Source of the DNA: Nostoc sp. DedSLP01
Lineage (GTDB): Bacteria > Cyanobacteriota > Cyanobacteriia > Cyanobacteriales > Nostocaceae
DNA length: 64,000 nucleotides
Assembly: GCA_034530875.2 (NCBI GenBank)
Contig: JAVRCJ020000017.1
Span: 130,930 to 194,929 of the forward strand
Direction: 5' to 3'
Below are positions 1 to 64,000 of the stretch, one piece after another. Under the pieces are notes generated by a model. The model ran no database searches, was not told the DNA's origin, and saw nothing but the letters and a program-made list of their open reading frames with translations. A program made the translations under genes and the position numbers. Each line of letters begins with the position of its first letter. The stretch's first letter is position 1.

Positions 1-358
1 AAGTCGCACCTACCTGCTGTGAAAGCGCAAGATAAGAACCATCGTAGGCAGAGATTTTATAAGTCAAGGCAATACTAACTGCATCCGCCATCAAATCAGC
101 CGTCGAGACAACACGTAAAGGGAAGCTTTTGAGAGTTGCTAAATCTGTCTGTACTTCAGCAGCAGTGTACATCCTTGCACGGATGTACTTCAATAAAACG
201 TTAGTACACTCGATATAAAAAAGGTCTGGTACGTAAATTTCAGTCTGTGGATTGCCAAGATGATCCAAGAGTTGATTAACTTTAGTAGTTAGTGGGTCAG
301 CAATAAAATACTTGATGCACACACTGGTATCAATAACGCATCTGAGAGGATTACTCAT
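1..358 (-). CDS. PIN-domain (VapC/FitB-type) toxin, 3' end runs off the window
   Basis: Hand translation from ATG at 358: MSNPLRCVIDTSVCIKYF...FYIECTNVL...ISAYDGSYLAL. It has the PIN motifs (VIDTS, E..N, YD..YLALS) and an ATGA overlap with the upstream antitoxin stop. Confidence 0.85.
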   Translation of the reverse strand, partial: MSNPLRCVIDTSVCIKYFIADPLTTKVNQLLDHLGNPQTEIYVPDLFYIECTNVLLKYIRARMYTAAEVQTDLATLKSFPLRVVSTADLMADAVSIALTYKISAYDGSYLALSQQVGAT

Positions 359-624
359 CTATCGCGGTCTTCTCGAATTAATTCAGTACTATCAGGTAAT
401 CCAAAGTCTGCTGGATTCAAGCGACGGCGACGCTGACTACTTTCTTCTAAAAGCTTGAGTACATTTTTTCGCCTTTCCTCTTCCGTAGACTGCATTTTTG
501 CCTGCAAAGCATTCTGCAAAATTGTAATAACTTGAGCATCAATTGAATTATTTTCAGCTTTAGCTAACTCTTGCAGTTGTGCGTATAACTCATCAGGTAT
601 ATTTAGCGCATGAAGGGTAGCCAT
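355..624 (-). CDS. FitA/VapB-like RHH antitoxin
   Basis: MATLHALNIPDELYAQLQELAKAENNSIDAQVITIL is an RHH pattern, with C-terminal DSTELIREDRDR. Translationally coupled to the PIN gene. ATG 624 is preferred over 639. Confidence 0.8.
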   Translation of the reverse strand: MATLHALNIPDELYAQLQELAKAENNSIDAQVITILQNALQAKMQSTEEERRKNVLKLLEESSQRRRRLNPADFGLPDSTELIREDRDR

Positions 625-728
625 TGATTGACCTCCCAAAAGAGTTTATTGCTAATGTTAGCACGATGCAAGCAGCGAGCGACTTTAGAGGAACTGTTGA
701 CTGTTAACCGTCAACAGTCAACACTCAT

Positions 729-1109
729 CTATTTATTGAGTATTTCAATTGCTTCTTGAATCAATTGCTTACTCTTGTGAAGATTTAGCAGTCTAGTTTG
801 GTCGTAGCGTTCAGGCAGAGGCAGTAACTTACCCTCTAGCGTTGCGCGAATCAGCGCAGCTTGTTCGTCAGTAGGTTCTCCCATTTCACAAAGCATCGTG
901 CCAAGCGCTTCAGTACTTCTCCAACTAGGATTCCTTAAACCTGTTTTGTGGTCTTGGAACTGCCTAATAGCTTGTACAGCAAAAGCCAATAACGGAGTAA
1001 TCCAGCTTGTTTTATACCCTGGATTCCCTACAGGCTTGACTCCATACCGCGCAGCTAAATCTTTCAATTCTTTAAGGGTTTTGCTTTCAAGTTCAGAACG
1101 TGTAAACAT
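729..1109 (-). CDS. Hypothetical protein with Rho-N-like N-terminus
   Basis: 126 aa ORF; ELESKTLKELKDLAARYGV resembles the Rho-N/SAP helix-extended-helix motif. Confidence 0.55.
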   Translation of the reverse strand: MFTRSELESKTLKELKDLAARYGVKPVGNPGYKTSWITPLLAFAVQAIRQFQDHKTGLRNPSWRSTEALGTMLCEMGEPTDEQAALIRATLEGKLLPLPERYDQTRLLNLHKSKQLIQEAIEILNK

Positions 1110-1229
1110 AGAAATGCCTAATTTTGTAATTGGGTTTGGCAGCTACTCTAACTTGCTAGGTCTGGCTAGCTGCCAATTATAATATCGCATGAAGTCTTGC
1201 GATAAGTCAATATATAAGCCAATATTTTT

Positions 1230-1439
1230 ATGCCTAATTACGAAGAAAAACCTTATTTAAAAAAGCATCAATTTACCACTAACAGGGAAGAACCATTGAC
1301 TGCAAAAATAACTCTCAGACTTCCCCCATCAATGCTGGAAAAATTAAAAGGTCTAGATAACTACCCAGAATTTATCAGGCAAGCAATTTCTGATGCATTA
1401 AATAAGCTAGAAAATTCAAAAGACACTACAGGAGATTAA
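1230..1439 (+). CDS. Small CopG/RHH-like DNA-binding protein
   Basis: KITLRLPPSMLEKLKGLDNYPEFIRQAISDAL is an RHH-like pattern; divergent from 729..1109. Confidence 0.6.
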   Translation: MPNYEEKPYLKKHQFTTNREEPLTAKITLRLPPSMLEKLKGLDNYPEFIRQAISDALNKLENSKDTTGD

Positions 1440-1529
1440 TTTTTTAATGCGGCATTGTGTTGGGTTTCTTTCCTCAACCCAACCTACACAGATGAAGATT
1501 TTTAGGATTAACACGAAACTTAATATAAG

Positions 1530-2057
1530 TTACTTACCCTTTTTTCTCTTTCCTTTGGGTTGATACTCAACACCTCGTAGAAAGTCACCTAAATCCGAAT
1601 TCTTGCTAATATCATAATTACCGTCACCAAACTGCTCTTTTAATTGCTGTTTATATTTATCAATCTCTTGCGGTGCAGAACTATTAGATTTAATATATAC
1701 TTTTGGAATAAAGTTTAGCGATGTTCCACACTGTTTCAAGAATTTGAGGAAATATTTATATGTAGTTATAACTTGCTCTGTAGCTGTTTTTATGTGACCA
1801 CCTTTTAATTCTACAAAGCAGATTATTCTTATATTCTCTTTTGCATAGAAGACGATTAAATCACAGATTTTCATTCCTTCTCTATCTAATCCTAATAGTT
1901 GACGCAAATTACAATTAGGGTTGGATTGATTATCTATACAAAAAAAGAGAATTGTTTCACCACTAGATGGTTTGATATTTATCTCTACTCCCTTTTCTGT
2001 ATAACTTGTTTTTCCTGGTAGCAAACAACTCGATAATAATAAATTATTTAAAGGCAT
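1530..2057 (-). CDS. Hypothetical protein, putative PD-(D/E)XK nuclease partner of the ATPase
   Basis: CDLIVF...CFVELKG motif; starts 29 bp after the ATPase stop, same strand. Confidence 0.55.
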   Translation of the reverse strand: MPLNNLLLSSCLLPGKTSYTEKGVEINIKPSSGETILFFCIDNQSNPNCNLRQLLGLDREGMKICDLIVFYAKENIRIICFVELKGGHIKTATEQVITTYKYFLKFLKQCGTSLNFIPKVYIKSNSSAPQEIDKYKQQLKEQFGDGNYDISKNSDLGDFLRGVEYQPKGKRKKGK

Positions 2058-2086
2058 TCTTAAATCACTCCTAATATTAAGAGTGA

Positions 2087-3538
2087 TTATGGGAATATAT
2101 GGGAAATATCATCAGATACATTACCAAATGTACGCCAATCTATACGCCCTTCTTCATTTAAGATACTCTTAGCTGTACCATTTTCAAACACATATACAGA
2201 AACTTTTTCTTGAGGGATAAAAGCTTCTGTTTGTTCTAGATAAAATCTCTCTTTTATGCTCTCTTTATCTTGATATTTAGCCGCTTGCATCAAATTTTCC
2301 AGATGATCGACAATATAAGGGCTATGAGTTGTAATTATCACATTCAAACCTGCTTGAACTAACATTGCTAAAAATTCACTTATTTCTACTTGGGCTGCTG
2401 GATGTAGATTCATTTCTGGCTCATCAATAATTAACAACTCATCTGGTTCAGCTAGGTAGCGCAAGCAAAGAACCAAAGGAGCTAGTTCTTTAATCATCGA
2501 AGAAGCGACTGTCATCTCCAATTTTATATTTTCTACTGGCTGAAAAATTATTTCATTTCCTAATCCAGACTCATTAAAATCTATTTCACCTTGTAAAATT
2601 TTTTTTTCTAATATTTCAGCTAATTTAATATAAACTGAAATTTCGGGTGTTCTTTCTATTTCTTCCTCTCTTTCAGTTGATGTTTTTAGATACACACTAG
2701 CTAATGTTTCGATTAAACTTTGAACTGCTGCACTTTTATTTTTGAGCTTTTGTTCTGATATAATTTTATCTATATTATTTTTTTTTTGATTTTTTTCTAC
2801 TTCATCTATTTGTTCTAATTTTTTTATTTCTTTATTAAGCGAAAAGGGAAATGTTATAAAAGTATTTCTCTCTGTAGGAAAGATATAAACATAAGAATAA
2901 AAAGCTTTATGAATTATTTTAAAAATTTCTTCAACCAAAAATCTCTTAAAAGCTATCTTAGGTAATTTTTCGACAAAAGCGCTTTCAGAAATAACATAAA
3001 AATGAATATTTTCTTCGCCTACTTCTTTGAGTATATGTAAAAAATCTTTACCTTTATAACCAAAAGAAATTCTTTTTTCTAAAGCAGATTTTCTGATATT
3101 TTCAAAAATTTTATCTTTGGTTTCAGCTAAATTAAACCTTACATTCATTTTTTCAAATTTTCCAAGCTCAGTACCGAGAAAGTTTTTCATCCAGCTATGA
3201 GATGAAAGAGAAACATCATTAATATATTTTTCAGCATACTCTTTGGCAAAATTAATTAAATTAATGCGAACATTTCCTTCTTTCCAAAAATCTTCAATAG
3301 CCTTGTCTATGACTGGATATTTTTGATGAGTCTTTCCATCAATATAAATCTTTAAGTATTTTTCAAATCCATGTTTTCCTAAAATAGAGGCTAAAGTGTA
3401 TGCTGTCCAAGTTTTACCTGTGCCGTTGCCACCAATAAAGATGGTAAGAGGTTTAAAGTCAATCTCAGCTTTTTCAATAACGCCTAAGTTAAAAATTTCT
3501 ACTTTCATGCTACATTCACTTGGATTACTTATAATCAA
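2087..3538 (-). CDS. AAA_15/AAA_21 (ABC-type, AbiEii/OLD-like) ATPase
   Basis: Walker A GGNGTGKT, signature-like ASSMIKEL, Walker B LLIIDEPEMNLHP, H-loop ITTHSPY. The real start may be ATG 3508. Confidence 0.85.
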   Translation of the reverse strand: MIISNPSECSMKVEIFNLGVIEKAEIDFKPLTIFIGGNGTGKTWTAYTLASILGKHGFEKYLKIYIDGKTHQKYPVIDKAIEDFWKEGNVRINLINFAKEYAEKYINDVSLSSHSWMKNFLGTELGKFEKMNVRFNLAETKDKIFENIRKSALEKRISFGYKGKDFLHILKEVGEENIHFYVISESAFVEKLPKIAFKRFLVEEIFKIIHKAFYSYVYIFPTERNTFITFPFSLNKEIKKLEQIDEVEKNQKKNNIDKIISEQKLKNKSAAVQSLIETLASVYLKTSTEREEEIERTPEISVYIKLAEILEKKILQGEIDFNESGLGNEIIFQPVENIKLEMTVASSMIKELAPLVLCLRYLAEPDELLIIDEPEMNLHPAAQVEISEFLAMLVQAGLNVIITTHSPYIVDHLENLMQAAKYQDKESIKERFYLEQTEAFIPQEKVSVYVFENGTAKSILNEEGRIDWRTFGNVSDDISHIFP

Positions 3539-3727
3539 ATATATATTTAATCAAATCTTACAGTTGGCTGGATTACATATTTGAACGGTTATACTTGCAA
3601 TGATAGCAAGGCTCACTCTTTCCTTAAAATTAAATGCAAAATAAATAAATTTGACTAACCCTCAGTTAGTTCAACAATATGAATCTCTGAGAGTAGAAGC
3701 TCAATGCTATATTTAGAACTTTTTCAA

Positions 3728-3812
3728 CGGAGAAGGGGAGATTCGAACTCCCGGAACCTTTCGGTTCATCCGATTTCAAGTCGGACGCAATCGACCACTC
3801 TGCCACCTCTCC
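3728..3812 (-). tRNA. tRNA-Ser(TGA)
   Basis: Reverse complement GGAGAGGTGGCAGAGTGGTCGATTGCGTCCGACTTGAAATCGGATGAACCGAAAGGTTCCGGGAGTTCGAATCTCCCCTTCTCCG folds as a cloverleaf with a long variable arm and anticodon TGA. Confidence 0.95.
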
Positions 3813-3889
3813 AAATAAACTGTCGAGCTAATGGCTACGCGCATTTGTCGGTTAGCGCCAAAGCTGACAGATCATACTATATCTTATCA

Positions 3890-4819
3890 CTACGCAGGTT
3901 GCACTACTGGATGCGATCGCTCATAAAAAATTTCCTCTGACACCACCTGAAAGTCATTCCCCACCCACACTAAGGAGGCTTGCTCAACCACACCCGCCTT
4001 CAAAGAAACCAAGGAAAAATTACGCAGCTTCTCGCCGTCATTTTCTACTATCCTGGGCACAGTTGCCGCATTCAAGTAAATTGTTCCCTCTGGACTTCTA
4101 AAAACGGGTTTTCGCAGTTCTTTCTTTGTGTGCCGTAAAGTTCGGTGCATGTGACCAAATGTCACCAGGGGAATGGTCTTACCAGCAGTAACAGCCTGAG
4201 AAATCGCCTCAGCAAAATCTGGATCGCCAAAGTCGCCACCAATAGGATGCCAGTCTTTGCCGCAGGGGTCTTCTGGCCGATCGCCTAAACCACTAGGCCC
4301 GTTATGACCGAGAAAAATAATCGTTTGGTAAGCCGCGCTTTTCACAGCTTTGACGATGCGATCGGCAGATTCTTCCAAATCTGTGACACCGTAACGTTCG
4401 CGACAGATATCAGCAAATTTCCATTCCGGGCCGCCCCAAGTAAAGGGACGACCTCCGACTACAGTTAATTCCCAAGCCGGAAAATCTAATTTTCCGTAAC
4501 CGACATGGGCAGGGCCTAATAAATCGAGTTGTTCCTCTACCCAGTCTTCCTTGGAACGGTCGTAGGGGCACTTTTTGCGCCCCCATTCTGTAGCTGTGAA
4601 CCAAGCATCGTGGTTGCCCATAACTGCTGCTTTGGGAATGTCAACAGAAGCGATCGCTTTTACCACTTCCACCGACTCGTTACCAAAATCCCCAACAAAC
4701 AGCACTAGATCGACACCCAGATGCTTGAGTGCAATGCCATCTTCTACTTCCCATTGGTCGTGAACATCTCCAACTACAGCAATTTTGAGGGTTATCGAAT
4801 GAGTTTTCTGACTGGTCAT
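3890..4819 (-). CDS. devT: Metallophosphoesterase (TIGR04168 family, DevT-like)
   Basis: GDVHD, VGDFG, GNHD and FGHMH metallophosphoesterase motifs. Divergent from nadA, as I recall for Anabaena devT; the symbol is from memory. Confidence 0.7.
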   Translation of the reverse strand: MTSQKTHSITLKIAVVGDVHDQWEVEDGIALKHLGVDLVLFVGDFGNESVEVVKAIASVDIPKAAVMGNHDAWFTATEWGRKKCPYDRSKEDWVEEQLDLLGPAHVGYGKLDFPAWELTVVGGRPFTWGGPEWKFADICRERYGVTDLEESADRIVKAVKSAAYQTIIFLGHNGPSGLGDRPEDPCGKDWHPIGGDFGDPDFAEAISQAVTAGKTIPLVTFGHMHRTLRHTKKELRKPVFRSPEGTIYLNAATVPRIVENDGEKLRNFSLVSLKAGVVEQASLVWVGNDFQVVSEEIFYERSHPVVQPA

Positions 4820-4904
4820 GCCACTTTCCTTGCCGTCTATCTCCAGGATAGGAAACTCAGGCTGATTTGGACATTATCTTGTCGGAAATCAACCCCCCCA
4901 CTAT

Positions 4905-4925
4905 TTTTGGTAAAAACTACTATAA
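4905..4925. promoter_or_regulatory. NrtR operator upstream of nadA
   Basis: TTTTGGTAAAAACTACTATAA is a 21 bp imperfect palindrome resembling the site upstream of pncB (62988..63008). Confidence 0.7.
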
Positions 4926-4971
4926 TTAATGTAACAAGACTACAAATTGCAACTAAGAGCAACCCATAACT

Positions 4972-5946
4972 GTGTTTACGACTGCACTAGCTCAACGAGA
5001 ACAAACCCAACCGGGCGAACTACCATTAGATTTATTTAGCGCCATTGAAAGCCTCAAAAAAGAACTTAACGCGGTGATTCTGGCGCATTACTATCAAGAA
5101 CCGGATATTCAAGATATTGCAGACTTTATTGGCGATTCCTTACAGCTGGCAAAAGCAGCACAAAATACCAGTGCAGATGTAATCGTCTTTGCTGGCGTTC
5201 ACTTCATGGCAGAAACGGCAAAGATACTCAATCCCGATAAATTAGTACTTTTACCAGATTTGAATGCAGGTTGCTCTTTAGCAGATAGTTGTCCGCCAAA
5301 GGAATTTGCCGCTTTTAAAGCAGCGCATCCAAATCACCTAGTAGTGTCTTATATCAACTGCTCTGCTGACATTAAGGCAATGAGCGATATTATTTGTACT
5401 AGTTCCAATGCTGTCAAAATCGTACAGCAAATACCTAAAGAGCAGCCGATTATTTTTGCCCCAGACAGAAATTTAGGGCGCTACGTCATGGAACAAACTG
5501 GACGAGACTTGGTGCTGTGGCAAGGTAGCTGTGTCGTTCATGAAACCTTTTCCGAAAAGAAAATTGTCGAATTAAAGATTGCCCACCCCCAAGCAGAGGC
5601 GATCGCCCACCCAGAATGTGAAACTAGTGTATTGCGCCACGCCAGCTTTATTGGTTCCACAGCAGCTTTACTCAAACATTGTCAAAACAGTTCCTCCCAG
5701 GAATTTATCGTGGCAACGGAACCGGGAATCATTCACCAAATGCAAAAACTAGCTCCCGAAAAGCGCTTCATTCCCGCGCCGCCAATGAATAACTGCGCTT
5801 GTAACGAATGTCCCTTTATGCGCTTAAACACCCTAGAAAAGCTCTACTGGGCGATGAAAAATCGCACTCCGGAAATCACCATGTCAGAAGACATCCGCCT
5901 TGCAGCTCTGCGGCCAATGCAACGAATGCTAGAGATGAGTGTGTAG
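4972..5946 (+). CDS. nadA: Quinolinate synthase A
   Basis: [37 protein letters not shown] motifs. Confidence 0.97.
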
Positions 5947-6070
5947 TTAGCATCAGTTGTTGCAAATTGTAGAGACGTGATTTTATTGCGTCTCTAGCAA
6001 AAATTTATTTTTATTATCTACTTGAAATTTCTAAAAGCCAGTGCTATGATGTTAAATCGTGAGACAAATC

Positions 6071-6153
6071 GGGTCGGTGTCCGAGTGGTTAATGGAGACG
6101 GACTGTAAATCCGTTGGCTAGCGCCTACGCTGGTTCAAATCCAGCCCGGCCCA
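6071..6153 (+). tRNA. tRNA-Tyr(GTA)
   Basis: GGGTCGGTGTCCGAGTGGTTAATGGAGACGGACTGTAAATCCGTT...GGTTCAAATCCAGCCCGGCCCA; anticodon GTA. Confidence 0.95.
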
Positions 6154-6233
6154 CCTCTCACGATTTAATAAAGCTATAATGCAGGGTAATATTGAAAAAG
6201 CCCAAAAATATAGCTGAAAAAAAGCTGTTTTCC

Positions 6234-6305
6234 GCCCGTGTGGCTCAGTGGTAGAGCACACCCTTGGTAAGGGTGAGGTCACGAGTTCAATCCTCGTCAC
6301 GGGCT
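6234..6305 (+). tRNA. tRNA-Thr(GGT), integration site
   Basis: GCCCGTGTGGCTCAGTGGTAGAGCACACCCTTGGTAAGGGTGAGGTCACGAGTTCAATCCTCGTCACGGGCT; anticodon GGT. Confidence 0.96.
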
Positions 6306-6307
6306 TG
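6258..6307 (+). repeat. attL core (50 bp)
   Basis: ACACCCTTGGTAAGGGTGAGGTCACGAGTTCAATCCTCGTCACGGGCTTG, identical to 13213..13262. Confidence 0.95.
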
Positions 6308-6692
6308 TCCTAGAGAAATCTAGTAGTCCTAAAGCACCTTAACTTGTCCTAAGGCTGTCCTAAGCTTAAGACAGTTTAAGCCGCTTGGCAATATTGGCTC
6401 CTAGAGGTACTAGAGTACCAATGCGGTTAAGTGCAACTAAATAGCCCTTAAAATCCGCAGGATGCTTACAGGGTGGGACTTTACACCTACAACATCCACG
6501 TTCACCTCAGTTGTCCTCTGGCGATCGCACAGAGTCACTATAAGGGTTACAAGAGACTACAGGGATATCAAAAATCCCCTAGATGGTTTGTTATCTCTAA
6601 GGGATTTTAGGGGTAATCTGGGGGATTCTGGAAGATTCTGAGGGGATTACTTGATCATGGGGTAGATTTCCCTCATCATTCCCGTAGTGCGC

Positions 6693-7163
6693 CTAGTTGT
6701 CCCCGGTATCATCAGGAAGCCCCATTGATTCCTCTAGGCTTCCAATATTGAAGGTTACATGCGTCACAGGGTCAGGCTGGTTGTACTGTAGTTGATACTT
6801 CAGAAGCCCCGATGCAGTCTCAATCATTTCTCGTAGTGCCCTGGCGGTGCTTAGGTCGCCAGTGGTCTTAAAGGAATCACTCAGGACATCTACAGTATAC
6901 AAGGTGGTCTTCAGTAGCCCCTTGAGCTTATCTGAGTCCGATAAGTCATCATAGCTATTGGGGTCTACAGGGGTATTTAGGGTAGCCTTGGGTAATGTCT
7001 TGTCCTTATAGCCATAAATCTGCCTAGCTGTTACCTTATGGCCTCTGGCTACTAGCCATTTAGCGATCGCTGGTGCTGGGATGCTTTTAGCTAGCTGTGC
7101 GTCTACAGCTTCCCTGATGTCATCTGGTAGTAGCTCGACTACACAGGATTTCTTATTAGCCAT
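6693..7163 (-). CDS. DUF3486 / Mu gp27-like protein, possible terminase small subunit
   Basis: N-terminus KKSCVVELLPDDIREAVDAQL...IAKWLVARGHKVTARQIYGY resembles the gp27/DUF3486 HTH pattern; the remainder is helical. Confidence 0.5.
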   Translation of the reverse strand: MANKKSCVVELLPDDIREAVDAQLAKSIPAPAIAKWLVARGHKVTARQIYGYKDKTLPKATLNTPVDPNSYDDLSDSDKLKGLLKTTLYTVDVLSDSFKTTGDLSTARALREMIETASGLLKYQLQYNQPDPVTHVTFNIGSLEESMGLPDDTGDN

Positions 7164-7414
7164 TATTTACCCCTTAGATTTCTAATCTGTGCCCAGTACA
7201 TACTGCGCTGATCACAGGCTTTAATCCTAGATGCAGCTTGGCTTTCCTTAGTATCTTTAGATGCGTCTTGGCGCTCCTTAAAATCCCCAGATGAGGCTTG
7301 CTTGCGCCCCAATATCTCTAGTAGCCTCCGTCTTTGCTCAGGGGTTAGTTGGCGGTATAGGGATTTCTGTTTAGGATTTAGGGTTTTTAAAATAGCTAGT
7401 TGCTTAGGGGTCAT
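7163..7414 (-). CDS. Hypothetical basic protein
   Basis: 83 aa ORF whose stop overlaps the next start (TAATG); repeated (L/M)(T/N)P(K/E)Q helical units. Confidence 0.6.
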   Translation of the reverse strand: MTPKQLAILKTLNPKQKSLYRQLTPEQRRRLLEILGRKQASSGDFKERQDASKDTKESQAASRIKACDQRSMYWAQIRNLRGK

Positions 7415-7535
7415 CGGGGTATCCTTTGGTCTTTGGCGTTGTCTGTATACTTATTTAGTCCTGGGTGATTGGTATCCTTGACCTCAGTTATTTACCAGAA
7501 TAGACTGAGATGAGTAATATTAGATACCAGTAAAG

Positions 7536-8036
7536 TTGATGCTAAATAACCTCATAAAGTTGATTAAGAAGAACCCTAGAGAAGCGGTAGTTATATTAAT
7601 AATCTTATTGATTCTGTATTCAGGGGCACATCAGCCCCCCAACCAGTCACAGGGACAAGCCCAAACTCAAGCCCAGGTCAGTGATCCGACCGATTATGTG
7701 GATGATGAACCCTTTGATAGTAGCGAGTGTAAGGTTTATTATGCTGGTGTGTTATTGGGCGCTAATGTATTCCGATTCCGTCATGGCTCCAGTGGGACAT
7801 ACCTAATGTTTACAGATAGCGATCAGTTGGTAAATAAGGCTCAAAACAGAGGTATAGATATTTGGCTGGCTAGATCGGATTTCCTAAATATGCTAGGTAG
7901 TGACCTAATGCAGCAGATGGAGCCAGAAGTTAGGGAGGTATTTGCTAGAAGACTAGATGGCGCTAGTTATGTGGCTGTAGTGGATGATAGCTTGATTACT
8001 AGAGCGAGTGGTGCTGCTAATGATTGTGTAAGGTAG
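7536..8036 (+). CDS. Hypothetical membrane-anchored protein (element cargo)
   Basis: N-terminal hydrophobic helix AVVILIILLILY, Gln-rich linker, then a globular domain. Confidence 0.6.
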   Translation: MMLNNLIKLIKKNPREAVVILIILLILYSGAHQPPNQSQGQAQTQAQVSDPTDYVDDEPFDSSECKVYYAGVLLGANVFRFRHGSSGTYLMFTDSDQLVNKAQNRGIDIWLARSDFLNMLGSDLMQQMEPEVREVFARRLDGASYVAVVDDSLITRASGAANDCVR

Positions 8037-8118
8037 GGCTTTACAGATTAAGCCCTCGGTGATTATCTAGAGGGATGCCGGACGCAGAGGGGCTATCTAG
8101 CCCCATCCTGATTATCTG

Positions 8119-9006
8119 TTAGGCAACTCCGGTGGATATAGCCGCATAATCTATCTTTCTGAAGTATCCTGTTTGATTCCAAATGCTATTATCCTGCTTG
8201 ATAAAGTGTGTCCATACTCCCTCAATACAGATGTCTAGTACTGTTCGGTTAACCAGATCTTTGTAATCTATGCCAAAGGTTTTATGTAGGTACTCTGAGG
8301 TAATGCCCGGTGTCCAATCTTCTACTAACTCTTCATCTTCGCCGTTTCGGTACTTATAGGGATCTTTACCTCTACCATTGTTAGCCTTAACTTCCTCTTC
8401 CTCTGTGTCCCAGGTTTCCGGGTCATACCCATAGGTTGTACCCAGTGGACTCATAAAGTAACCCTCTGGGCTAAGTGTTAAATCCCCTAGATCCGTCTCG
8501 ATAATCCAGAAGGACATTCTACCTGTCTTTGTTTTACCCTCTTTGGTTATGATACCTAGATCAGGGTGGTATCTATACTTATCTTTTCGCTTGTTATCAT
8601 CTTTACTCCAGTATTGCTCAATACACTTACTGGTTAATAATATTGAGTACCTAACAGTTGACTGCTTAGTTACCTCTTGCCCTGGCTTAAACTGATGCTC
8701 TGGCTCATCTTTTTTCTTGGTTAGTTCTTCCCTGATGGCTCTGTTTTCTTCGCTAAGTTTATGGATCTGAGCCTGTAGCATATCCAGTGCGTTCTGGGTA
8801 TCCAAGGCTACCTCTGTGATTGGTCTGTTGCCCTCTAGTTGTTCTTTGACTTGCTGTGCAGCATCTAAGGACTGGTAAACCTTGCCAGATAATGAATCCC
8901 TAATCGCATCTATGATGAACTGGTGCTTACTTGTGCCAGTTGTTTGTATAACGGCCTTGATCTGTTGTTCTAGTTCTTCAGTTAATCTAAGAGTCATGTT
9001 AGCCAT
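8119..9006 (-). CDS. RHH + coiled-coil + unknown C-terminal domain protein
   Basis: MANMTLRLTEELEQQIKAVIQTTGTSKHQFIIDAIRDSL is an RHH pattern. ATG 9006 has a GGA-rich RBS; the ORF track starts at 9024. Confidence 0.7.
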   Translation of the reverse strand: MANMTLRLTEELEQQIKAVIQTTGTSKHQFIIDAIRDSLSGKVYQSLDAAQQVKEQLEGNRPITEVALDTQNALDMLQAQIHKLSEENRAIREELTKKKDEPEHQFKPGQEVTKQSTVRYSILLTSKCIEQYWSKDDNKRKDKYRYHPDLGIITKEGKTKTGRMSFWIIETDLGDLTLSPEGYFMSPLGTTYGYDPETWDTEEEEVKANNGRGKDPYKYRNGEDEELVEDWTPGITSEYLHKTFGIDYKDLVNRTVLDICIEGVWTHFIKQDNSIWNQTGYFRKIDYAAISTGVA

Positions 9007-9130
9007 TTTCTTCCTATCCCCCACTTATATTTAGTATGATACCATGATACCATGTTATATATAATCTGTCAGATTTGGGGCGATCGCTAAGATTGGCTGT
9101 GAAACCCTTACCACGCTTAGGTTTTTACTT

Positions 9131-9835
9131 TTATCCCCCTCTCTTAGGTGGTATGATACCAGATACCACTTAGAAATAAGCCATAGAAATATTCTATGAT
9201 TGCTATAGACTTTTACCTATGGATTCTTAGTACTTTACTGGATCCTTATTCTATCCCCCTCTTATCTGTGGTATGATACCAGATACCATAACCTAGATAC
9301 CGCAGGATAAAAAATGACATTTTATAGATATAGTAATATAATGATATATAGTTATATAGTTAAATGGTTATGAAAAAGTACACAACATTACTCAGACTTC
9401 CAGAAGATGTTAAGGGGCTACTAGAAGCCGCCAAAGCTATTACAGGTAAGTCTCAGCATCAACTAATCCTAGAGGCTATTCAAGAGGCTCTAGGGGGCTA
9501 TCCAGCCGCCCAGCTTACCATTTTAGACAGACTAGATAAAATAGAGGCTCAACTATCCGCATCAAAGTAGCCCATAATACCTATCCTATCTCACTTATTC
9601 CCAGGTATTACCTGGGTTTTCTATTTGGTATCATATCTTGTGGTATCTGGTATGATACCATTAATAAGAGAGAGATAGAATATTATTAGATATTTTAAAG
9701 GTATTATAATATTTTTAATGGTATCTGGTATCATACCGTTAGAGAGAGGGGGGTAGTACAAGTATTCTGGATTGTCCCTATCTTGATACTAAAATAGTGG
9801 TATCTGGTATGACACCACTAAAGAGAGGGGGATAG
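9131..9835. repeat. Five 38 bp iteron/operator-like repeats in divergent orientation
   Basis: Copies at 9131-9168 and 9251-9288 (minus) and 9641-9678, 9719-9756, 9798-9835 (plus). Approximate consensus TGGTATCTGGTATSATACCA-N5-AGAGGGGGATAG-like. Confidence 0.9.
9364..9570 (+). CDS. RHH (CopG/Arc-like) regulator with short coiled coil
   Basis: KYTTLLRLPEDVKGLLEAAKAITGKSQHQLILEAIQEAL; followed by the hairpin CCCAGGTATTACCTGGG and a T run. Confidence 0.75.
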   Translation: MVMKKYTTLLRLPEDVKGLLEAAKAITGKSQHQLILEAIQEALGGYPAAQLTILDRLDKIEAQLSASK

Positions 9836-10003
9836 TATAGAAGTTTGACTGATTAGGGTTATTAAGGGTCATTATTTAGTTCCTTTGGTTATTTGAAAGC
9901 CATTATTTGAATCCTTGGGCACTTAGCCCGGTTGTTTGTGTACTTTTAATACTTCTTTGGTCTTTGGGGCAACTAGCTGGTTACTAGTTGCCCTATTTGA
10001 TGT

Positions 10004-10153
10004 CTAGTCCTCATCCTGAATGCTCAGGTAAAGCCCGATCGCATCTCTGATAATCTCTGAGACAGGCTTCTGTTTTTTATTGCTTACCCGTAGTAGCTTT
10101 GTCTGTACATCGGTGGATAATCTAAGTGTCTGTTGTGCGTCTTGTCTTTTCAT
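10004..10153 (-). CDS. Small CopG-like RHH protein (49 aa, not in ORF track)
   Basis: Hand translation MKRQDAQQTLRLSTDVQTKLLRVSNKKQKPVSEIIRDAIGLYLSIQDED; downstream hairpin GGGCAACTAG...CTAGTTGCCC. Confidence 0.7.
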   Translation of the reverse strand: MKRQDAQQTLRLSTDVQTKLLRVSNKKQKPVSEIIRDAIGLYLSIQDED

Positions 10154-10374
10154 TGGTGTATTTCTTTTGCATCGCTTATCTTTACTTTGTCAGATCCAAT
10201 ATTCAACAGTAGAATCAGGGTTCTAGCCTCTGGGTGTCTCTGATTTCCCCTGTTAAACCTTAAGAGAATCTAAAGATAATCCTAAGTCTGCCTTGATCGC
10301 CTGGGGTAGTAGAACCCACTAAGAAGCCCCAGGAAGTTATTAGACTTCCTGGGGTTACTTGTGCGTTTTAAGAC

Positions 10375-10605
10375 TTAACCGATATACCAGATGTAGATTT
10401 TTCTTGCGTTCTTTCTTCTAGGGGTTAGTTCCCACCAATCCATCATTTTAGCTTCGCGGCAGAAGTCATCAACCATATTAAGTGTTCCGTCCCAATCCCA
10501 ACCTGTCGATTCCATAGCTTCTAGTATTCTGTCGAGAACTTTTTCAACTACAGCCACATCATATCTAGTGGTGTTTACAGGGATTTGTGCAGTTAGATTA
10601 GACAT
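10375..10605 (-). CDS. Hypothetical protein
   Basis: 76 aa ORF with upstream GGAACATTTTA (also upstream of 11971) and a downstream hairpin at ~10327-10354. Confidence 0.55.
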   Translation of the reverse strand: MSNLTAQIPVNTTRYDVAVVEKVLDRILEAMESTGWDWDGTLNMVDDFCREAKMMDWWELTPRRKNARKIYIWYIG

Positions 10606-10691
10606 GATAAAATGTTCCTAAGATTTAAATGTTTTGATTACCAGGAGGAGCCGTTAACTTCTCTTGGTTTTTTACTTTGGGAAATCAACTT

Positions 10692-10838
10692 TTAGGTCAA
10701 GTTGGTATTTGGAAGAATCTTTACTTTGATGTATGCGTTGAGTGAGACAGTCTGACCTTGGGTGTTACTGTATGCCAACTGAGCTTCTAGCAATCTTTGG
10801 TATTCCTCATCCGTCAGTCGAACCGTTATGTGTTTCAT
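10692..10838 (-). CDS. Small MobC/RHH-like protein (48 aa, not in ORF track)
   Basis: Hand translation MKHITVRLTDEEYQRLLEAQLAYSNTQGQTVSLNAYIKVKILPNTNLT; strong RBS GGGAGGTAA. Confidence 0.7.
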   Translation of the reverse strand: MKHITVRLTDEEYQRLLEAQLAYSNTQGQTVSLNAYIKVKILPNTNLT

Positions 10839-11020
10839 TTACCTCCCTGAACTCTATACATCCATAGTAGTCAGTTTAGTTTATGACTACATTAGTAACA
10901 TTACTGTACTTTTAGATATTTTATTTACCTAAATAACTCTCAGCATTCTATTGAAAAACCCCCAGAAGTCCTAGTGAACACTGGGGTAGTATTTAAGGAA
11001 ATATTAGATACTCTTTGACT

Positions 11021-11695
11021 CTATAAATCTCTACCTAGCACACTGTTGATATAAAACATATCTTCAGTGGTCAAATCAGAAGCGTCTGGTACACCTAAAG
11101 GATTTACTCTGGATAGCTCAACTAGTCTGACCAAATCCTGTACTCTTCTGGAGAAACCAGCATGAGAGTAATCATCTGACCAAAAACCACCTTCCTTCAG
11201 AACAGAATCGAGCACAACCTCGAACCACTCGAAACCGCCAATAGGGTCAAAGTTATTCCCGTCTTCACCATGTAGCAAAGTAAGAACTCCTTTGTACAAC
11301 TCTTGGGGGCTACTGTAGGTCTGTCCGCGCCATGTAAGCCCCCCATTACCTATTCTGAAGGTAGAACTTTCTACCCCGGTGTACTCATGGGATAACAGAC
11401 CAATCACAGTTCTAATAAACAAATCTTGACCTTTGGCTTGCCCTAAATCTTTCACTGTGCGTTCATAGACTTTCGGATAGTTTGTAGAGTCCAATAAGCC
11501 ATACTTGATACCTTTTTCGATGACATTATTGTTAAACTCATGAACTCGATTTTGGCTCATTTGTCCCTTAATCTTTTCAGCCATAAGCTGTTGTTCCTTG
11601 GCTTTGGCTTGAGCCGCCTTAGCATCTAAAATGGCTTGTGCCTCGGCCATTTCAGCTTTCAAATCTGCCAACCATTTTTCATTATTGATTTCCAT
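11021..11695 (-). CDS. Hypothetical protein with N-terminal coiled coil
   Basis: 224 aa ORF with upstream AAGGAA RBS; no motif recognised. Confidence 0.7.
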   Translation of the reverse strand: MEINNEKWLADLKAEMAEAQAILDAKAAQAKAKEQQLMAEKIKGQMSQNRVHEFNNNVIEKGIKYGLLDSTNYPKVYERTVKDLGQAKGQDLFIRTVIGLLSHEYTGVESSTFRIGNGGLTWRGQTYSSPQELYKGVLTLLHGEDGNNFDPIGGFEWFEVVLDSVLKEGGFWSDDYSHAGFSRRVQDLVRLVELSRVNPLGVPDASDLTTEDMFYINSVLGRDL

Positions 11696-11709
11696 TTTTT
11701 CGTAGTTCC

Positions 11710-11971
11710 TTAGTATTTTTCAGAGTTAATCAAATGTTGAGCGAGGAAGTTCAAAACTTGGGTATTTTCTGCCAGTTGTACCTCAATGCGTTCAAGAGTT
11801 TCCTGGGTTTTATCTTGGCGATCGCTGAGGTCTTTAATGTCCTTCCGAAGTTGCGTTGGCGATAAGGTAACGGATTTGGGCTGCCATAGAGATCCCATTA
11901 GTTGTAGAAAGGGATTTAAGTTTGTTGTAGATATGTTCATCAAGGGTTATAGGTAGTTTTTTGTTAGCCAT
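11710..11971 (-). pseudogene. RHH + coiled-coil gene split by a 1 nt frameshift (or a 45 aa RHH gene at 11834..11971)
   Basis: MANKKLPITLDEHIYNKLKSLSTTNGISMAAQIRYLIANATSEGH* continues in the +1 frame as DIKDLSDRQDKTQETLERIEVQL...; the span is 262 nt = 87 codons + 1. Confidence 0.6.
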
Positions 11972-12025
11972 AAAATGTTCCGTGTATCTAAATAATGTCA
12001 AGTTAGATATCCTAAGTTAGTCAAC

Positions 12026-13135
12026 CTAGCCAAGAGTTATATTCGGTAACTCTGGGCGGTTAACCAGATGAGCGTAAGTTTGCATAACCATTCGGGTGTC
12101 TTTATGTCCGAGTAAATATGCCACCCCGGTGATCGGCGTACCTTGGTCTATGGCATGACTAGCAGTCGTGTGCCGAGTAGTATACGGTCTTCGGTAATCT
12201 ACACCGACTCTAGTTAATACCTTAATCCAGTATCTTTCTCTGAAGTTACCGTCATCTATTGGTTTTCCTTTGACTGTAGTAAATACTAAGGAATCCTGGT
12301 CAGGTTTAGGAGGTTTGATTGACCACAAGAGTAGGCGTAACTCATCAGTCATTGCTAGATGTCTGCTGCTACCCGTTTTAGTCTCCTTTCTGACCCTCTG
12401 ATAACCATTACCAGCCCAGTCTCTAGAGAGACTTTCATGGATAGTTACAAGCCCTTGGTCAAAGTCCACATGACGCCAACATAACCCAATAGCTTCAGAT
12501 GTCCTAACACCTGTAGCCAGTAAAAACTTAACAAAAGGCGCGTAGTGCATGGCTGACTCTTCAAAGCCCTGAATGATTGCTTTAATCTCTCTGGAGGTAA
12601 AGGGTTTGATCGGTTTAGCGTACACCCTGCGGGTTTTTAGCCCGTCATAGGGGTTACTAGTAACCAAGTTTTTGGATACAGCCCAGCGATAGCATCTTTT
12701 CAAATAACCCAGGCGTTGATTAAAAGTTGAGGCTCCTAAGTTGGATTGGGTCAGCCATGTGGTATCTATCAAGTCTGGGTTAGCTTTAACAATCTGCTGC
12801 CTAATGGCTTTGTAGTGATGCTGTCTGGTAGCTCTTGAAAGGTTGAGGCTGTCTACCCAGTTATCCCACAGTTCTAGCAGCATTTGAGGTTTTGACACCT
12901 GGCTACTGGATTGTATAGATTGCTTTGGGGCTAACCGATAACGGTTTAGCGTCGGGTCAAAGTTCTTAGCTAGGATGTCATTTTGTATTTGGCTGGCGAT
13001 CGCTTGTGCTGTTTTTAAGTCCCTGTTGTTGGTAAACTGCCCCCCAGGTATAGGGTTAAAGCTGTACCGTTTACCACCCACAGAAAACTTTAGTTGAATA
13101 GACCCGTTATTATTAACTGGCTTGATTTCCCTCAC
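12026..13135 (-). CDS. Tyrosine recombinase/integrase with N-terminal arm-DNA-binding domain
   Basis: Catalytic R (TGVRTSE), K (KETKTG), YTTRHT, LLGH and Y (MQTYAH). N-terminus SIQLKFSVGGKRY...DILAKNFDPTLNRY. Confidence 0.95.
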   Translation of the reverse strand: MREIKPVNNNGSIQLKFSVGGKRYSFNPIPGGQFTNNRDLKTAQAIASQIQNDILAKNFDPTLNRYRLAPKQSIQSSSQVSKPQMLLELWDNWVDSLNLSRATRQHHYKAIRQQIVKANPDLIDTTWLTQSNLGASTFNQRLGYLKRCYRWAVSKNLVTSNPYDGLKTRRVYAKPIKPFTSREIKAIIQGFEESAMHYAPFVKFLLATGVRTSEAIGLCWRHVDFDQGLVTIHESLSRDWAGNGYQRVRKETKTGSSRHLAMTDELRLLLWSIKPPKPDQDSLVFTTVKGKPIDDGNFRERYWIKVLTRVGVDYRRPYTTRHTTASHAIDQGTPITGVAYLLGHKDTRMVMQTYAHLVNRPELPNITLG

Positions 13136-13212
13136 TGTCCTAACCCTGTCTTAAAGGTTGTGCTAGGACTTGGTAAGGTGCTTATAGGTAAAGCTTTTTG
13201 AGTTACAAGGCT

Positions 13213-13262
13213 ACACCCTTGGTAAGGGTGAGGTCACGAGTTCAATCCTCGTCACGGGCTTG
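13213..13262 (+). repeat. attR core (duplicated 3' part of tRNA-Thr)
   Basis: Identical to 6258..6307. Confidence 0.95.
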
Positions 13263-13352
13263 CTCTATAAGTTTATAAATCAACATCAAATGCTTTCACT
13301 CACATTAGTTAAAGAGACGAAAGCTAACTTTTGAACTTACATCATTAATAAC

Positions 13353-13439
13353 TTGTTCCGCATTTAAGTTGCATAATTAGGGCGGGCTTCCCGGCGTATC
13401 CCACAATAATTTGATTATGCAATTTAGATGTTTTTCAGC
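13353..13439. repeat. Dispersed palindromic miniature element, copy 1
   Basis: CATTTAAGTTGCATAAT...ATTATGCAATTTAGATG inverted arms; a second copy lies at 26218..26313. Confidence 0.7.
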
Positions 13440-13941
13440 CGCTCGAAAAGCCTCCAGCCTGAATAGTCAAGACTCATATCAACAAACTATGTAATATTTG
13501 ATATTGAATTTTAGTTTGATTAGAGAAAATTTCAAGATAAATACTTTAATTTCAGCAGGGTATTTGCTGCTTTATGAAGTATAAATACCTTATTTACTAT
13601 AAAACTAAATTGCCATCTATCTAAAGATATATATTTATTGATTGGTGTTGATGTTTAATAAAAAACTCCGGAAGAGAAAGTGTTTAATGTCAGTTAATGA
13701 TTTTAAGCATTGTAATTTAATCAACATAGGTTATATGAAGCTATGCAGTGCGTAGATTGAGGAAGATATTTTTAATACTACAATAGTAAAAACCTCACAG
13801 TACAACCTCACAAATATGTCGTCCTGATTTGGGATGAATTAGCGATTCAATGATTCTTAACCTTCGATTCAATTAAAGATAGATCCAGAGAATCGTCTAA
13901 TTCGATACAATTTATAGGCTGAGAGAGCCAAGGAGAACAAG

Positions 13942-15081
13942 GTGGTCTTATTAAAAGGCTTTGAGATTGAGATGTATACTGGCACGCCTCAAGGTGAAAT
14001 CGTTGGTCTCTCCGACAAAATTGTTGCAGCTTTAGATGGATTTGTTCGGGAACCAGATAGCCGCAACGTGGAATATACGACCCAGCCATCGGCGAGTTAC
14101 GAGAAGTTATTGTGTGCGCTACTGCATCCCAGACGGACGTTGCGAAACTACCTCAATCGTTTGGGCAATTACACCCTCATACCAGGGAGTACCTTGTCTT
14201 TAGGTGGAAGCGATCGCTTTGTGCGTTCCGATCCCACTAACCCCTATCATGACTACATCGAGCAAACCTACGGTACAAAAGTAGTCACCGCTAGCGTACA
14301 TATAAATATCGGCATTAGCGACCCAGAAACATTAATGCGGGCGTGTCGGGTGATTCGAACAGAAGCGCCTTTATTTTTAGCCCTGAGTGCTTCGTCTCCC
14401 TTCTTAGATGGCAAAGCAACCGGCTATCATTCGACTCGTTGGGGTCTGTTCCCCCAAACGCCTAGCCAAGTTCCGTTATTTACCAGCCATGCGCATCATA
14501 TTCAGTGGGTAGAGAATCAACTGGCTGCTGGAACAATGCAAAATGTGCGCCATTTATGGTCATCAGTACGACCAAATGGCGATCGCCGTCCCTACGATCT
14601 AAATCGATTAGAACTGCGAATTTGCGATTTAGTCACAGACCCCATTGCCTTACTAGCGATTAGTGCTTTATTAGAAGCGCGTCTGTTACAAGTAATCGAA
14701 AATCCTGGCATCGACCCATTAATCCAAAGTCAGTTTTCTCCCGCAGAACTCGTAGCTTTGACTGCTGAAAACGAAACCGCTGCTGCTGCTACTAGTCTTG
14801 ATGCTCAACTAACCCATTGGCGAGATGGCAGAAGCATCACAGCTAGAGATTGGATTGCCGAAATTTACCACGATGTTTGGGCGATCGCCAAACAAGAGGG
14901 CTTTAGCTGTTTCCTTTCACCTTTGCACAAAATCCTCCGCGAAGGCAATGAAGCTCAACAGTGGTTGCAGTTACACGCAGTAGGTGTTGACAGCCACCGC
15001 GTCATCAATCAAGCTATTATTGCCACTCAAGAACGCGAAATCGAACTCGAAGATAAATTGTGTTCTTCGCTGCTAGCGTAA
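13942..15081 (+). CDS. gshA: Glutamate--cysteine ligase (cyanobacterial type)
   Basis: KGFEIEMY, EPDSRNVEY, ASVHINIG, LWSSVRPNG, LELRICD motifs. Confidence 0.92.
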   Translation: MVLLKGFEIEMYTGTPQGEIVGLSDKIVAALDGFVREPDSRNVEYTTQPSASYEKLLCALLHPRRTLRNYLNRLGNYTLIPGSTLSLGGSDRFVRSDPTNPYHDYIEQTYGTKVVTASVHINIGISDPETLMRACRVIRTEAPLFLALSASSPFLDGKATGYHSTRWGLFPQTPSQVPLFTSHAHHIQWVENQLAAGTMQNVRHLWSSVRPNGDRRPYDLNRLELRICDLVTDPIALLAISALLEARLLQVIENPGIDPLIQSQFSPAELVALTAENETAAAATSLDAQLTHWRDGRSITARDWIAEIYHDVWAIAKQEGFSCFLSPLHKILREGNEAQQWLQLHAVGVDSHRVINQAIIATQEREIELEDKLCSSLLA

Positions 15082-15457
15082 TTGAAGGGACTAGGGAAGA
15101 GGCATAGGAGCACAGGAGAAAATAATAACTCCTTACTCTTGTAAAGACGCGATGAATCGCGTCTCTGCCAATGCCCAATTTCCAATTGCCTTCAAACCAA
15201 TGGTAGATTTTGGGCAAACGATACTCAGCTTAATAGATACAAGTAACTGCTTCATCTATAAAAAACTTAATATTTTCTGATTTCAGCCAAAAATCCTCTC
15301 AGGCAATGTTCTGAGAAGATTTTGGGTTTCGTTTTAAAAATCTAATAGATGGGTAATGCTTGATTATTATTAACAAAACCTATGAATAGCTTCTGTCTTT
15401 TGGTAGATTTTACATTGACAAGAAATTATTTTATACAATACGTAAATTGTACGGATA

Positions 15458-15919
15458 ATGCCTCAGGTAGTTTTAGTTAACCCGCAAATTCCTCCTAATA
15501 CAGGTAACATTGCTCGTACCTGTGCAGCTACGGATACGGAGTTACATTTAGTGGGGCCTTTAGGGTTTGAAATTAGCGATCGCTACCTCAAAAGAGCTGG
15601 CTTGGATTACTGGCCTTATGTCAAGCTGCACTATCACGAATCTATAGAAGCCTTTCAAAGCTTACACCACAAGCGCGGAGGTAGGTGGCTTGGTTATAGT
15701 GTCGCCGGAAGTATTAACTATGTTAGTTTTCAGTTTCAAGCTGATGATTGGTTATTATTTGGTAGTGAAACTACTGGGTTACCACCAACGGTTTTGTCAC
15801 ATTGTGATGCAACCTTATATATTCCTATGAGCCAACCTGGGGTTCGGAGTCTGAACCTCTCAGTGAGTGTAGCAATTGGTTTGTTTGAAAGCCGTCGTCA
15901 GCTAGGCTATTTACAATAG
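15458..15919 (+). CDS. trmL: tRNA (cytidine/uridine-34-2'-O)-methyltransferase
   Basis: PQIPPNTGNIARTC, RAGLDYW, FGSETTGLP and RSLNLS SPOUT motifs. Confidence 0.93.
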   Translation: MPQVVLVNPQIPPNTGNIARTCAATDTELHLVGPLGFEISDRYLKRAGLDYWPYVKLHYHESIEAFQSLHHKRGGRWLGYSVAGSINYVSFQFQADDWLLFGSETTGLPPTVLSHCDATLYIPMSQPGVRSLNLSVSVAIGLFESRRQLGYLQ

Positions 15920-16716
15920 TGATTTACTTAGATTAGTATAAGTACATATACTTAAGTTTTTTCCAGATCCTAATCGGGAGATTTATTTGTAGCAGCAAAA
16001 TTGTTTATTGTTACTGCAAAAGCATTGTCAAAAAATACACCTGAAATGTGATTTTTTAGTAAACTGTAGTGGAAGATACTTACAAGGAAAGGAAGGTTAT
16101 TATAAGAAATTTGTATATTAAATTCGGGATAATGCCAAATTTCAATGATAGATTTTGATGAATTTGCAGCATTCCAGATGGGGGAACAAAAGCACTAAAA
16201 CAGACTCAGAAAGCGCATTTGAGGTAGTTTGGCTCGGATGACCCTCAGATTGCATCCCAAAAGTAGCCGATAGTTAGTACGGTTGTTTTTTAGGGAATAA
16301 TCAACGTAAAGTCTCGTGTTGGGAAGACTGATTGTGTAGAAATATCTTGAAGATATCTACAAGCAGGGGCATCGCTTTTCCAGAAGTCGCAGCAATTTAT
16401 TTTTCGGCAGCGACTATGGACTTGACAAACTATTTGCAAAGTTCCCGTGATTGACGCAAGACAAGCGCGGATAACAGCAAAGAGGAAAACGTCCTAAATG
16501 GTGTGAAGAGTGGTTCGGACAAGCAAACACAGCAATATTTGAAGTTTTGCTAACACATGTGAACTTGTCTAAATCAGAGAAGCAGGTTAATCTTGCGTAA
16601 GCATCTCTGGTGAATGCGATCTCGATTCATCGTTCATTGCGATCTAAATCATTGACTAGTATCCAATTGAAAAATCGAGGTCAGTTAAGCGCTAGCGATC
16701 GTTAAGGAGGTCGTCT

Positions 16717-19014
16717 TTGAAACGAGCATTGAAAAAGAGAGTAAAAGCTGTGTTGAACAATAACCCCAGCAGCGATGATGCCCCGGTAGAACAGCTAAAT
16801 GTAGTGAATCCAAAAGTTGACCGTCGGGTGCGGACAAAAGCCGCCATGATTGGCCTGGCAATCTCTATGGGAGCAACCAGTCTTTTGGTGACTCGACAAA
16901 GCGATCAAGCCCAAGCAGCAGTCCCCGTAGGCAGCCAAAAGGCAACCTCAATCATTCCTGCTGTTCGTGACACTGAGGTGAAAATCGCCTCCACCAAGCT
17001 GGAGTCCCAAGCAGTCTCATTAACGAGCGTGCCAGAAAATCCCGCGATCGTGGAACCAACAGCAGTCTCACAATTGCCTGGGCTTGAAGCTAAGTGGCAA
17101 GTTGCGGCCAGCGGAATGTCTTTGCAAGTTCCTGCATCAGAAAACTTTTCCGAAGCAACACCAGCTGATAAAAAGCTTGCTGATTCAAAGTCACAAGCGG
17201 CAGGGTTGAACAATACCCTAGCTGAGACTAGTTTTCCAACAGTCAACAAGCTGTCTAACTATAGTGCTGATGGTGTGGTTGTCGTACCACAAACAGTGGC
17301 AACAGCTGGGACAGCCAGCAGTGAAATAAATGCACAACTTAAGGCGCAACAAGAATTTGCGCTCAATCGCTTACAAGAAAAATCAAACCGTTTAAGAAAG
17401 AGTCTGGCACAATTGCGGTCTGGAGAGACCGAAAATTTATCACAAACTGGTATTGGAAATACTGTAGTTGAGAAGACTCTATTAGCAAAGTCAGAGCCTT
17501 CTGGCGATACCAGCAAAGCTAAACTGATATCGAGATTAAAACAGAAGTCAGAGATTAGCGAACTGGGATCGGCTACAGCAGCAACACCAACATTAATCGC
17601 CTCCTCGACTAGAACGGCGTATGAAGTCAAGCCTGGAGATACGCTCGCTGCGATCGCCGGCAGATACAATACATCAGTATCAGAACTAGTTAAGGCAAAT
17701 AACCTCAGTAACCCAAATCAACTGCAAATCAGTCAAAAACTGATTATTCCAGTTGCTCGACTTGAGGCACCATTAGCAACTAAACCCACTTTTGTAGAGC
17801 CTGTAAAATCTGTAGAGCCTACTAATATTGCCCAAGCCACCTCGCCTGTGAGCATTGGTAGTGCTAACTCGTATTTACCCAGCTCTCCTTTACCCAGTTC
17901 ACCATCGCCAATTATTGCTGACAACAGTAGCGTTACTGTCCCAACACCAGTAACAGCCAACGATCCGATTCAGTCAGATAATGCAAGCGATTTGCAAACA
18001 ACTCCCATCGTTCCTAGAGCTTATGGTGTCGGTGGTGAAACCCCAATACCAAAAGTCTTCGTCGAAATCCAGCAGCCCGAAAAAGCAAGCAATAGGGTGG
18101 CAAGGGGTGATTATAACAATAATGACCGTTTGCGGGGCTTACAAGCAGAAATCCAGAGGTTACAGCAGAAATATCGCGCTCAACAGTCTGGGAATTTAGT
18201 AGTGCCAGCCGCAGCTAATGAAATTAATACTGCTGCAACATTTACTCCTGTTTCGACGCCCAAGAATTTCCCTGTACCTAACTCCGTGTCTCAACCGAAT
18301 AACGTAGCGATACCAATTCCGGTTCCGACACCTATTCGAGCTAACTACGCTCAACCAATTAAGCCCCAATTCCGTGCCACCGTACCCGCTAACGAGCCAA
18401 TAAATCCTGAGTTCTTACCCAATCTAGGATCTGCTGGTCAGTGGACTCCCCCTCGCAAACCATCTGTCACCAGAGTTGCAACGCCTTCTAGAGGAGTAAA
18501 TGCTTCGGATTCTTTAGGAAAGTTACGGGGAACCACAGTTTCTCCACAAACAGTACCGCCTTTGGCAGCAGTAGATCAATATCTGCCCAGAGCGATTGAT
18601 GAAACAACACCTCCTCCTTCTGCTTCATCCGTAGCTTACCAGTGGCCAGCAAAAGGCACTCTCACATCTGGCTTTGGCTGGCGTTGGGGAAGAATGCACA
18701 AAGGAATCGACATTGCTAATTCCACTGGTACGCCCGTTTACTCGTCCGCCGACGGGATCGTGGAAAAAGCCGGCTGGAACAATGGCGGTTACGGTAACCT
18801 AGTTGAAATTCGCCATCCTGACGGCAGCACCACTCGCTATGCTCATAACAGCAAGATTCTGGTGCAAGCTGGTCAGCAGGTAACTCAGGGAGAAACAATT
18901 GCTCTCATGGGTAGCACTGGCCACAGTACCGGGCCACACACCCACTTTGAAATTCATCCATCAGGCAAAGGTGCTGTTAATCCAATAGCTATGTTACCAA
19001 CAGCACGCCTGTAA
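16717..19014 (+). CDS. LysM + M23 peptidoglycan endopeptidase (NlpD-like)
   Basis: LysM YEVKPGDTLAAIA...LIIP; M23 HKGIDIA, YAHNS and HTHFE; AAMIGLAISMG anchor; AAGGAGG RBS before the TTG. Confidence 0.9.
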   Translation: MKRALKKRVKAVLNNNPSSDDAPVEQLNVVNPKVDRRVRTKAAMIGLAISMGATSLLVTRQSDQAQAAVPVGSQKATSIIPAVRDTEVKIASTKLESQAVSLTSVPENPAIVEPTAVSQLPGLEAKWQVAASGMSLQVPASENFSEATPADKKLADSKSQAAGLNNTLAETSFPTVNKLSNYSADGVVVVPQTVATAGTASSEINAQLKAQQEFALNRLQEKSNRLRKSLAQLRSGETENLSQTGIGNTVVEKTLLAKSEPSGDTSKAKLISRLKQKSEISELGSATAATPTLIASSTRTAYEVKPGDTLAAIAGRYNTSVSELVKANNLSNPNQLQISQKLIIPVARLEAPLATKPTFVEPVKSVEPTNIAQATSPVSIGSANSYLPSSPLPSSPSPIIADNSSVTVPTPVTANDPIQSDNASDLQTTPIVPRAYGVGGETPIPKVFVEIQQPEKASNRVARGDYNNNDRLRGLQAEIQRLQQKYRAQQSGNLVVPAAANEINTAATFTPVSTPKNFPVPNSVSQPNNVAIPIPVPTPIRANYAQPIKPQFRATVPANEPINPEFLPNLGSAGQWTPPRKPSVTRVATPSRGVNASDSLGKLRGTTVSPQTVPPLAAVDQYLPRAIDETTPPPSASSVAYQWPAKGTLTSGFGWRWGRMHKGIDIANSTGTPVYSSADGIVEKAGWNNGGYGNLVEIRHPDGSTTRYAHNSKILVQAGQQVTQGETIALMGSTGHSTGPHTHFEIHPSGKGAVNPIAMLPTARL

Positions 19015-19518
19015 TCGTTGCTTATTTGTAACTAAATCATTGCCTTGTTAATTGAGGGAGTTTATCTCCCTCTTTTGCTTTTTATGGTGCTTGGCAATTG
19101 TATGAAGTACAGACAATCAGATATTACTACATTGATATTATCAAGCAATTAATACTAATTTGAAAAAAGAATCAGATAGATTGGGTAGGGGTGCAAGGCT
19201 TTGTGTCCCTACAGCTTTTTGATGTGTTGCAAAGATTTTTTAAATTTGCACAAATAAAAAAATTTGAGATTTTGCATAAAAGAAAAATATATTACTGATT
19301 AATAGCTATAGCAGAAAACAAGCAACGGCTTAAAACCCTTCTGATAAAAGGGTTTGACGGACAGTTTGTATTATCAAGTAGCTGATAAATGCTATATCAG
19401 CTAAAAACTATCAGTTTTATAGTTGATAGACAAAATCTAGTAGTTTAATACTTCTTTTGAAAATGAACTATTAGTAACTCATTATTCTCTTAAACATTAA
19501 GAATTCGGAGTATTGATA

Positions 19519-21096
19519 ATGGCAATCAATTGGATTCCCGGTCTAGGACCCACTAATGGAGCAGATAAAGGTATTGGTGATGACGCTGCTAATAGCCTCA
19601 ATGGTCTTGCTGGAAATGACACTCTCGAAGGCGGTGCTGGAAATGACACCCTTTATGGGGGAAATGGTAATGATTTGATACGAGGTGGTGATGGTATCGA
19701 CTATTTATATGGCGAAAATGGCAACGATACCCTAGTAGGCGATCGCGGTAACGACATCTTCAGTGGTGGAAACGGCGACGACCGATTGATTTGGAACAAC
19801 GGTGACGGTAGCGACAGAATCAGCGGTAATTCTGGCTATGACGTTGTTGAAGTCAACGGTGCGGCAGCGGCTGGCGACAGCTTCCGCCTGCAAAAGGATG
19901 CCTCCGGAAAAGCAATTTTTGACCGTCTCAACCTCGTTCCATTTACCCTGACCGTAGACAGTGCCGAGAGATTTGAAATCAATGGTGGCGGTGGTGATGA
20001 CACCATCGATGTCAACGACCTCACAGGCACAGGAGTCAGCGCAGTCTGGTTGACTGGCGGTGCTGGTAATGACTTGCTTGATGGTAGTGGCACAGCTACA
20101 CCCTTAACAAGCTCTGGTGGTGAGGGAAATGACACCGTAATTGGTGGCACTGGAAGCGACAGCCTTTATGGTGATGCTGGTAATGACCTGCTACAAGGTG
20201 GCGATGGTATCGATTATTTATCTGGTGGCAACGGTAACGATACCGTAGTTGGCAATCGCGGTAACGACATCTTCAGCGGTGGAAACGGCGACGACCGATT
20301 GATTTGGAACAACGGTGACGGTAGCGATAGAATCAGCGGCAATTCTGGCTATGACGTCGTTGAAGTTAATGGCGCGGGGGCGGCTGGTGACAGTTTCCGC
20401 CTGCAAAAGGATGCCTCTGGTAAAGCAATCTTTGACCGCCTCAACCTTGTTCCGTTCACTCTGACTGTAGACAGTGCTGAGAAATTTGAAATTAATGGTG
20501 GCGGTGGTGATGACATCATTGATGTCAATGACCTCACAGGAACCGGAGTCAGTGCAGTACGACTGACTGGCGGTGCTGGCAACGACTTGCTTGATGGTAG
20601 TGGCACATGGACACCATTAACTGCTTTTGGTGATGAGGGGAATGACACTCTCTACGGTGGAAGAGGTGATGATAGCCTCTATGGTGGAGCTGGAAATGAC
20701 CTGTTAACAGGTGGTAAAGGTAATGACATCTTGACAGGCGGTGGTGGTAGCGATCGCTTTTTGTTCAACTCAGGCGCTGCCTACAAGAGTGCTGATTTGG
20801 GTGTAGATTATATCACCGACTTTACCCGCGGTCAGGACAAAATTGTGTTGGATAAGACAACTTTCGTCGGACTCAACAATTGGTCTGGGATTGCGATCGT
20901 AGCTAATGATGCAGCAGCAGCCACTAGCAATGGACTAGTTATTTACAGTCTAGGAACTGGTAACTTGTTCTACAACCAAAACTTAGCATCGACAGGCTTT
21001 GGTTCGGGTGGTCTGTTTGCCAACATTGATAACGATAACAAGTCATGGACAGCAGCACCAGCATTGACAACTAGCGACTTTGAGATAGTTGCGTAA
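19519..21096 (+). CDS. RTX / hemolysin-type calcium-binding repeat protein
   Basis: Many GGxGxDxLx nonamers, an internal 513 bp duplication, and a T1SS-type C-terminus (DYITDF...TSDFEIV). Confidence 0.9.
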   Translation: MAINWIPGLGPTNGADKGIGDDAANSLNGLAGNDTLEGGAGNDTLYGGNGNDLIRGGDGIDYLYGENGNDTLVGDRGNDIFSGGNGDDRLIWNNGDGSDRISGNSGYDVVEVNGAAAAGDSFRLQKDASGKAIFDRLNLVPFTLTVDSAERFEINGGGGDDTIDVNDLTGTGVSAVWLTGGAGNDLLDGSGTATPLTSSGGEGNDTVIGGTGSDSLYGDAGNDLLQGGDGIDYLSGGNGNDTVVGNRGNDIFSGGNGDDRLIWNNGDGSDRISGNSGYDVVEVNGAGAAGDSFRLQKDASGKAIFDRLNLVPFTLTVDSAEKFEINGGGGDDIIDVNDLTGTGVSAVRLTGGAGNDLLDGSGTWTPLTAFGDEGNDTLYGGRGDDSLYGGAGNDLLTGGKGNDILTGGGGSDRFLFNSGAAYKSADLGVDYITDFTRGQDKIVLDKTTFVGLNNWSGIAIVANDAAAATSNGLVIYSLGTGNLFYNQNLASTGFGSGGLFANIDNDNKSWTAAPALTTSDFEIVA

Positions 21097-21363
21097 TACT
21101 ACCCAAAACATCGTATAAGTAGTTATTTTAAATCCTCCTCCTAGTTGAAATACGAGGAGGATTTAATCTATTTACTTGAATTAAGAATTATTGTCTTATA
21201 AGAATTGAAGATTCAAATCATAGTACACAACAGGCTTGATGTCAGGATTTTAGATAGGTTGATGTCCTAAACTATAGACTTTCACTTCTAAAAAAATCTA
21301 CATCAGGTACAAAGCTTACTGTATTATTTTTGTATTCAAAAAAGATTGTGAAGAGGAGTTTGT

Positions 21364-21867
21364 ATGAAATTGAAGTCAGCTTGCGTATGTATTGGTTTAG
21401 GTCTTCTGAGTTTTTCAGTAAGTTCATTGCCACGTTTAGGAAATCCCGCACAAGTTCTTGCTCAAGAAGTTAGCGCTTCATGCCCTCTACCAGCTGATAT
21501 TGCCATTACCTTCTTCAATTCAGAATGTAAAGAAGTCAAACTAGAGCAACCCCAAACTTTTTATCGTTACTATAGTAACAGTAGCAACAAATATGGTAGA
21601 TATTTAACAACTAACCAATATAAAACTAACGTAGAAGTAATCAAGAATCTAGCTCTCAATCAACAATGGGGCAACCAAGCCACTTTAAAGCTAACAGTAA
21701 CTTTGCCAGCAGGAACAGTAACTTATCAAGGCATTGTAGCCCCTCAAACTCCTAAAGAATGCTATCCAGGTGGTGGTCAACAGACATTCATTAAAGATTC
21801 AAAAGATCCAAATATCAAGTGGTCTGAGGGAGAAAATATTGTTGTAGAAAATTTTAGCTGTCCGTAA
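21364..21867 (+). CDS. Secreted protein resembling a polymorphic-toxin C-terminal domain (TNT/NADase-like)
   Basis: Signal peptide ending in VLA-Q; FYRYY...GRYLT...LAL..WGN.AT...LPAGTVTYQGIVAPQ...PGGGQQTFI. Confidence 0.6.
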   Translation: MKLKSACVCIGLGLLSFSVSSLPRLGNPAQVLAQEVSASCPLPADIAITFFNSECKEVKLEQPQTFYRYYSNSSNKYGRYLTTNQYKTNVEVIKNLALNQQWGNQATLKLTVTLPAGTVTYQGIVAPQTPKECYPGGGQQTFIKDSKDPNIKWSEGENIVVENFSCP

Positions 21868-21872
21868 AATTT

Positions 21873-22157
21873 ATGGAAACGAAAACACAAGAATTTATCA
21901 AACTGATTGACCGAGCTTCTGAAATCACTGAACAGATGCTCAAAGACAAACAAGCTGAGTTTTCTCCACGTTTAAATAACGTGATAGCTGCTTTACAATC
22001 TATTAAGAATAAAGCGCTCAATGGTCAACTCGAACCATCAGGAGGAAACTCGACTCTTGGTCTGGCTAGTCAAGTGGCGGATTGGATTGAACCGTTAGAT
22101 TCGCCATTATTAAAAGCCGTAGGTGGGATAGAGGAGTATTACCAAAAACACCTCTAA
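21873..22157 (+). CDS. Putative immunity protein (Tsi6-like helical bundle)
   Basis: 94 aa, acidic and helical, 5 bp after the upstream stop; IDRA...LQSI...TLG...D..L pattern. Confidence 0.55.
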   Translation: METKTQEFIKLIDRASEITEQMLKDKQAEFSPRLNNVIAALQSIKNKALNGQLEPSGGNSTLGLASQVADWIEPLDSPLLKAVGGIEEYYQKHL

Positions 22158-22346
22158 ATTAACTATCTAGCCTACTTACTGGAACATTACTATTACGAAA
22201 ACAGTGCTGAGTATTAAGTCAGAATTTTGATTTGGAACTCAGCAATGTTTTTCTAAAAGTAATTATCTAAGAGAGAAAATAGAAGATGCAGCAATTTAGT
22301 TATGCTCGAGTTTTTTTCAAATGATATTTAGCTTGTCAGCATGAAC

Positions 22347-23717
22347 TTAAATTTTTCTTTTTTCAACTTCCAACTTCACACCCCGAATCGAATAATCCAA
22401 TAACTCCATTGGATGAATAACTGAAATATTCTTACCCTGCAATTGCAAATGCTTAGTAATTTGCAAAGTACAACCTGGATTAGGAGAAGCAATTAAATCG
22501 GCACCAGTGTTTAATAAATTTTGTACTTTTTGTTGACCTAATTCTTCAGAAATCTCTGGTTGCAACATATTATAAACTCCGGCGCTGCCACAACATAAAG
22601 CCGCATCTAGTGGTTCTTTCAACTTCACCCCTGGAATTTGCCGCAATAATTGACGCGGTTGCACGCTAATCTTTTGTCCGTGCAATAAATGGCAAGCATC
22701 TTGATAAACTAAATTCAAAGTTTTATCGGTCAATGGTGATAGTTTCGCTGTTAATCCAATAGTTGCTAAAAATTCTTGAGCATCTCTAACTTTAGCTGCA
22801 AAGTCCTTTGCTTTTTCCCGATATTCTGGGTCATCTTCTAATATATGCCCATACTCTTTTAAAGTATGACCGCAACCAGCAGCATTAATAATTACAAAAT
22901 CTACATCGCTCTTAGCAAAACTATCAATCATCTGTCTTGCTAAAGCCTTCGCCTGTTCTGTTTGTCCTTGGTGTTCGGGAAGTGCCGCGCAACAACCTTG
23001 AGATTTAGGAATTACAACTTCACAACCATTCGCTGTTAAAACTCGCACCGTCGCTTCATTTACTGGAGAGAAAAACAATCGCTGCACGCATCCTAAAATT
23101 ACTCCGACGCGGTAACGCTTTTCACCTTTAGCAGGAATCACACTAGGAAAATTATCTTGAAAAGATTTAAGAGTAATTTCTGGCAGAATAGATTCCATTG
23201 CTGCCAAACGAGGAGAGATTTTATTAAGTAAACCTGTAGCGCGAACTAACTTCCTAAAACCTAACTTTTGATAAACAAACAGGGGAATTAATAAACCACG
23301 TAAAAGTTGAGGATAAGGAAACAAAGAAAATATCAACTGACGAAATAATTTATCTGGTAAACTGCGAGGATAATTGCGTTCGACTTGGTGACGAGTTGCA
23401 GAAATTAACTTGTCGTACTGTACGCCAGAAGGACAAGTAGTTACACAAGCAAGACAGCCTAAACAAGAATCAAAATGTTCTACTGTTGCGTTATTAAGAG
23501 GAATTTTCTCTTCATTGATTGCATCCATTAAATAGATACGTCCTCTCGGAGAATCCATCTCTTTACCCAGCACCCTATAACTCGGACACGTCGAGAGACA
23601 AAATCCACAATGGACGCAACTATCAATTAATTTTGGCTCAGGCGGATGATTAATATCAAATCCCTGCAAATTTTTTAAACTAGCAGTTTTATTAACAGAA
23701 TTTTCTTCAACTTGCAT
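22347..23717 (-). CDS. glcF: Glycolate oxidase iron-sulfur subunit
   Basis: CVHCGFCLSTCP, CLGCLACVTTCPSGV, and two CCG domains (CCAAL, CCGSAG). Confidence 0.9.
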   Translation of the reverse strand: MQVEENSVNKTASLKNLQGFDINHPPEPKLIDSCVHCGFCLSTCPSYRVLGKEMDSPRGRIYLMDAINEEKIPLNNATVEHFDSCLGCLACVTTCPSGVQYDKLISATRHQVERNYPRSLPDKLFRQLIFSLFPYPQLLRGLLIPLFVYQKLGFRKLVRATGLLNKISPRLAAMESILPEITLKSFQDNFPSVIPAKGEKRYRVGVILGCVQRLFFSPVNEATVRVLTANGCEVVIPKSQGCCAALPEHQGQTEQAKALARQMIDSFAKSDVDFVIINAAGCGHTLKEYGHILEDDPEYREKAKDFAAKVRDAQEFLATIGLTAKLSPLTDKTLNLVYQDACHLLHGQKISVQPRQLLRQIPGVKLKEPLDAALCCGSAGVYNMLQPEISEELGQQKVQNLLNTGADLIASPNPGCTLQITKHLQLQGKNISVIHPMELLDYSIRGVKLEVEKRKI

Positions 23718-23770
23718 AATTATTTTTTCTCCCCTCTTGCTTGGCCTTTTTGTGGTTAGTTTGCTTGCAA

Positions 23771-25108
23771 TTAAATTCCACCTACAAACCGACCAGGACT
23801 TAAAATATTTTTACTATCAAACTGTTCTTTAATGCGGCGCATCAGCGGCAAAGCATTACCGATATAACCCCAAATATCTATTTGTTCTTTAACTGCTACT
23901 GGGGCTTCCAGAATTGTTAAAAAACCGCTAGAAGCTTGAGTGCGATTGCCTCCAACAGAGCTTAGCCTATCGCGCATTTGCAAAACTTGGTTTTTACCGT
24001 TTAATTGTAACAAACCCAAGCCACTATTATTATGAATTAAACCAAACTCCACCTGAGACAAAATTTCCACAGCAGCAGTAGGTAATACTCCTATTTTGCA
24101 GGTAATTACAGATTCTTTAATGGGAGAATGTATTTGCTCTTGCAATCTTGACCATAGATGAACTTCATCATCCTCAAGATAAATTGCTCCATCTAGACCC
24201 AACTTTTCTCCTAGTTCCAAAACTCTGTTTGACTGTTCTCTAACACTCTCACTAATACTTTGAAAGCGAGCAATTAATCCCAGTCCTTCACCTAAACCTA
24301 AGCTAGATACCAATTTAGTTGAAAGTAAATCAGCCTGGACTGGTGTTAACCCCGAACCCCTCAGAGTATTAGCCGCTTGGGATACAGCCTCAGCTTTACC
24401 AGTTAGTACTACTGTTGTTGATGCCTCTTGTAACGGGTACAGTCGAAAAGTTACTTGACTAATAACTCCTAATGTGCCGTAAGACCCAGTAAACAACTTC
24501 ATCAAATCGTATCCGGCAACATTTTTGACTACTCTTCCCCCAGCTTTGGCGATTTGTCCGTCAGCACGCACAAAAGTAATGCCTAGTAATTGGTCGCGCA
24601 CGCTACCATAGCGTTGTCGCAGAGAACCTGTATCGCCAGTAGCGACAATACCACCAATAGTTGCTGACTGTGGCGCTGTTGGGTCAAGGGCGAGAAATTG
24701 CCGTGAGTTTGCCAAAAGTGCTTGCAGAAGAGAAAATTTCATCCCAGCTTCTACTGTGACAGTCAAATCGCCAACGGCGTGTTGAATCAGTTGGTTGATG
24801 CGTTCTGTGCTGACTACGACATCAACGCCTTTGGCTAAACCACCCCAAGAGAGTTTGCTACCGCCACCGCACGGAAGAACGCGCCAGTTATTTGTGTAAG
24901 CTTTGGCGAGAACTGCGGCTAGCTGTTCTTGGGTGCGGGGATAGACAATACAACTGGGGAGGTTTCCAGGAGCTATAGCCTGTTGAATACGTTTTTGCTG
25001 GTTTAGTTCGACATTTTCCCAAAAGCAAACAGCATTTTCTTCACCGACAATAGATGCAAGTTCAGAAGCGCAGACGCCTTGCGGCTTGTCGTTAGACATC
25101 GCTTTCAT
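23771..25108 (-). CDS. glcE: Glycolate oxidase FAD-binding subunit
   Basis: GGGSKL, DLTVTVEAG, GGRVVKNVAGYDLMKL. The start is probably ATG 25108; the extension to 25438 is repeat-derived. Confidence 0.88.
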   Translation of the reverse strand: MKAMSNDKPQGVCASELASIVGEENAVCFWENVELNQQKRIQQAIAPGNLPSCIVYPRTQEQLAAVLAKAYTNNWRVLPCGGGSKLSWGGLAKGVDVVVSTERINQLIQHAVGDLTVTVEAGMKFSLLQALLANSRQFLALDPTAPQSATIGGIVATGDTGSLRQRYGSVRDQLLGITFVRADGQIAKAGGRVVKNVAGYDLMKLFTGSYGTLGVISQVTFRLYPLQEASTTVVLTGKAEAVSQAANTLRGSGLTPVQADLLSTKLVSSLGLGEGLGLIARFQSISESVREQSNRVLELGEKLGLDGAIYLEDDEVHLWSRLQEQIHSPIKESVITCKIGVLPTAAVEILSQVEFGLIHNNSGLGLLQLNGKNQVLQMRDRLSSVGGNRTQASSGFLTILEAPVAVKEQIDIWGYIGNALPLMRRIKEQFDSKNILSPGRFVGGI

Positions 25109-25517
25109 TAAGTTTATTTTTTTACGCCCTACATCTAATTTACTGGCTAATCTGACTAAAAAAGCACATTGGTAATGTTTGGGAGTAGGGAGTAGGGAGT
25201 AGGGAAATAGGGAAGAGGAGTTGCAGTAGCCTTTTACCTTTGGCATATATTTAGACTTCTTGCAGAAGTGGGGGAAAGGGGAAAGAGATAAGAAAAAACC
25301 CTTTCTTTTTTGTCCCCTCTTGTAAAAAGAGTTTTGCACTCTTACTCCATGAGTTGCCCTCACAAGGAACAATGAAAATTTCTTTTCCCTATTCCCCATG
25401 CCCCTAATCCCCACTTCGTGGGGCCCCGAGTTCCCCATTTCCTACTCCCTATTTTCAAGGCAGATGAATAGAGGTTACCCTTCTGCTACAAATCAATGGA
25501 GGTATAAACTTGATTAA

Positions 25518-26084
25518 TTAGTTGGCATGAACCAATTCTTGAGGGGCTTGTGCATCATACTCTACAGCTTTGACAAATTCCTTAATCACGTCTTTGAGTC
25601 TTTGATCGATTTCCTCATCTAAGACGACACTATTATCAGCTTGTCGTTGAACTTGTTTATCTACTGCATAAACAGTAGCTAAAATATGCCGCGCTCCTAG
25701 TTCAGATAATACAGGTTTGAGGGCATATTCTATTGCTAATAAATGAGCGATTGTGCCACCTAGAGCTATTGGTAATACAGGTTTACCTGTTAATGATTTT
25801 TGCGGTAGCAAATCTAAAAATGTTTTGAGTACTCCTGTGTAAGCAGCTTTGTAAATTGGGGTGGCAATAATCACACCATCTGCTTTACTAAGTAAAGCTT
25901 TTGGGGCTTCTAAAGCTGGGCTGTCATATCTTCCAAAAACTAAATCTTCAGCAGGTAAATCCCTAGCTGAAATAATGTCTACATGCAAATCTGCTTGTTG
26001 TAAAATTTTAGCGGTGTATTCAACAACACCGTAAGTTCGAGAAGGATGGGTTGGACTACCAGCGATCGCTAAAACGTTTGCCAT
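25518..26084 (-). CDS. ssuE: NADPH-dependent FMN reductase
   Basis: IAGSP..PSRT, ATPIYKAAYTGVLKTFLDLLP, GGTIAHLLA. Confidence 0.9.
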   Translation of the reverse strand: MANVLAIAGSPTHPSRTYGVVEYTAKILQQADLHVDIISARDLPAEDLVFGRYDSPALEAPKALLSKADGVIIATPIYKAAYTGVLKTFLDLLPQKSLTGKPVLPIALGGTIAHLLAIEYALKPVLSELGARHILATVYAVDKQVQRQADNSVVLDEEIDQRLKDVIKEFVKAVEYDAQAPQELVHAN

Positions 26085-26217
26085 CTAATTAAACTCCTAA
26101 TGTATTAATGGCCAGTGGAGACTAGGAAGCAGAGGAGCAAAGGGGCAAGAATGGTGCAACTTTTCACTCATCTGTTCCTACTTCTGGCTTCAGGTCTTTC
26201 ACAGCAAAATAATTAAG

Positions 26218-26313
26218 TTGTTCGACATTTAAGTTGCATAATTAGGGCGGTTAAGATGTCCACCCCACAAGAGTTTCATTGAATTTGATTATGCAATTTA
26301 GATGTCTGTCAGC
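26218..26313. repeat. Dispersed palindromic miniature element, copy 2
   Basis: Same arms and the same TAGGGCGG...CCCACAA core as 13353..13439. Confidence 0.7.
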
Positions 26314-26346
26314 TAACTAGATGCTGCTTTGCTGTCACGCGCCTTG

Positions 26347-26511
26347 AGAGGATATTTGAGAAATCTTTTTGTGGATAGCAAAACAATCTATATCCCCTTA
26401 AATCTCCCCTAAAAAGGGAGACTTTGATTCTGGTTCCACCCTTTATAACGGTGGTAAGTGAGGATATAAAAGTGACTAAAATTACAGGTAAAGACTTTTC
26501 AAACAACCTCT
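26347..26511. mobile_element. MITE-like element
   Basis: Terminal inverted repeats AGAGGATATTTGAGAAATCTT / AAGACTTTTCAAACAACCTCT (17/21 match); a related partial copy starts at 50122. Confidence 0.6.
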
Positions 26512-26723
26512 GAGAAAATATTGATATAAACTGCCAAATGAAGTCAAGTAGATCGGATTCCCGTACAATATTTTGTTGACAAAAATAATTTGTTAGTTCT
26601 TAGGTAATTTTAATCAGATTATCATGGCTAATTCAGAGCCATCGGCAATCCTAATAATTTAAGCAGGGAATACCGTACTGGAGCGATCGCCCATGTTAAC
26701 CAGAAATAGAAAATAATAGATGT

Positions 26724-27218
26724 ATGGACAAACGGTATTTTTTACAAGCTAGTGCGGTAATAGTCGGCACAGCATTGCTATCAAGGTATATCAATTGGGG
26801 GTCAGAAGACATGACAACTTCTAACGATAGATTTGAAATTGCCAAATCTGAGGAAGAGTGGCGTACTATTTTAACGCCAGAACAGTTTCGTGTATTGCGT
26901 AAACATGGCACCGAACCCGCTTACACCAGCCCATTGGACAAAAAATACGATCCAGGCACTTATTACTGTGCGGCGTGCGAACAACCATTGTTTAAATCTG
27001 ATACCAAATTTAACAGCGGTACTGGCTGGCCTAGCTTTTTTAAACCTATTGATGGTGCGATCGCTACTACTGTAGACAAATCATTTTTCATGACCAGAAC
27101 TGAAGTGCATTGTAGTCGCTGTGGCAGCCATCTGGGTCATGTGTTTGATGATGGCCCCGTACCTACAGGTCAGCGCTACTGCATGAACGGTGTTTCGCTG
27201 AAGTTCGTTCCTGCGTAA
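26724..27218 (+). CDS. msrB: Peptide-methionine (R)-S-oxide reductase
   Basis: GTE, CAAC, SGTGWPSF, HLGHVF and RYCMN motifs; N-terminal leader. Confidence 0.95.
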   Translation: MDKRYFLQASAVIVGTALLSRYINWGSEDMTTSNDRFEIAKSEEEWRTILTPEQFRVLRKHGTEPAYTSPLDKKYDPGTYYCAACEQPLFKSDTKFNSGTGWPSFFKPIDGAIATTVDKSFFMTRTEVHCSRCGSHLGHVFDDGPVPTGQRYCMNGVSLKFVPA

Positions 27219-27267
27219 TGAACAAGGGGAATAATAACTCCTTAGTTCTAAATCATTTATGAAAAGC

Positions 27268-27303
27268 AAGATCCCCGACTTCTTTGAAGAAGTCGGGGAT
27301 CTT
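27268..27303. repeat. REP-like palindrome / bidirectional terminator
   Basis: AAGATCCCCGACTTCTT-TG-AAGAAGTCGGGGATCTT; related copies at ~36655-36684 and ~48799-48831. Confidence 0.7.
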
Positions 27304-27366
27304 TGACTTTTAATTTTATATATTCGTATATAAAATTACTGTTCCATGTGTAATTACACTAACCAT

Positions 27367-27966
27367 TTACAACGTTGCCACAAGTTCCTTTAAGCGATCG
27401 CGTCCATCCCGGAAAACAGGCCAACCATCCCCCACTAGTACGGCTTCTACCTGACTTAGTTCTGCCAATCTCTGCACCGAAGCAACAGCTTGTTCTCGAT
27501 TCAGTAGCTTGTCATCAGGTAATATTGTTAAACTACCTGCTTTACGCGCTCGGACTAAATCTCCTGTAATCAAAGTCGTCTCCTCCAGTAATAGAGCTAG
27601 TTCGCCTGGCGTTTTTGAGCCTTGGAGTTCAATCACCTTTAATCCCGGTACAAATTCCTCACCATCAGACAGCCAGCGATCGCAATGTATCGGAAAAGTA
27701 TCTTTTTCCGCTATGGGGCCGGCTATCTTAGCATAAGTCTGATCGGCAATTTCTTTACTCGATCTGACATGTTCGGAATTCGTTAACACAATCCAAACCA
27801 CACCACCAAGAGATTGCAAATGATTCCAATCATGGTTTGATAGAGCTACCGGGTCAATCAAGATATTACCTTCTGGGCGAATCCAGGCAATCCCATTGAA
27901 ATCAATATTTCTTGCCGGGTTGAAACTAGACCAGCCATACAAATCGGGACGGTGCAAAGATTTCAT
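27367..27966 (-). CDS. MBL-fold metallo-hydrolase-like protein
   Basis: ILIDP, LTNSEHVR, GSKTPGE, ITGDL and VLVGDG form degenerate MBL motifs. Confidence 0.8.
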   Translation of the reverse strand: MKSLHRPDLYGWSSFNPARNIDFNGIAWIRPEGNILIDPVALSNHDWNHLQSLGGVVWIVLTNSEHVRSSKEIADQTYAKIAGPIAEKDTFPIHCDRWLSDGEEFVPGLKVIELQGSKTPGELALLLEETTLITGDLVRARKAGSLTILPDDKLLNREQAVASVQRLAELSQVEAVLVGDGWPVFRDGRDRLKELVATL

Positions 27967-28031
27967 GATGATTCTGGATTATTACCTTCAATAATTGACT
28001 ATTACTCTCAATAATTCAGTATATAGGGGAC

Positions 28032-28198
28032 TGGGGAGATGGAGAGGTGTGGGGGGTGTGGGAGGTGTGGGGGGTGTGGGAGGTGTGGGAGGTGTGGGAG
28101 GTGTGGGGGGTGTGGGAAGTGTGGGGGGTGTGGGAGGTGTGGGAAGAAATCCTTTCCCCCCTCTCTCCCCACACTCCTCACACTCCCCCATCTCCCCA
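28032..28198. repeat. G-rich 9-mer tandem repeat with a shorter inverted C-rich arm
   Basis: About 11 units of GG(G/A)GGTGTG over 28045-28144, with the complementary CCCACACTCC...CATCTCCCCA downstream. Confidence 0.85.
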
Positions 28199-28361
28199 AT
28201 CACTAGTCACCACTCCCTAGTTCCCAATCCCCCACTCCTTCCTTTAGATTTGGAATTTGAGTATACTACGATAAATCTATCGATATTATGGTTTTAATCG
28301 GGTTTACAGAAACTCTTGCATAACCTTAATGGAGAACGACACAGGCAAAGGAGTGAGTGAG

Positions 28362-29543
28362 ATGCAGCGCCAAAAAATATCAGCCAAGGCAAGCCAGTTT
28401 ACAGAATCGGTAATTCGGGAAATGACAAGAGTAGCACTGCAACATAGTGCAGTGAACTTAGCCCAAGGATTTCCCGATTTTCCCTGTCCGATTGAGTTAA
28501 AACAGGCAGCTTATGAAGCAATAGAGGCGGATGTTAACCAGTATGCTATCACTTGGGGCGATGGCCCATTTCGGGAAGCGATCGCCAAAAAAGTCGCCTG
28601 GTATCTTGGCTTAGATATCAACCCGGAAACCCAAATCACTGTTACTTGTGGTTCTACAGAAGCAATGGCAGCTGTGATGCTAGCAACAGTCAATCCTGGG
28701 GACGAAGTAATTGTATTTGAGCCTTATTACGAAAACTATGGCCCCGATGCGATTCTAGCTGGCGCTACACCCCGCTATGTGACATTGCATCCCCCCCATT
28801 GGACATTTGATGAAACGCAGTTGCGTCAAGCTTTCAATGCCAATACCAAAGCGATTATTATCAACACACCCCACAACCCGACTGGTAAAGTTTTCACTCG
28901 TGAAGAACTCAGCCTAATTGCCGAACTTTGCCAAAAGTGGGATGTCCTCGCCTTCACTGACGAAATCTACGAACACATTCTTTATGATGGCGCTCAACAT
29001 ATCGCTTTAGCGACCCTTCCGGGAATGGAAGAACGCACCATTACCATTAACGGTTTATCTAAAACTTACAGCGTCACTGGATGGCGAGTCGGCTATATTT
29101 TGGCAAACCCGGAATTGACAACAGCCATTCGTAAAGTCCATGATTTCTTAACAGTCGGTGCGCCTGCACCATTGCAACGAGCCGGAGTTGCCGCAATGCA
29201 ACTACCACCGTCTTATTATGAAGAACTAGCCAAACTTTATCAGCAGAAACGAAACACCATTTTACAGATTTTAGATCGAGTTGGCATTCCCTACTTTCTA
29301 CCCCAAGGAGCTTATTACGTCCTTGCAAATATTTCTAAATTTGGCTACAAAACTGACATTGAATTCACTTACCATTTAATTAAAGATATTGGTGTTGCCG
29401 TAGTTCCTGGTTCCAGTTTTTTCAGCCAACCAGAAAAAGGACATTCATTGATTAGATTCTGTTTCAGTAAAAAATCTGAAACATTACAACTAGCAAGTGA
29501 CAGCTTACTCCAACTAAAACCCACTCTACAATCAATATCTTAA
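28362..29543 (+). CDS. Class I/II PLP aminotransferase (YbdL/MtnE-like)
   Basis: NLAQGFPDF, NTPHNPTG, DEIYE, SKTYSVTGWRVG, RFCFSK. Confidence 0.88.
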   Translation: MQRQKISAKASQFTESVIREMTRVALQHSAVNLAQGFPDFPCPIELKQAAYEAIEADVNQYAITWGDGPFREAIAKKVAWYLGLDINPETQITVTCGSTEAMAAVMLATVNPGDEVIVFEPYYENYGPDAILAGATPRYVTLHPPHWTFDETQLRQAFNANTKAIIINTPHNPTGKVFTREELSLIAELCQKWDVLAFTDEIYEHILYDGAQHIALATLPGMEERTITINGLSKTYSVTGWRVGYILANPELTTAIRKVHDFLTVGAPAPLQRAGVAAMQLPPSYYEELAKLYQQKRNTILQILDRVGIPYFLPQGAYYVLANISKFGYKTDIEFTYHLIKDIGVAVVPGSSFFSQPEKGHSLIRFCFSKKSETLQLASDSLLQLKPTLQSIS

Positions 29544-29632
29544 CGACATTTTTTCTTGGTATTTCTTATTTTTGTTTCGTTGTTAGCTCGTTTTAACATT
29601 CTAAATTTAGACAATTCATCAAAATATTCTAT

Positions 29633-30997
29633 ATGACTAACTACGACAATATTTTGCAAGCAATTGGTAGAACTCCATTAGTCAAACTTAACAAAATTAC
29701 TGAAGGTATTCATTCAAGTATTTATGCAAAAGTAGAATATCTCAATCCTGGTGGCAGTACCAAAGATAGAATTGCTCTCACCATGATTGAAGCCGCAGAA
29801 AAAACAGGCCAACTTCAACCCGGTGGTACTATTATTGAAGCCACCGCAGGCAATACTGGCGTCGGATTAGCATTAATTGCAGCAGTGAAAAAATATCGCT
29901 GCATTTTTGTCATGCCTGATAAAATGAGTCAGGATAAAATCAATTTGCTCAAAGCTTATGGTGCAGAAGTAGTTGTTACTCCGACATCTGTACCGCCTGA
30001 CTCACCAGAAAGTTATAACGGTGTAGCAGAAAGACTCGCCAAAGAAATACCCAACGCTTACAGACCAAACCAATTTGAAAATCCGAATAATCCTTTAGCA
30101 CATTACTTAACTACAGGCCCAGAAATCTGGTCAGATAGTAATGGTAAAGTTGATGTGTTTGTTGCAGGAATGGGAACAGGTGGTACAATTTCTGGAGTTG
30201 CCAAATATCTCAAAGAGCAAAATCCAAATATAGTAATTGTTGGTGCAGATCCAGAAGGCTCGATTCTTTCTGGCGACGCACCCAAATCTTATAAAGTTGA
30301 AGGAATTGGCGAAGATTTTATCCCCAAAACTTTTAATCGCCAAATAGTAGATGAAATGATTCGAGTTAGCGATAAAGAGTCATTTAATATGGCTCGTCGT
30401 TTAGCACGGGAAGAAGGTTTATTAGTAGGAGGTTCTTGTGGGACAGCAGTAGCCGCAGCCTTGAAATATGCAGCTAGATTAACAGATCCAAAGCATATTG
30501 TAGTTTTATTACCAGATACAGGAAGAAATTACATTAATAAAATTTTCTCCGATGCTTGGATGCAGGAAAATGGTTTTTGGGAAGGTACAACAGTCACAAG
30601 TATAAAAATTGGAGAAATTCTCGCTCAAAAAACAGATTTTCCTTCTCTAGTTGCTGTGAGTCCCCGCGATACCTTGAGTACAGCTACAAACTATCTCCAA
30701 AAGTTAAATATCTCCCAGTTACCAGTAATTGATAATAATCATGTAATCGGAAGTCTCAATGAAGCTTCTTTAATGAAATTCCTTCATGATGGCATCAACT
30801 TTTCTAATCAGGAAGTTTCGGCAGTTATGGGAAAACCATTGCCGATTCTTGATGAAGAAGTTGATATTTCAGAAGCTTATCGAGTACTTTTATCGGGAAC
30901 TACAGGAATTATTATTAAACGGGATGATATTCCTATTGGATTAATTACGAGAGCCGATTTAATTAGATATTGGATTAGTCAAACCCAGGAAAAATAA
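29633..30997 (+). CDS. Cystathionine beta-synthase with C-terminal CBS domains
   Basis: NPGGSTKDRIA, GMGTGGT, YKVEGIGEDF, then a CBS pair (ISQLPV, ITRADL). Confidence 0.9.
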   Translation: MTNYDNILQAIGRTPLVKLNKITEGIHSSIYAKVEYLNPGGSTKDRIALTMIEAAEKTGQLQPGGTIIEATAGNTGVGLALIAAVKKYRCIFVMPDKMSQDKINLLKAYGAEVVVTPTSVPPDSPESYNGVAERLAKEIPNAYRPNQFENPNNPLAHYLTTGPEIWSDSNGKVDVFVAGMGTGGTISGVAKYLKEQNPNIVIVGADPEGSILSGDAPKSYKVEGIGEDFIPKTFNRQIVDEMIRVSDKESFNMARRLAREEGLLVGGSCGTAVAAALKYAARLTDPKHIVVLLPDTGRNYINKIFSDAWMQENGFWEGTTVTSIKIGEILAQKTDFPSLVAVSPRDTLSTATNYLQKLNISQLPVIDNNHVIGSLNEASLMKFLHDGINFSNQEVSAVMGKPLPILDEEVDISEAYRVLLSGTTGIIIKRDDIPIGLITRADLIRYWISQTQEK

Positions 30998-32133
30998 TGG
31001 AATTTGAAACTAAAGCAATTCATGAAGGTCAGCAATCAGATCCCCAGACTGGTGCAGTGATTGTCCCTATTTATTTGACTTCTACTTACGAGCAAGAAGC
31101 CATAGGTAAACACAAAGGATATGAATATTCTCGCACGGGAAACCCCACCCGCACTGCTTTAGAAGAAGCTTTAGCTTCGATTGAAAATGGGAAATTTGGT
31201 TTAGCATTTGCATCTGGACTGGCTGCAACTACTACTGTATTAAGTTTGCTCAAAAGTGGCGACCATATTGTTGCTGGCGATGATTTATATGGTGGTACTT
31301 ATCGGTTATTAGAAAAGGTTGTCAAAAATTGGGGCGTGACAACTACTTATGTAAATATCGATAATATTGCTGATTTTGAATCTGCGATTCAACCAAATAC
31401 AAAGTTGATTTGGATAGAAACTCCTACTAATCCTTTGTTGAAAATTATTGATATTGCAGCATTAGCGAATATTGCCCGCAAACACAATCTCATCTTAGTA
31501 GCTGATAACACCTTTGCTAGTCCTTACTTTCAAAGACCGTTAGATTTAGGTGCTGATATTGTGGTTCACAGTACTACTAAATATCTAGGTGGACATAGCG
31601 ATATTATTGGTGGCGCAGTTATCACATCTAACGAGCAACTATACACTGAAATCAAGTTTTATCAAAATGCGATCGGGGCAATTCCCAGTCCTTTTGATAG
31701 TTGGTTAGTGCTACGAGGAATTAAAACTCTAGCTGTGAGAATGCGAGAACATGAAAAAAATGCTTTATTTTTGGCTAAATTCTTAGAACAGCATCCTAAA
31801 ATTGAGCGAATTTATTATCCAGGATTACCTACTCACGAACAACATCAACTAGCAAAACAGCAAATGTCTGGCTTTGGGGGGATGATTAGTTTGGAATTAA
31901 AAGGTGGTTTTCCTGAAATTGAAAGATTTGCTTCTCGACTCAAGTTGTTTTTGCTGGCTGAAAGTTTGGGAGGAGTGGAGTCACTACTTTGTTATCCTAG
32001 CAAAATGACTCATGGTTCCATACCAGAAGCGGAACGGCTGAAGCGGGGAATAAAAGATAATTTAGTCCGTCTTTCGGTAGGAATTGAACATCAACAAGAT
32101 TTACAAGCTGATTTGGAAAATGCTCTCGCTTGA
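30997..32133 (+). CDS. Cystathionine gamma-lyase/synthase
   Basis: YEYSRTGNPTR, FASGLAA, ETPTNP, HSTTKYLGGHSD, LAESLGGVESL; TAATG coupling to the CBS gene. Confidence 0.9.
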   Translation: MEFETKAIHEGQQSDPQTGAVIVPIYLTSTYEQEAIGKHKGYEYSRTGNPTRTALEEALASIENGKFGLAFASGLAATTTVLSLLKSGDHIVAGDDLYGGTYRLLEKVVKNWGVTTTYVNIDNIADFESAIQPNTKLIWIETPTNPLLKIIDIAALANIARKHNLILVADNTFASPYFQRPLDLGADIVVHSTTKYLGGHSDIIGGAVITSNEQLYTEIKFYQNAIGAIPSPFDSWLVLRGIKTLAVRMREHEKNALFLAKFLEQHPKIERIYYPGLPTHEQHQLAKQQMSGFGGMISLELKGGFPEIERFASRLKLFLLAESLGGVESLLCYPSKMTHGSIPEAERLKRGIKDNLVRLSVGIEHQQDLQADLENALA

Positions 32134-32188
32134 AGTTAGAAAGTAGGGAATGGGGAGGCTTCATTACTCCCTTGGAACTCAAGTTCCT

Positions 32189-33091
32189 TTAATACAAGAT
32201 GGAGGGCAAAAAGACTCCTGTGGGTTCGTTGTACAGTCCGAGGCTCATCAACCTTGCGGTCTCGGTGATACGCAGTCCTTCCTTCAGACACCAGCGGAAC
32301 AGGTGGGCATTACGCATCGGAAGCAGAAAGCCCTTCCCAGTGAACGCGGGCGCGGCTGCAATTAGCGCCTTTAAGTCCTCATTATTCTCGCCAACAGCAT
32401 GACCCAAGAAACCAATTTCGGTGGCGTAGCCCGATACGCACCCATCACACTCGACGACCGTTGCCGTACCCCGCCCGACAGCTGCCTTTAGTTCCTCTGC
32501 CCGGTTATGGCCATGAATGCGATCGCACAGTTGATTGCACGCACTCAAGTCGGACTCAGTGGCCGAACGAACGCTGCGCCCCGGTATCGTCAAGCCGAGC
32601 AGCTGTCCTTGAAACGCCGCCAGTGGCTCACGCACATCGAAGCCAAGTTTTGTATACAGTGCAAGCGAGCAGTTGTTATACGCGATTTGAACCAGCCGCA
32701 CACCAGCGTACTGTTTTTCCTTTGCCCGCTGTAAAACATCTTCCATCAGGCGACGACCAACCGAGCCGTTTTGCACGGCGGGGTCTACCGTAATGGGGCC
32801 GACCCCGGCGATAGTATCCCCTGACCACAAAAAGTTGCTACCAATGACGCGCCCATCAGATGCCTCAGCCACTACTGAATAAACCGCTGGGTGCGCCAAT
32901 AGTTCGGTCAACCTGTTAACCCCAGACTCGGCAGAAGGAATGTCAGATGCCAAGCCGTGCTGTTGAGCAATATCGCGGAACGCTTGATAGAAAATGGTGC
33001 CACAAGGGAGTGCGTCATCGGGGCGTCCCCCGCGCAGCGTCACCAAAGATGTTTGTTCAAATGCTTTGTCCATGATTTTAAACCGATTCAA
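32189..33091 (-). CDS. GNAT-family N-acetyltransferase
   Basis: VGPITVDPAVQNGSVGRRLM and SLALYTKLGF motifs; visibly more GC-rich than its flanks. Confidence 0.85.
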   Translation of the reverse strand: MNRFKIMDKAFEQTSLVTLRGGRPDDALPCGTIFYQAFRDIAQQHGLASDIPSAESGVNRLTELLAHPAVYSVVAEASDGRVIGSNFLWSGDTIAGVGPITVDPAVQNGSVGRRLMEDVLQRAKEKQYAGVRLVQIAYNNCSLALYTKLGFDVREPLAAFQGQLLGLTIPGRSVRSATESDLSACNQLCDRIHGHNRAEELKAAVGRGTATVVECDGCVSGYATEIGFLGHAVGENNEDLKALIAAAPAFTGKGFLLPMRNAHLFRWCLKEGLRITETARLMSLGLYNEPTGVFLPSILY

Positions 33092-33545
33092 GGGTTCCGT
33101 TCACAACGAGATTAAGCCTCTTCTATCACTTTTATGCTGTTGTTGTGTAACTTTAAAAGTGTCTAATTTCCAGTTAATAGAAGTTAATAAAAATTCAATG
33201 ATTAATATAAGTTAATAAATATTTTTTGAGAAAATTGTTAAAAAAAATCACGTTATTGACTTTGCAAATTGAACTTTCAATTTCGATCCCCAACATAAAT
33301 TTGATTTAGTAAATAAACTCCAGTTTTAAACGGGGGTATCTAAGCCTTAATATGTCTGAATATTTAGAAAAACAACACTAAATATATGGAGAATTAATAT
33401 AAATTCCCGGTAATTATATCGGGATAGTAGGCTTATAAATTCTCCAGAAAAAACCCCATTGACTCCTAAAAAAGATAGGACTAATGTTATAGGTAGTCCT
33501 CACAAGGACGGTGTTAATCCATCAACAAATCAAGAGGTATTTCCT

Positions 33546-33920
33546 ATGATGATGATGATGACTGAAACCATGACTTCAGAAATGCAAGCTTGTATGGATG
33601 CTTGTATGGACTGTCATAAAATGTGCATGGAAACCATGACTCACTGTATGAGCAAAGGTGGTATGCACATGATGGATAAAAACATGATGAGCATGATGAG
33701 CATGATGCGTGATTGTGCTGAAATGTGCATGATGTGTATGAATATGATGATGGGCGGTTCAGAGTTCATGGAACGCACTTGTATGCTGTGTGCAGAAATG
33801 TGCGATCGCTGTGCAATGGCCTGTGAAATGATGAGCGACGACGCCAAAATGATGGAATGTGCTGCTGCTTGCCGCAGATGTGCAGAAGCTTGCAGATCTA
33901 TGCACATGATGCCTGCATAA
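33546..33920 (+). CDS. Cys/Met-rich four-helix-bundle protein (Csp3/DUF326 copper-storage-like)
   Basis: Repeated CxxxC..C motifs (CAEMC, CAAACRRCAEAC); GAGG RBS before ATG 33546; downstream hairpin CAAGCGCTCAG...CTGGGCGCTTG. Confidence 0.85.
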   Translation: MMMMMTETMTSEMQACMDACMDCHKMCMETMTHCMSKGGMHMMDKNMMSMMSMMRDCAEMCMMCMNMMMGGSEFMERTCMLCAEMCDRCAMACEMMSDDAKMMECAAACRRCAEACRSMHMMPA

Positions 33921-34154
33921 TTTTCTTAACTTCGCAGAAGTTTCTCTGCAACCTAATATTCAAGCGCTCAGGCTCTTTGGGTCTGGGCGCTTGAAGTAAG
34001 AACTGTATTTAGAATTCAGAATTGGAAGAGCAAATTAGGCATTGCTGAATCAGGGGATGAATTTTGATGTATTGAAATTTTTAACTCCTTATTCTCTACG
34101 CATCTGGAGCGCCTCTGCGTGATAAGTCATCCCGTAATTATGCAACGCCGCAAA

Positions 34155-34643
34155 TTACAGTTGAATCTGCTTTGTAAAATTCGGCAGAACTTGAAAATCG
34201 TGAAAATGTCTTAATACTTGCAGTAATTCTTTCTCTGTTCTTGCAATGTACTGCAAAGGTACGCGTATCATTGGATTGAGTTTTGAACCGATGAATGCTG
34301 CGCGAATATCAGTATGTAAACCAATTATCAACTTGTTTGGATGCAGAAGTTTTTTGTGCGTATATGCAACTCCCAGCTCCACACAGGCTCCTTCGTCAGG
34401 TACGCGTCCATCTAATACAAATAAAAATACGTCAGACTCCATAATCTTTGTTGTATCAAGCTGGAACATTGCCAATCTACGTTCCTCTTTCGTCATTTTG
34501 TCATAAGGTGGCTTATCCCGTTCTGCACCGTCACGCTGTGGTAAAAAGACTTGATAACTGAGTGATTCGAGTTTTTCAGTGAGGTGCTGGTTAAAGTGTA
34601 ATTCAGCATGTGAAAACAAAGGTGCAGCAAAGTAAATGAGCAT
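34155..34643 (-). CDS. Nucleoside 2-deoxyribosyltransferase family protein
   Basis: IYFAAPLF, FLPQ, D....SD, PDEGACVELGVAY, NPMI. Confidence 0.85.
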   Translation of the reverse strand: MLIYFAAPLFSHAELHFNQHLTEKLESLSYQVFLPQRDGAERDKPPYDKMTKEERRLAMFQLDTTKIMESDVFLFVLDGRVPDEGACVELGVAYTHKKLLHPNKLIIGLHTDIRAAFIGSKLNPMIRVPLQYIARTEKELLQVLRHFHDFQVLPNFTKQIQL

Positions 34644-34706
34644 AAGAGGCAGACTTGCTTAGCTATAGAGGGAATAGAGCGTCGGAAATAGCAAGTAGTT
34701 TATTGC

Positions 34707-36509
34707 CTATTCCATCAAAATCAAACGCAAAGGATCTAAACGCACATACCAAGGAAAAGGTTGGTCTTTCATCGTTATCCATTTTTCTTTAAAGACTTCA
34801 GCTTGCAAATGGTAATCTTGAGAATTTTCAGCAGCAGAATGTAATTTGATAAATAATGTCATTCGATGTGGCGTTTCACTCGTCCGTGTTATCCAACAGG
34901 GAAAGGTGTTTTCATGGGATGAGTCGTTGGTAAACATAATTTGATGGGCGCGAATGCCAATGTAAGATAATTCGCTGTTTGTTGCTTCCACGACTTGAAG
35001 AGTACAACCCCAATCAGTTGCTTCCACCTGTTGCGGCGATCGAATAATAATTCGAGAAAAGTTTTTACATCCAGTAATTTGGGCAACGCCCACAGTCATA
35101 GGACGCTCGAAAATATCATATTTACTGCCATGATGGACGGCTCGACCATGCTCTAGTACTAGTAGATTCGGGCAAAGTCGATAAGCTTCTTCCATATTAT
35201 GAGTGACAAATAAAGTTACGCCTTGGTAGTCAGCCAGAGTCTCTGTCATTTGCTGCTCTAATTGACTACGCAGATGGGTATCGAGTGCAGAAAAAGGTTC
35301 ATCCAAAAGCAATGCTTCCGGTTGACTTGCCAATGCTCTTGCCAAGGCTACCCGTTGTTGTTGACCTCCTGAGAGTTGGTGTGGATAGCGATCGCCTAAT
35401 CCCTGCAACTGCATCTTTAATAATAGTTCTTCTATTTGTACTCTAATACTCCCTGCGGACAATCCTTTCGGCAAACCAAAAGCAATATTTTGCGCCACAC
35501 TCATATTCGGGAACAAAGCATAATTCTGCACTAAAAAACCAATGCGGCGATCGCGGCTAGGTACGTTAATTCCTTTTTCGGAGTCAAACAACACTCTGCC
35601 ATTTAAAACTATCCGCCCTCTTGTCGGCGTTTCTATCCCTGCAATGCAGCGCAAAATCATGCTTTTACCTGCCCCCGAACCCCCCAATAAACCCAAAGGC
35701 TGCTCGTTACTACTGAAAGCAACTTTTAAATGAAAACTAGGAAGTATCTTTTCAATCTCTACAAACAATCCACGCGACTCAAAACTAGAGTCCACCCTAT
35801 AAAAAACTTCTCCTCTTACCCCCCCTGCTTCCCCTGCTCCCCCTGCTCTCTTCTCCCTAAGTTCCTGCCACAAATTAACGCCAATAATTCCAGATAGAGA
35901 AATCACCATAATTGCGATCGCCCAAAACCACGCTTCCTCCATTGCTCCGGCTTCCACAGCAAAATAAATCGCCATTGGGATTGTCTGCGTTTGTCCGGGA
36001 ATGTTACCAGCCAGCATCAGTGTCGCGCCGAATTCTCCCAAAGCACGCGCAAAAGCAAGAGTCGTGGCAGCTAAAATACCAGGTAGGGCTAGAGGTAAAC
36101 TAATACGCCAAAAGATTGTACTTTCAGCTGCACCAAGGGTTCTGGCTACTCGCAGCAGATTGCTGTCTATTTGTTCAAAGGCTCCCAGTGCAGTTTTATA
36201 CATTAACGGGAAAGAAACAACTGTGGCCGCGATCGCTGCACCATACCAAGTAAAAACGATGGTGAAGTCAAAAGTCTGCATCAATTTCCCTACAGGGCCA
36301 TTTTTACCAAAAAATAGCAGTAACAAGAAACCCACAACTGTCGGCGGTAAAATTAGAGGAGCGATAAATATACCTTCAATCAAAGATTTCCCTTTGCCGC
36401 GATATCCCAGCATCCAGTAGGCAGCAGCAATACCCAAAAAGAAAGTAATAAATGTAGCAAGTAATGAAGTTTTGAGTGATATCCAAAGGGGCGATAAATC
36501 CAACGGCAT
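34707..36509 (-). CDS. modB: Molybdate ABC transporter, fused permease/ATPase (ModB-ModC)
   Basis: LPPTVVG and FARALGEFGAT permease motifs; GGSGAGKS, LSGGQQQR and LLDEPF ATPase motifs. Confidence 0.92.
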   Translation of the reverse strand: MPLDLSPLWISLKTSLLATFITFFLGIAAAYWMLGYRGKGKSLIEGIFIAPLILPPTVVGFLLLLFFGKNGPVGKLMQTFDFTIVFTWYGAAIAATVVSFPLMYKTALGAFEQIDSNLLRVARTLGAAESTIFWRISLPLALPGILAATTLAFARALGEFGATLMLAGNIPGQTQTIPMAIYFAVEAGAMEEAWFWAIAIMVISLSGIIGVNLWQELREKRAGGAGEAGGVRGEVFYRVDSSFESRGLFVEIEKILPSFHLKVAFSSNEQPLGLLGGSGAGKSMILRCIAGIETPTRGRIVLNGRVLFDSEKGINVPSRDRRIGFLVQNYALFPNMSVAQNIAFGLPKGLSAGSIRVQIEELLLKMQLQGLGDRYPHQLSGGQQQRVALARALASQPEALLLDEPFSALDTHLRSQLEQQMTETLADYQGVTLFVTHNMEEAYRLCPNLLVLEHGRAVHHGSKYDIFERPMTVGVAQITGCKNFSRIIIRSPQQVEATDWGCTLQVVEATNSELSYIGIRAHQIMFTNDSSHENTFPCWITRTSETPHRMTLFIKLHSAAENSQDYHLQAEVFKEKWITMKDQPFPWYVRLDPLRLILME

Positions 36510-36741
36510 AGTTGCGTAGGGAAAGATTAGCTTGACTAATCCCTAATTTACCAACTTTAGTTTCAAAAATTTGGGAAAAGTTGGTAAATGACATCGTAGA
36601 CTTTGTTACCTTGCGGCATATTGCCATTACCTGAGTGTATTGGTCAAAAACTAAAATCCCCGACTTCATAGAAATCGGGGATATGGCGATCGCTAATTTT
36701 CACAAATCAGATAAAATTGCCATTGAGCAATAGTTTCTGAA

Positions 36742-37644
36742 TTAACCTAGTTTAGTGCTGTAAGCGCTAAAACCATAAGCTAAAGTTGCTTTTAAACTCT
36801 CTGGCGGTCTGAGGCTTTGATTGATGGCTTTAGCAAAAGGTACTTTAATTCCTTTAATAGTTTCCGGTAAAATTGCGTATTCTTGGGTTGGTTCAACAAT
36901 ATAGTCCGGACATTTCGTTTTCATTCCAGCAGTTGCCAACATTTCCTCTATTTCAGCAGCTAAATATTGCTTGAGATAAACTGGATTTCTGCTAAATAGG
37001 TTCAATCTTCTGATAAAATTGTGAACGATATGAGAAGGACAAGCTTTATTGTGGAATGAATGATTGAAAACAAAAATTCCACCTGGTTTGAGTACGCGAG
37101 ATATATCAGCCAATAAATTTCTTAATTGTGCATCTGGGATATGCATAAATACACAATTAGAAATTACTAAATCTATAGAATTATCTGCTAAAGGTAATGT
37201 TTCAGCAGAATTGCAAATTATATTAAATTCAGCGCCAGGGAAAAAATCGTACTCTTGTTTAACCTTAATTAATCGCCGCAATAAAGTTTCAGAAATATCA
37301 ATTCCATAATACTTTTCACATCTCAAATTTTTTGCTTTAGAGAGATGTAAAGGTGCGCGACCGTAACCGCAACCAATCTCCAGAATAGAACCAACAGATT
37401 TATTCAACGGAAATTTATTCCAAGTACCTCCAGGCGTACCAGTTAGCAGAGTGTAATCTTGTTTGATGGGCGATTCATTTGCAACTGTTTCGATTTTCTG
37501 GGAACCATAGTATGTTTTACCAATTTTGTCCCAGGTTTGTTTATGTTGAGTACTGTTCAAATCTTTGTAGTCGCTAGGAAAATAAATGCCATCGCGTAAT
37601 TCATAGTTATCTAAACTGAATTTTACATCTGCTAATTGAGCCAT
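36742..37644 (-). CDS. Class I SAM-dependent methyltransferase
   Basis: ILEIGCGYG, GIDIS, LPLADNSIDLV, RVLKPGG. Confidence 0.88.
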   Translation of the reverse strand: MAQLADVKFSLDNYELRDGIYFPSDYKDLNSTQHKQTWDKIGKTYYGSQKIETVANESPIKQDYTLLTGTPGGTWNKFPLNKSVGSILEIGCGYGRAPLHLSKAKNLRCEKYYGIDISETLLRRLIKVKQEYDFFPGAEFNIICNSAETLPLADNSIDLVISNCVFMHIPDAQLRNLLADISRVLKPGGIFVFNHSFHNKACPSHIVHNFIRRLNLFSRNPVYLKQYLAAEIEEMLATAGMKTKCPDYIVEPTQEYAILPETIKGIKVPFAKAINQSLRPPESLKATLAYGFSAYSTKLG

Positions 37645-37974
37645 TAGGATTATTCCTCATAAATAATTAAATCTGTTTTCTGTTATACCCTTAACTCAGC
37701 ATTAACCGCAAGGAATTTTTACTCAACCACTGCTTTTGCAGAAATTTCAGAGTTAGGGTTTGTACCAAGCCTTAGGCATAGTTTAGCCCAGATAAACCAG
37801 CGTAAAGGCACTCAACTTTGTAACAGAGAAGCCCCACTTTCCAAAATAGACGGCGATCCGATAAATTACACAGCGATCGCACCAAAATATTCCTTCCAGT
37901 CCCCACTTTTCATTCTGTAGTCCTACCGAGAAGCTACGCTATTATTTGTGGGACTGGCAGAATCGGAGGCTAAG

Positions 37975-39486
37975 ATGGTAGAAGGGTCACAACAAAAACG
38001 GGTGGTAGTTGTTGGTGCAGGTTGGGCAGGTTTAGGAGCAACTTACCATTTGGCAAAACAAGGCTATGATGTGACGCTTCTAGAAGCAGGTTCTTATCCT
38101 GGAGGACTGGTAGCAGGTTGGCAAACAGCCGCAGGCAAATCTGTAGAAGCTGGCATTCATGGCTTTTGGTATCCTTACAGAAATATTTTTTCCCTCATCA
38201 ATGAATTAGGAATTAATCCTTTTACTACTTGGACTCGTTCTTCTCAATATTCGCCTGCGGGGTTGGAAGTTGAATCACCAATTTTTCAAGACTTACCGCG
38301 ACTCCCCGCACCTTTGGGAACTTTTCTCTACACTCAGTTTAAACGGCTGCCACTAATTGACCGTCTTAGCGCCCTACCTTTACTTTATGCTGTTGTTGAT
38401 TTTGATAATTCTGATGCAGCTTGGCGGCGCTATGATTTTGTGACTGCCCGTGAATTGTTCAAAGACTTTAATGTTTCAGCACGACTTTACCGCGATGCTT
38501 TTGAACCAATGTTATTAGTGGGTTTATTTGCCCCTGGCGAACAATGTTCAGCCGCGGCAACTTTAGGGATGCTTTACTATTTCATTTTGGCTCATCAGCC
38601 TGATTTTGATGTGGTTTGGTGTCGCGGAACTGTGGGAGAAAAGATATTTCGTCCTTGGGTGGAACGTATTGAAAAAGCGGGGGCGCGAGTATTACCCAAA
38701 CGTCGGGTAACCGATTTAATTGTTGATAGTAATTATCGAGCCAAGAGCGTAGTTTGCGGCGATGAAGTTTTTGATGCTGATGCTGTAATCTTTGCAGTTG
38801 GCGTCACAGGGATGAAGAAAATTGTTTCCAGTAGTCCGAGTTTACAAAGTCGAGAAGAATTTCGGAATTTGAGCAATTTAGGGGCAATTGACGTTTTAGC
38901 GACTCGGTTATGGTTCGATCGCAAAATTGATATTCCTCGTCCTTCTAATGCCTGCTTTGGATTCGATGCAACTACAGGCTGGACATTTTTCGATTTGAAT
39001 GCTCTACATGATGAATATCGCCACGAACCAGGAACGGTAATCGAAGCTGATTTTTATCACGCAAATCAGTTTCTGAGTTTGAGTGATGAAGAGATTTTAC
39101 CAATTGTCCAGCGTTATTTAGCAACTTGCGTGCCAGCATTTCGTCAAGCAAAGCTAATTGATAGCAGTGTAATTCGGCTACCTCAGGCAGTAACTCACTT
39201 TGCACCTGGAAGCTACCGTCACATGTTACCAGCAAAGACTAGTTTCGAGAATGTGTTCATGAGTGGAGACTGGATTGTTAACCGTCATGGTTCTTGGTCT
39301 CAAGAAAAAGCTTACGTCACCGGTTTGGAAGCAGCGAATTTGGTGGTGTCTTATTTGGGAGAAGGACAGCCATCTGAGATTTTACCTGTAGAAGCAGATG
39401 AAGCGCATATCCAAGTGGCGCGATCGCTCAACCAAATAGCCCGTGATTTTACTAAATCTATTCTGCCTGAATTTTGGTTGCCATAA
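37975..39486 (+). CDS. FAD-dependent oxidoreductase (carotene desaturase / amine oxidase family)
   Basis: VVGAGWAGL, EAGIHGFW, SGDW...SQEKAYVTG; GGAGG RBS before ATG 37975. Confidence 0.85.
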   Translation: MVEGSQQKRVVVVGAGWAGLGATYHLAKQGYDVTLLEAGSYPGGLVAGWQTAAGKSVEAGIHGFWYPYRNIFSLINELGINPFTTWTRSSQYSPAGLEVESPIFQDLPRLPAPLGTFLYTQFKRLPLIDRLSALPLLYAVVDFDNSDAAWRRYDFVTARELFKDFNVSARLYRDAFEPMLLVGLFAPGEQCSAAATLGMLYYFILAHQPDFDVVWCRGTVGEKIFRPWVERIEKAGARVLPKRRVTDLIVDSNYRAKSVVCGDEVFDADAVIFAVGVTGMKKIVSSSPSLQSREEFRNLSNLGAIDVLATRLWFDRKIDIPRPSNACFGFDATTGWTFFDLNALHDEYRHEPGTVIEADFYHANQFLSLSDEEILPIVQRYLATCVPAFRQAKLIDSSVIRLPQAVTHFAPGSYRHMLPAKTSFENVFMSGDWIVNRHGSWSQEKAYVTGLEAANLVVSYLGEGQPSEILPVEADEAHIQVARSLNQIARDFTKSILPEFWLP

Positions 39487-39665
39487 CTTTTAGGGATATA
39501 TAGCAAGGGAGTGGGTACTGGTGACTGGGAAAGAGTTTTCCTAACCTAATGCCCAATGCCCCATGCCCGCTATATCCCGAATTATTAATTGTAATCTAAA
39601 TTCGGTAAGCTAGAGAAAGTTATTGCGATAACATCCTTATAATGTAAATCAAATCACATAAGCTT

Positions 39666-40034
39666 ATGGAGCCAGACTCTTTACAAACCGAGGTGATTCT
39701 CACGCATCCGCGTGAGTCCCTCGGTAAAGTCCAACTTGATTGGACACCCCAACCTGGAAACTATCTAGATTTTGAAGGTAAAACCTACGCGGTTCTAGAA
39801 CGCCGTCATCGCTACCAACTCAAAGCAGGGCGCTACCGTTTGCATAATATTGCCATTTACGTCCAGTCTGCAAAACGACCGTCTGAGAAAAGTTTAGTTG
39901 GAGGACGCTGGGTAATCGGTGATGCTACCTGCTGCTACAATGCTCACTCAGAAATCATTCGCTGTGCAGTCAACCCAGATGGCCCTTGCGAATCTTGCCG
40001 ATTTTATGAAAACTCAGAAGCCAAGAGTGCTTGA
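39666..40034 (+). CDS. Conserved cyanobacterial hypothetical protein (DUF6464-like)
   Basis: IGDATCCYNAHSEIIRCAVNPDGPCESC motif. Confidence 0.75.
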   Translation: MEPDSLQTEVILTHPRESLGKVQLDWTPQPGNYLDFEGKTYAVLERRHRYQLKAGRYRLHNIAIYVQSAKRPSEKSLVGGRWVIGDATCCYNAHSEIIRCAVNPDGPCESCRFYENSEAKSA

Positions 40035-40148
40035 TGAGTTAGGAGTTGGCCAAACAGGGCATTAGGCATCGGGAATTGGGAATTTGTCATTAGTTTTTCT
40101 TTGTTTCCCCGTGTTTCCCCGTGTTTCCCCACCTCCCTCACATCCCCC

Positions 40149-41153
40149 TCAACTCCCTACGCCAAACACTTCCCCTACAATTAACCGACTACCATTAACA
40201 AAATCCCATCCAGACTGGGGACGTTTTCCAGCTAGTTGAACCTCCCGTAACAGCAACAAACCTTCCCCAGTTTGGACAATTGCCCCAATTCCTTTGGCAA
40301 TATTTACTATTTCTCCAGGTCTAGCTGATACATTTGATAAATCAGGCAATTTATGCATTAATTCTTGGAATTCTAGTGGTAGCTGGCGATCGCCCTCCGT
40401 CCGAAGCGGAACAGAAGCGGTGATTTTGAGCAGGTTTTCACGAAAAGTAGCCGTGCAGTTAGGGTAAAAGCCTCTAATTTGATTGTGTAATTGGATAGCG
40501 CTTTTTGACCAATCCAGACCATAATCTTGTTTTTGAATCAGAGGTGCATAAGTCGCTTCTAAATTATTTTGGGGTATTGGTTGAATTTCTTTACTTTCCA
40601 ACTTCAACAGAGTTTCTATCAACAAATCCCCACCAATTGCAGCGAGTCTTTGGGCTAAATCTTGAGCATTATCCAATAATCCTATAGGTGTAGTGGCTAT
40701 TTGTAGCATTGCGCCGGTATCCATGCCTGCATCCATTAACATGGTGGTAATCCCCGTTTCTGCTTCGCCGTTATACAAACACCATTGAATCGGCGCTGCA
40801 CCGCGATACTTTGGCAAAATCGAACCATGCACATTAATGCAGCCCAACTTTGGCATATTTAGAATTTTTGAGGACAAAATCTGCCCATAAGCAACAACAA
40901 CAAACACATCTGCCTCTGATTGTTTGAGTAAATTCAAAGTTTCGGTGTGTTTTTTCACCCGTTCTGGTTGCCATACTGGTAAATTGTGAGCAGTGGCGAT
41001 CGCTTTTACGGGTGAAGGAGTTAGTTTATTTCCACGTTCCCTGCGTTTATCTGGTTGGGTAACAACTGCTAACACCTCAAATTTGTCATTATTTAATAAC
41101 TTTTCTAAAGTTGGGACAGCAAACTGCGGAGTACCAAAAAATACGATTTTCAT
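40149..41153 (-). CDS. fmt: Methionyl-tRNA formyltransferase
   Basis: [38 protein letters not shown]. Confidence 0.96.
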
Positions 41154-42230
41154 TAGCTATCGATCGTAGTCACTAGTCAATAGTTAATGGTATAGCAGGG
41201 AATAGGGAACAGGGAACAGGCAACAGGTTTGAAAGTCTCTTGCTGTCATAGTTTGACGATGGGTTTATGTCCTAACCTAGCTGGTAACTACTATGATTAA
41301 CCTCTCATAAGTACCGAAGTAGAATTAATTATACGCATTGTTTCTCTTCTCGTTGTTTCCTCTCTTCACCAATGAATTGAATTTTTGACAACTACTTAAC
41401 TAAGAACTTTTAAACTAAATATTTCTAGTTTGGTAGTTTGGTGGTAGAATATTCTCGTATTTGTTCAAACTACAGGCTGCTCGATCGACTTAACTATATA
41501 AGTTAGTAACCAAAAAGTTCCCTATTAACTGCGTCTGCCTTTGGTTACCCTGAAATAGCTGCATGCATACCCATGACTAGGGCATTTACTCAGTATATTT
41601 TGCTGTATTGCTGAAGATTTTAGTAAAATTTAGCATTCAGACTGCTTAATTTGTCAAAATCATTGTATTCAAAATGCTTCTGTATTTAGATTGCAATTTC
41701 TAACAGATGGTTGCTGACAGCAATATTTTCTGAGTAATATGTATTATGTGTCCGCTTTCCCAGCTTTTCACGTAACGCCTCACGTTTCCCAATTAACAGG
41801 GTTTGCACTGATATAGTGTGTAGACTGCTTTATTTGATGGGTGTTAGCGATCGCTAGCAGAATCTTCAACAACGCAGTTTAGCTATCTTAGTTTGCACTA
41901 TAGATTGAATCGAAGCTGTAAGCTAAGTACCCCTTGAAGATAGGTGCTTGTGGTTTGGTTTAGTTTGTCTACACCGAAATTTAATATATGTAGTAACTAC
42001 TGAGTAATCAGCGTAGATACTATACTCGCATATTTTCGGAAAAAAATATTCAGTATCGTAGAAAGAAAAGGTGTAACTAATGATTCATACTTTTTGTAAA
42101 ACTCCCCAGATAAAGAAATTTTTGAGTCAAAGCTTTTAGTTTCTTGTTATACATATAAATATCGCCTGCTCCATTGCTGCATAGGTATTGCTCCTCACAT
42201 AAGCAACCGCCCCCCCTAGAGAGTCTACAA

Positions 42231-43574
42231 ATGCTTAAACCCCTTTTGCTGTCAGGATGGTTCCGCGCGCAACCATTTCTCAATTACGTTGTTATTGCGA
42301 TAACGATCGCACCTTTGTTAGGGGCATCCGGTCAATCGGCTCCAGTAAAATCCGAAGTGCTTAAGCTAACTTCAATTACTGAAACGTCTGACCCTGCGTC
42401 AAAGGAAATAGCTTTAGTTGGGGAACCTGAGATAGCTGAGAAATCAACAGAAGATCGAGCTAACTCATCAAGAGAAGATCTCGATTTATTAATGCAAAGC
42501 AGTGCTATTCAGGAACCGCAAGTATTACCACAAGAAAAATTACCAGAGGATAAAATTGAGCCTTTAGCTCAAGCAGATAGTTATCTCTCAAGCCGCGATT
42601 TAGACGTTCCCGATCCTTTGGCAAAAGTTGAACTTGCACCATTAACAGATCTTGGTGTTAGTCAAAGAAATTTAGTACAAAAACTCAAGTCTGCTAATAT
42701 CACGTCTTTGAGAGCAGAAAAAAATTCTCTTTCTCAGAAGAAACCTTTTACTGAATCACTAGCAGCAGGTCAAATAACACCAACTATAGGAGAAGTACAA
42801 CCAACCACAACAACAGAAATACCTGCTACGGAATCAGTTGATGAATCCCAAGCAGAACAAATAGATCCTATCGGTAGTCCTCATCCAATTCCTTGGAAAT
42901 GGATTACAGCTACTCAAGAGGCTATTGGTTCTAAGGGTGGTGGAGTGCGCCACTATCGCAGTGTACCTGTGGTTTCTCCAGATGGTAAATATGCGGTTTA
43001 TAGCCGGGTGCAACTAGAGGTGAAACCCGAGATGTACAACAGCCGCGTCACTAGCGTTTTGTTTGTACAAGATTTGCATACTAAGAAGTTGTGGGTAATG
43101 GCTTCAACTACTCCTGTTAACGATCCCCTATTAAAAGCCAAAGCTTTTAAGGCAACATCAGCAGAAGCAGCAGCAGAAGAAACTGATACAAGCGGTCAGA
43201 TTGGGGTGTTAGTTCCTGTGAGTTGGTCGGAAAAAGGCGATCGCTTTTTGGCACGCAAATTTGAAGGCGTATTTAACACGGGCGATTCCACAGATAGAGC
43301 AGTGATTTGGGATCGACAAAACAATCATGCTAATACCGTTGCTCCGGCTAACGAAGAAAATGAGGATGAGAAGATAGCAGTATTGTTAGGTTGGAGTAAA
43401 AGCCAACCGGATCACGTGCTATTTCGTGCAGGCGAACTAGGCGACGAAAACTGGCCTTTAGTGAAAGTTGCTAATGATGGCAAGACCGTCACTCCAACAG
43501 ATGACGATCGACCCGTAACTTTTGGTAAACAGGTTAGAGAAATTTGGGCGGGCCCGCAAGTTGCTTATCGATAG
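42231..43574 (+). CDS. Conserved hypothetical exported protein
   Basis: Hydrophobic N-terminus, low-complexity middle, and a beta-rich C-terminal domain (SPDGKYAVYSR, VPVSWS). Confidence 0.7.
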   Translation: MLKPLLLSGWFRAQPFLNYVVIAITIAPLLGASGQSAPVKSEVLKLTSITETSDPASKEIALVGEPEIAEKSTEDRANSSREDLDLLMQSSAIQEPQVLPQEKLPEDKIEPLAQADSYLSSRDLDVPDPLAKVELAPLTDLGVSQRNLVQKLKSANITSLRAEKNSLSQKKPFTESLAAGQITPTIGEVQPTTTTEIPATESVDESQAEQIDPIGSPHPIPWKWITATQEAIGSKGGGVRHYRSVPVVSPDGKYAVYSRVQLEVKPEMYNSRVTSVLFVQDLHTKKLWVMASTTPVNDPLLKAKAFKATSAEAAAEETDTSGQIGVLVPVSWSEKGDRFLARKFEGVFNTGDSTDRAVIWDRQNNHANTVAPANEENEDEKIAVLLGWSKSQPDHVLFRAGELGDENWPLVKVANDGKTVTPTDDDRPVTFGKQVREIWAGPQVAYR

Positions 43575-43699
43575 TTAATAGAAAATATCATAAACTCCCA
43601 TTGCCAGTTGTGATGGTAATGGGAGTTTTTTATTTATAGCGTTTTGAAATTAAGTACAGACAATTTCGCAGCGGCACACAGCTAGCTGTGGATAAAGTT

Positions 43700-43822
43700 G
43701 CAGAAAAATTTGAACTGTTAAAACAGAAGTTGTACGAGTAAGCGAAAGCCCTGAATATCGATGGTCGTAGCAAGATGAACAAGGACGAATTAATTAAAGC
43801 AATTCGTGATGCTCAAAAATAA
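43700..43822 (+). pseudogene. Rho-N-domain gene remnant
   Basis: KQKLYE*AKALNIDGRSKMNKDELIKAIRDAQK* with an in-frame TAA; 5' boundary approximate. Confidence 0.6.
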
Positions 43823-43908
43823 AGCGATGCCTACGGCAACCCTAAGAGGGAACGCACTTTATTTGCTAAAACTATAAAAGTTTAAAAATACCAAATTTCA
43901 AATTACGC

Positions 43909-44199
43909 TTATTTATCACCTCTTTCCCATTCAGGTATGCCGCCTTTAACTCGGCGGATGGGCAAATTAGCAATTAAAGCTGTGGTTCGTTGGTTGCTTT
44001 CTAAAGAGAACTCTAAGCCTTCTGTCTCAACTTCGACATAGCGACAGACGACATCTAGGATTTCTTGCCGCATTTTTTCCAACGTTTGAGGGTCAATGTC
44101 AGCGCGATCGTGAGCAATCACCAATTGCAGCCGACGTTTCACTTGAGTTCGACTGCTATCAGGGCCACGAGAAAAAAGTTTTTCTAGAAGTTCAATCAT
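43909..44199 (-). CDS. minE: Cell division topological specificity factor
   Basis: [23 protein letters not shown]; downstream of minD. Confidence 0.95.
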
Positions 44200-44235
44200 T
44201 ACGAATAGGTCTGGGGCCGAGACTGGAAAATTAAG

Positions 44236-45042
44236 TTAAACAATCTTTGTCCACAACAACCTTCTCAGACGCGCGAAGATGCTGTCTTGGGACGAGTCGA
44301 TATCAAGAAATTCGACACTCTCCCCTTCTAATCTCCGAGCAATGTTCTCAAAGGCTGTGGCAGCTAAAGAGGGAGCTTCCCCTAATACCAAAGGTTCGCC
44401 GCGATTGGTAGATACAATTACACGCTCGTCGTCAGGGATTACCCCGATCAAGGGGATAGCGAGAAGTTCCTGAACATCTTGCACTGACATCATATCATTT
44501 GCCTGCACCATTGCGGGTCTGATGCGGTTAATTATTAAATGAACACGCTTGATCCCTTGTGCTTCTAGCAATCCAACTACGCGATCGGCATCGCGAACTG
44601 AGGAAATTTCTGGCGTGCTGACAACTAGCGCTTCTTTTGCCGGGCCGATCGCATTTTTAAATCCATTTTCGATACCGGCGGGGCTATCAATAATTACATA
44701 TTGATACTTTTGCGCTAGTGCATTCACCAATAACTTCATTTGTTCTGGTGTGACTGCATCTTTGGAACGATTTTGAGCTGCTGGCAAAAGTACGAGATTC
44801 GGTTGTCGCTTATCTTTGACTAAGGCTTGTTCTAAACGACACTCTCTGGCTAAGACTTCCACCGCAGTATAGACGATGCGGTTTTCTAGCCCTAGCAATA
44901 AATCCAAATTTCTCAAACCAAAATCCGCATCAACCAAGGCAACTTGACGCCCCATTTTGGCTAAAGCCATACCCAGATTGGCTGAAACTGTGGTTTTACC
45001 CACTCCTCCTTTCCCGGAGGTAATCACAATAATGCGAGTCAT
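44236..45042 (-). CDS. minD: Septum site-determining protein MinD
   Basis: SGKGGVGKTT, DFGLRNLD, DSPAGIE, RDADR. Confidence 0.97.
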   Translation of the reverse strand: MTRIIVITSGKGGVGKTTVSANLGMALAKMGRQVALVDADFGLRNLDLLLGLENRIVYTAVEVLARECRLEQALVKDKRQPNLVLLPAAQNRSKDAVTPEQMKLLVNALAQKYQYVIIDSPAGIENGFKNAIGPAKEALVVSTPEISSVRDADRVVGLLEAQGIKRVHLIINRIRPAMVQANDMMSVQDVQELLAIPLIGVIPDDERVIVSTNRGEPLVLGEAPSLAATAFENIARRLEGESVEFLDIDSSQDSIFARLRRLLWTKIV

Positions 45043-45325
45043 GATAGAAATGCGGTCAATGAGGGTTCAGGAAATATAAGACAGTAGATTGCAGTAAATT
45101 GCAGTATAAAGTATCAAGTATCGTCTCAAGTATGAAGAAATATCCGATTCTCGGTGATGAGAGTCAGGTAAGAGTATTTTTTTATAGCGTTTTTCGGTTA
45201 TGTACAATACACTCTGCTACGGAAAAAGGTCTAAGGATTGAGAGTAGTGTATTCTATCTACATGAAAACCGCTATACTTTGATTCTGCATATCCTTCATC
45301 CTTTAAGTAAATTTCAGGATTGCCG

Positions 45326-46345
45326 TCAGGTCTTGCTCATTTGATTTCTGGTAAAATCAGTAGCCCTAGCGATGCGAATTCCTTGCGGTGTAATGTGTGC
45401 CACCTCTGGAGACAACTGCATCGGTGACTTTTCTGGCGCTCTGGCTACAGCATCTGCGATCCGCAATTGGGTTGGTTCCATTTGCAAGGCCATAATCAGA
45501 CACTCACGATTACCGGCGGCACCAGCGTGAGCGATTCCACGTAGACGACCCCAGATGATAATATCTCCATCTGCAATTACAATACCACCTGGATTTACAT
45601 CTCCCAAAATAATTACTGTTCCAGGATGACGAATTTCTACTCCCGAGCGTACAGTTATTTCCAAATAAAGGGCATCTGCCTGGGGTATGGCTGTAGCTTT
45701 TGGCTCTGTACTCAGGGAAGTAATGGGTTGTAGTTGTTCTACAGAATAGCCAGATGTCACAGCTGCGATCGCAGTTTGCCGCCGACTAGTCGAGACGGAT
45801 ATTAACCGCAGTTGAACTTCACTTAAAGCTTCGGCGAGTTCTTGCAATTGTCTGGCATCTACTAGGCGGTCTTGTGCCATAAGATGCACCGGCGTGTTGG
45901 ATACCCGGAAGCGATCCCCAGAGTTTAAACGCAGCCTGATTTGTTGCCAAATCTCAGACCAACTGACTTCGGAGGCAGGTACTTGAGATTCCGATGGTAA
46001 AATTAATAACAGCCGTCCTTCCTGAGTTTTTAGCTGGACTTGAATATTCTGATTTACCCGAGGCCCTGGTAATGGTGAGTCAGCGCTATTTGCATCAGTC
46101 AGGATAGAATCTGCCGAATTTGCCTCTACATCAGGCTTAGCAGGAGTTGGCTCTACATCGGCAAGCTCAGTATTTGATTGTAAATACAGCAGCACAGATT
46201 TTAACTCAGCATCCGGGAGGATAGAATCTGAATCTAGCTCGGAAACAGGAGGATTTTTCTCTACCTGGGAATGAATAGAGTTTGGTTCTGCATTAGGAGG
46301 TGCAGAATTTGACTTTAGATTGGGGAAGGCGGAATCAGAAGTCAT
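45326..46345 (-). CDS. minC: Septum site-determining protein MinC
   Basis: TVRSG, GDVNPG, WGRLRGIAHAG, QLRIAD; acidic N-terminal extension. Confidence 0.93.
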   Translation of the reverse strand: MTSDSAFPNLKSNSAPPNAEPNSIHSQVEKNPPVSELDSDSILPDAELKSVLLYLQSNTELADVEPTPAKPDVEANSADSILTDANSADSPLPGPRVNQNIQVQLKTQEGRLLLILPSESQVPASEVSWSEIWQQIRLRLNSGDRFRVSNTPVHLMAQDRLVDARQLQELAEALSEVQLRLISVSTSRRQTAIAAVTSGYSVEQLQPITSLSTEPKATAIPQADALYLEITVRSGVEIRHPGTVIILGDVNPGGIVIADGDIIIWGRLRGIAHAGAAGNRECLIMALQMEPTQLRIADAVARAPEKSPMQLSPEVAHITPQGIRIARATDFTRNQMSKT

Positions 46346-46604
46346 GCAGTATTAGCCAAAAGACAAGGGACACTCCGAATAATTACTAATATTAGATCGC
46401 TTGCAAAATGCAACAAGATCCTTATAGCATTTTGAATTTAAGATTTTGCACTGTGTAGTAATAGGTCAAACCAAGCGAGATAAAGCGTTTGCTAAAGAAA
46501 AGATTCTTTAAATCAACTTTGAGGCACTTTATATGTCGCAATCATTCTTTTAATTGGTGTTACATAAAAAATGCCTGAGTAGTTCAAATTTATTATTATC
46601 TTGA

Positions 46605-47936
46605 CTATTCGCTGAAAGCTGTTTTGGTTAACCGTTGATAAATTGTTGCCAAAGCATCGGCATCGCCGACATTACCGGGAAACAGGACTACAGGTAAATC
46701 AGGAAATTGGGGATGGTCGGATGGCGTCAGCACCATTGAACAACCAGCTAAAATTTGACCGAGTAAACGAGCTGAATTTAAAGCTAGTCCAGTACTCAAG
46801 ACATCGTTGGAGGTAATACCACCTTTACTAATTAAAAATCCGATATCAGATGGTAAACCGCGAACAATATCCATCAATAAGCTTGAAACCTTCGTCCCAA
46901 ACTCCAATCTGGTCTTCGCATCCGGAAAACTCAATTCCTGGCGGCTAGTATAAACCACTGGTGTTTTACCAGTTTCGCGTACTGACCGCGCACTTTCCTG
47001 AATTTCCTTTAGCAGTGTAGCAGATCGATCTGTTCCATCAAGTAGTTGCGCTACATTGACTTCAATTCCCACAGTTCCCTCTATTTGTAATAGCGCCTCT
47101 AACTGTTGAGTAGTCTTTTTCACGTGGGAACCGACAATTACCGCACCTGGTTTACCTTGGCGGACGTACTGCGCCATGTTTTGGGCCGCTATGGGTTGGG
47201 GAGGTAAAGCGGCTAAGGCAGTTAAAATACTGGCAGCACTGCGAAACAAAAAGCGTTTCCCTTGACTTGCTGCTGTTAATATGTCTTGTGCAAAGCGGTT
47301 GAGGTCGGCTTGAGTTTCACCATCGACGACAGCGCACTGATTACCATTGAGTTTGAGTAAGCGTTCTAAACTACCAGCGCGAATGTCAGCGAGAAGAAAC
47401 CTTTCTACTGCTTCGGCTTTAATTTGTCCTTGGGTTTTTTCTTCAACGTACTTGGGTAAGTAACTGTGATGGTAGCTGAAGACTGAATCGCGGGCAAATT
47501 CTGTTTCATGGACTGGAGTGGGTACGCCGTCAACAATTAAATAATGCACGCTGTCCTTGGTGATGCGTCCGCCCTCAAAAAATGCAGGTACGAGAAAATG
47601 GGCATCAAAGGGGCCGAGTTCTCGAGCGATCGCATCTGTTTCAATGGGATAATGTCCGCGCAAAGTAGAATCAGAACGACTGACAATTAGAAAATCCTCT
47701 ATTCCTTCAGCCTGCAAAGCAACTTTCAGATTTTGGCAAACTTCTTTGGTGACCGATGCAGCTGACTCTGGCGTTAAGGCTCTAGTATTAGTCAGCACAA
47801 AGAAAATCGGCGAATCATCCTGCAACCCACTGCGTAGAGTATCCACATCCCAGTGCATTAGCAGCAAGCAGCTGTGGACTGTTTGAGAACCTGTGGGATC
47901 GTCATCCAAGACAATTATTTTAGGTTTGTTGCTCAT
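46605..47936 (-). CDS. Four-carbon acid sugar kinase family protein (DUF1537)
   Basis: VLDDDPTG, RSDSTLRGH, SKGGITS, FPGNVG. Confidence 0.88.
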   Translation of the reverse strand: MSNKPKIIVLDDDPTGSQTVHSCLLLMHWDVDTLRSGLQDDSPIFFVLTNTRALTPESAASVTKEVCQNLKVALQAEGIEDFLIVSRSDSTLRGHYPIETDAIARELGPFDAHFLVPAFFEGGRITKDSVHYLIVDGVPTPVHETEFARDSVFSYHHSYLPKYVEEKTQGQIKAEAVERFLLADIRAGSLERLLKLNGNQCAVVDGETQADLNRFAQDILTAASQGKRFLFRSAASILTALAALPPQPIAAQNMAQYVRQGKPGAVIVGSHVKKTTQQLEALLQIEGTVGIEVNVAQLLDGTDRSATLLKEIQESARSVRETGKTPVVYTSRQELSFPDAKTRLEFGTKVSSLLMDIVRGLPSDIGFLISKGGITSNDVLSTGLALNSARLLGQILAGCSMVLTPSDHPQFPDLPVVLFPGNVGDADALATIYQRLTKTAFSE

Positions 47937-48048
47937 TTAGACGATTTTGGATTTTAGATTTTGGATTTTGGATTGATTTTACGGAGCGATCGCCAGGCTC
48001 GTATCATCAGACAATTGTTTGTTGGCAAATACATCAGTTAGGAAAAAC

Positions 48049-48738
48049 TCAGCTTTTGTGCAATTTTCTGATTTCTGCTTGCACATCGATCGCAATCTGC
48101 AAAGATTGATTTAAAAGTTGAGCGTATTCTCCTGCGCGATCGCTTACTTGTAAAGCTTGGAGACTGGCTAAATTATTGACAAATAACTCTTGGTTGTTAG
48201 CAAGCAAGCTTTTATTATCTCGCAAAATCCGTTCCGTTTTCAGAGCGCGGACTAAATCTTCTCGAATTAGTTGCAGCGCTGCGGTAACTCGATCTCGGTC
48301 GTGGATACTGCTTTGTATGTTTCCTGATGCTGCCAATTGGTCGTTGATATCTATGGCATTAATCAGGTCGTGATATTTATCAACTTCATCTAAAAGTGTT
48401 GTCAGTCCTTCAGGAAAGGTCAACTGTCGCCAGAGCATTCGCCCAACTAATATGGGGATGGGGACTAAAATTAGTAAGAGAATTCCGAATTTAATTGAAG
48501 ACCCAATTGTTGGCAGAATAATAAACGCATAAATAAAGCCAACGATAATTGGCGTTAGTGCCAGCGTTACTAGCATTTCATTGATTAAAAACCCCAATCG
48601 CTTCTTGCGATCTCGCATAACAGAGGGGCGAAAAACGTCTTCTGGGTCGAACCCAGTCAAGCGTCTGAGTTCCCCCTTGCTAATTTCCAAGCCTATTAAG
48701 TCCGGCTGCACGGCTGGATAACTCCTATGGAAGCCCAA
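48049..48738 (-). CDS. Hypothetical membrane protein
   Basis: Two hydrophobic helices followed by a coiled coil (REDLVRALKTERILR). Confidence 0.7.
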   Translation of the reverse strand: MGFHRSYPAVQPDLIGLEISKGELRRLTGFDPEDVFRPSVMRDRKKRLGFLINEMLVTLALTPIIVGFIYAFIILPTIGSSIKFGILLLILVPIPILVGRMLWRQLTFPEGLTTLLDEVDKYHDLINAIDINDQLAASGNIQSSIHDRDRVTAALQLIREDLVRALKTERILRDNKSLLANNQELFVNNLASLQALQVSDRAGEYAQLLNQSLQIAIDVQAEIRKLHKS

Positions 48739-48862
48739 GTTGCGTATTTATTTTAATCGCCTTTGGTAGTGAATGTTGGTATTTATCCTTGATTGCTCAG
48801 ATCCCCGACTTCTCAAAGAAATCGGGGATCTTGTTTCTGACTGTGATATTTGCTAAATAACA

Positions 48863-49327
48863 TTACTCAGGAAACCAGTTTTCATCTAAAATTTGTTCTA
48901 AAGAACCAATGGGTGTTAAGGGGAACATGTCAATGGTAAGTTGAGAGCGATCGCTTGCTTCTGTTCTTGCGTCTTGATAACATTCATCAAATATTTCTAA
49001 AATGTAAGGCTTAAGACTAGGACTATCTTTGAGTCGCTCTTTAATTTCTCTACGAAATGTTCTGATTTCCCCTTTCCAATGCCCTTCGTTTCGCTCCCGT
49101 TCTTTATCCCAGTATGTAAGCTTAAACAGATGTTCCAAAAGTCGAATTAACAAACTTTTTATCCCTCGCTTTTCGCTTCTACCCATACTTTCTAATTCTT
49201 CCAACAAATTATCTAAATCCACAGCAGAAAACTGTCCAGCGCGAAGTTGATTGATAGTCGTTCTCAGCCACAGGTAATAATCTTCGTCGTATAAAGTCTG
49301 AGTTGCTGATTGTACTTGTATCACCAT
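48863..49327 (-). CDS. DUF29 family protein
   Basis: LYDEDYYLW, DLDNLLEELESMGRSE, HLFKL, DSPSLK. Confidence 0.9.
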   Translation of the reverse strand: MVIQVQSATQTLYDEDYYLWLRTTINQLRAGQFSAVDLDNLLEELESMGRSEKRGIKSLLIRLLEHLFKLTYWDKERERNEGHWKGEIRTFRREIKERLKDSPSLKPYILEIFDECYQDARTEASDRSQLTIDMFPLTPIGSLEQILDENWFPE

Positions 49328-49562
49328 ACACTTATTAAACTCCTACTAGAGTTATGGCTGCTAATGCTATATGCTAATCATCCGTCATACCAAGGTTATG
49401 AATTTCAGTCACCGTGCAATAGCAGAAATATTCCTTAAGTCTAAACTAAAGCTTACTCAAAGAATGAGGTTTTAATTTACAAAATTATTGAGAATGTACG
49501 AGATATATCAATTAAGCTCTAAATTCTCATCCCGATAAATCGATTATTACTGAGGGGACAAA

Positions 49563-50036
49563 ATGGCTAAAAGTAAAGCAACAGATATTCTCTCATTAAT
49601 TGAAGCAGAGCATCGTCAAGTTGAGCAATTGTTTGCACAAGCTCAAAAAGCTAAGGGAAGCAAATTACAAGAAACGTTCAATCAACTTTATAAAGCATTG
49701 AACTTACATGCTAGAACAGAAGAATTAGTGTTCTATCCAGCTTTGCGAGAATACGAAGAAACTGAAGAATATATTGAAGAAGCTGAAGAAGAACACGAAG
49801 ATGTTTCATTACTGTTAGAAGAAATTAAGGCTCTGCAACCTAGCGACCCTGAATTCAAAGAAAAAATCAGCGAATTGAAGGAAGCAGTTGAGCATCATGT
49901 AGAAGAAGAAGAAAGCGAAATTTTTAATGCTGTCCGTGAGTCTATAGATGAGCAATATCTCGTTGAATTAGGCCAAGAATTTCAGAAAGCTAAAGCTCAA
50001 TTAGAACCAGAGATTGAAGCTGCGCTAACAAGATAA
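49563..50036 (+). CDS. Hemerythrin (HHE) domain protein
   Basis: EHRQV, HARTEE..FYP, EEH, HHVEEEE. Confidence 0.88.
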   Translation: MAKSKATDILSLIEAEHRQVEQLFAQAQKAKGSKLQETFNQLYKALNLHARTEELVFYPALREYEETEEYIEEAEEEHEDVSLLLEEIKALQPSDPEFKEKISELKEAVEHHVEEEESEIFNAVRESIDEQYLVELGQEFQKAKAQLEPEIEAALTR

Positions 50037-50356
50037 TGTCAGTTCAGAAGTTAAATCAGTTTTTGGTAATTCAAAGCTTCTATTAATAAACACCACTAAA
50101 TCTAAATTTTAGTGGTGTCTCAGAGGTTGTTTGAAAAGTCATAACTGATGTATCAAACATTTTTTACCCCTCCCTAACCCTCCCCTTATAAAGGGGAGGG
50201 AACCGGATTTTCTTGTTTCCCCCCTTTATAAGGCATAGCTTTATAAGGGGGGTAATAAAAAGTTAATTGGATGTTTGTTTCTAAACAGCTAACCCCAAAT
50301 TTGCTGTAATTAGTACATTAAAATTCGCAGGCTATTCTTTAGCGACAGGTATCAAA

Positions 50357-51472
50357 ATGACAACTACAAATGGTAAACAGAAAATTCGTTATGCTGTTGT
50401 TGGTTTAGGTTGGTTTGCCCAAGATGCTGCCTTACCTTCCTTTGCTCATACAGAAAATTCAGAATTAGTTGCACTGGTTTCTGATGACCCCACTAAAAGA
50501 GAAGAACTGGGCAAAAAATACGGTATAAACCGTACTTATTCATGCGATGAATATGAAGAGTGTCTGACAAGCGGTGAGGTTGATGCAGTTTATATTGCGT
50601 TGCCCAATCATTTACACAGAGAATATACTGTACGGGCTGCTAATCAAGGAATTCATGTGTTGTGTGAAAAGCCTATGGCTGTTACAGAACAAGAATGCGA
50701 GGAAATGATTAAAGCTGCCAATGATAACGGCGTAAAACTGATGATTGCTTACCGCTTACATTTAGAAGAAGCAAATTTACAAGCGGTGGAAATTGTCCGT
50801 TCTCAGCAAATTGGCGAACCACGTATTTTCAACTCTGTTTTTACTCAACAAGTGGAAGAGGGCAATATTCGTGTACGGAATATAACGGGTGGGGGGACGC
50901 TGTATGACATCGGCATTTACTGCATTAATGCCGCACGTTATCTATTTCAAGATGAACCAATTGAAGTATTTGCTGTAGCTGCTAATAAGGGAGAACAACG
51001 TTTCAGTGAAGTCGAAGAAATGACTAGCGTTATCTTACGTTTCCCCAATGAGCGATTGGCGACATTTACTTGTAGCTTTGGAGCAGCAAGCGTTTCAACT
51101 TATCAAATTGTCGGGACTAAAGGTGATTTGCGAGTGCAACCTGCTTATCCTTGGCAAGGAGAAATCAAGCATTACTTAACAATCAATGGTGAAACTCAAG
51201 AACGTACTTTTGAAGATCGCGATCAATTAGCAGCTGAATTTACTTACTTTTCTGATTGTATTCTTGAAAATAAAGACCCAGAACCATCTGGCATTGAAGG
51301 ATTAATTGATGTAAGTATCATTCAAGCGTTTTACGAATCAATTAAGGTTGGTAAACCCGTACAGATACAAACTCCCGATCGCCATCGACGCCCAACATTA
51401 GCTCAAAGTATTGAACATCCTCCTGCTGAGGGTAGTCCAGACTTAATTCACGCTGCAACACCTTCGGGTTAG
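50357..51472 (+). CDS. Gfo/Idh/MocA family oxidoreductase
   Basis: VGLGWFA, PNHLH, CEKPMA, GGGTLYDIGIY. Confidence 0.9.
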   Translation: MTTTNGKQKIRYAVVGLGWFAQDAALPSFAHTENSELVALVSDDPTKREELGKKYGINRTYSCDEYEECLTSGEVDAVYIALPNHLHREYTVRAANQGIHVLCEKPMAVTEQECEEMIKAANDNGVKLMIAYRLHLEEANLQAVEIVRSQQIGEPRIFNSVFTQQVEEGNIRVRNITGGGTLYDIGIYCINAARYLFQDEPIEVFAVAANKGEQRFSEVEEMTSVILRFPNERLATFTCSFGAASVSTYQIVGTKGDLRVQPAYPWQGEIKHYLTINGETQERTFEDRDQLAAEFTYFSDCILENKDPEPSGIEGLIDVSIIQAFYESIKVGKPVQIQTPDRHRRPTLAQSIEHPPAEGSPDLIHAATPSG

Positions 51473-51634
51473 TAGGCTTGTTACAGAAGTGGGGAAAAGG
51501 GTAAGGGGCAAAGAAGAAAGCAAACATTCCTCATTAACGCACACATCAAAGCGATCGCCTTTTGCTATTTTAAAAATGAAGGGCGATCGCTGTTAATTTT
51601 AAGACGTTTATTTTGGATGGTAGTTGGAGGGTTA

Positions 51635-51806
51635 GGTTGCTGAAGCAATAACTGCTTCTGTCTTCCCTGTAAGAGCTTCCGCCTTCGCGTTTCAGTATTA
51701 CGCGCAGGCTGTAGCAAATTCCAACTGCTCAGTAAGATTTGGAAAAACGGGAAAGGCTCAAAAGGATCGAGCTTAATGCTTTACTTTACCCCGCCAACTT
51801 CTCTTG
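51635..51806 (-). ncRNA. ssrS: 6S RNA (SsrS/SsaA), probable
   Basis: Minus strand AGAAGTTGGCGG...TCTTACTG...CTGAAACGCGAAGGCGGAAGCTCTT...GGGAAG...TGCTTCAGCAAC resembles cyanobacterial 6S RNA as I remember it. The ends pair (GAAGTTGGC / ATTGCTTC) and there is no ORF. Boundaries approximate. Confidence 0.7.
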
Positions 51807-52020
51807 GCGAACTACTAAGTAAGCAGACATAATTGAATGTAAAATCCAAACCAGTAAAACCTTTTACTGTTGAGGGTTTTACCTCCTGCCCCCTGACTTG
51901 AAAAAGGGTGTAGGGTGTGGGGTGTGGGGTGTAGGGGATATTCCTTTTTCATGCATGGCGGTGAAACTTGTTTCATCGGGACTGCCCCCTGCCTTCTGCC
52001 TTCTGCCTCCTGCCTTTTAC

Positions 52021-52452
52021 TTAGTCTAGACTCCAGTTATTAAAGACTTCTAAAATTTGTCGGCAAATCTGTTTGAGTTTATTCCCAATTTCACCAGAAG
52101 GCAAAGATGCGCCGACAAAACTCCAATTTTCTACTGTAGAGAGTCGCCACGCCTCACCACGATGATCGAATCCTGCTACCTCCACACCGATCGCTCGGCG
52201 TAAATTATTGACGGGATCTTGATAAAATCGGATTTGGATTAAGACACTGCGACTTCGCCAAGATTTGCTAATACCAGGAAAGTGAAAGCCAATATCTATA
52301 GAATCGGGATCGACTAACTCCCTGGTTTCTGGATCGTTTTTCCAGGGTTTGAGATCGGACTTGGCATCAGGGAACTCGAATTTGAACAAGTTAACCACTG
52401 TAGCAATCTTGCTGGCGAATTCCAAGTTAGTTGCCTGTTCAGATGCGTTCAC
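52021..52452 (-). CDS. Conserved cyanobacterial hypothetical protein
   Basis: 143 aa with DLKPW..DP.T...DPDSIDIGFHFPG; GGAG RBS before GTG. Confidence 0.75.
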   Translation of the reverse strand: MNASEQATNLEFASKIATVVNLFKFEFPDAKSDLKPWKNDPETRELVDPDSIDIGFHFPGISKSWRSRSVLIQIRFYQDPVNNLRRAIGVEVAGFDHRGEAWRLSTVENWSFVGASLPSGEIGNKLKQICRQILEVFNNWSLD

Positions 52453-52846
52453 TAAAAAACACTCCTATATTGCGTCGGCGTCTGGGGAAAGGTGAAGACA
52501 AAAAAACCGCCAGAAGGCTTATACTATTGGTGTTTCAGCTTATCAAGACCTTTGAAATTTAGCAACTTTGACATCAGGCTTTCTTAACAATAAGTAGAAG
52601 GCAGGAGGCAGAAGCCAGGGGGGCAGGAGAGCAGGGGAGCAGGGGGGCAGAAGGAAAAGGGCTTATCCTAGCGGCACTTATTAAGTAATTGTACTTAAAA
52701 AATCTCAAAAGCAGAAGAAACTCTGCCCTTGGGAGAATATATTTGAGATTTTCTGCAAAATCCTTGGCTGACAAGAATTATAAAGTGCCCTAGCGATCTA
52801 AAATTACACTGTTAATCGGCAATCAAAAAGTAAATTAGTTCGGTGT

Positions 52847-53302
52847 ATGGTGCGTCAACGCTCGATTTTTTCACTGATTTTGGTATTATTGGCCACATTT
52901 CTTATTAGTTGTGGCGGGCCTGGTGTCGCCGTGGCACCTCCAACGTATACAGCAGAGCAAATTGCGAAAATTCAGGAATACGTTCCAGAAATTAAAGCTG
53001 TACGCGCTCGTTCTGAAGAAGTGCAGAAACTAATCCAAAGAAAAGATTGGATAAACGTCAGCAACTTTATACATGGCCCGGTAACAGAAGCAAGGTTGAA
53101 CTTGACTTATGTCACTCCCCACCTTCTACCCAAAGACCAACCTAAAGCACGTCAAATAACGAGAGATTTGTTTAACCACCTGGTTAAAGTTAATCAAGGT
53201 GCTTCCTCTAGTAACGGTGAGCTTGCTGCAAGTAACTCCCGCGCTGCTTTTGAAGACATTGACAAATTCCTCCAGTTGCTTCCTGAGGCAGGAGAGAGTT
53301 AG
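52847..53302 (+). CDS. psbQ: Photosystem II extrinsic lipoprotein CyanoQ
   Basis: Lipobox LISC, PPTYT, NFIHGP, LLPKDQ. Confidence 0.9.
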   Translation: MVRQRSIFSLILVLLATFLISCGGPGVAVAPPTYTAEQIAKIQEYVPEIKAVRARSEEVQKLIQRKDWINVSNFIHGPVTEARLNLTYVTPHLLPKDQPKARQITRDLFNHLVKVNQGASSSNGELAASNSRAAFEDIDKFLQLLPEAGES

Positions 53303-53390
53303 GAGTTAAGAGTTAGGAGTTAAGAGTTAAAAGTTTTCAATTTTTAATTTCTAACTTCTAACTTCTCACTTCTAACTTCAAACAAAAGTT

Positions 53391-54500
53391 ATGAATGTAG
53401 TCATTATCGGTTGTGGTGTGGTTGGGGCTGCGATCGCTTACGAACTCAATCAAGTCAAAGGGCTAAAAATTACAGTTTTTGACCGACAACCACCAGCGCA
53501 AGCTTCTACGGGTGCTGCACTTGGTGTTTTAATGGGCGCAATCAGCCAGAAAATCAAGGGCAAGGCTTGGCAAATGCGCCAAACTAGCATCCAACGCTAT
53601 GAAACTTTGATTCCAGAATTAGAAGCTTTAACAAATCGCACAATCCCTTTTAATCGCCAAGGTATTCTCATGCTGTTGTCAGATCCCACTGAGGAAATTT
53701 CTGCATGGGAAAAGTTAGCAGAAACTCGCCACTCTCAAGGCTGGCAGTTAGAAATTTGGGATACTGCTAAACTCAAAAATATCTGCCCTCAGATAGATTG
53801 CGAAAAAATTACTGGCGCTGTTTATTCTCCTCAAGACCGTCAACTCGATCCAACTGCCTTGACATTAGCTTTAGTTGAGGCTGCTCAACATAATGGTGTG
53901 ACTTTCAAATTTGGCGTGGCTGTTTTGGATAGTCACATCTCAACATCTGATGCAACCAAAATTTGCCATCGCCTTGAGACTACAGAAGGAGAAATAGCAG
54001 CTGATTGGTTTGTAGTCGCAGCAGGCTTAGGTTCAACACCGCTGACAGCAAAATTAAACCAGCCGATTGATATCCGCCCCGTTTTAGGGCAAGCCTTGCA
54101 AGTACGTGTGGGGCATCCATTAGGCAATCCCGACTTTCAACCAGCGATTACAGGTAACGATGTCCATATTGTTCCTGTGGGTGGTGGAGATTATTGGCTG
54201 GGTGCAACAGTGGAATTTCCCACCAATGGCGATGAAATACCGCCCAATCAACAACTGTTGGAATCTGTGAGAGAACAAGCGATCGCATTTTGCCCAGAAC
54301 TAGCCACAGCAAGCATTCTCCGCACTTGGTCGGGTTTACGCCCCCGTCCTGAAGGACGCCCCGCCCCTGTCATTGGTAAGTTACCAGGCTTTAGTAACGT
54401 CCTGCTGGCTACCGGACACTATCGCAACGGCGTTTTACTAGCACCCGCCACAGCTTATGCAATTCGTGAGATGATTATTCCTCAGGGAGTGGGGAGTTAG
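53391..54500 (+). CDS. FAD-dependent oxidoreductase (DAO / glycine oxidase family)
   Basis: IGCGVVG, STGAALG, GLRPRP, TGHYRNGVLLAP. Confidence 0.88.
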   Translation: MNVVIIGCGVVGAAIAYELNQVKGLKITVFDRQPPAQASTGAALGVLMGAISQKIKGKAWQMRQTSIQRYETLIPELEALTNRTIPFNRQGILMLLSDPTEEISAWEKLAETRHSQGWQLEIWDTAKLKNICPQIDCEKITGAVYSPQDRQLDPTALTLALVEAAQHNGVTFKFGVAVLDSHISTSDATKICHRLETTEGEIAADWFVVAAGLGSTPLTAKLNQPIDIRPVLGQALQVRVGHPLGNPDFQPAITGNDVHIVPVGGGDYWLGATVEFPTNGDEIPPNQQLLESVREQAIAFCPELATASILRTWSGLRPRPEGRPAPVIGKLPGFSNVLLATGHYRNGVLLAPATAYAIREMIIPQGVGS

Positions 54501-54629
54501 GGGTGGGGAGTTAGGAGTGAGCAGTGAGGAGTTAAAAGTTATTCTACCCCAGCCTCTTTTATAAAAAACACATTTTCATCTTTGCGCCTCTGCGTGAGGC
54601 TTTTAAATTCCAAACCATAGGAAAATAGC

Positions 54630-55481
54630 GTGTCAATAACAGAACATAAAATAACTGTAAATTCACTGGAATGGTTTTATCGGGAATCTACACCAATTGG
54701 TAGAAGTGACTTAGTGCCCGTAGTGTTGCTACACGGCTTAGTTTCACAAAGTTATAGCTGGCGTAATATTATACCTGCTTTAGCAAACCAGGGTACAAGA
54801 GCGATCGCCCCAGATTGGATTGGTTACGGCTTTTCTGCAAAACCAGAAAAACGAGATTTTGCTTACACTCCTGATGCTTTTATCACAGCTTTAGAAGAAT
54901 TTATAAAAGCACTAGAACTCGAACATTTTTCTTTAGTTGTACAAGGCTTTTTAGGTTCTGTAGGACTGCAATATGCTTTACGCCACCCAGAACAAATTGC
55001 CAATTTAGCTATCTTAAATACACCAATTTCAACTAGTGCCAAATTACCTTGGAAAATTAAACAAATGGGTTTACCTTTGGCTGGTGAAGTTATGACCCAA
55101 GACCCACTTTTAGTTGACCGGACACTAGAAGGTGGTGCCCGTTATCGCATTGAAGACCGCGATTTAGATGTTTATCGAAAACCATTTTTAACAGCTTCTG
55201 CATCTGGTCGAAGCCTGTTAGCAAGTATCCGCAATTTACAACTTGACTCAGCAATGACAGAAATCGAATCTGGGTTTAAACAATGGCAACAGCCAATTCT
55301 TATTCAATGGGGTATGATTGACCCTTGGTTATCTGTAGACATGGCAGAAAATTTTGCCAATTCAATATCCAGCGCGGAATTAATAAAACTTAATAACGTC
55401 GGGCATTACCCTCAAGAACATTATCATGAGACTATTTTAGAAGACCTTTTACCGTTTCTGCGTCGTAAAGATACTCATTGA
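54630..55481 (+). CDS. Alpha/beta-fold hydrolase
   Basis: LLHG, APDWIGYGFS, GHYPQE. Confidence 0.88.
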   Translation: MSITEHKITVNSLEWFYRESTPIGRSDLVPVVLLHGLVSQSYSWRNIIPALANQGTRAIAPDWIGYGFSAKPEKRDFAYTPDAFITALEEFIKALELEHFSLVVQGFLGSVGLQYALRHPEQIANLAILNTPISTSAKLPWKIKQMGLPLAGEVMTQDPLLVDRTLEGGARYRIEDRDLDVYRKPFLTASASGRSLLASIRNLQLDSAMTEIESGFKQWQQPILIQWGMIDPWLSVDMAENFANSISSAELIKLNNVGHYPQEHYHETILEDLLPFLRRKDTH

Positions 55482-55755
55482 CAATGTAGTTCTGGCAAAA
55501 ATCGATAATATAAAAAGGAGTCAGAATTGAGAATTCAGAACTCAGAATTTAGGAATTAGAATTCAGCATCAATTCGTGGAGGATTTAAAGTGGCCATTAA
55601 TTGTAGTCCATGAAATATAAAACTGAGTGGCAAAATTCAAATATTCTTTTTTGTTAAAACTCGATCCTTTCACTGGTGGAGTATTCTGAATTCTGAATTC
55701 TGAATTCTGACCGCTAAAAATGCCTCACAAGCACAAGTAAAGGGGATTAGAATTC

Positions 55756-56340
55756 ATGGCTTATTCATGGTTTAAAGCATTTCATATTATCGGATTTGTA
55801 GTTTGGTTTGCGGGTTTATTCTACCTAGTACGTCTTTTCATTTATCACGTTGAAGCTAACGAAGAACCCGAACCAGCGCGAACCATACTGAAAAATCAGT
55901 ATCAAATTATGGAAAAGCGCCTCTACCATATCATCACAAATCCGGGGATGTTTGTGACGATCGCAATGGCGATCGGTTTAATCAGCACCGAACCCGAAGT
56001 GTTAAAAGAGGGTTGGTTGCATATAAAACTGTTATTTGTGGCGCTTTTAATTGGCTATCATCATTATTGCGCTCGTCTGATGAAGAAACTAGCAGCAGAC
56101 CAATGTGGTTGGAGTGGTCAGCAGTTACGTGCGTTAAATGAAGCACCGACAGTGATGTTGGTAGCGATCGTTCTATTGGCTATATTTAAAAATAATCTCC
56201 CAACAGATATCACCGCCTGGGGTATTTTTGGCATGATTATTTTGATGGCAGTGACTATTCAACTTTATGCCAAAAAACGTCGGCAAGATAAAGAGAAGTT
56301 GACGGCACAGATAGCGCAAATTCCCCAAGAACAAAGTTAG
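55756..56340 (+). CDS. hemJ: Protoporphyrinogen oxidase HemJ
   Basis: WFKAFHII, WFAGLFYLVRLFIYH, MEKRLY, WLHIK, RALNEAP. Confidence 0.93.
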   Translation: MAYSWFKAFHIIGFVVWFAGLFYLVRLFIYHVEANEEPEPARTILKNQYQIMEKRLYHIITNPGMFVTIAMAIGLISTEPEVLKEGWLHIKLLFVALLIGYHHYCARLMKKLAADQCGWSGQQLRALNEAPTVMLVAIVLLAIFKNNLPTDITAWGIFGMIILMAVTIQLYAKKRRQDKEKLTAQIAQIPQEQS

Positions 56341-56557
56341 AAAAATTCTCTCGGATATCTCAAAGTATTTTAAATTTGGGATTTTAGATCGAAAATTAAA
56401 TTCCCAAATTTAAAATATACAAACAATGGTTAGGAAGCTACCAAAGCAAAACTATTTTTAATCAACAAATATAGCTTACTCAACAACTTTATATTGTTAA
56501 CAATTTCTCAGACTTATTGGCAGCCGCATCTTCTCTTCTATCTTTTATCCACTTGTA

Positions 56558-58186
56558 ATGAGGATGTTGAATATGAATTGGGAGAAGGCTAAGAATTTTT
56601 TTATTTCTATAGTATATGAAAACAGAAGCTACAATTTTGTATTTGTATTAGTATTTATAGCCGTTTTAATTGCTCATCTCTATCAATTAGATACCATACC
56701 AACTGGTTTTTTTCTTGACGAATCTGCTATTGGTTACAATGCTGCTCTAATTGCTCAAACCGGACATGATGAACACGGCATCTACTTACCCACATACTTT
56801 AGAAGCTTTAATGATTATAAAGCTCCTATTTATATATATGCTGCTGCTTTAATATTAAAGTTTTTTGGAGTATCAGAATTCAACCTCAGATTTACGAGCT
56901 TTTGTTTTTACATTCTGTCTTTAATTTTGACGCTGATTCTGATTGATAAAATATTTCAAGGAAGCAAAATAGTTTCCCTCTATGGCCTTTTATCTTTTGG
57001 ATTTATACCACACTTTTTCACAGTATCTAGGATTGGTTTTGAAGTAATTTCTCAATTGGCTGCTACTTCTGCAACTGCACTTTTCGTATGGATGATATTT
57101 CACGAAAGCAAAGAAGTCAAGTTGAATTACTTTAAGGTGTTGCTTTGCGGTTTAGCTTTGGGTATTTCTGTATATACATATCCTACTGCTCGTATCTTGT
57201 CATTCTTGATGCTGATTTCATTATGGATTATCTACTACGAGCGAAATAACATCAAGAAGCTAATAGGTATCGCATCAACATTCCTTTTTTGTTTGATTCC
57301 ATATATCTTATTTTCAGTTAATGACCCGGGTGGCTTAACAGCAAGATTTAGTAAAATTTCTTATATTTATGAATCTATACCTATATTTAATAAATTACTC
57401 ATATTTATTTACAATTATATTAAGTATTGGTCGCCAGACTTCTTGCTCAGAAATGGAGATACAAATTTACGACATGCAACTGGCTATGGAGGGGTTGTTT
57501 TTAGTATAACTTGGTTTCTATTTCTGCTAGGTTTAATAAATATTTTGACTAGAAAAAAGCTCATTCTTAATAAATTTAATATCTTCCTTTTAATTAACTT
57601 ATTTTTTTCACCTGTCGGTGCTGCATTAACTTCAGGAATTTCTCCTCACGCATTGAGAAGTTTATTGATGAGCTATTACATCTTATTAATATCTTGCTAT
57701 GGTTTAGAATTTATTCACACAATAAAAGATTATTATCGAAAGCAAGGTATAATTACCTGCATACTCATATTTTTGATATTTGAAATAATTGGCTATCAGT
57801 TTAATTACTTCATATTCTACCCACCTCAAAGCGCGAAAGCTATGGACAGCTTTAATTTTAAAGAGTCTCTCCAAGCTGCTGTAGAGAAAAATCCTAAAGA
57901 AGTTATCTTCATGAATCAAGCTTCGGCACTAAACTATATACATTTGAAGTTTTATTCATACCTGGTTAAAAACCCCAACCAAATCCCATTTAAACAGATT
58001 GAACACCCTATCCCTAGCTTAGGTAGCTGTCTAATATATCATCGGAAAAATGAGGCAGAAATAGCTGAATTTCCCAACTTTACTGAATATGAAATCGGTA
58101 AGCCTCTAAACCCTATTCAAAAAATTCTGAAAGCAAAAAAGTACCCAGCACTAATCAAAGTCAGGTGTTACGATCGCAAGGGATAA
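56558..58186 (+). CDS. GT-C fold glycosyltransferase (ArnT/PMT-like)
   Basis: Multi-TM protein with an N-terminal DE motif (FLDESAIGYNA...GHDEHG); very AT-rich. Confidence 0.8.
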   Translation: MRMLNMNWEKAKNFFISIVYENRSYNFVFVLVFIAVLIAHLYQLDTIPTGFFLDESAIGYNAALIAQTGHDEHGIYLPTYFRSFNDYKAPIYIYAAALILKFFGVSEFNLRFTSFCFYILSLILTLILIDKIFQGSKIVSLYGLLSFGFIPHFFTVSRIGFEVISQLAATSATALFVWMIFHESKEVKLNYFKVLLCGLALGISVYTYPTARILSFLMLISLWIIYYERNNIKKLIGIASTFLFCLIPYILFSVNDPGGLTARFSKISYIYESIPIFNKLLIFIYNYIKYWSPDFLLRNGDTNLRHATGYGGVVFSITWFLFLLGLINILTRKKLILNKFNIFLLINLFFSPVGAALTSGISPHALRSLLMSYYILLISCYGLEFIHTIKDYYRKQGIITCILIFLIFEIIGYQFNYFIFYPPQSAKAMDSFNFKESLQAAVEKNPKEVIFMNQASALNYIHLKFYSYLVKNPNQIPFKQIEHPIPSLGSCLIYHRKNEAEIAEFPNFTEYEIGKPLNPIQKILKAKKYPALIKVRCYDRKG

Positions 58187-58265
58187 AAAGCCATTTGTTT
58201 AAGTTCTATACTGCCCCTCCCTGAATCGAAGAGGGACAGACTTGAACTTTACCTTCTGCCTTCTG

Positions 58266-59996
58266 CTATATCTTGTCTGTCCCAGCAATTAACGTAGGTA
58301 AAGGTGTAGCTTGAGTCTGGTACGCATTTTTCACAGCAACCCAGTTACTGGCAATTGGCATTCGCCAACCAGTTCCAAAGGCGCGGTCGGTGATTTTTAA
58401 GCCGGGGGGTGCTTGGCGGCGTTTAAATTCAGCACGCGCCACCATTTGAATGACTCGGTTGACAATTACGGCATCGTGACCGACGGCGACAATTTGGGCT
58501 GCTGATTGGCGATCGTGAATCAGGCGTTGCAAGATATCGTCTAAAATTTCGTAGGGCGGTAGAGAGTCTTGGTCTACTTGACCGGGTTTGAGTTCGGCGC
58601 TTGGTGCTTTGGTCAAGACGTTTTGGGGGATGATTTCGTTGTTGCGATTTAACCAACGGCAAAGTGAATAAACGCGGGTTTTGGGAACATCTGCGATTAC
58701 TGCCAAGCCGCCATTCATATCGCCGTAGAGTGTGCAGTAACCAACTGCCATTTCTGACTTGTTACCAGTAGATAACAGAAGATAACCAAATTTATTAGCG
58801 ATCGCCATTAATAAATTACCGCGAATCCGGGATTGGATATTCTCTTCTGCTAATCCAAATTCTGTACCTGCAAATAATTCAGCTAAGGTGCGATCGAAGC
58901 CTTGCATTAACTGTTCAATTGGTAAAATATCAGTTTTAATTCCTAAATTTTCCGCTAATGCTAAAGCATCGCTAATAGAATGTTCCGAACTATAAGGCGA
59001 AGGCATGAGAACGCCTAGCACATTTTCTTTACCAAGGGCAGCAGTGGCAATCGCTGCTACTAATGCTGAATCAATCCCACCACTTAAGCCCAAAACTACT
59101 TTAGAAAAGCGACATTTACGGGCATAATCTTTGACTCCTAAAACCAAAGCCTGCCAGATTTCTTCATCTTCTGATTCATAGACAGCTGCCAAAGAACTTA
59201 ATTGAAAATCTCGCTGCGCTTCGTCAAATTCAATTGCCAACAAATCACTTTCAAAACCAGAAGCGCGACAAATAATTTCACCTTGGCGATTTAAAGCAAA
59301 ACTACGACCATCAAAAATTAAATCGTCATTTCCTCCAACTTGGTTAGCATAAATAATTGGTTGTTGAAAACGCACTGCGCTATATTTGAGCATTTGTTCT
59401 CGAAACTGTTGCTTGCCCGCAGTGTAAGGAGAAGCTGACAAATTCACGATGAAATCTACACCGATAATTGCTAGATCGGCAATGGGATTTACTGCATAAG
59501 TACGCTTGCCCCAAAATTCTTCATCGTTCCATAAATCTTCGCAAATAGTAACGCCAATATCGATATTATCTAAGGTGAAATAATTAGCTTGTAAGCCTGG
59601 TTCAAAATAACGATGTTCGTCAAATACATCGTAAGTCGGTAAAAGTCGTTTGTGAAAAATTTGCTTGACTTCGCCGTTTTCTAACAAAGCGATGCTGTTA
59701 TATAAACTTTTACCGCCAGTAATCTGTGCTTCGAGATTTTGTTCAACGGTTCCTACTAATACAGCTAAATTTGCTGGTAAATCCTTAGCTAAGTTTTGTA
59801 AAGTTATATTCATAGCTTCGACAAAACTAGGATTGAGTAATAAATCTCTTGGGGGATAGCCGCACAAAGAAAGTTCAGGCGTAAGTAACAAACGCGCACC
59901 GCCAGATGCAGCGCGTTGTGCCGTTTCTAGGATTTTTTGGGCATTCCCTAGTAAATCACCAATAGTCGGATTAAGTTGAGCGATCGCAATTTTCAT
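58266..59996 (-). CDS. nadE: Glutamine-dependent NAD+ synthetase
   Basis: Nitrilase domain (PEL, HKRLLP, ICEDLW), SGGIDS, ENIQSRIRG, TGNKSE. Confidence 0.96.
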   Translation of the reverse strand: MKIAIAQLNPTIGDLLGNAQKILETAQRAASGGARLLLTPELSLCGYPPRDLLLNPSFVEAMNITLQNLAKDLPANLAVLVGTVEQNLEAQITGGKSLYNSIALLENGEVKQIFHKRLLPTYDVFDEHRYFEPGLQANYFTLDNIDIGVTICEDLWNDEEFWGKRTYAVNPIADLAIIGVDFIVNLSASPYTAGKQQFREQMLKYSAVRFQQPIIYANQVGGNDDLIFDGRSFALNRQGEIICRASGFESDLLAIEFDEAQRDFQLSSLAAVYESEDEEIWQALVLGVKDYARKCRFSKVVLGLSGGIDSALVAAIATAALGKENVLGVLMPSPYSSEHSISDALALAENLGIKTDILPIEQLMQGFDRTLAELFAGTEFGLAEENIQSRIRGNLLMAIANKFGYLLLSTGNKSEMAVGYCTLYGDMNGGLAVIADVPKTRVYSLCRWLNRNNEIIPQNVLTKAPSAELKPGQVDQDSLPPYEILDDILQRLIHDRQSAAQIVAVGHDAVIVNRVIQMVARAEFKRRQAPPGLKITDRAFGTGWRMPIASNWVAVKNAYQTQATPLPTLIAGTDKI

Positions 59997-60074
59997 ATTA
60001 GTTATTTAGTCATTAGTTATTGGTCATTAGTCATTAGGCATTGGATATTGATTATTTTTCTCCATTTACCTGAA

Positions 60075-60821
60075 TTAAATAAAAACCAAAGGTTTATCTT
60101 TTAACGGGGCAAAGGCTTCAGCATCAAACTTATATAAACTAGCCGGACGTCCAGCACCGCGTGAGACTTTGATTCCGGTATCGGATAAGAAACCTAATTT
60201 GAGCAAACGCGCCCGAAAATTAGAATAATCAGAAAAGTTTTCGCCTAAAACTGTGGTGTATAGCTGATATAAATCATTTAAAGTAAACATTTCTGGTAAA
60301 ACTTCAAAAGCTACTGGGCTATACTCCAATTTATTTCGCAAACGCCTATGACCGTAAGTCAAAATTTCATTATGGTCGAAAGCTAATTGTGGGATTTGTT
60401 TAATGGGATACCAAGCTATTCCGGTGACGCCATCGGCAATTAATTCGGCTTCTTCAAATCGCACTAGAGCAAAATAACTAACAGATAGATAACGCACACC
60501 ATAGCTATCACTTGCTTCCCGTGGGTCGCGATTCGGGCCGCCAAAGGTATAAAGCTGTTCCAAATAGAGGTTATTGACTTTAATTTTCTCTGCCATTATG
60601 CGATAGGCAGCATCTTCTAAAGACTCTCCTGGACGCACTAAAGTACCGGGAAGACTCCAATGATTTAAAAATGGTTCTTGCTGTCGCATTACTAACAGAA
60701 CTAACAGCCGATTTTGTGCAGTATCTACAGAAAAAATTACATTATCAACACCAACCTTGAAATCGGCCAAAGGTTGTTGGTTTAACGGAGTTGGAATCTT
60801 TTTTTGCTGGCGTCCTGGCAT
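60075..60821 (-). CDS. nrtR: Nudix-related transcriptional regulator
   Basis: Degenerate Nudix box, LEQLYTFG..RDPR, LAFDH, wHTH with NFR and GRPASLY. Confidence 0.9.
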   Translation of the reverse strand: MPGRQQKKIPTPLNQQPLADFKVGVDNVIFSVDTAQNRLLVLLVMRQQEPFLNHWSLPGTLVRPGESLEDAAYRIMAEKIKVNNLYLEQLYTFGGPNRDPREASDSYGVRYLSVSYFALVRFEEAELIADGVTGIAWYPIKQIPQLAFDHNEILTYGHRRLRNKLEYSPVAFEVLPEMFTLNDLYQLYTTVLGENFSDYSNFRARLLKLGFLSDTGIKVSRGAGRPASLYKFDAEAFAPLKDKPLVFI

Positions 60822-61381
60822 TTGTATAAATGCTCTCGATTAATATAAGCAACTACAGGGGGAGTTAGGGCTTGAGAATCTCCATATTCGCGGTAGGCTG
60901 TTGAGGAAATATCTAAACCTGTTAGACTAGCGATCGCTATCTTGCCTCCCAATTTTTGCACTACCTCTAAACTAGCCTCATCTATCGCATATCCCGGTCG
61001 CGGCACAACCAATAGTTGCACTTGTTGTAACAAATCTTCAATCCGATACCAACGCGGTAGCTGAGTAACTAAATCCGAACCAATTACTAAAGTTAATTCA
61101 ACGTTCTCGCCCCAACGTAATTTGGCTTTTTCAACTGTTTCCAGCGTTCTGAAACTACTTAATTCTTGTTCTAAAGCAATATTTTGTCGCGGTGCATCGA
61201 TATCGGCAATCAATAATTGCAGCATTGCCGCCCGATGTTCTAATGGTGTTTGATGGGACTTAAATGGATTATCTGCCGCCCAAACTGCAACGCGATCGTA
61301 ACTTTGAGACAACCATCTCAAAATTTCTTGATGTCCAGCAGTTGGCGGATCGGCACTTGTGCCAAACAAAGCAATTCTCAT
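60782..61381 (-). CDS. nadD: Nicotinate-nucleotide adenylyltransferase
   Basis: FGTSADPPTAGH, NPFK, IGSD, ISST. Start is ATG 61381; the upstream extension is TAATTCG repeats. Confidence 0.92.
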   Translation of the reverse strand: MRIALFGTSADPPTAGHQEILRWLSQSYDRVAVWAADNPFKSHQTPLEHRAAMLQLLIADIDAPRQNIALEQELSSFRTLETVEKAKLRWGENVELTLVIGSDLVTQLPRWYRIEDLLQQVQLLVVPRPGYAIDEASLEVVQKLGGKIAIASLTGLDISSTAYREYGDSQALTPPVVAYINREHLYKCQDASKKRFQLR

Positions 61382-61550
61382 GGTAATTCGTAATTCGTAA
61401 TTCGTAATTAAGACAGACTCGAAGAATGGCATTGCTGAATTTGAATATGAAATCCAAAAATCAACTCTTCTCAACTCTTACTCTCTGCGACTCTGCGACT
61501 CTGCGTGAACTAAATTCATATTCTCAATCAGCAACCCCCGAAGAATAGTT

Positions 61551-62954
61551 TTATCTGTGTGTTTTCTGGGCTTGGCTAGTTTGCTGAGTTAACTGTTGCA
61601 GGGCTGACGAAATTTCTACTTCTACGGCGACAGGACTATGCAAACGGCGTGTCTGTTCTGGCAAACTAGCAACCGAGGCAGCAGTACGCTGACGAATTGT
61701 TTCTAAAGTTTCTGAAGGTTGCAACTGTTTACCCTCTTGCATTACCAACTGCAATAATGGTTGTTCTTCCAAGAAACTTTCACCTAAAAGTCCCAACCTG
61801 TCTGCTTTTAGCTTACCTCCTATCGACGAGCGAAAGATTTGCTTGCGCCCTGGATAAGTTATCTTGCCACTCGACTGCTTCATGACTGGAATGCCATCAA
61901 TGTCTACAAGTTTGTAAACTCCATTTACGGGGGAACCTGTAACTAATCGCGTTCCCAGTCCGTAACCATCAATTTCTGCCCCAGCAGCTTTGAGTCTGGC
62001 AATTTCGTATTCATCCAAGTCGCCACTAGCAAAAATTGGCACGCCGGGAAGTAGCGATCGCACCTGTTGGGATAAGCTAGCTAAATCTCCTGAGTCCAAT
62101 CTCACGCCAGTTAATTGCATTTCCCCAGCATTGACTTTTGCCGCTAAACCTTGGGCAGCAGCAATGGTATCGTAAGTGTCAATCAACAATGGCGCGCCCG
62201 GAAAATATTTATGAAATGCACTAAAAGCTTGTTCTTCGGTGCCTTCTATTGCTGACAGCGCCATTACCAGGGCGTGTGCCATCGTACCACTTGGTTTTGT
62301 TCCCAGTTGTAGTGCTGCTAACACATTGGAAGTGGAATCCAATCCACCCGCCAACGCCGCCCGCGCCGCCCACAAAGACCCTTGGGGACTAAAGGCGCGT
62401 CTTGTGCCAAATTCTAAAAGTGTTGCTGACTCTCCAGCGACATCCCGCAACCTTGCTGCTTTGGTGGCAATCAAGGTCTGGTAATTAATCGTATTTAAAA
62501 GATAAGTTTCTACCAGTTGTGCTTGCCAAAGCGGTGCTTCCACCCGTAAGAGTGGCTGATTGGCAAACACAGCCGTACCTTCTGGTACTGCCCAAACATC
62601 GCCGGTAAACCTGCCTTCTGATAATAAAGACCAAAAGCGATCGCTTGCCCCAGCAAAAATTCCCGTCGCCTGTAATGCTGCAATTTGCGCTGGACTAAAC
62701 CGTAATTTTGTCAAATATTCCAACGCCTGCGTCAAGCCCATTGCAATTAAATAACCAAAATTAGGAGGTAAGCGTCTGACAGACAACTCAAAGCTTGCCC
62801 GCCGTTGTTCTATACCTTCGCCTGTGTAACAAGCCGCCATCGTCAATTGATAAAGGTCAGTCAGCAAGCTGTAGTCATCCGCACACAGGTTTAGTTCCTC
62901 ATACTGCTGGCTTTGCTGTTTATGTACGTAGTCCAAATCAAGGAAAGTTGTCAT
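61551..62954 (-). CDS. pncB: Nicotinate phosphoribosyltransferase
   Basis: LTDLYQLTM, EFGTRR, GTMAH, LIDTYD, VRLDSGD, GVYKLV. Confidence 0.95.
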   Translation of the reverse strand: MTTFLDLDYVHKQQSQQYEELNLCADDYSLLTDLYQLTMAACYTGEGIEQRRASFELSVRRLPPNFGYLIAMGLTQALEYLTKLRFSPAQIAALQATGIFAGASDRFWSLLSEGRFTGDVWAVPEGTAVFANQPLLRVEAPLWQAQLVETYLLNTINYQTLIATKAARLRDVAGESATLLEFGTRRAFSPQGSLWAARAALAGGLDSTSNVLAALQLGTKPSGTMAHALVMALSAIEGTEEQAFSAFHKYFPGAPLLIDTYDTIAAAQGLAAKVNAGEMQLTGVRLDSGDLASLSQQVRSLLPGVPIFASGDLDEYEIARLKAAGAEIDGYGLGTRLVTGSPVNGVYKLVDIDGIPVMKQSSGKITYPGRKQIFRSSIGGKLKADRLGLLGESFLEEQPLLQLVMQEGKQLQPSETLETIRQRTAASVASLPEQTRRLHSPVAVEVEISSALQQLTQQTSQAQKTHR

Positions 62955-62987
62955 GCCAGAGCTTCCTTATAAGAATGCTTCTTTCAT

Positions 62988-63008
62988 TTATGGTAATATT
63001 TACCATAA
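62988..63008. promoter_or_regulatory. NrtR operator upstream of pncB-nadD-nrtR-nadE
   Basis: Palindrome TTATGGTAA-TAT-TTACCATAA, 34 bp upstream of the pncB start. Confidence 0.8.
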
Positions 63009-63366
63009 ATATTGTCAACTACTAGCCAAATTACTCCACAGATGACTGCAAATCGGTCATCCTAGAGGCATATTAATACTCTCTTTACAAAGTATTTAAT
63101 ATTTTTTAATAGTAATAGCTATTAATATTGTGCATTAACCCCCTTTCCCCCTTGCCCTTTGCCCTTTCCCCAAAAAGAAATCCCTATGTTACGATTAGAA
63201 TTAAGGAAAAATTTTGACTTTTTTTAAAGCTAAAGTATTGCAAACTTATCTGAATAAACATTGCATACATTCTCAATATATTGAGAGCTGTGGCTAGTAA
63301 ATCAAATCAGAATTAAAGTATAGGTATCAGAATACAGGCAGCTCGAAAATTAGGAGTCTATTAATT

Positions 63367-63531
63367 ATGACAGTTTCCAATATTTCCCAAATGCTTGCTA
63401 ATGTAACCCGGTTTATTTCTGAAGCTGCAATGCGGATTTTTGGGCCTAATGATGATGCTTATCCTAATATTGGCGTACAACCTTTTACAGGTGAGCCTTA
63501 CAACAAAGATACAGATGATAATAATTGGTAG
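63367..63531 (+). CDS. Small conserved cyanobacterial protein (54 aa, not in ORF track)
   Basis: MTVSNISQMLANVTRFISEAAMRIFGPNDDAYPNIGVQPFTGEPYNKDTDDNNW; AGGAG RBS. Confidence 0.75.
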   Translation: MTVSNISQMLANVTRFISEAAMRIFGPNDDAYPNIGVQPFTGEPYNKDTDDNNW

Positions 63532-64000
63532 ATACTGATGAGGAATAAGATAGAGTTTGCTAAAAGGCTTAAAATTAGTGCTTTCATTATTCCCCTTCCC
63601 TAAAGGAAGGGGATTTTCTCAAAGTTTGCGTCATATTTTGAATTACTCTGCTGTTGGGCACATTTTACTCAGCACTATCGAACTGATAAAGCTGAATGTT
63701 CTGTGTCCTATAAATCAATATGGTTCAGTTAAGAAAGATCCTCTGTGAAGGCAAGGGAATAGGGAACAGGGAATGGGGAATAGGGAAAGAAAAAACAGGC
63801 TGATCTGAACCGTATTGTCTTATAAATATGGCCTTTATTACAACGCAGCATCAATAAAAATACTATTTAAAATCACCGAAAAGTTGATTTGGCAAACATT
63901 ACCACTCAAACACTTGTGTTTGTCTAAGAGCTAATTTGTAAACTCAAGTAAAGTACTTATTCAATAAGGGTTTCAGTAATTTAACTCAATACAGCACTTG

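Follow-up and report, generated by a model that had tools for sequence, protein, structure and literature searches.

Tycheposons of Prochlorococcus carry tyrosine integrases and exchangeable replication modules, use Thr-GGT among their integration sites, and encode TerS in a subset, according to the available part of their description (Hackl et al., bioRxiv 10.1101/2020.12.28.424599). PLEs of Vibrio cholerae are capsid-less, bring their own tape measure, and use a helicase-less initiator, RepA, that relies on the helper, as far as the accessible text of two reports goes (PMC12987554, PMC7145576). The sections available on SaPIs describe an origin in which opposed iterons surround an A+T-rich centre (PMC9371898), and VEIMEs are presented, likewise in a partial source, as marine virion-packaged satellites defined by packaged concatemers (PMC9618062). 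In the literature searched, comprising main texts open without subscription, cyanobacterial phage satellites came from marine picocyanobacteria only, and no Nostoc islands of the present kind appeared.

We analysed a stretch of 64,000 nucleotides (the window) from Nostoc sp. DedSLP01, in which a 7-kb mobile island sits in a tRNA-Thr gene. The island is a member of a modular Nostoc family whose genes are swapped between members. Our main reading, to which we give a probability of roughly one half, is that these are likely tailed-phage satellites and that the helicase of this member was replaced by a repeat/RHH cassette, predicted to provide a helicase-less origin and its initiator. The locus comprises the following features.

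6234..6305, forward strand: tRNA-Thr(GGT), the integration target (ARAGORN and Rfam)
6258..6307, forward: att core, copy on the tRNA side, 50 bp exact
6305..6375, no strand: cluster of YTGTCYTA octamers, candidate arm-type sites of the integrase, mirrored at 13135-13183
6693..7163, reverse: o1, the family marker, HTH plus helical hairpin, putatively TerS-like
7163..7414, reverse: o2, small basic helical protein, frequent in the family (protein cluster K4)
7536..8036, forward: o3, accessory gene with a hydrophobic N-terminal stretch (from sequence), in 8 islands
8119..9009, reverse: o4, RHH, coiled coil and beta-rich domain, candidate replication initiator (dN/dS 0.24)
9012..9288, reverse: left repeat set, three copies (9012-9051, 9129-9168, 9249-9288), the first degenerate, spacing 117-120 bp
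9290..9369, no strand: A+T-rich segment (78%) separating the left and right repeats
9370..9570, forward: o5, RHH, between the repeat sets
9640..9839, forward: right repeat set, three copies (9640-9682, 9718-9760, 9797-9839), spacing 78-79 bp, opposite orientation
9789..10003, reverse: scar, with the leader (stable hairpin, z -4.2) and first ~11 codons of the family replication gene, which end within the outermost repeat
10004..10153, reverse: o6, RHH, ahead of VapE in sisters (PHROG; sister comparison)
10375..10605, reverse: o7, accompanies o8 (family gene clustering)
10692..10838, reverse: o8, RHH-like, weak (Pfam; matches of relatives)
11021..11695, reverse: o9, core gene, coiled coil plus conserved domain (protein cluster K2; dN/dS 0.20)
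11710..11943, reverse: o10, coiled-coil ORF in the +1 frame relative to o11, which it overlaps
11834..11971, reverse: o11, RHH, Arc-like (Pfam, PHROG; matches of relatives)
12026..13135, reverse: tyrosine integrase with arm-binding domain (Pfam and PHROG matches; motif positions)
13213..13262, forward: att core, distal copy

The two att copies are identical over exactly 50 bp, the identity ending there in both directions, as a preliminary description of this DNA had claimed, and the core is the 3' part of the tRNA gene. Six of the 11 YTGTCYTA matches across the window fall at the two island ends, where an inverted 20-bp pair is also found (6332-6351/13164-13183). The Rfam search returned no RNA besides tRNAs. 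The five HIP1 sites listed earlier (6521, 7063, 9080, 11818, 12996) are all correctly placed, at a density of 0.72/kb versus 0.89/kb genome-wide. Their interpretation as a sign of long residence of this copy had to be given up: sister islands hold 4-12 sites each, and the sites reflect the cyanobacterial adaptation of the family.

The integrase matched PF00589 with an E-value of 4.6e-24 and Arm-DNA-bind_2 weakly. The catalytic motifs attributed to it were located (R211, K253, Y318-x-x-R321, H344, Y354), with YxxR in place of the usual HxxR. The five RHH genes described previously were recovered as RHH-like ORFs (o4 at its N-terminus, o5, o6, o8 and o11) with weak single-sequence matches: none of the five passed the Pfam cut-off by itself, the best values being E 9e-4 in Pfam and 8e-5 for a PHROG Arc-like family, and o8 was the weakest, while close relatives of o6 and o11 pass RHH_1 / RHH_5. 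RHH proteins occupy the position of the PICI HTH regulators, in keeping with the proposal that they stand in for HTH repressors. When the 13 island ORFs were scanned against Pfam, PHROGs and NCBIfam, no capsid, tail, relaxase or primase was matched, save for two stray weak structural labels from PHROG/Pfam (E 0.025 and 0.11), and the reported absence of these genes was thereby confirmed. For the primase, this absence is true of the DedSLP01 copy, and what had been overlooked is that it is a derived state, the helicase gene having been swapped for a repeat/RHH cassette that left a scar. No family match was obtained for o3 in the same databases; its sequence suggests a likely membrane-anchored protein, and a role as exclusion factor would be a guess. 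The core gene o9 gave no phage match.

Strong o1 matches occurred in 25 of 127 genomes, and 20 att-bounded o1 copies of 4.4-11.7 kb lay at four different sites. Sister islands combine an integrase and a helicase with the gp27-like gene that is conserved at the terminal position; a myophage-type tape measure is added in some. The helicase is in most sisters of the VapE type or a primase-helicase; the primase-replicase module is present in 13 of the 21 o1 islands, the DedSLP01 copy retaining the scar only.

Mu gp27 is a small terminase subunit, and o1 (median dN/dS 0.21) had been called gp27/DUF3486-like. Profile to profile, the N-terminal HTH of o1 matched the Mu gp27 type with an HHalign probability of 82%, whereas 12 other island families stayed at or below 1.9% and 30 column shuffles at or below 0.56%, and o1 proteins made up 10 of the top 15 when the gp27 profile was run on 2271 island ORFs. 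The match is confined to the HTH; the earlier assignment therefore stands for this domain in profile comparison, and not for the single sequence (Pfam gp27 E 0.14; PHROG TerS E 0.33) or the full length. The ESM neighbours of o1 comprised viral clusters (0.95), one cluster in which gp27 made up 28% (0.92), and DUF2280 (0.91). Among viral folds o1 came closest to a TerS (E 0.049), and the 50 best matches included 6 named TerS, with no Foldseek match at E<=0.001; a PDB profile search gave nothing under E 0.07. Among solved structures only generic helical hairpins resembled o1 (best Z 8.3), and we rejected such a match. When three proteins of the o1 family were compared with 50,697 phages by tblastn, no match fell under E 3, and IMG/VR gave none either. 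The gene at the TerS position of the tape-measure-sharing prophages matched o1 with a probability of 10-18%, and its profile retrieved no o1. We consider the o1 HTH to be homologous to the gp27 type, and o1 to be a candidate TerS.

The best phage link is the tape measure, with relatives in Nostoc and Leptolyngbya myophages. A full tape-measure-like protein is encoded in open frames by five related islands, at tRNA-Thr, -Cys and -Val sites. It aligned along 99% of its length with that of phage Lbo402-yong5 (E 4e-15) and matched Nostoc prophage tape measures at E 1e-22 to 1e-33; the five island proteins form a clade of their own and are shorter. No tail chaperone or baseplate hub was recognised beside a sister tape measure, the neighbour scanned being RHH-like, and a search of the DedSLP01 genome with the island tape measure gave no match. 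Nor were terminase, capsid or portal genes found in this genome with the queries used. Because no DNA was common to the island and 59 phage loci, no packaging site could be seen. Among public sequencing runs, no RNA run was listed with this sequence. In three DNA runs of one study, possibly the one behind this assembly, the island depth equalled the flank depth; since their contigs end at the repeat of 50 bp, an excised circle was neither visible nor excludable.

The iteron-like array noted previously resolved into two opposed sets of 3+3 repeats. A scan of the 8.57-Mb genome for the 20-bp repeat core, allowing up to 3 mismatches, gave 7 occurrences, of which the island accounts for 5. The RHH of o5 is 42% identical to that of o4 over 36 aa. 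The segment at 9789-10003 is the scar of the replaced helicase gene, in the slot that this gene takes up in sisters, and after it follow repeats, an RHH gene, repeats and the RHH-fused o4. Of the islands with o4, 8 of 8 have the repeats, against 0 of 21 that lack o4; a helicase was found in 0 of 6 o4 islands and in 13 of the 15 remaining ones (Fisher p 5e-4, for islands that are not independent). For o4 itself there was no Pfam match and, with a predicted model of pTM only 0.35, no Foldseek match at E<=0.001; plasmids and phages yielded no match and the ESM feature search nothing usable. The VIA fold search listed matches to the helical N-terminal part only, with Z 3.5 at most for the beta domain. 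The C-terminal domain thus has no detected homolog or fold of known function, which, with a full-length model of pTM 0.35, does not imply a new fold.

We considered whether the family could consist of phage satellites in which the o4 cassette serves maintenance or regulation, as a centromere-like array with RHH adaptors or as an autoregulated effector, this copy being unable to replicate itself or relying on another element to copy it in trans. Palindromic arrays bound by RHH proteins are a typical feature of plasmid partition and autoregulation, the degenerate repeat adjoins the o4 start directly upstream, and helicase-type sisters encode a stand-alone RHH-coil regulator to which the o4 RHH is homologous. 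Two o1 islands have neither a helicase module nor the o4 cassette, and the absence of amplification in the three runs would also fit. However, the cassette fills the exact replication slot and never occurs together with a helicase, in any of the three o1 clades or at either of two att sites, and the island lacks a partition ATPase. We regard this explanation as plausible but rather unlikely.

It is improbable, in our view, that these are phage-independent integrative elements, comparable to cargo tycheposons and spread by vesicles, transformation or a conjugative helper, in which o1 would be an HTH regulator of the usual sort and the tape measures would have been captured as cargo. The many RHH/NikA-like genes are plasmid-like, the o1 profile also picks plasmid mob-region HTH proteins (E 1e-4 to 4e-4), only five islands have the full tape measure, and 419 of 501 tycheposons lack packaging genes in the available text of bioRxiv 10.1101/2020.12.28.424599. 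Against this stand the separate clade, open frames and varied tRNA sites of the island tape measures, the HTH-hairpin layout and viral neighbours of o1, the lack of a relaxase match in the scanned ORFs, and the scarcity of recognisable host-benefit cargo in the islands. Decay from a larger prophage or plasmid is very improbable and largely refuted, although several sisters hold broken genes, reduced prophage-like regions occur in the genus, and a broken TerL is found ~6 kb away from one o1 locus (L059). We did not count that TerL as part of the island; its position past fragments of a broken integrase led us to take it for neighbouring DNA that was accreted. Decay is unlikely because the genes are under purifying selection (dN/dS 0.20-0.26); moreover, matching att repeats bound each of the 20 islands, the same set of genes is found again at four different sites, and of 36 island gene families only the tape measure, the primase-helicase and a few small or weak ones matched prophage regions. 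The relatives are thus very unlikely to be the decayed prophage or plasmid fragments that the preliminary description had named as evidence against a satellite.

For the satellite reading that we prefer, the helper dependence proposed earlier is favoured by the family as a whole, with its integrase, helicase, gp27-like gene and occasional tape measures, and by purifying selection; it found no support in a helper terminase in the genome or in amplification. Phage infection would lead the RHH repressors to release expression, and the integrase would excise a circle. The RHH domains of o4 and o5 may bind the palindromic repeats and open the A+T-rich centre, and the o4 C-terminal domain could recruit a host or helper helicase, by analogy with PLE RepA. 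As a small terminase subunit, o1 would redirect the large terminase of the helper to island DNA. Likely helpers would be contractile-tailed temperate phages like the Nostoc prophages, coming from outside the DedSLP01 strain; at least two other strains contain an island together with a related prophage. More tentatively, and with considerable doubt, the islands may be capsid-less Nostoc satellites of contractile-tailed temperate cyanophages that redirect packaging through a gp27-type TerS, some of the islands shortening the helper tail by a tape measure of their own, and one branch, including this island, would use a previously unknown initiator, an RHH repressor joined to a beta-rich domain, with an operator amplified into an iteron origin.

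Present in roughly one in five Nostoc species, the family, together with candidate helper prophages in the genus and culturable hosts, would open satellite biology to tests in nitrogen-fixing symbionts. Tail remodelling, for which Vibrio PLEs have so far provided the experimental demonstration, would be extended to cyanobacteria by the members with a tape measure. The o4 cassette amounts to a natural swap experiment, and if it functionally replaces the helicase, it would represent a new class of replication initiator, with an operator turned into an origin.

The island seems to work like a PICI or a tycheposon, but by core genes it is not a PICI member. Judged by the SatelliteFinder core set, as given in the available part of bioRxiv 10.1101/2022.09.14.508007, an integrase and a chromosomal att site are present, and RHH-like genes are found instead of AlpA, MerR or Stl, no homolog of which occurred among the 13 ORFs at E<=1. 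The DedSLP01 copy has a scar in place of a primase-replicase, TerS is weakly supported by an o1 HTH homologous to the gp27 type without a significant full-length match, and profile scans, with o9 and o2 covered by sequence only, detected no homolog of the capsid morphogenesis gene, which is optional outside Proteobacteria. The island shares with PICIs and SaPIs, as partially consulted sources describe them, a size of ~7-12 kb, an integrase at one end, a TerS-like gene at the other and a replication slot between, and its opposed repeats and A+T-rich stretch follow the SaPI origin layout (PMC9371898, in part).

With PICI-like tycheposons, likened here by their partly available description and not by integrase kinship, it shares a cyanobacterial host, a tRNA-targeted tyrosine integrase with a partial-tRNA repeat, and replication modules that can be exchanged; it differs in that its Nostoc host is terrestrial/symbiotic, RHH proteins dominate the regulation, the o4 cassette lacks a helicase and some sisters have a tape measure. 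VEIMEs are likewise capsid-less and integrative, some being cyanobacterial and some having plasmid-like or no recognisable replication genes, in the text available (PMC9618062), but they are defined by packaged concatemers, whereas the island is known here from sequence alone. PLEs, in the parts of the reports at hand, share the capsid-less state, the tape measure (in related islands) and, by analogy with o4, a helicase-less initiator. No sequence kinship to PLEs was seen: the integrase is a tyrosine enzyme and not a large serine recombinase, o4 gave neither a Pfam nor a fold match to suggest RepA_N, at a model pTM of 0.35, and the tape measure is absent from the DedSLP01 copy and present in five sisters, with no chaperone or baseplate hub recognised. 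What is new here is the replacement of the helicase by a repeat/RHH cassette with o4 in a family most of whose members carry VapE or a primase-helicase.

The island at 6258-13262, which lies in tRNA-Thr(GGT), is a real, intact element with the following features (window positions).

6258-6307 and 13213-13262: 50-bp att repeats
6693-7163 (-): o1, gp27-like terminal gene and family marker
7163-7414 (-): o2
8119-9009 (-): o4, RHH, coiled coil and beta-rich domain
9370-9570 (+): o5, RHH gene between repeat sets
10004-10153 (-): o6, RHH gene
11021-11695 (-): o9, core gene
11710-11943 (-): o10, coiled-coil ORF
11834-11971 (-): o11, Arc-like RHH gene
12026-13135 (-): integrase

Both the perfect att duplication, an exact repeat of the 3' part of the tRNA gene, and the integrase with its catalytic motifs (PF00589, E 4.6e-24; R211, K253, Y318xxR321, H344, Y354) were confirmed as put forward in the preliminary description. 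An octamer is grouped at both island ends (six of its 11 window-wide matches), as arm-type sites would be, and is a candidate for such sites. The five HIP1 sites were correctly placed, at a density of 0.72/kb vs 0.89/kb in the genome, and the G+C content is 42.0% vs 40.9%. By its named homologs, the host belongs in or close to Nostoc. The five proposed RHH genes gave only weak matches in the window's copy, although relatives of two pass the Pfam cut-offs. CTAG is 2.6-fold enriched within 6308-13212 (7.5 vs 2.9 per kb). Read depth was equal over island and flanks in three runs of one study, possibly the source of the sequence (467 vs 470/452; 463 vs 461/455; 190 vs 186/185); contigs from these runs break at the 50-bp repeat. 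Separately, o10 lies in the +1 frame relative to o11 and shares about 35 codons with it (11710-11971, minus strand). Ten of 13 homologs keep this frame open, each at a probability of 0.2-4% under synonymous shuffling (kin are not independent). The pair may represent a genuine overlapping gene, or a programmed frameshift may yield an RHH-coil fusion.

Of 127 genomes in the genus, 26 have a match to the o1 profile, 25 of them a strong one; at the order level 8 of 401 do, mostly with weak matches. We examined all 25 strong loci: four reach contig ends or are broken, and a fifth (L064) was covered by two separate stretches of sequence. Att repeats close the other 20, delimiting islands of 4.4-11.7 kb at tRNA-Thr (5), tRNA-Cys (11), tRNA-Val (1) and a protein gene (3) that we take to be dprA. 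At these three loci (L051, L052, L057) the insertion lies within the putative dprA, and the island restores the 3' part of the gene. Among the o1 loci compared, integrase type tracks the insertion site, whereas site and replication type are intermixed across the o1 tree, so modules are exchanged between islands. The possibility, raised at the outset, that such elements are decayed fragments of larger ones is disfavoured by low median dN/dS values for o1 (0.21; 65/231 pairs within the saturation filter), o4 (0.24; 7/21), the o4 C-terminal domain (0.26; 13/21) and o9 (0.20; 15/153).

Several other observations concern the relatives. A 190-aa gene follows o1 in the tRNA-Cys and dprA-site islands (L017:11219-11791 and 14 others) and is absent from the Thr and Val islands; it matched no family, and a PD-(D/E)XK-like motif was read by eye. 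Between the replication module and o2 (7536-8036 in the window), the island and its sisters hold differing small proteins with hydrophobic N-termini, possibly exported exclusion factors. A second integrase gene adjoins the first in L018, L020, L056, L061, L136 and L138, suggesting nested or fused elements. In another family (L069 / L034:95-2046), a distant o1-like HTH gene adjoins a telomere-resolvase-domain gene.

In sister islands, the gene after the o6-type RHH gene encodes either a helicase resembling VapE (E to 6e-63) or a primase-helicase of 1050 aa. Across 21 o1 islands we found VapE in 12, the primase-helicase in one, the o4 cassette (repeats-o5-repeats-o4) in six and neither in two, one of which keeps a 63-aa VapE stub. 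Helicase and cassette never occur together (0/21; Fisher p 5e-4, kin not being independent), and the cassette is spread over all three o1 clades at two sites. Seven of the 127 genomes carry o4 at full length, in one case with a broken frame near the end, and one metagenome island has it too. The iteron-like array was substantiated: a 20-bp repeat core, composed of a 13-bp palindrome and an extra half-site with a purine tract after it, recurs in 4-6 copies at 8/8 o4 loci and at 0/21 others. A recognisable primase is indeed absent from the window's copy, but a replication-gene leader and about 11 first codons remain, running into the outermost repeat, and two other o4 islands have the same junction; the absence is therefore a replacement rather than a primitive state. 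The o4 protein fuses an RHH-coil unit, which also stands alone upstream of sister helicases, to a beta-rich domain of unassigned fold, found in Nostoc only. Position, exclusivity and layout lead us to lean slightly towards the o4 cassette being an initiator over a role in partition or autoregulation. The leader (9880-10005, minus strand), whose conservation extends to as many as 19 sister islands, forms a stable hairpin (z -4.2) that may act as a terminator or attenuator ahead of the replication gene.

We consider that o1 probably functions as the small terminase (TerS). As a single sequence it gave no significant match (Pfam gp27, E 0.14; PHROG TerS, E 0.33), and the likeness of 6693-7163 to gp27 is seen between profiles, in the HTH. 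HHalign of o1 with 11 cyanobacterial gp27 proteins gave 82% across 51 HTH columns, to which the alignment is limited, compared with at most 1.9% for 12 other island families and 0.56% for 30 shuffles. In a gp27-profile search of 2271 island ORFs, o1 proteins took 10 of the top 15 places. Among the gp27 loci listed, 5 of 10 have a 438-495-aa ORF, presumably TerL, directly after the gp27 gene. The o1 profile over 2573 prophage-region ORFs ranked two 188-aa genes adjoining TerL best (E 0.08). TerS proteins combine an HTH with a helical hairpin, and the predicted o1 structure has both (pLDDT 67, pTM 0.35). Its top viral fold match is a TerS (E 0.049), with six named TerS and none at E<=0.001 in the top 50; by ESM features it lies nearest to viral clusters (0.95), a cluster in which gp27 makes up 28%, and DUF2280. 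On the other side, HTH proteins of plasmid mob regions score nearly equally with the o1 profile, and the TerS-position gene of Lbo402-like prophages matches o1 poorly (10-18%).

A link to phages comes from a 569-634-aa tape-measure-like protein in five related islands (L020, L022, L064, L133, L135), with fragments in two more; the window's island has none. The tape measure annotated in Leptolyngbya phage Lbo402-yong5 aligns with 99% of this protein at 21.8% identity (E 4e-15). Proteins in all seven Nostoc regions examined, a subset of 18 weaker places, match it as well, with E values of 1e-22 to 1e-33. Terminase, portal, capsid and sheath are all present in three of these regions; a further two have at least the sheath, tube and baseplate, and the last two are reduced. 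The island proteins form a separate clade, each shorter than any of the eight proteins from phages, which span 653-830 aa. Of the five islands, three carry o1, and L135 also has the o4 cassette. We put the probability that the island family represents phage satellites at about 0.7, and the full proposed mechanism at even odds.

Searching the Nostoc sp. DedSLP01 genome with three family models and 19 proteins from prophages gave sheath and wedge matches only, and no terminase, capsid or portal; the prophage TerL, which 9 of the 127 genomes carry, was likewise not found there. Contigs C1, C39, C46 and C52 of G000 have homologs of the sheath and the baseplate wedge and no head genes, and are likely to hold contractile injection system loci. 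Two prophage-like regions (L101/L104, in G436 and G031) retain the tape measure plus a single tail protein, with no sheath, capsid or terminase match, and are possibly another class of reduced elements.

The island had been likened to PICI-type satellites with integrase, regulators and TerS. Against the SatelliteFinder core set (bioRxiv 10.1101/2022.09.14.508007), the integrase was found in this copy, and the regulator and primase-replicase were not; for TerS, o1 offers a gp27-type HTH and gave no significant match over its full length. We therefore do not class this copy as a PICI. No description of these Nostoc islands was found in open-access main texts. VEIMEs are an example of capsid-less satellites whose replication genes are unusual (PMC9618062). 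SaPI origins share opposed repeats around an A+T stretch (78% A+T in the island; PMC9371898), and PLE RepA, a helicase-less initiator needing its helper, offers a precedent for o4 (PMC7145576). PLEs also resemble some family members in having their own tape measure; they build chimeric tails with it, and other satellites have predicted tape measures too, according to the main text of PMC12987554, where the word "cyanobacteria" is absent. The closest likeness in way of working is to the PICI-like tycheposons, which have been called the first cyanobacterial PICIs (bioRxiv 10.1101/2020.12.28.424599).
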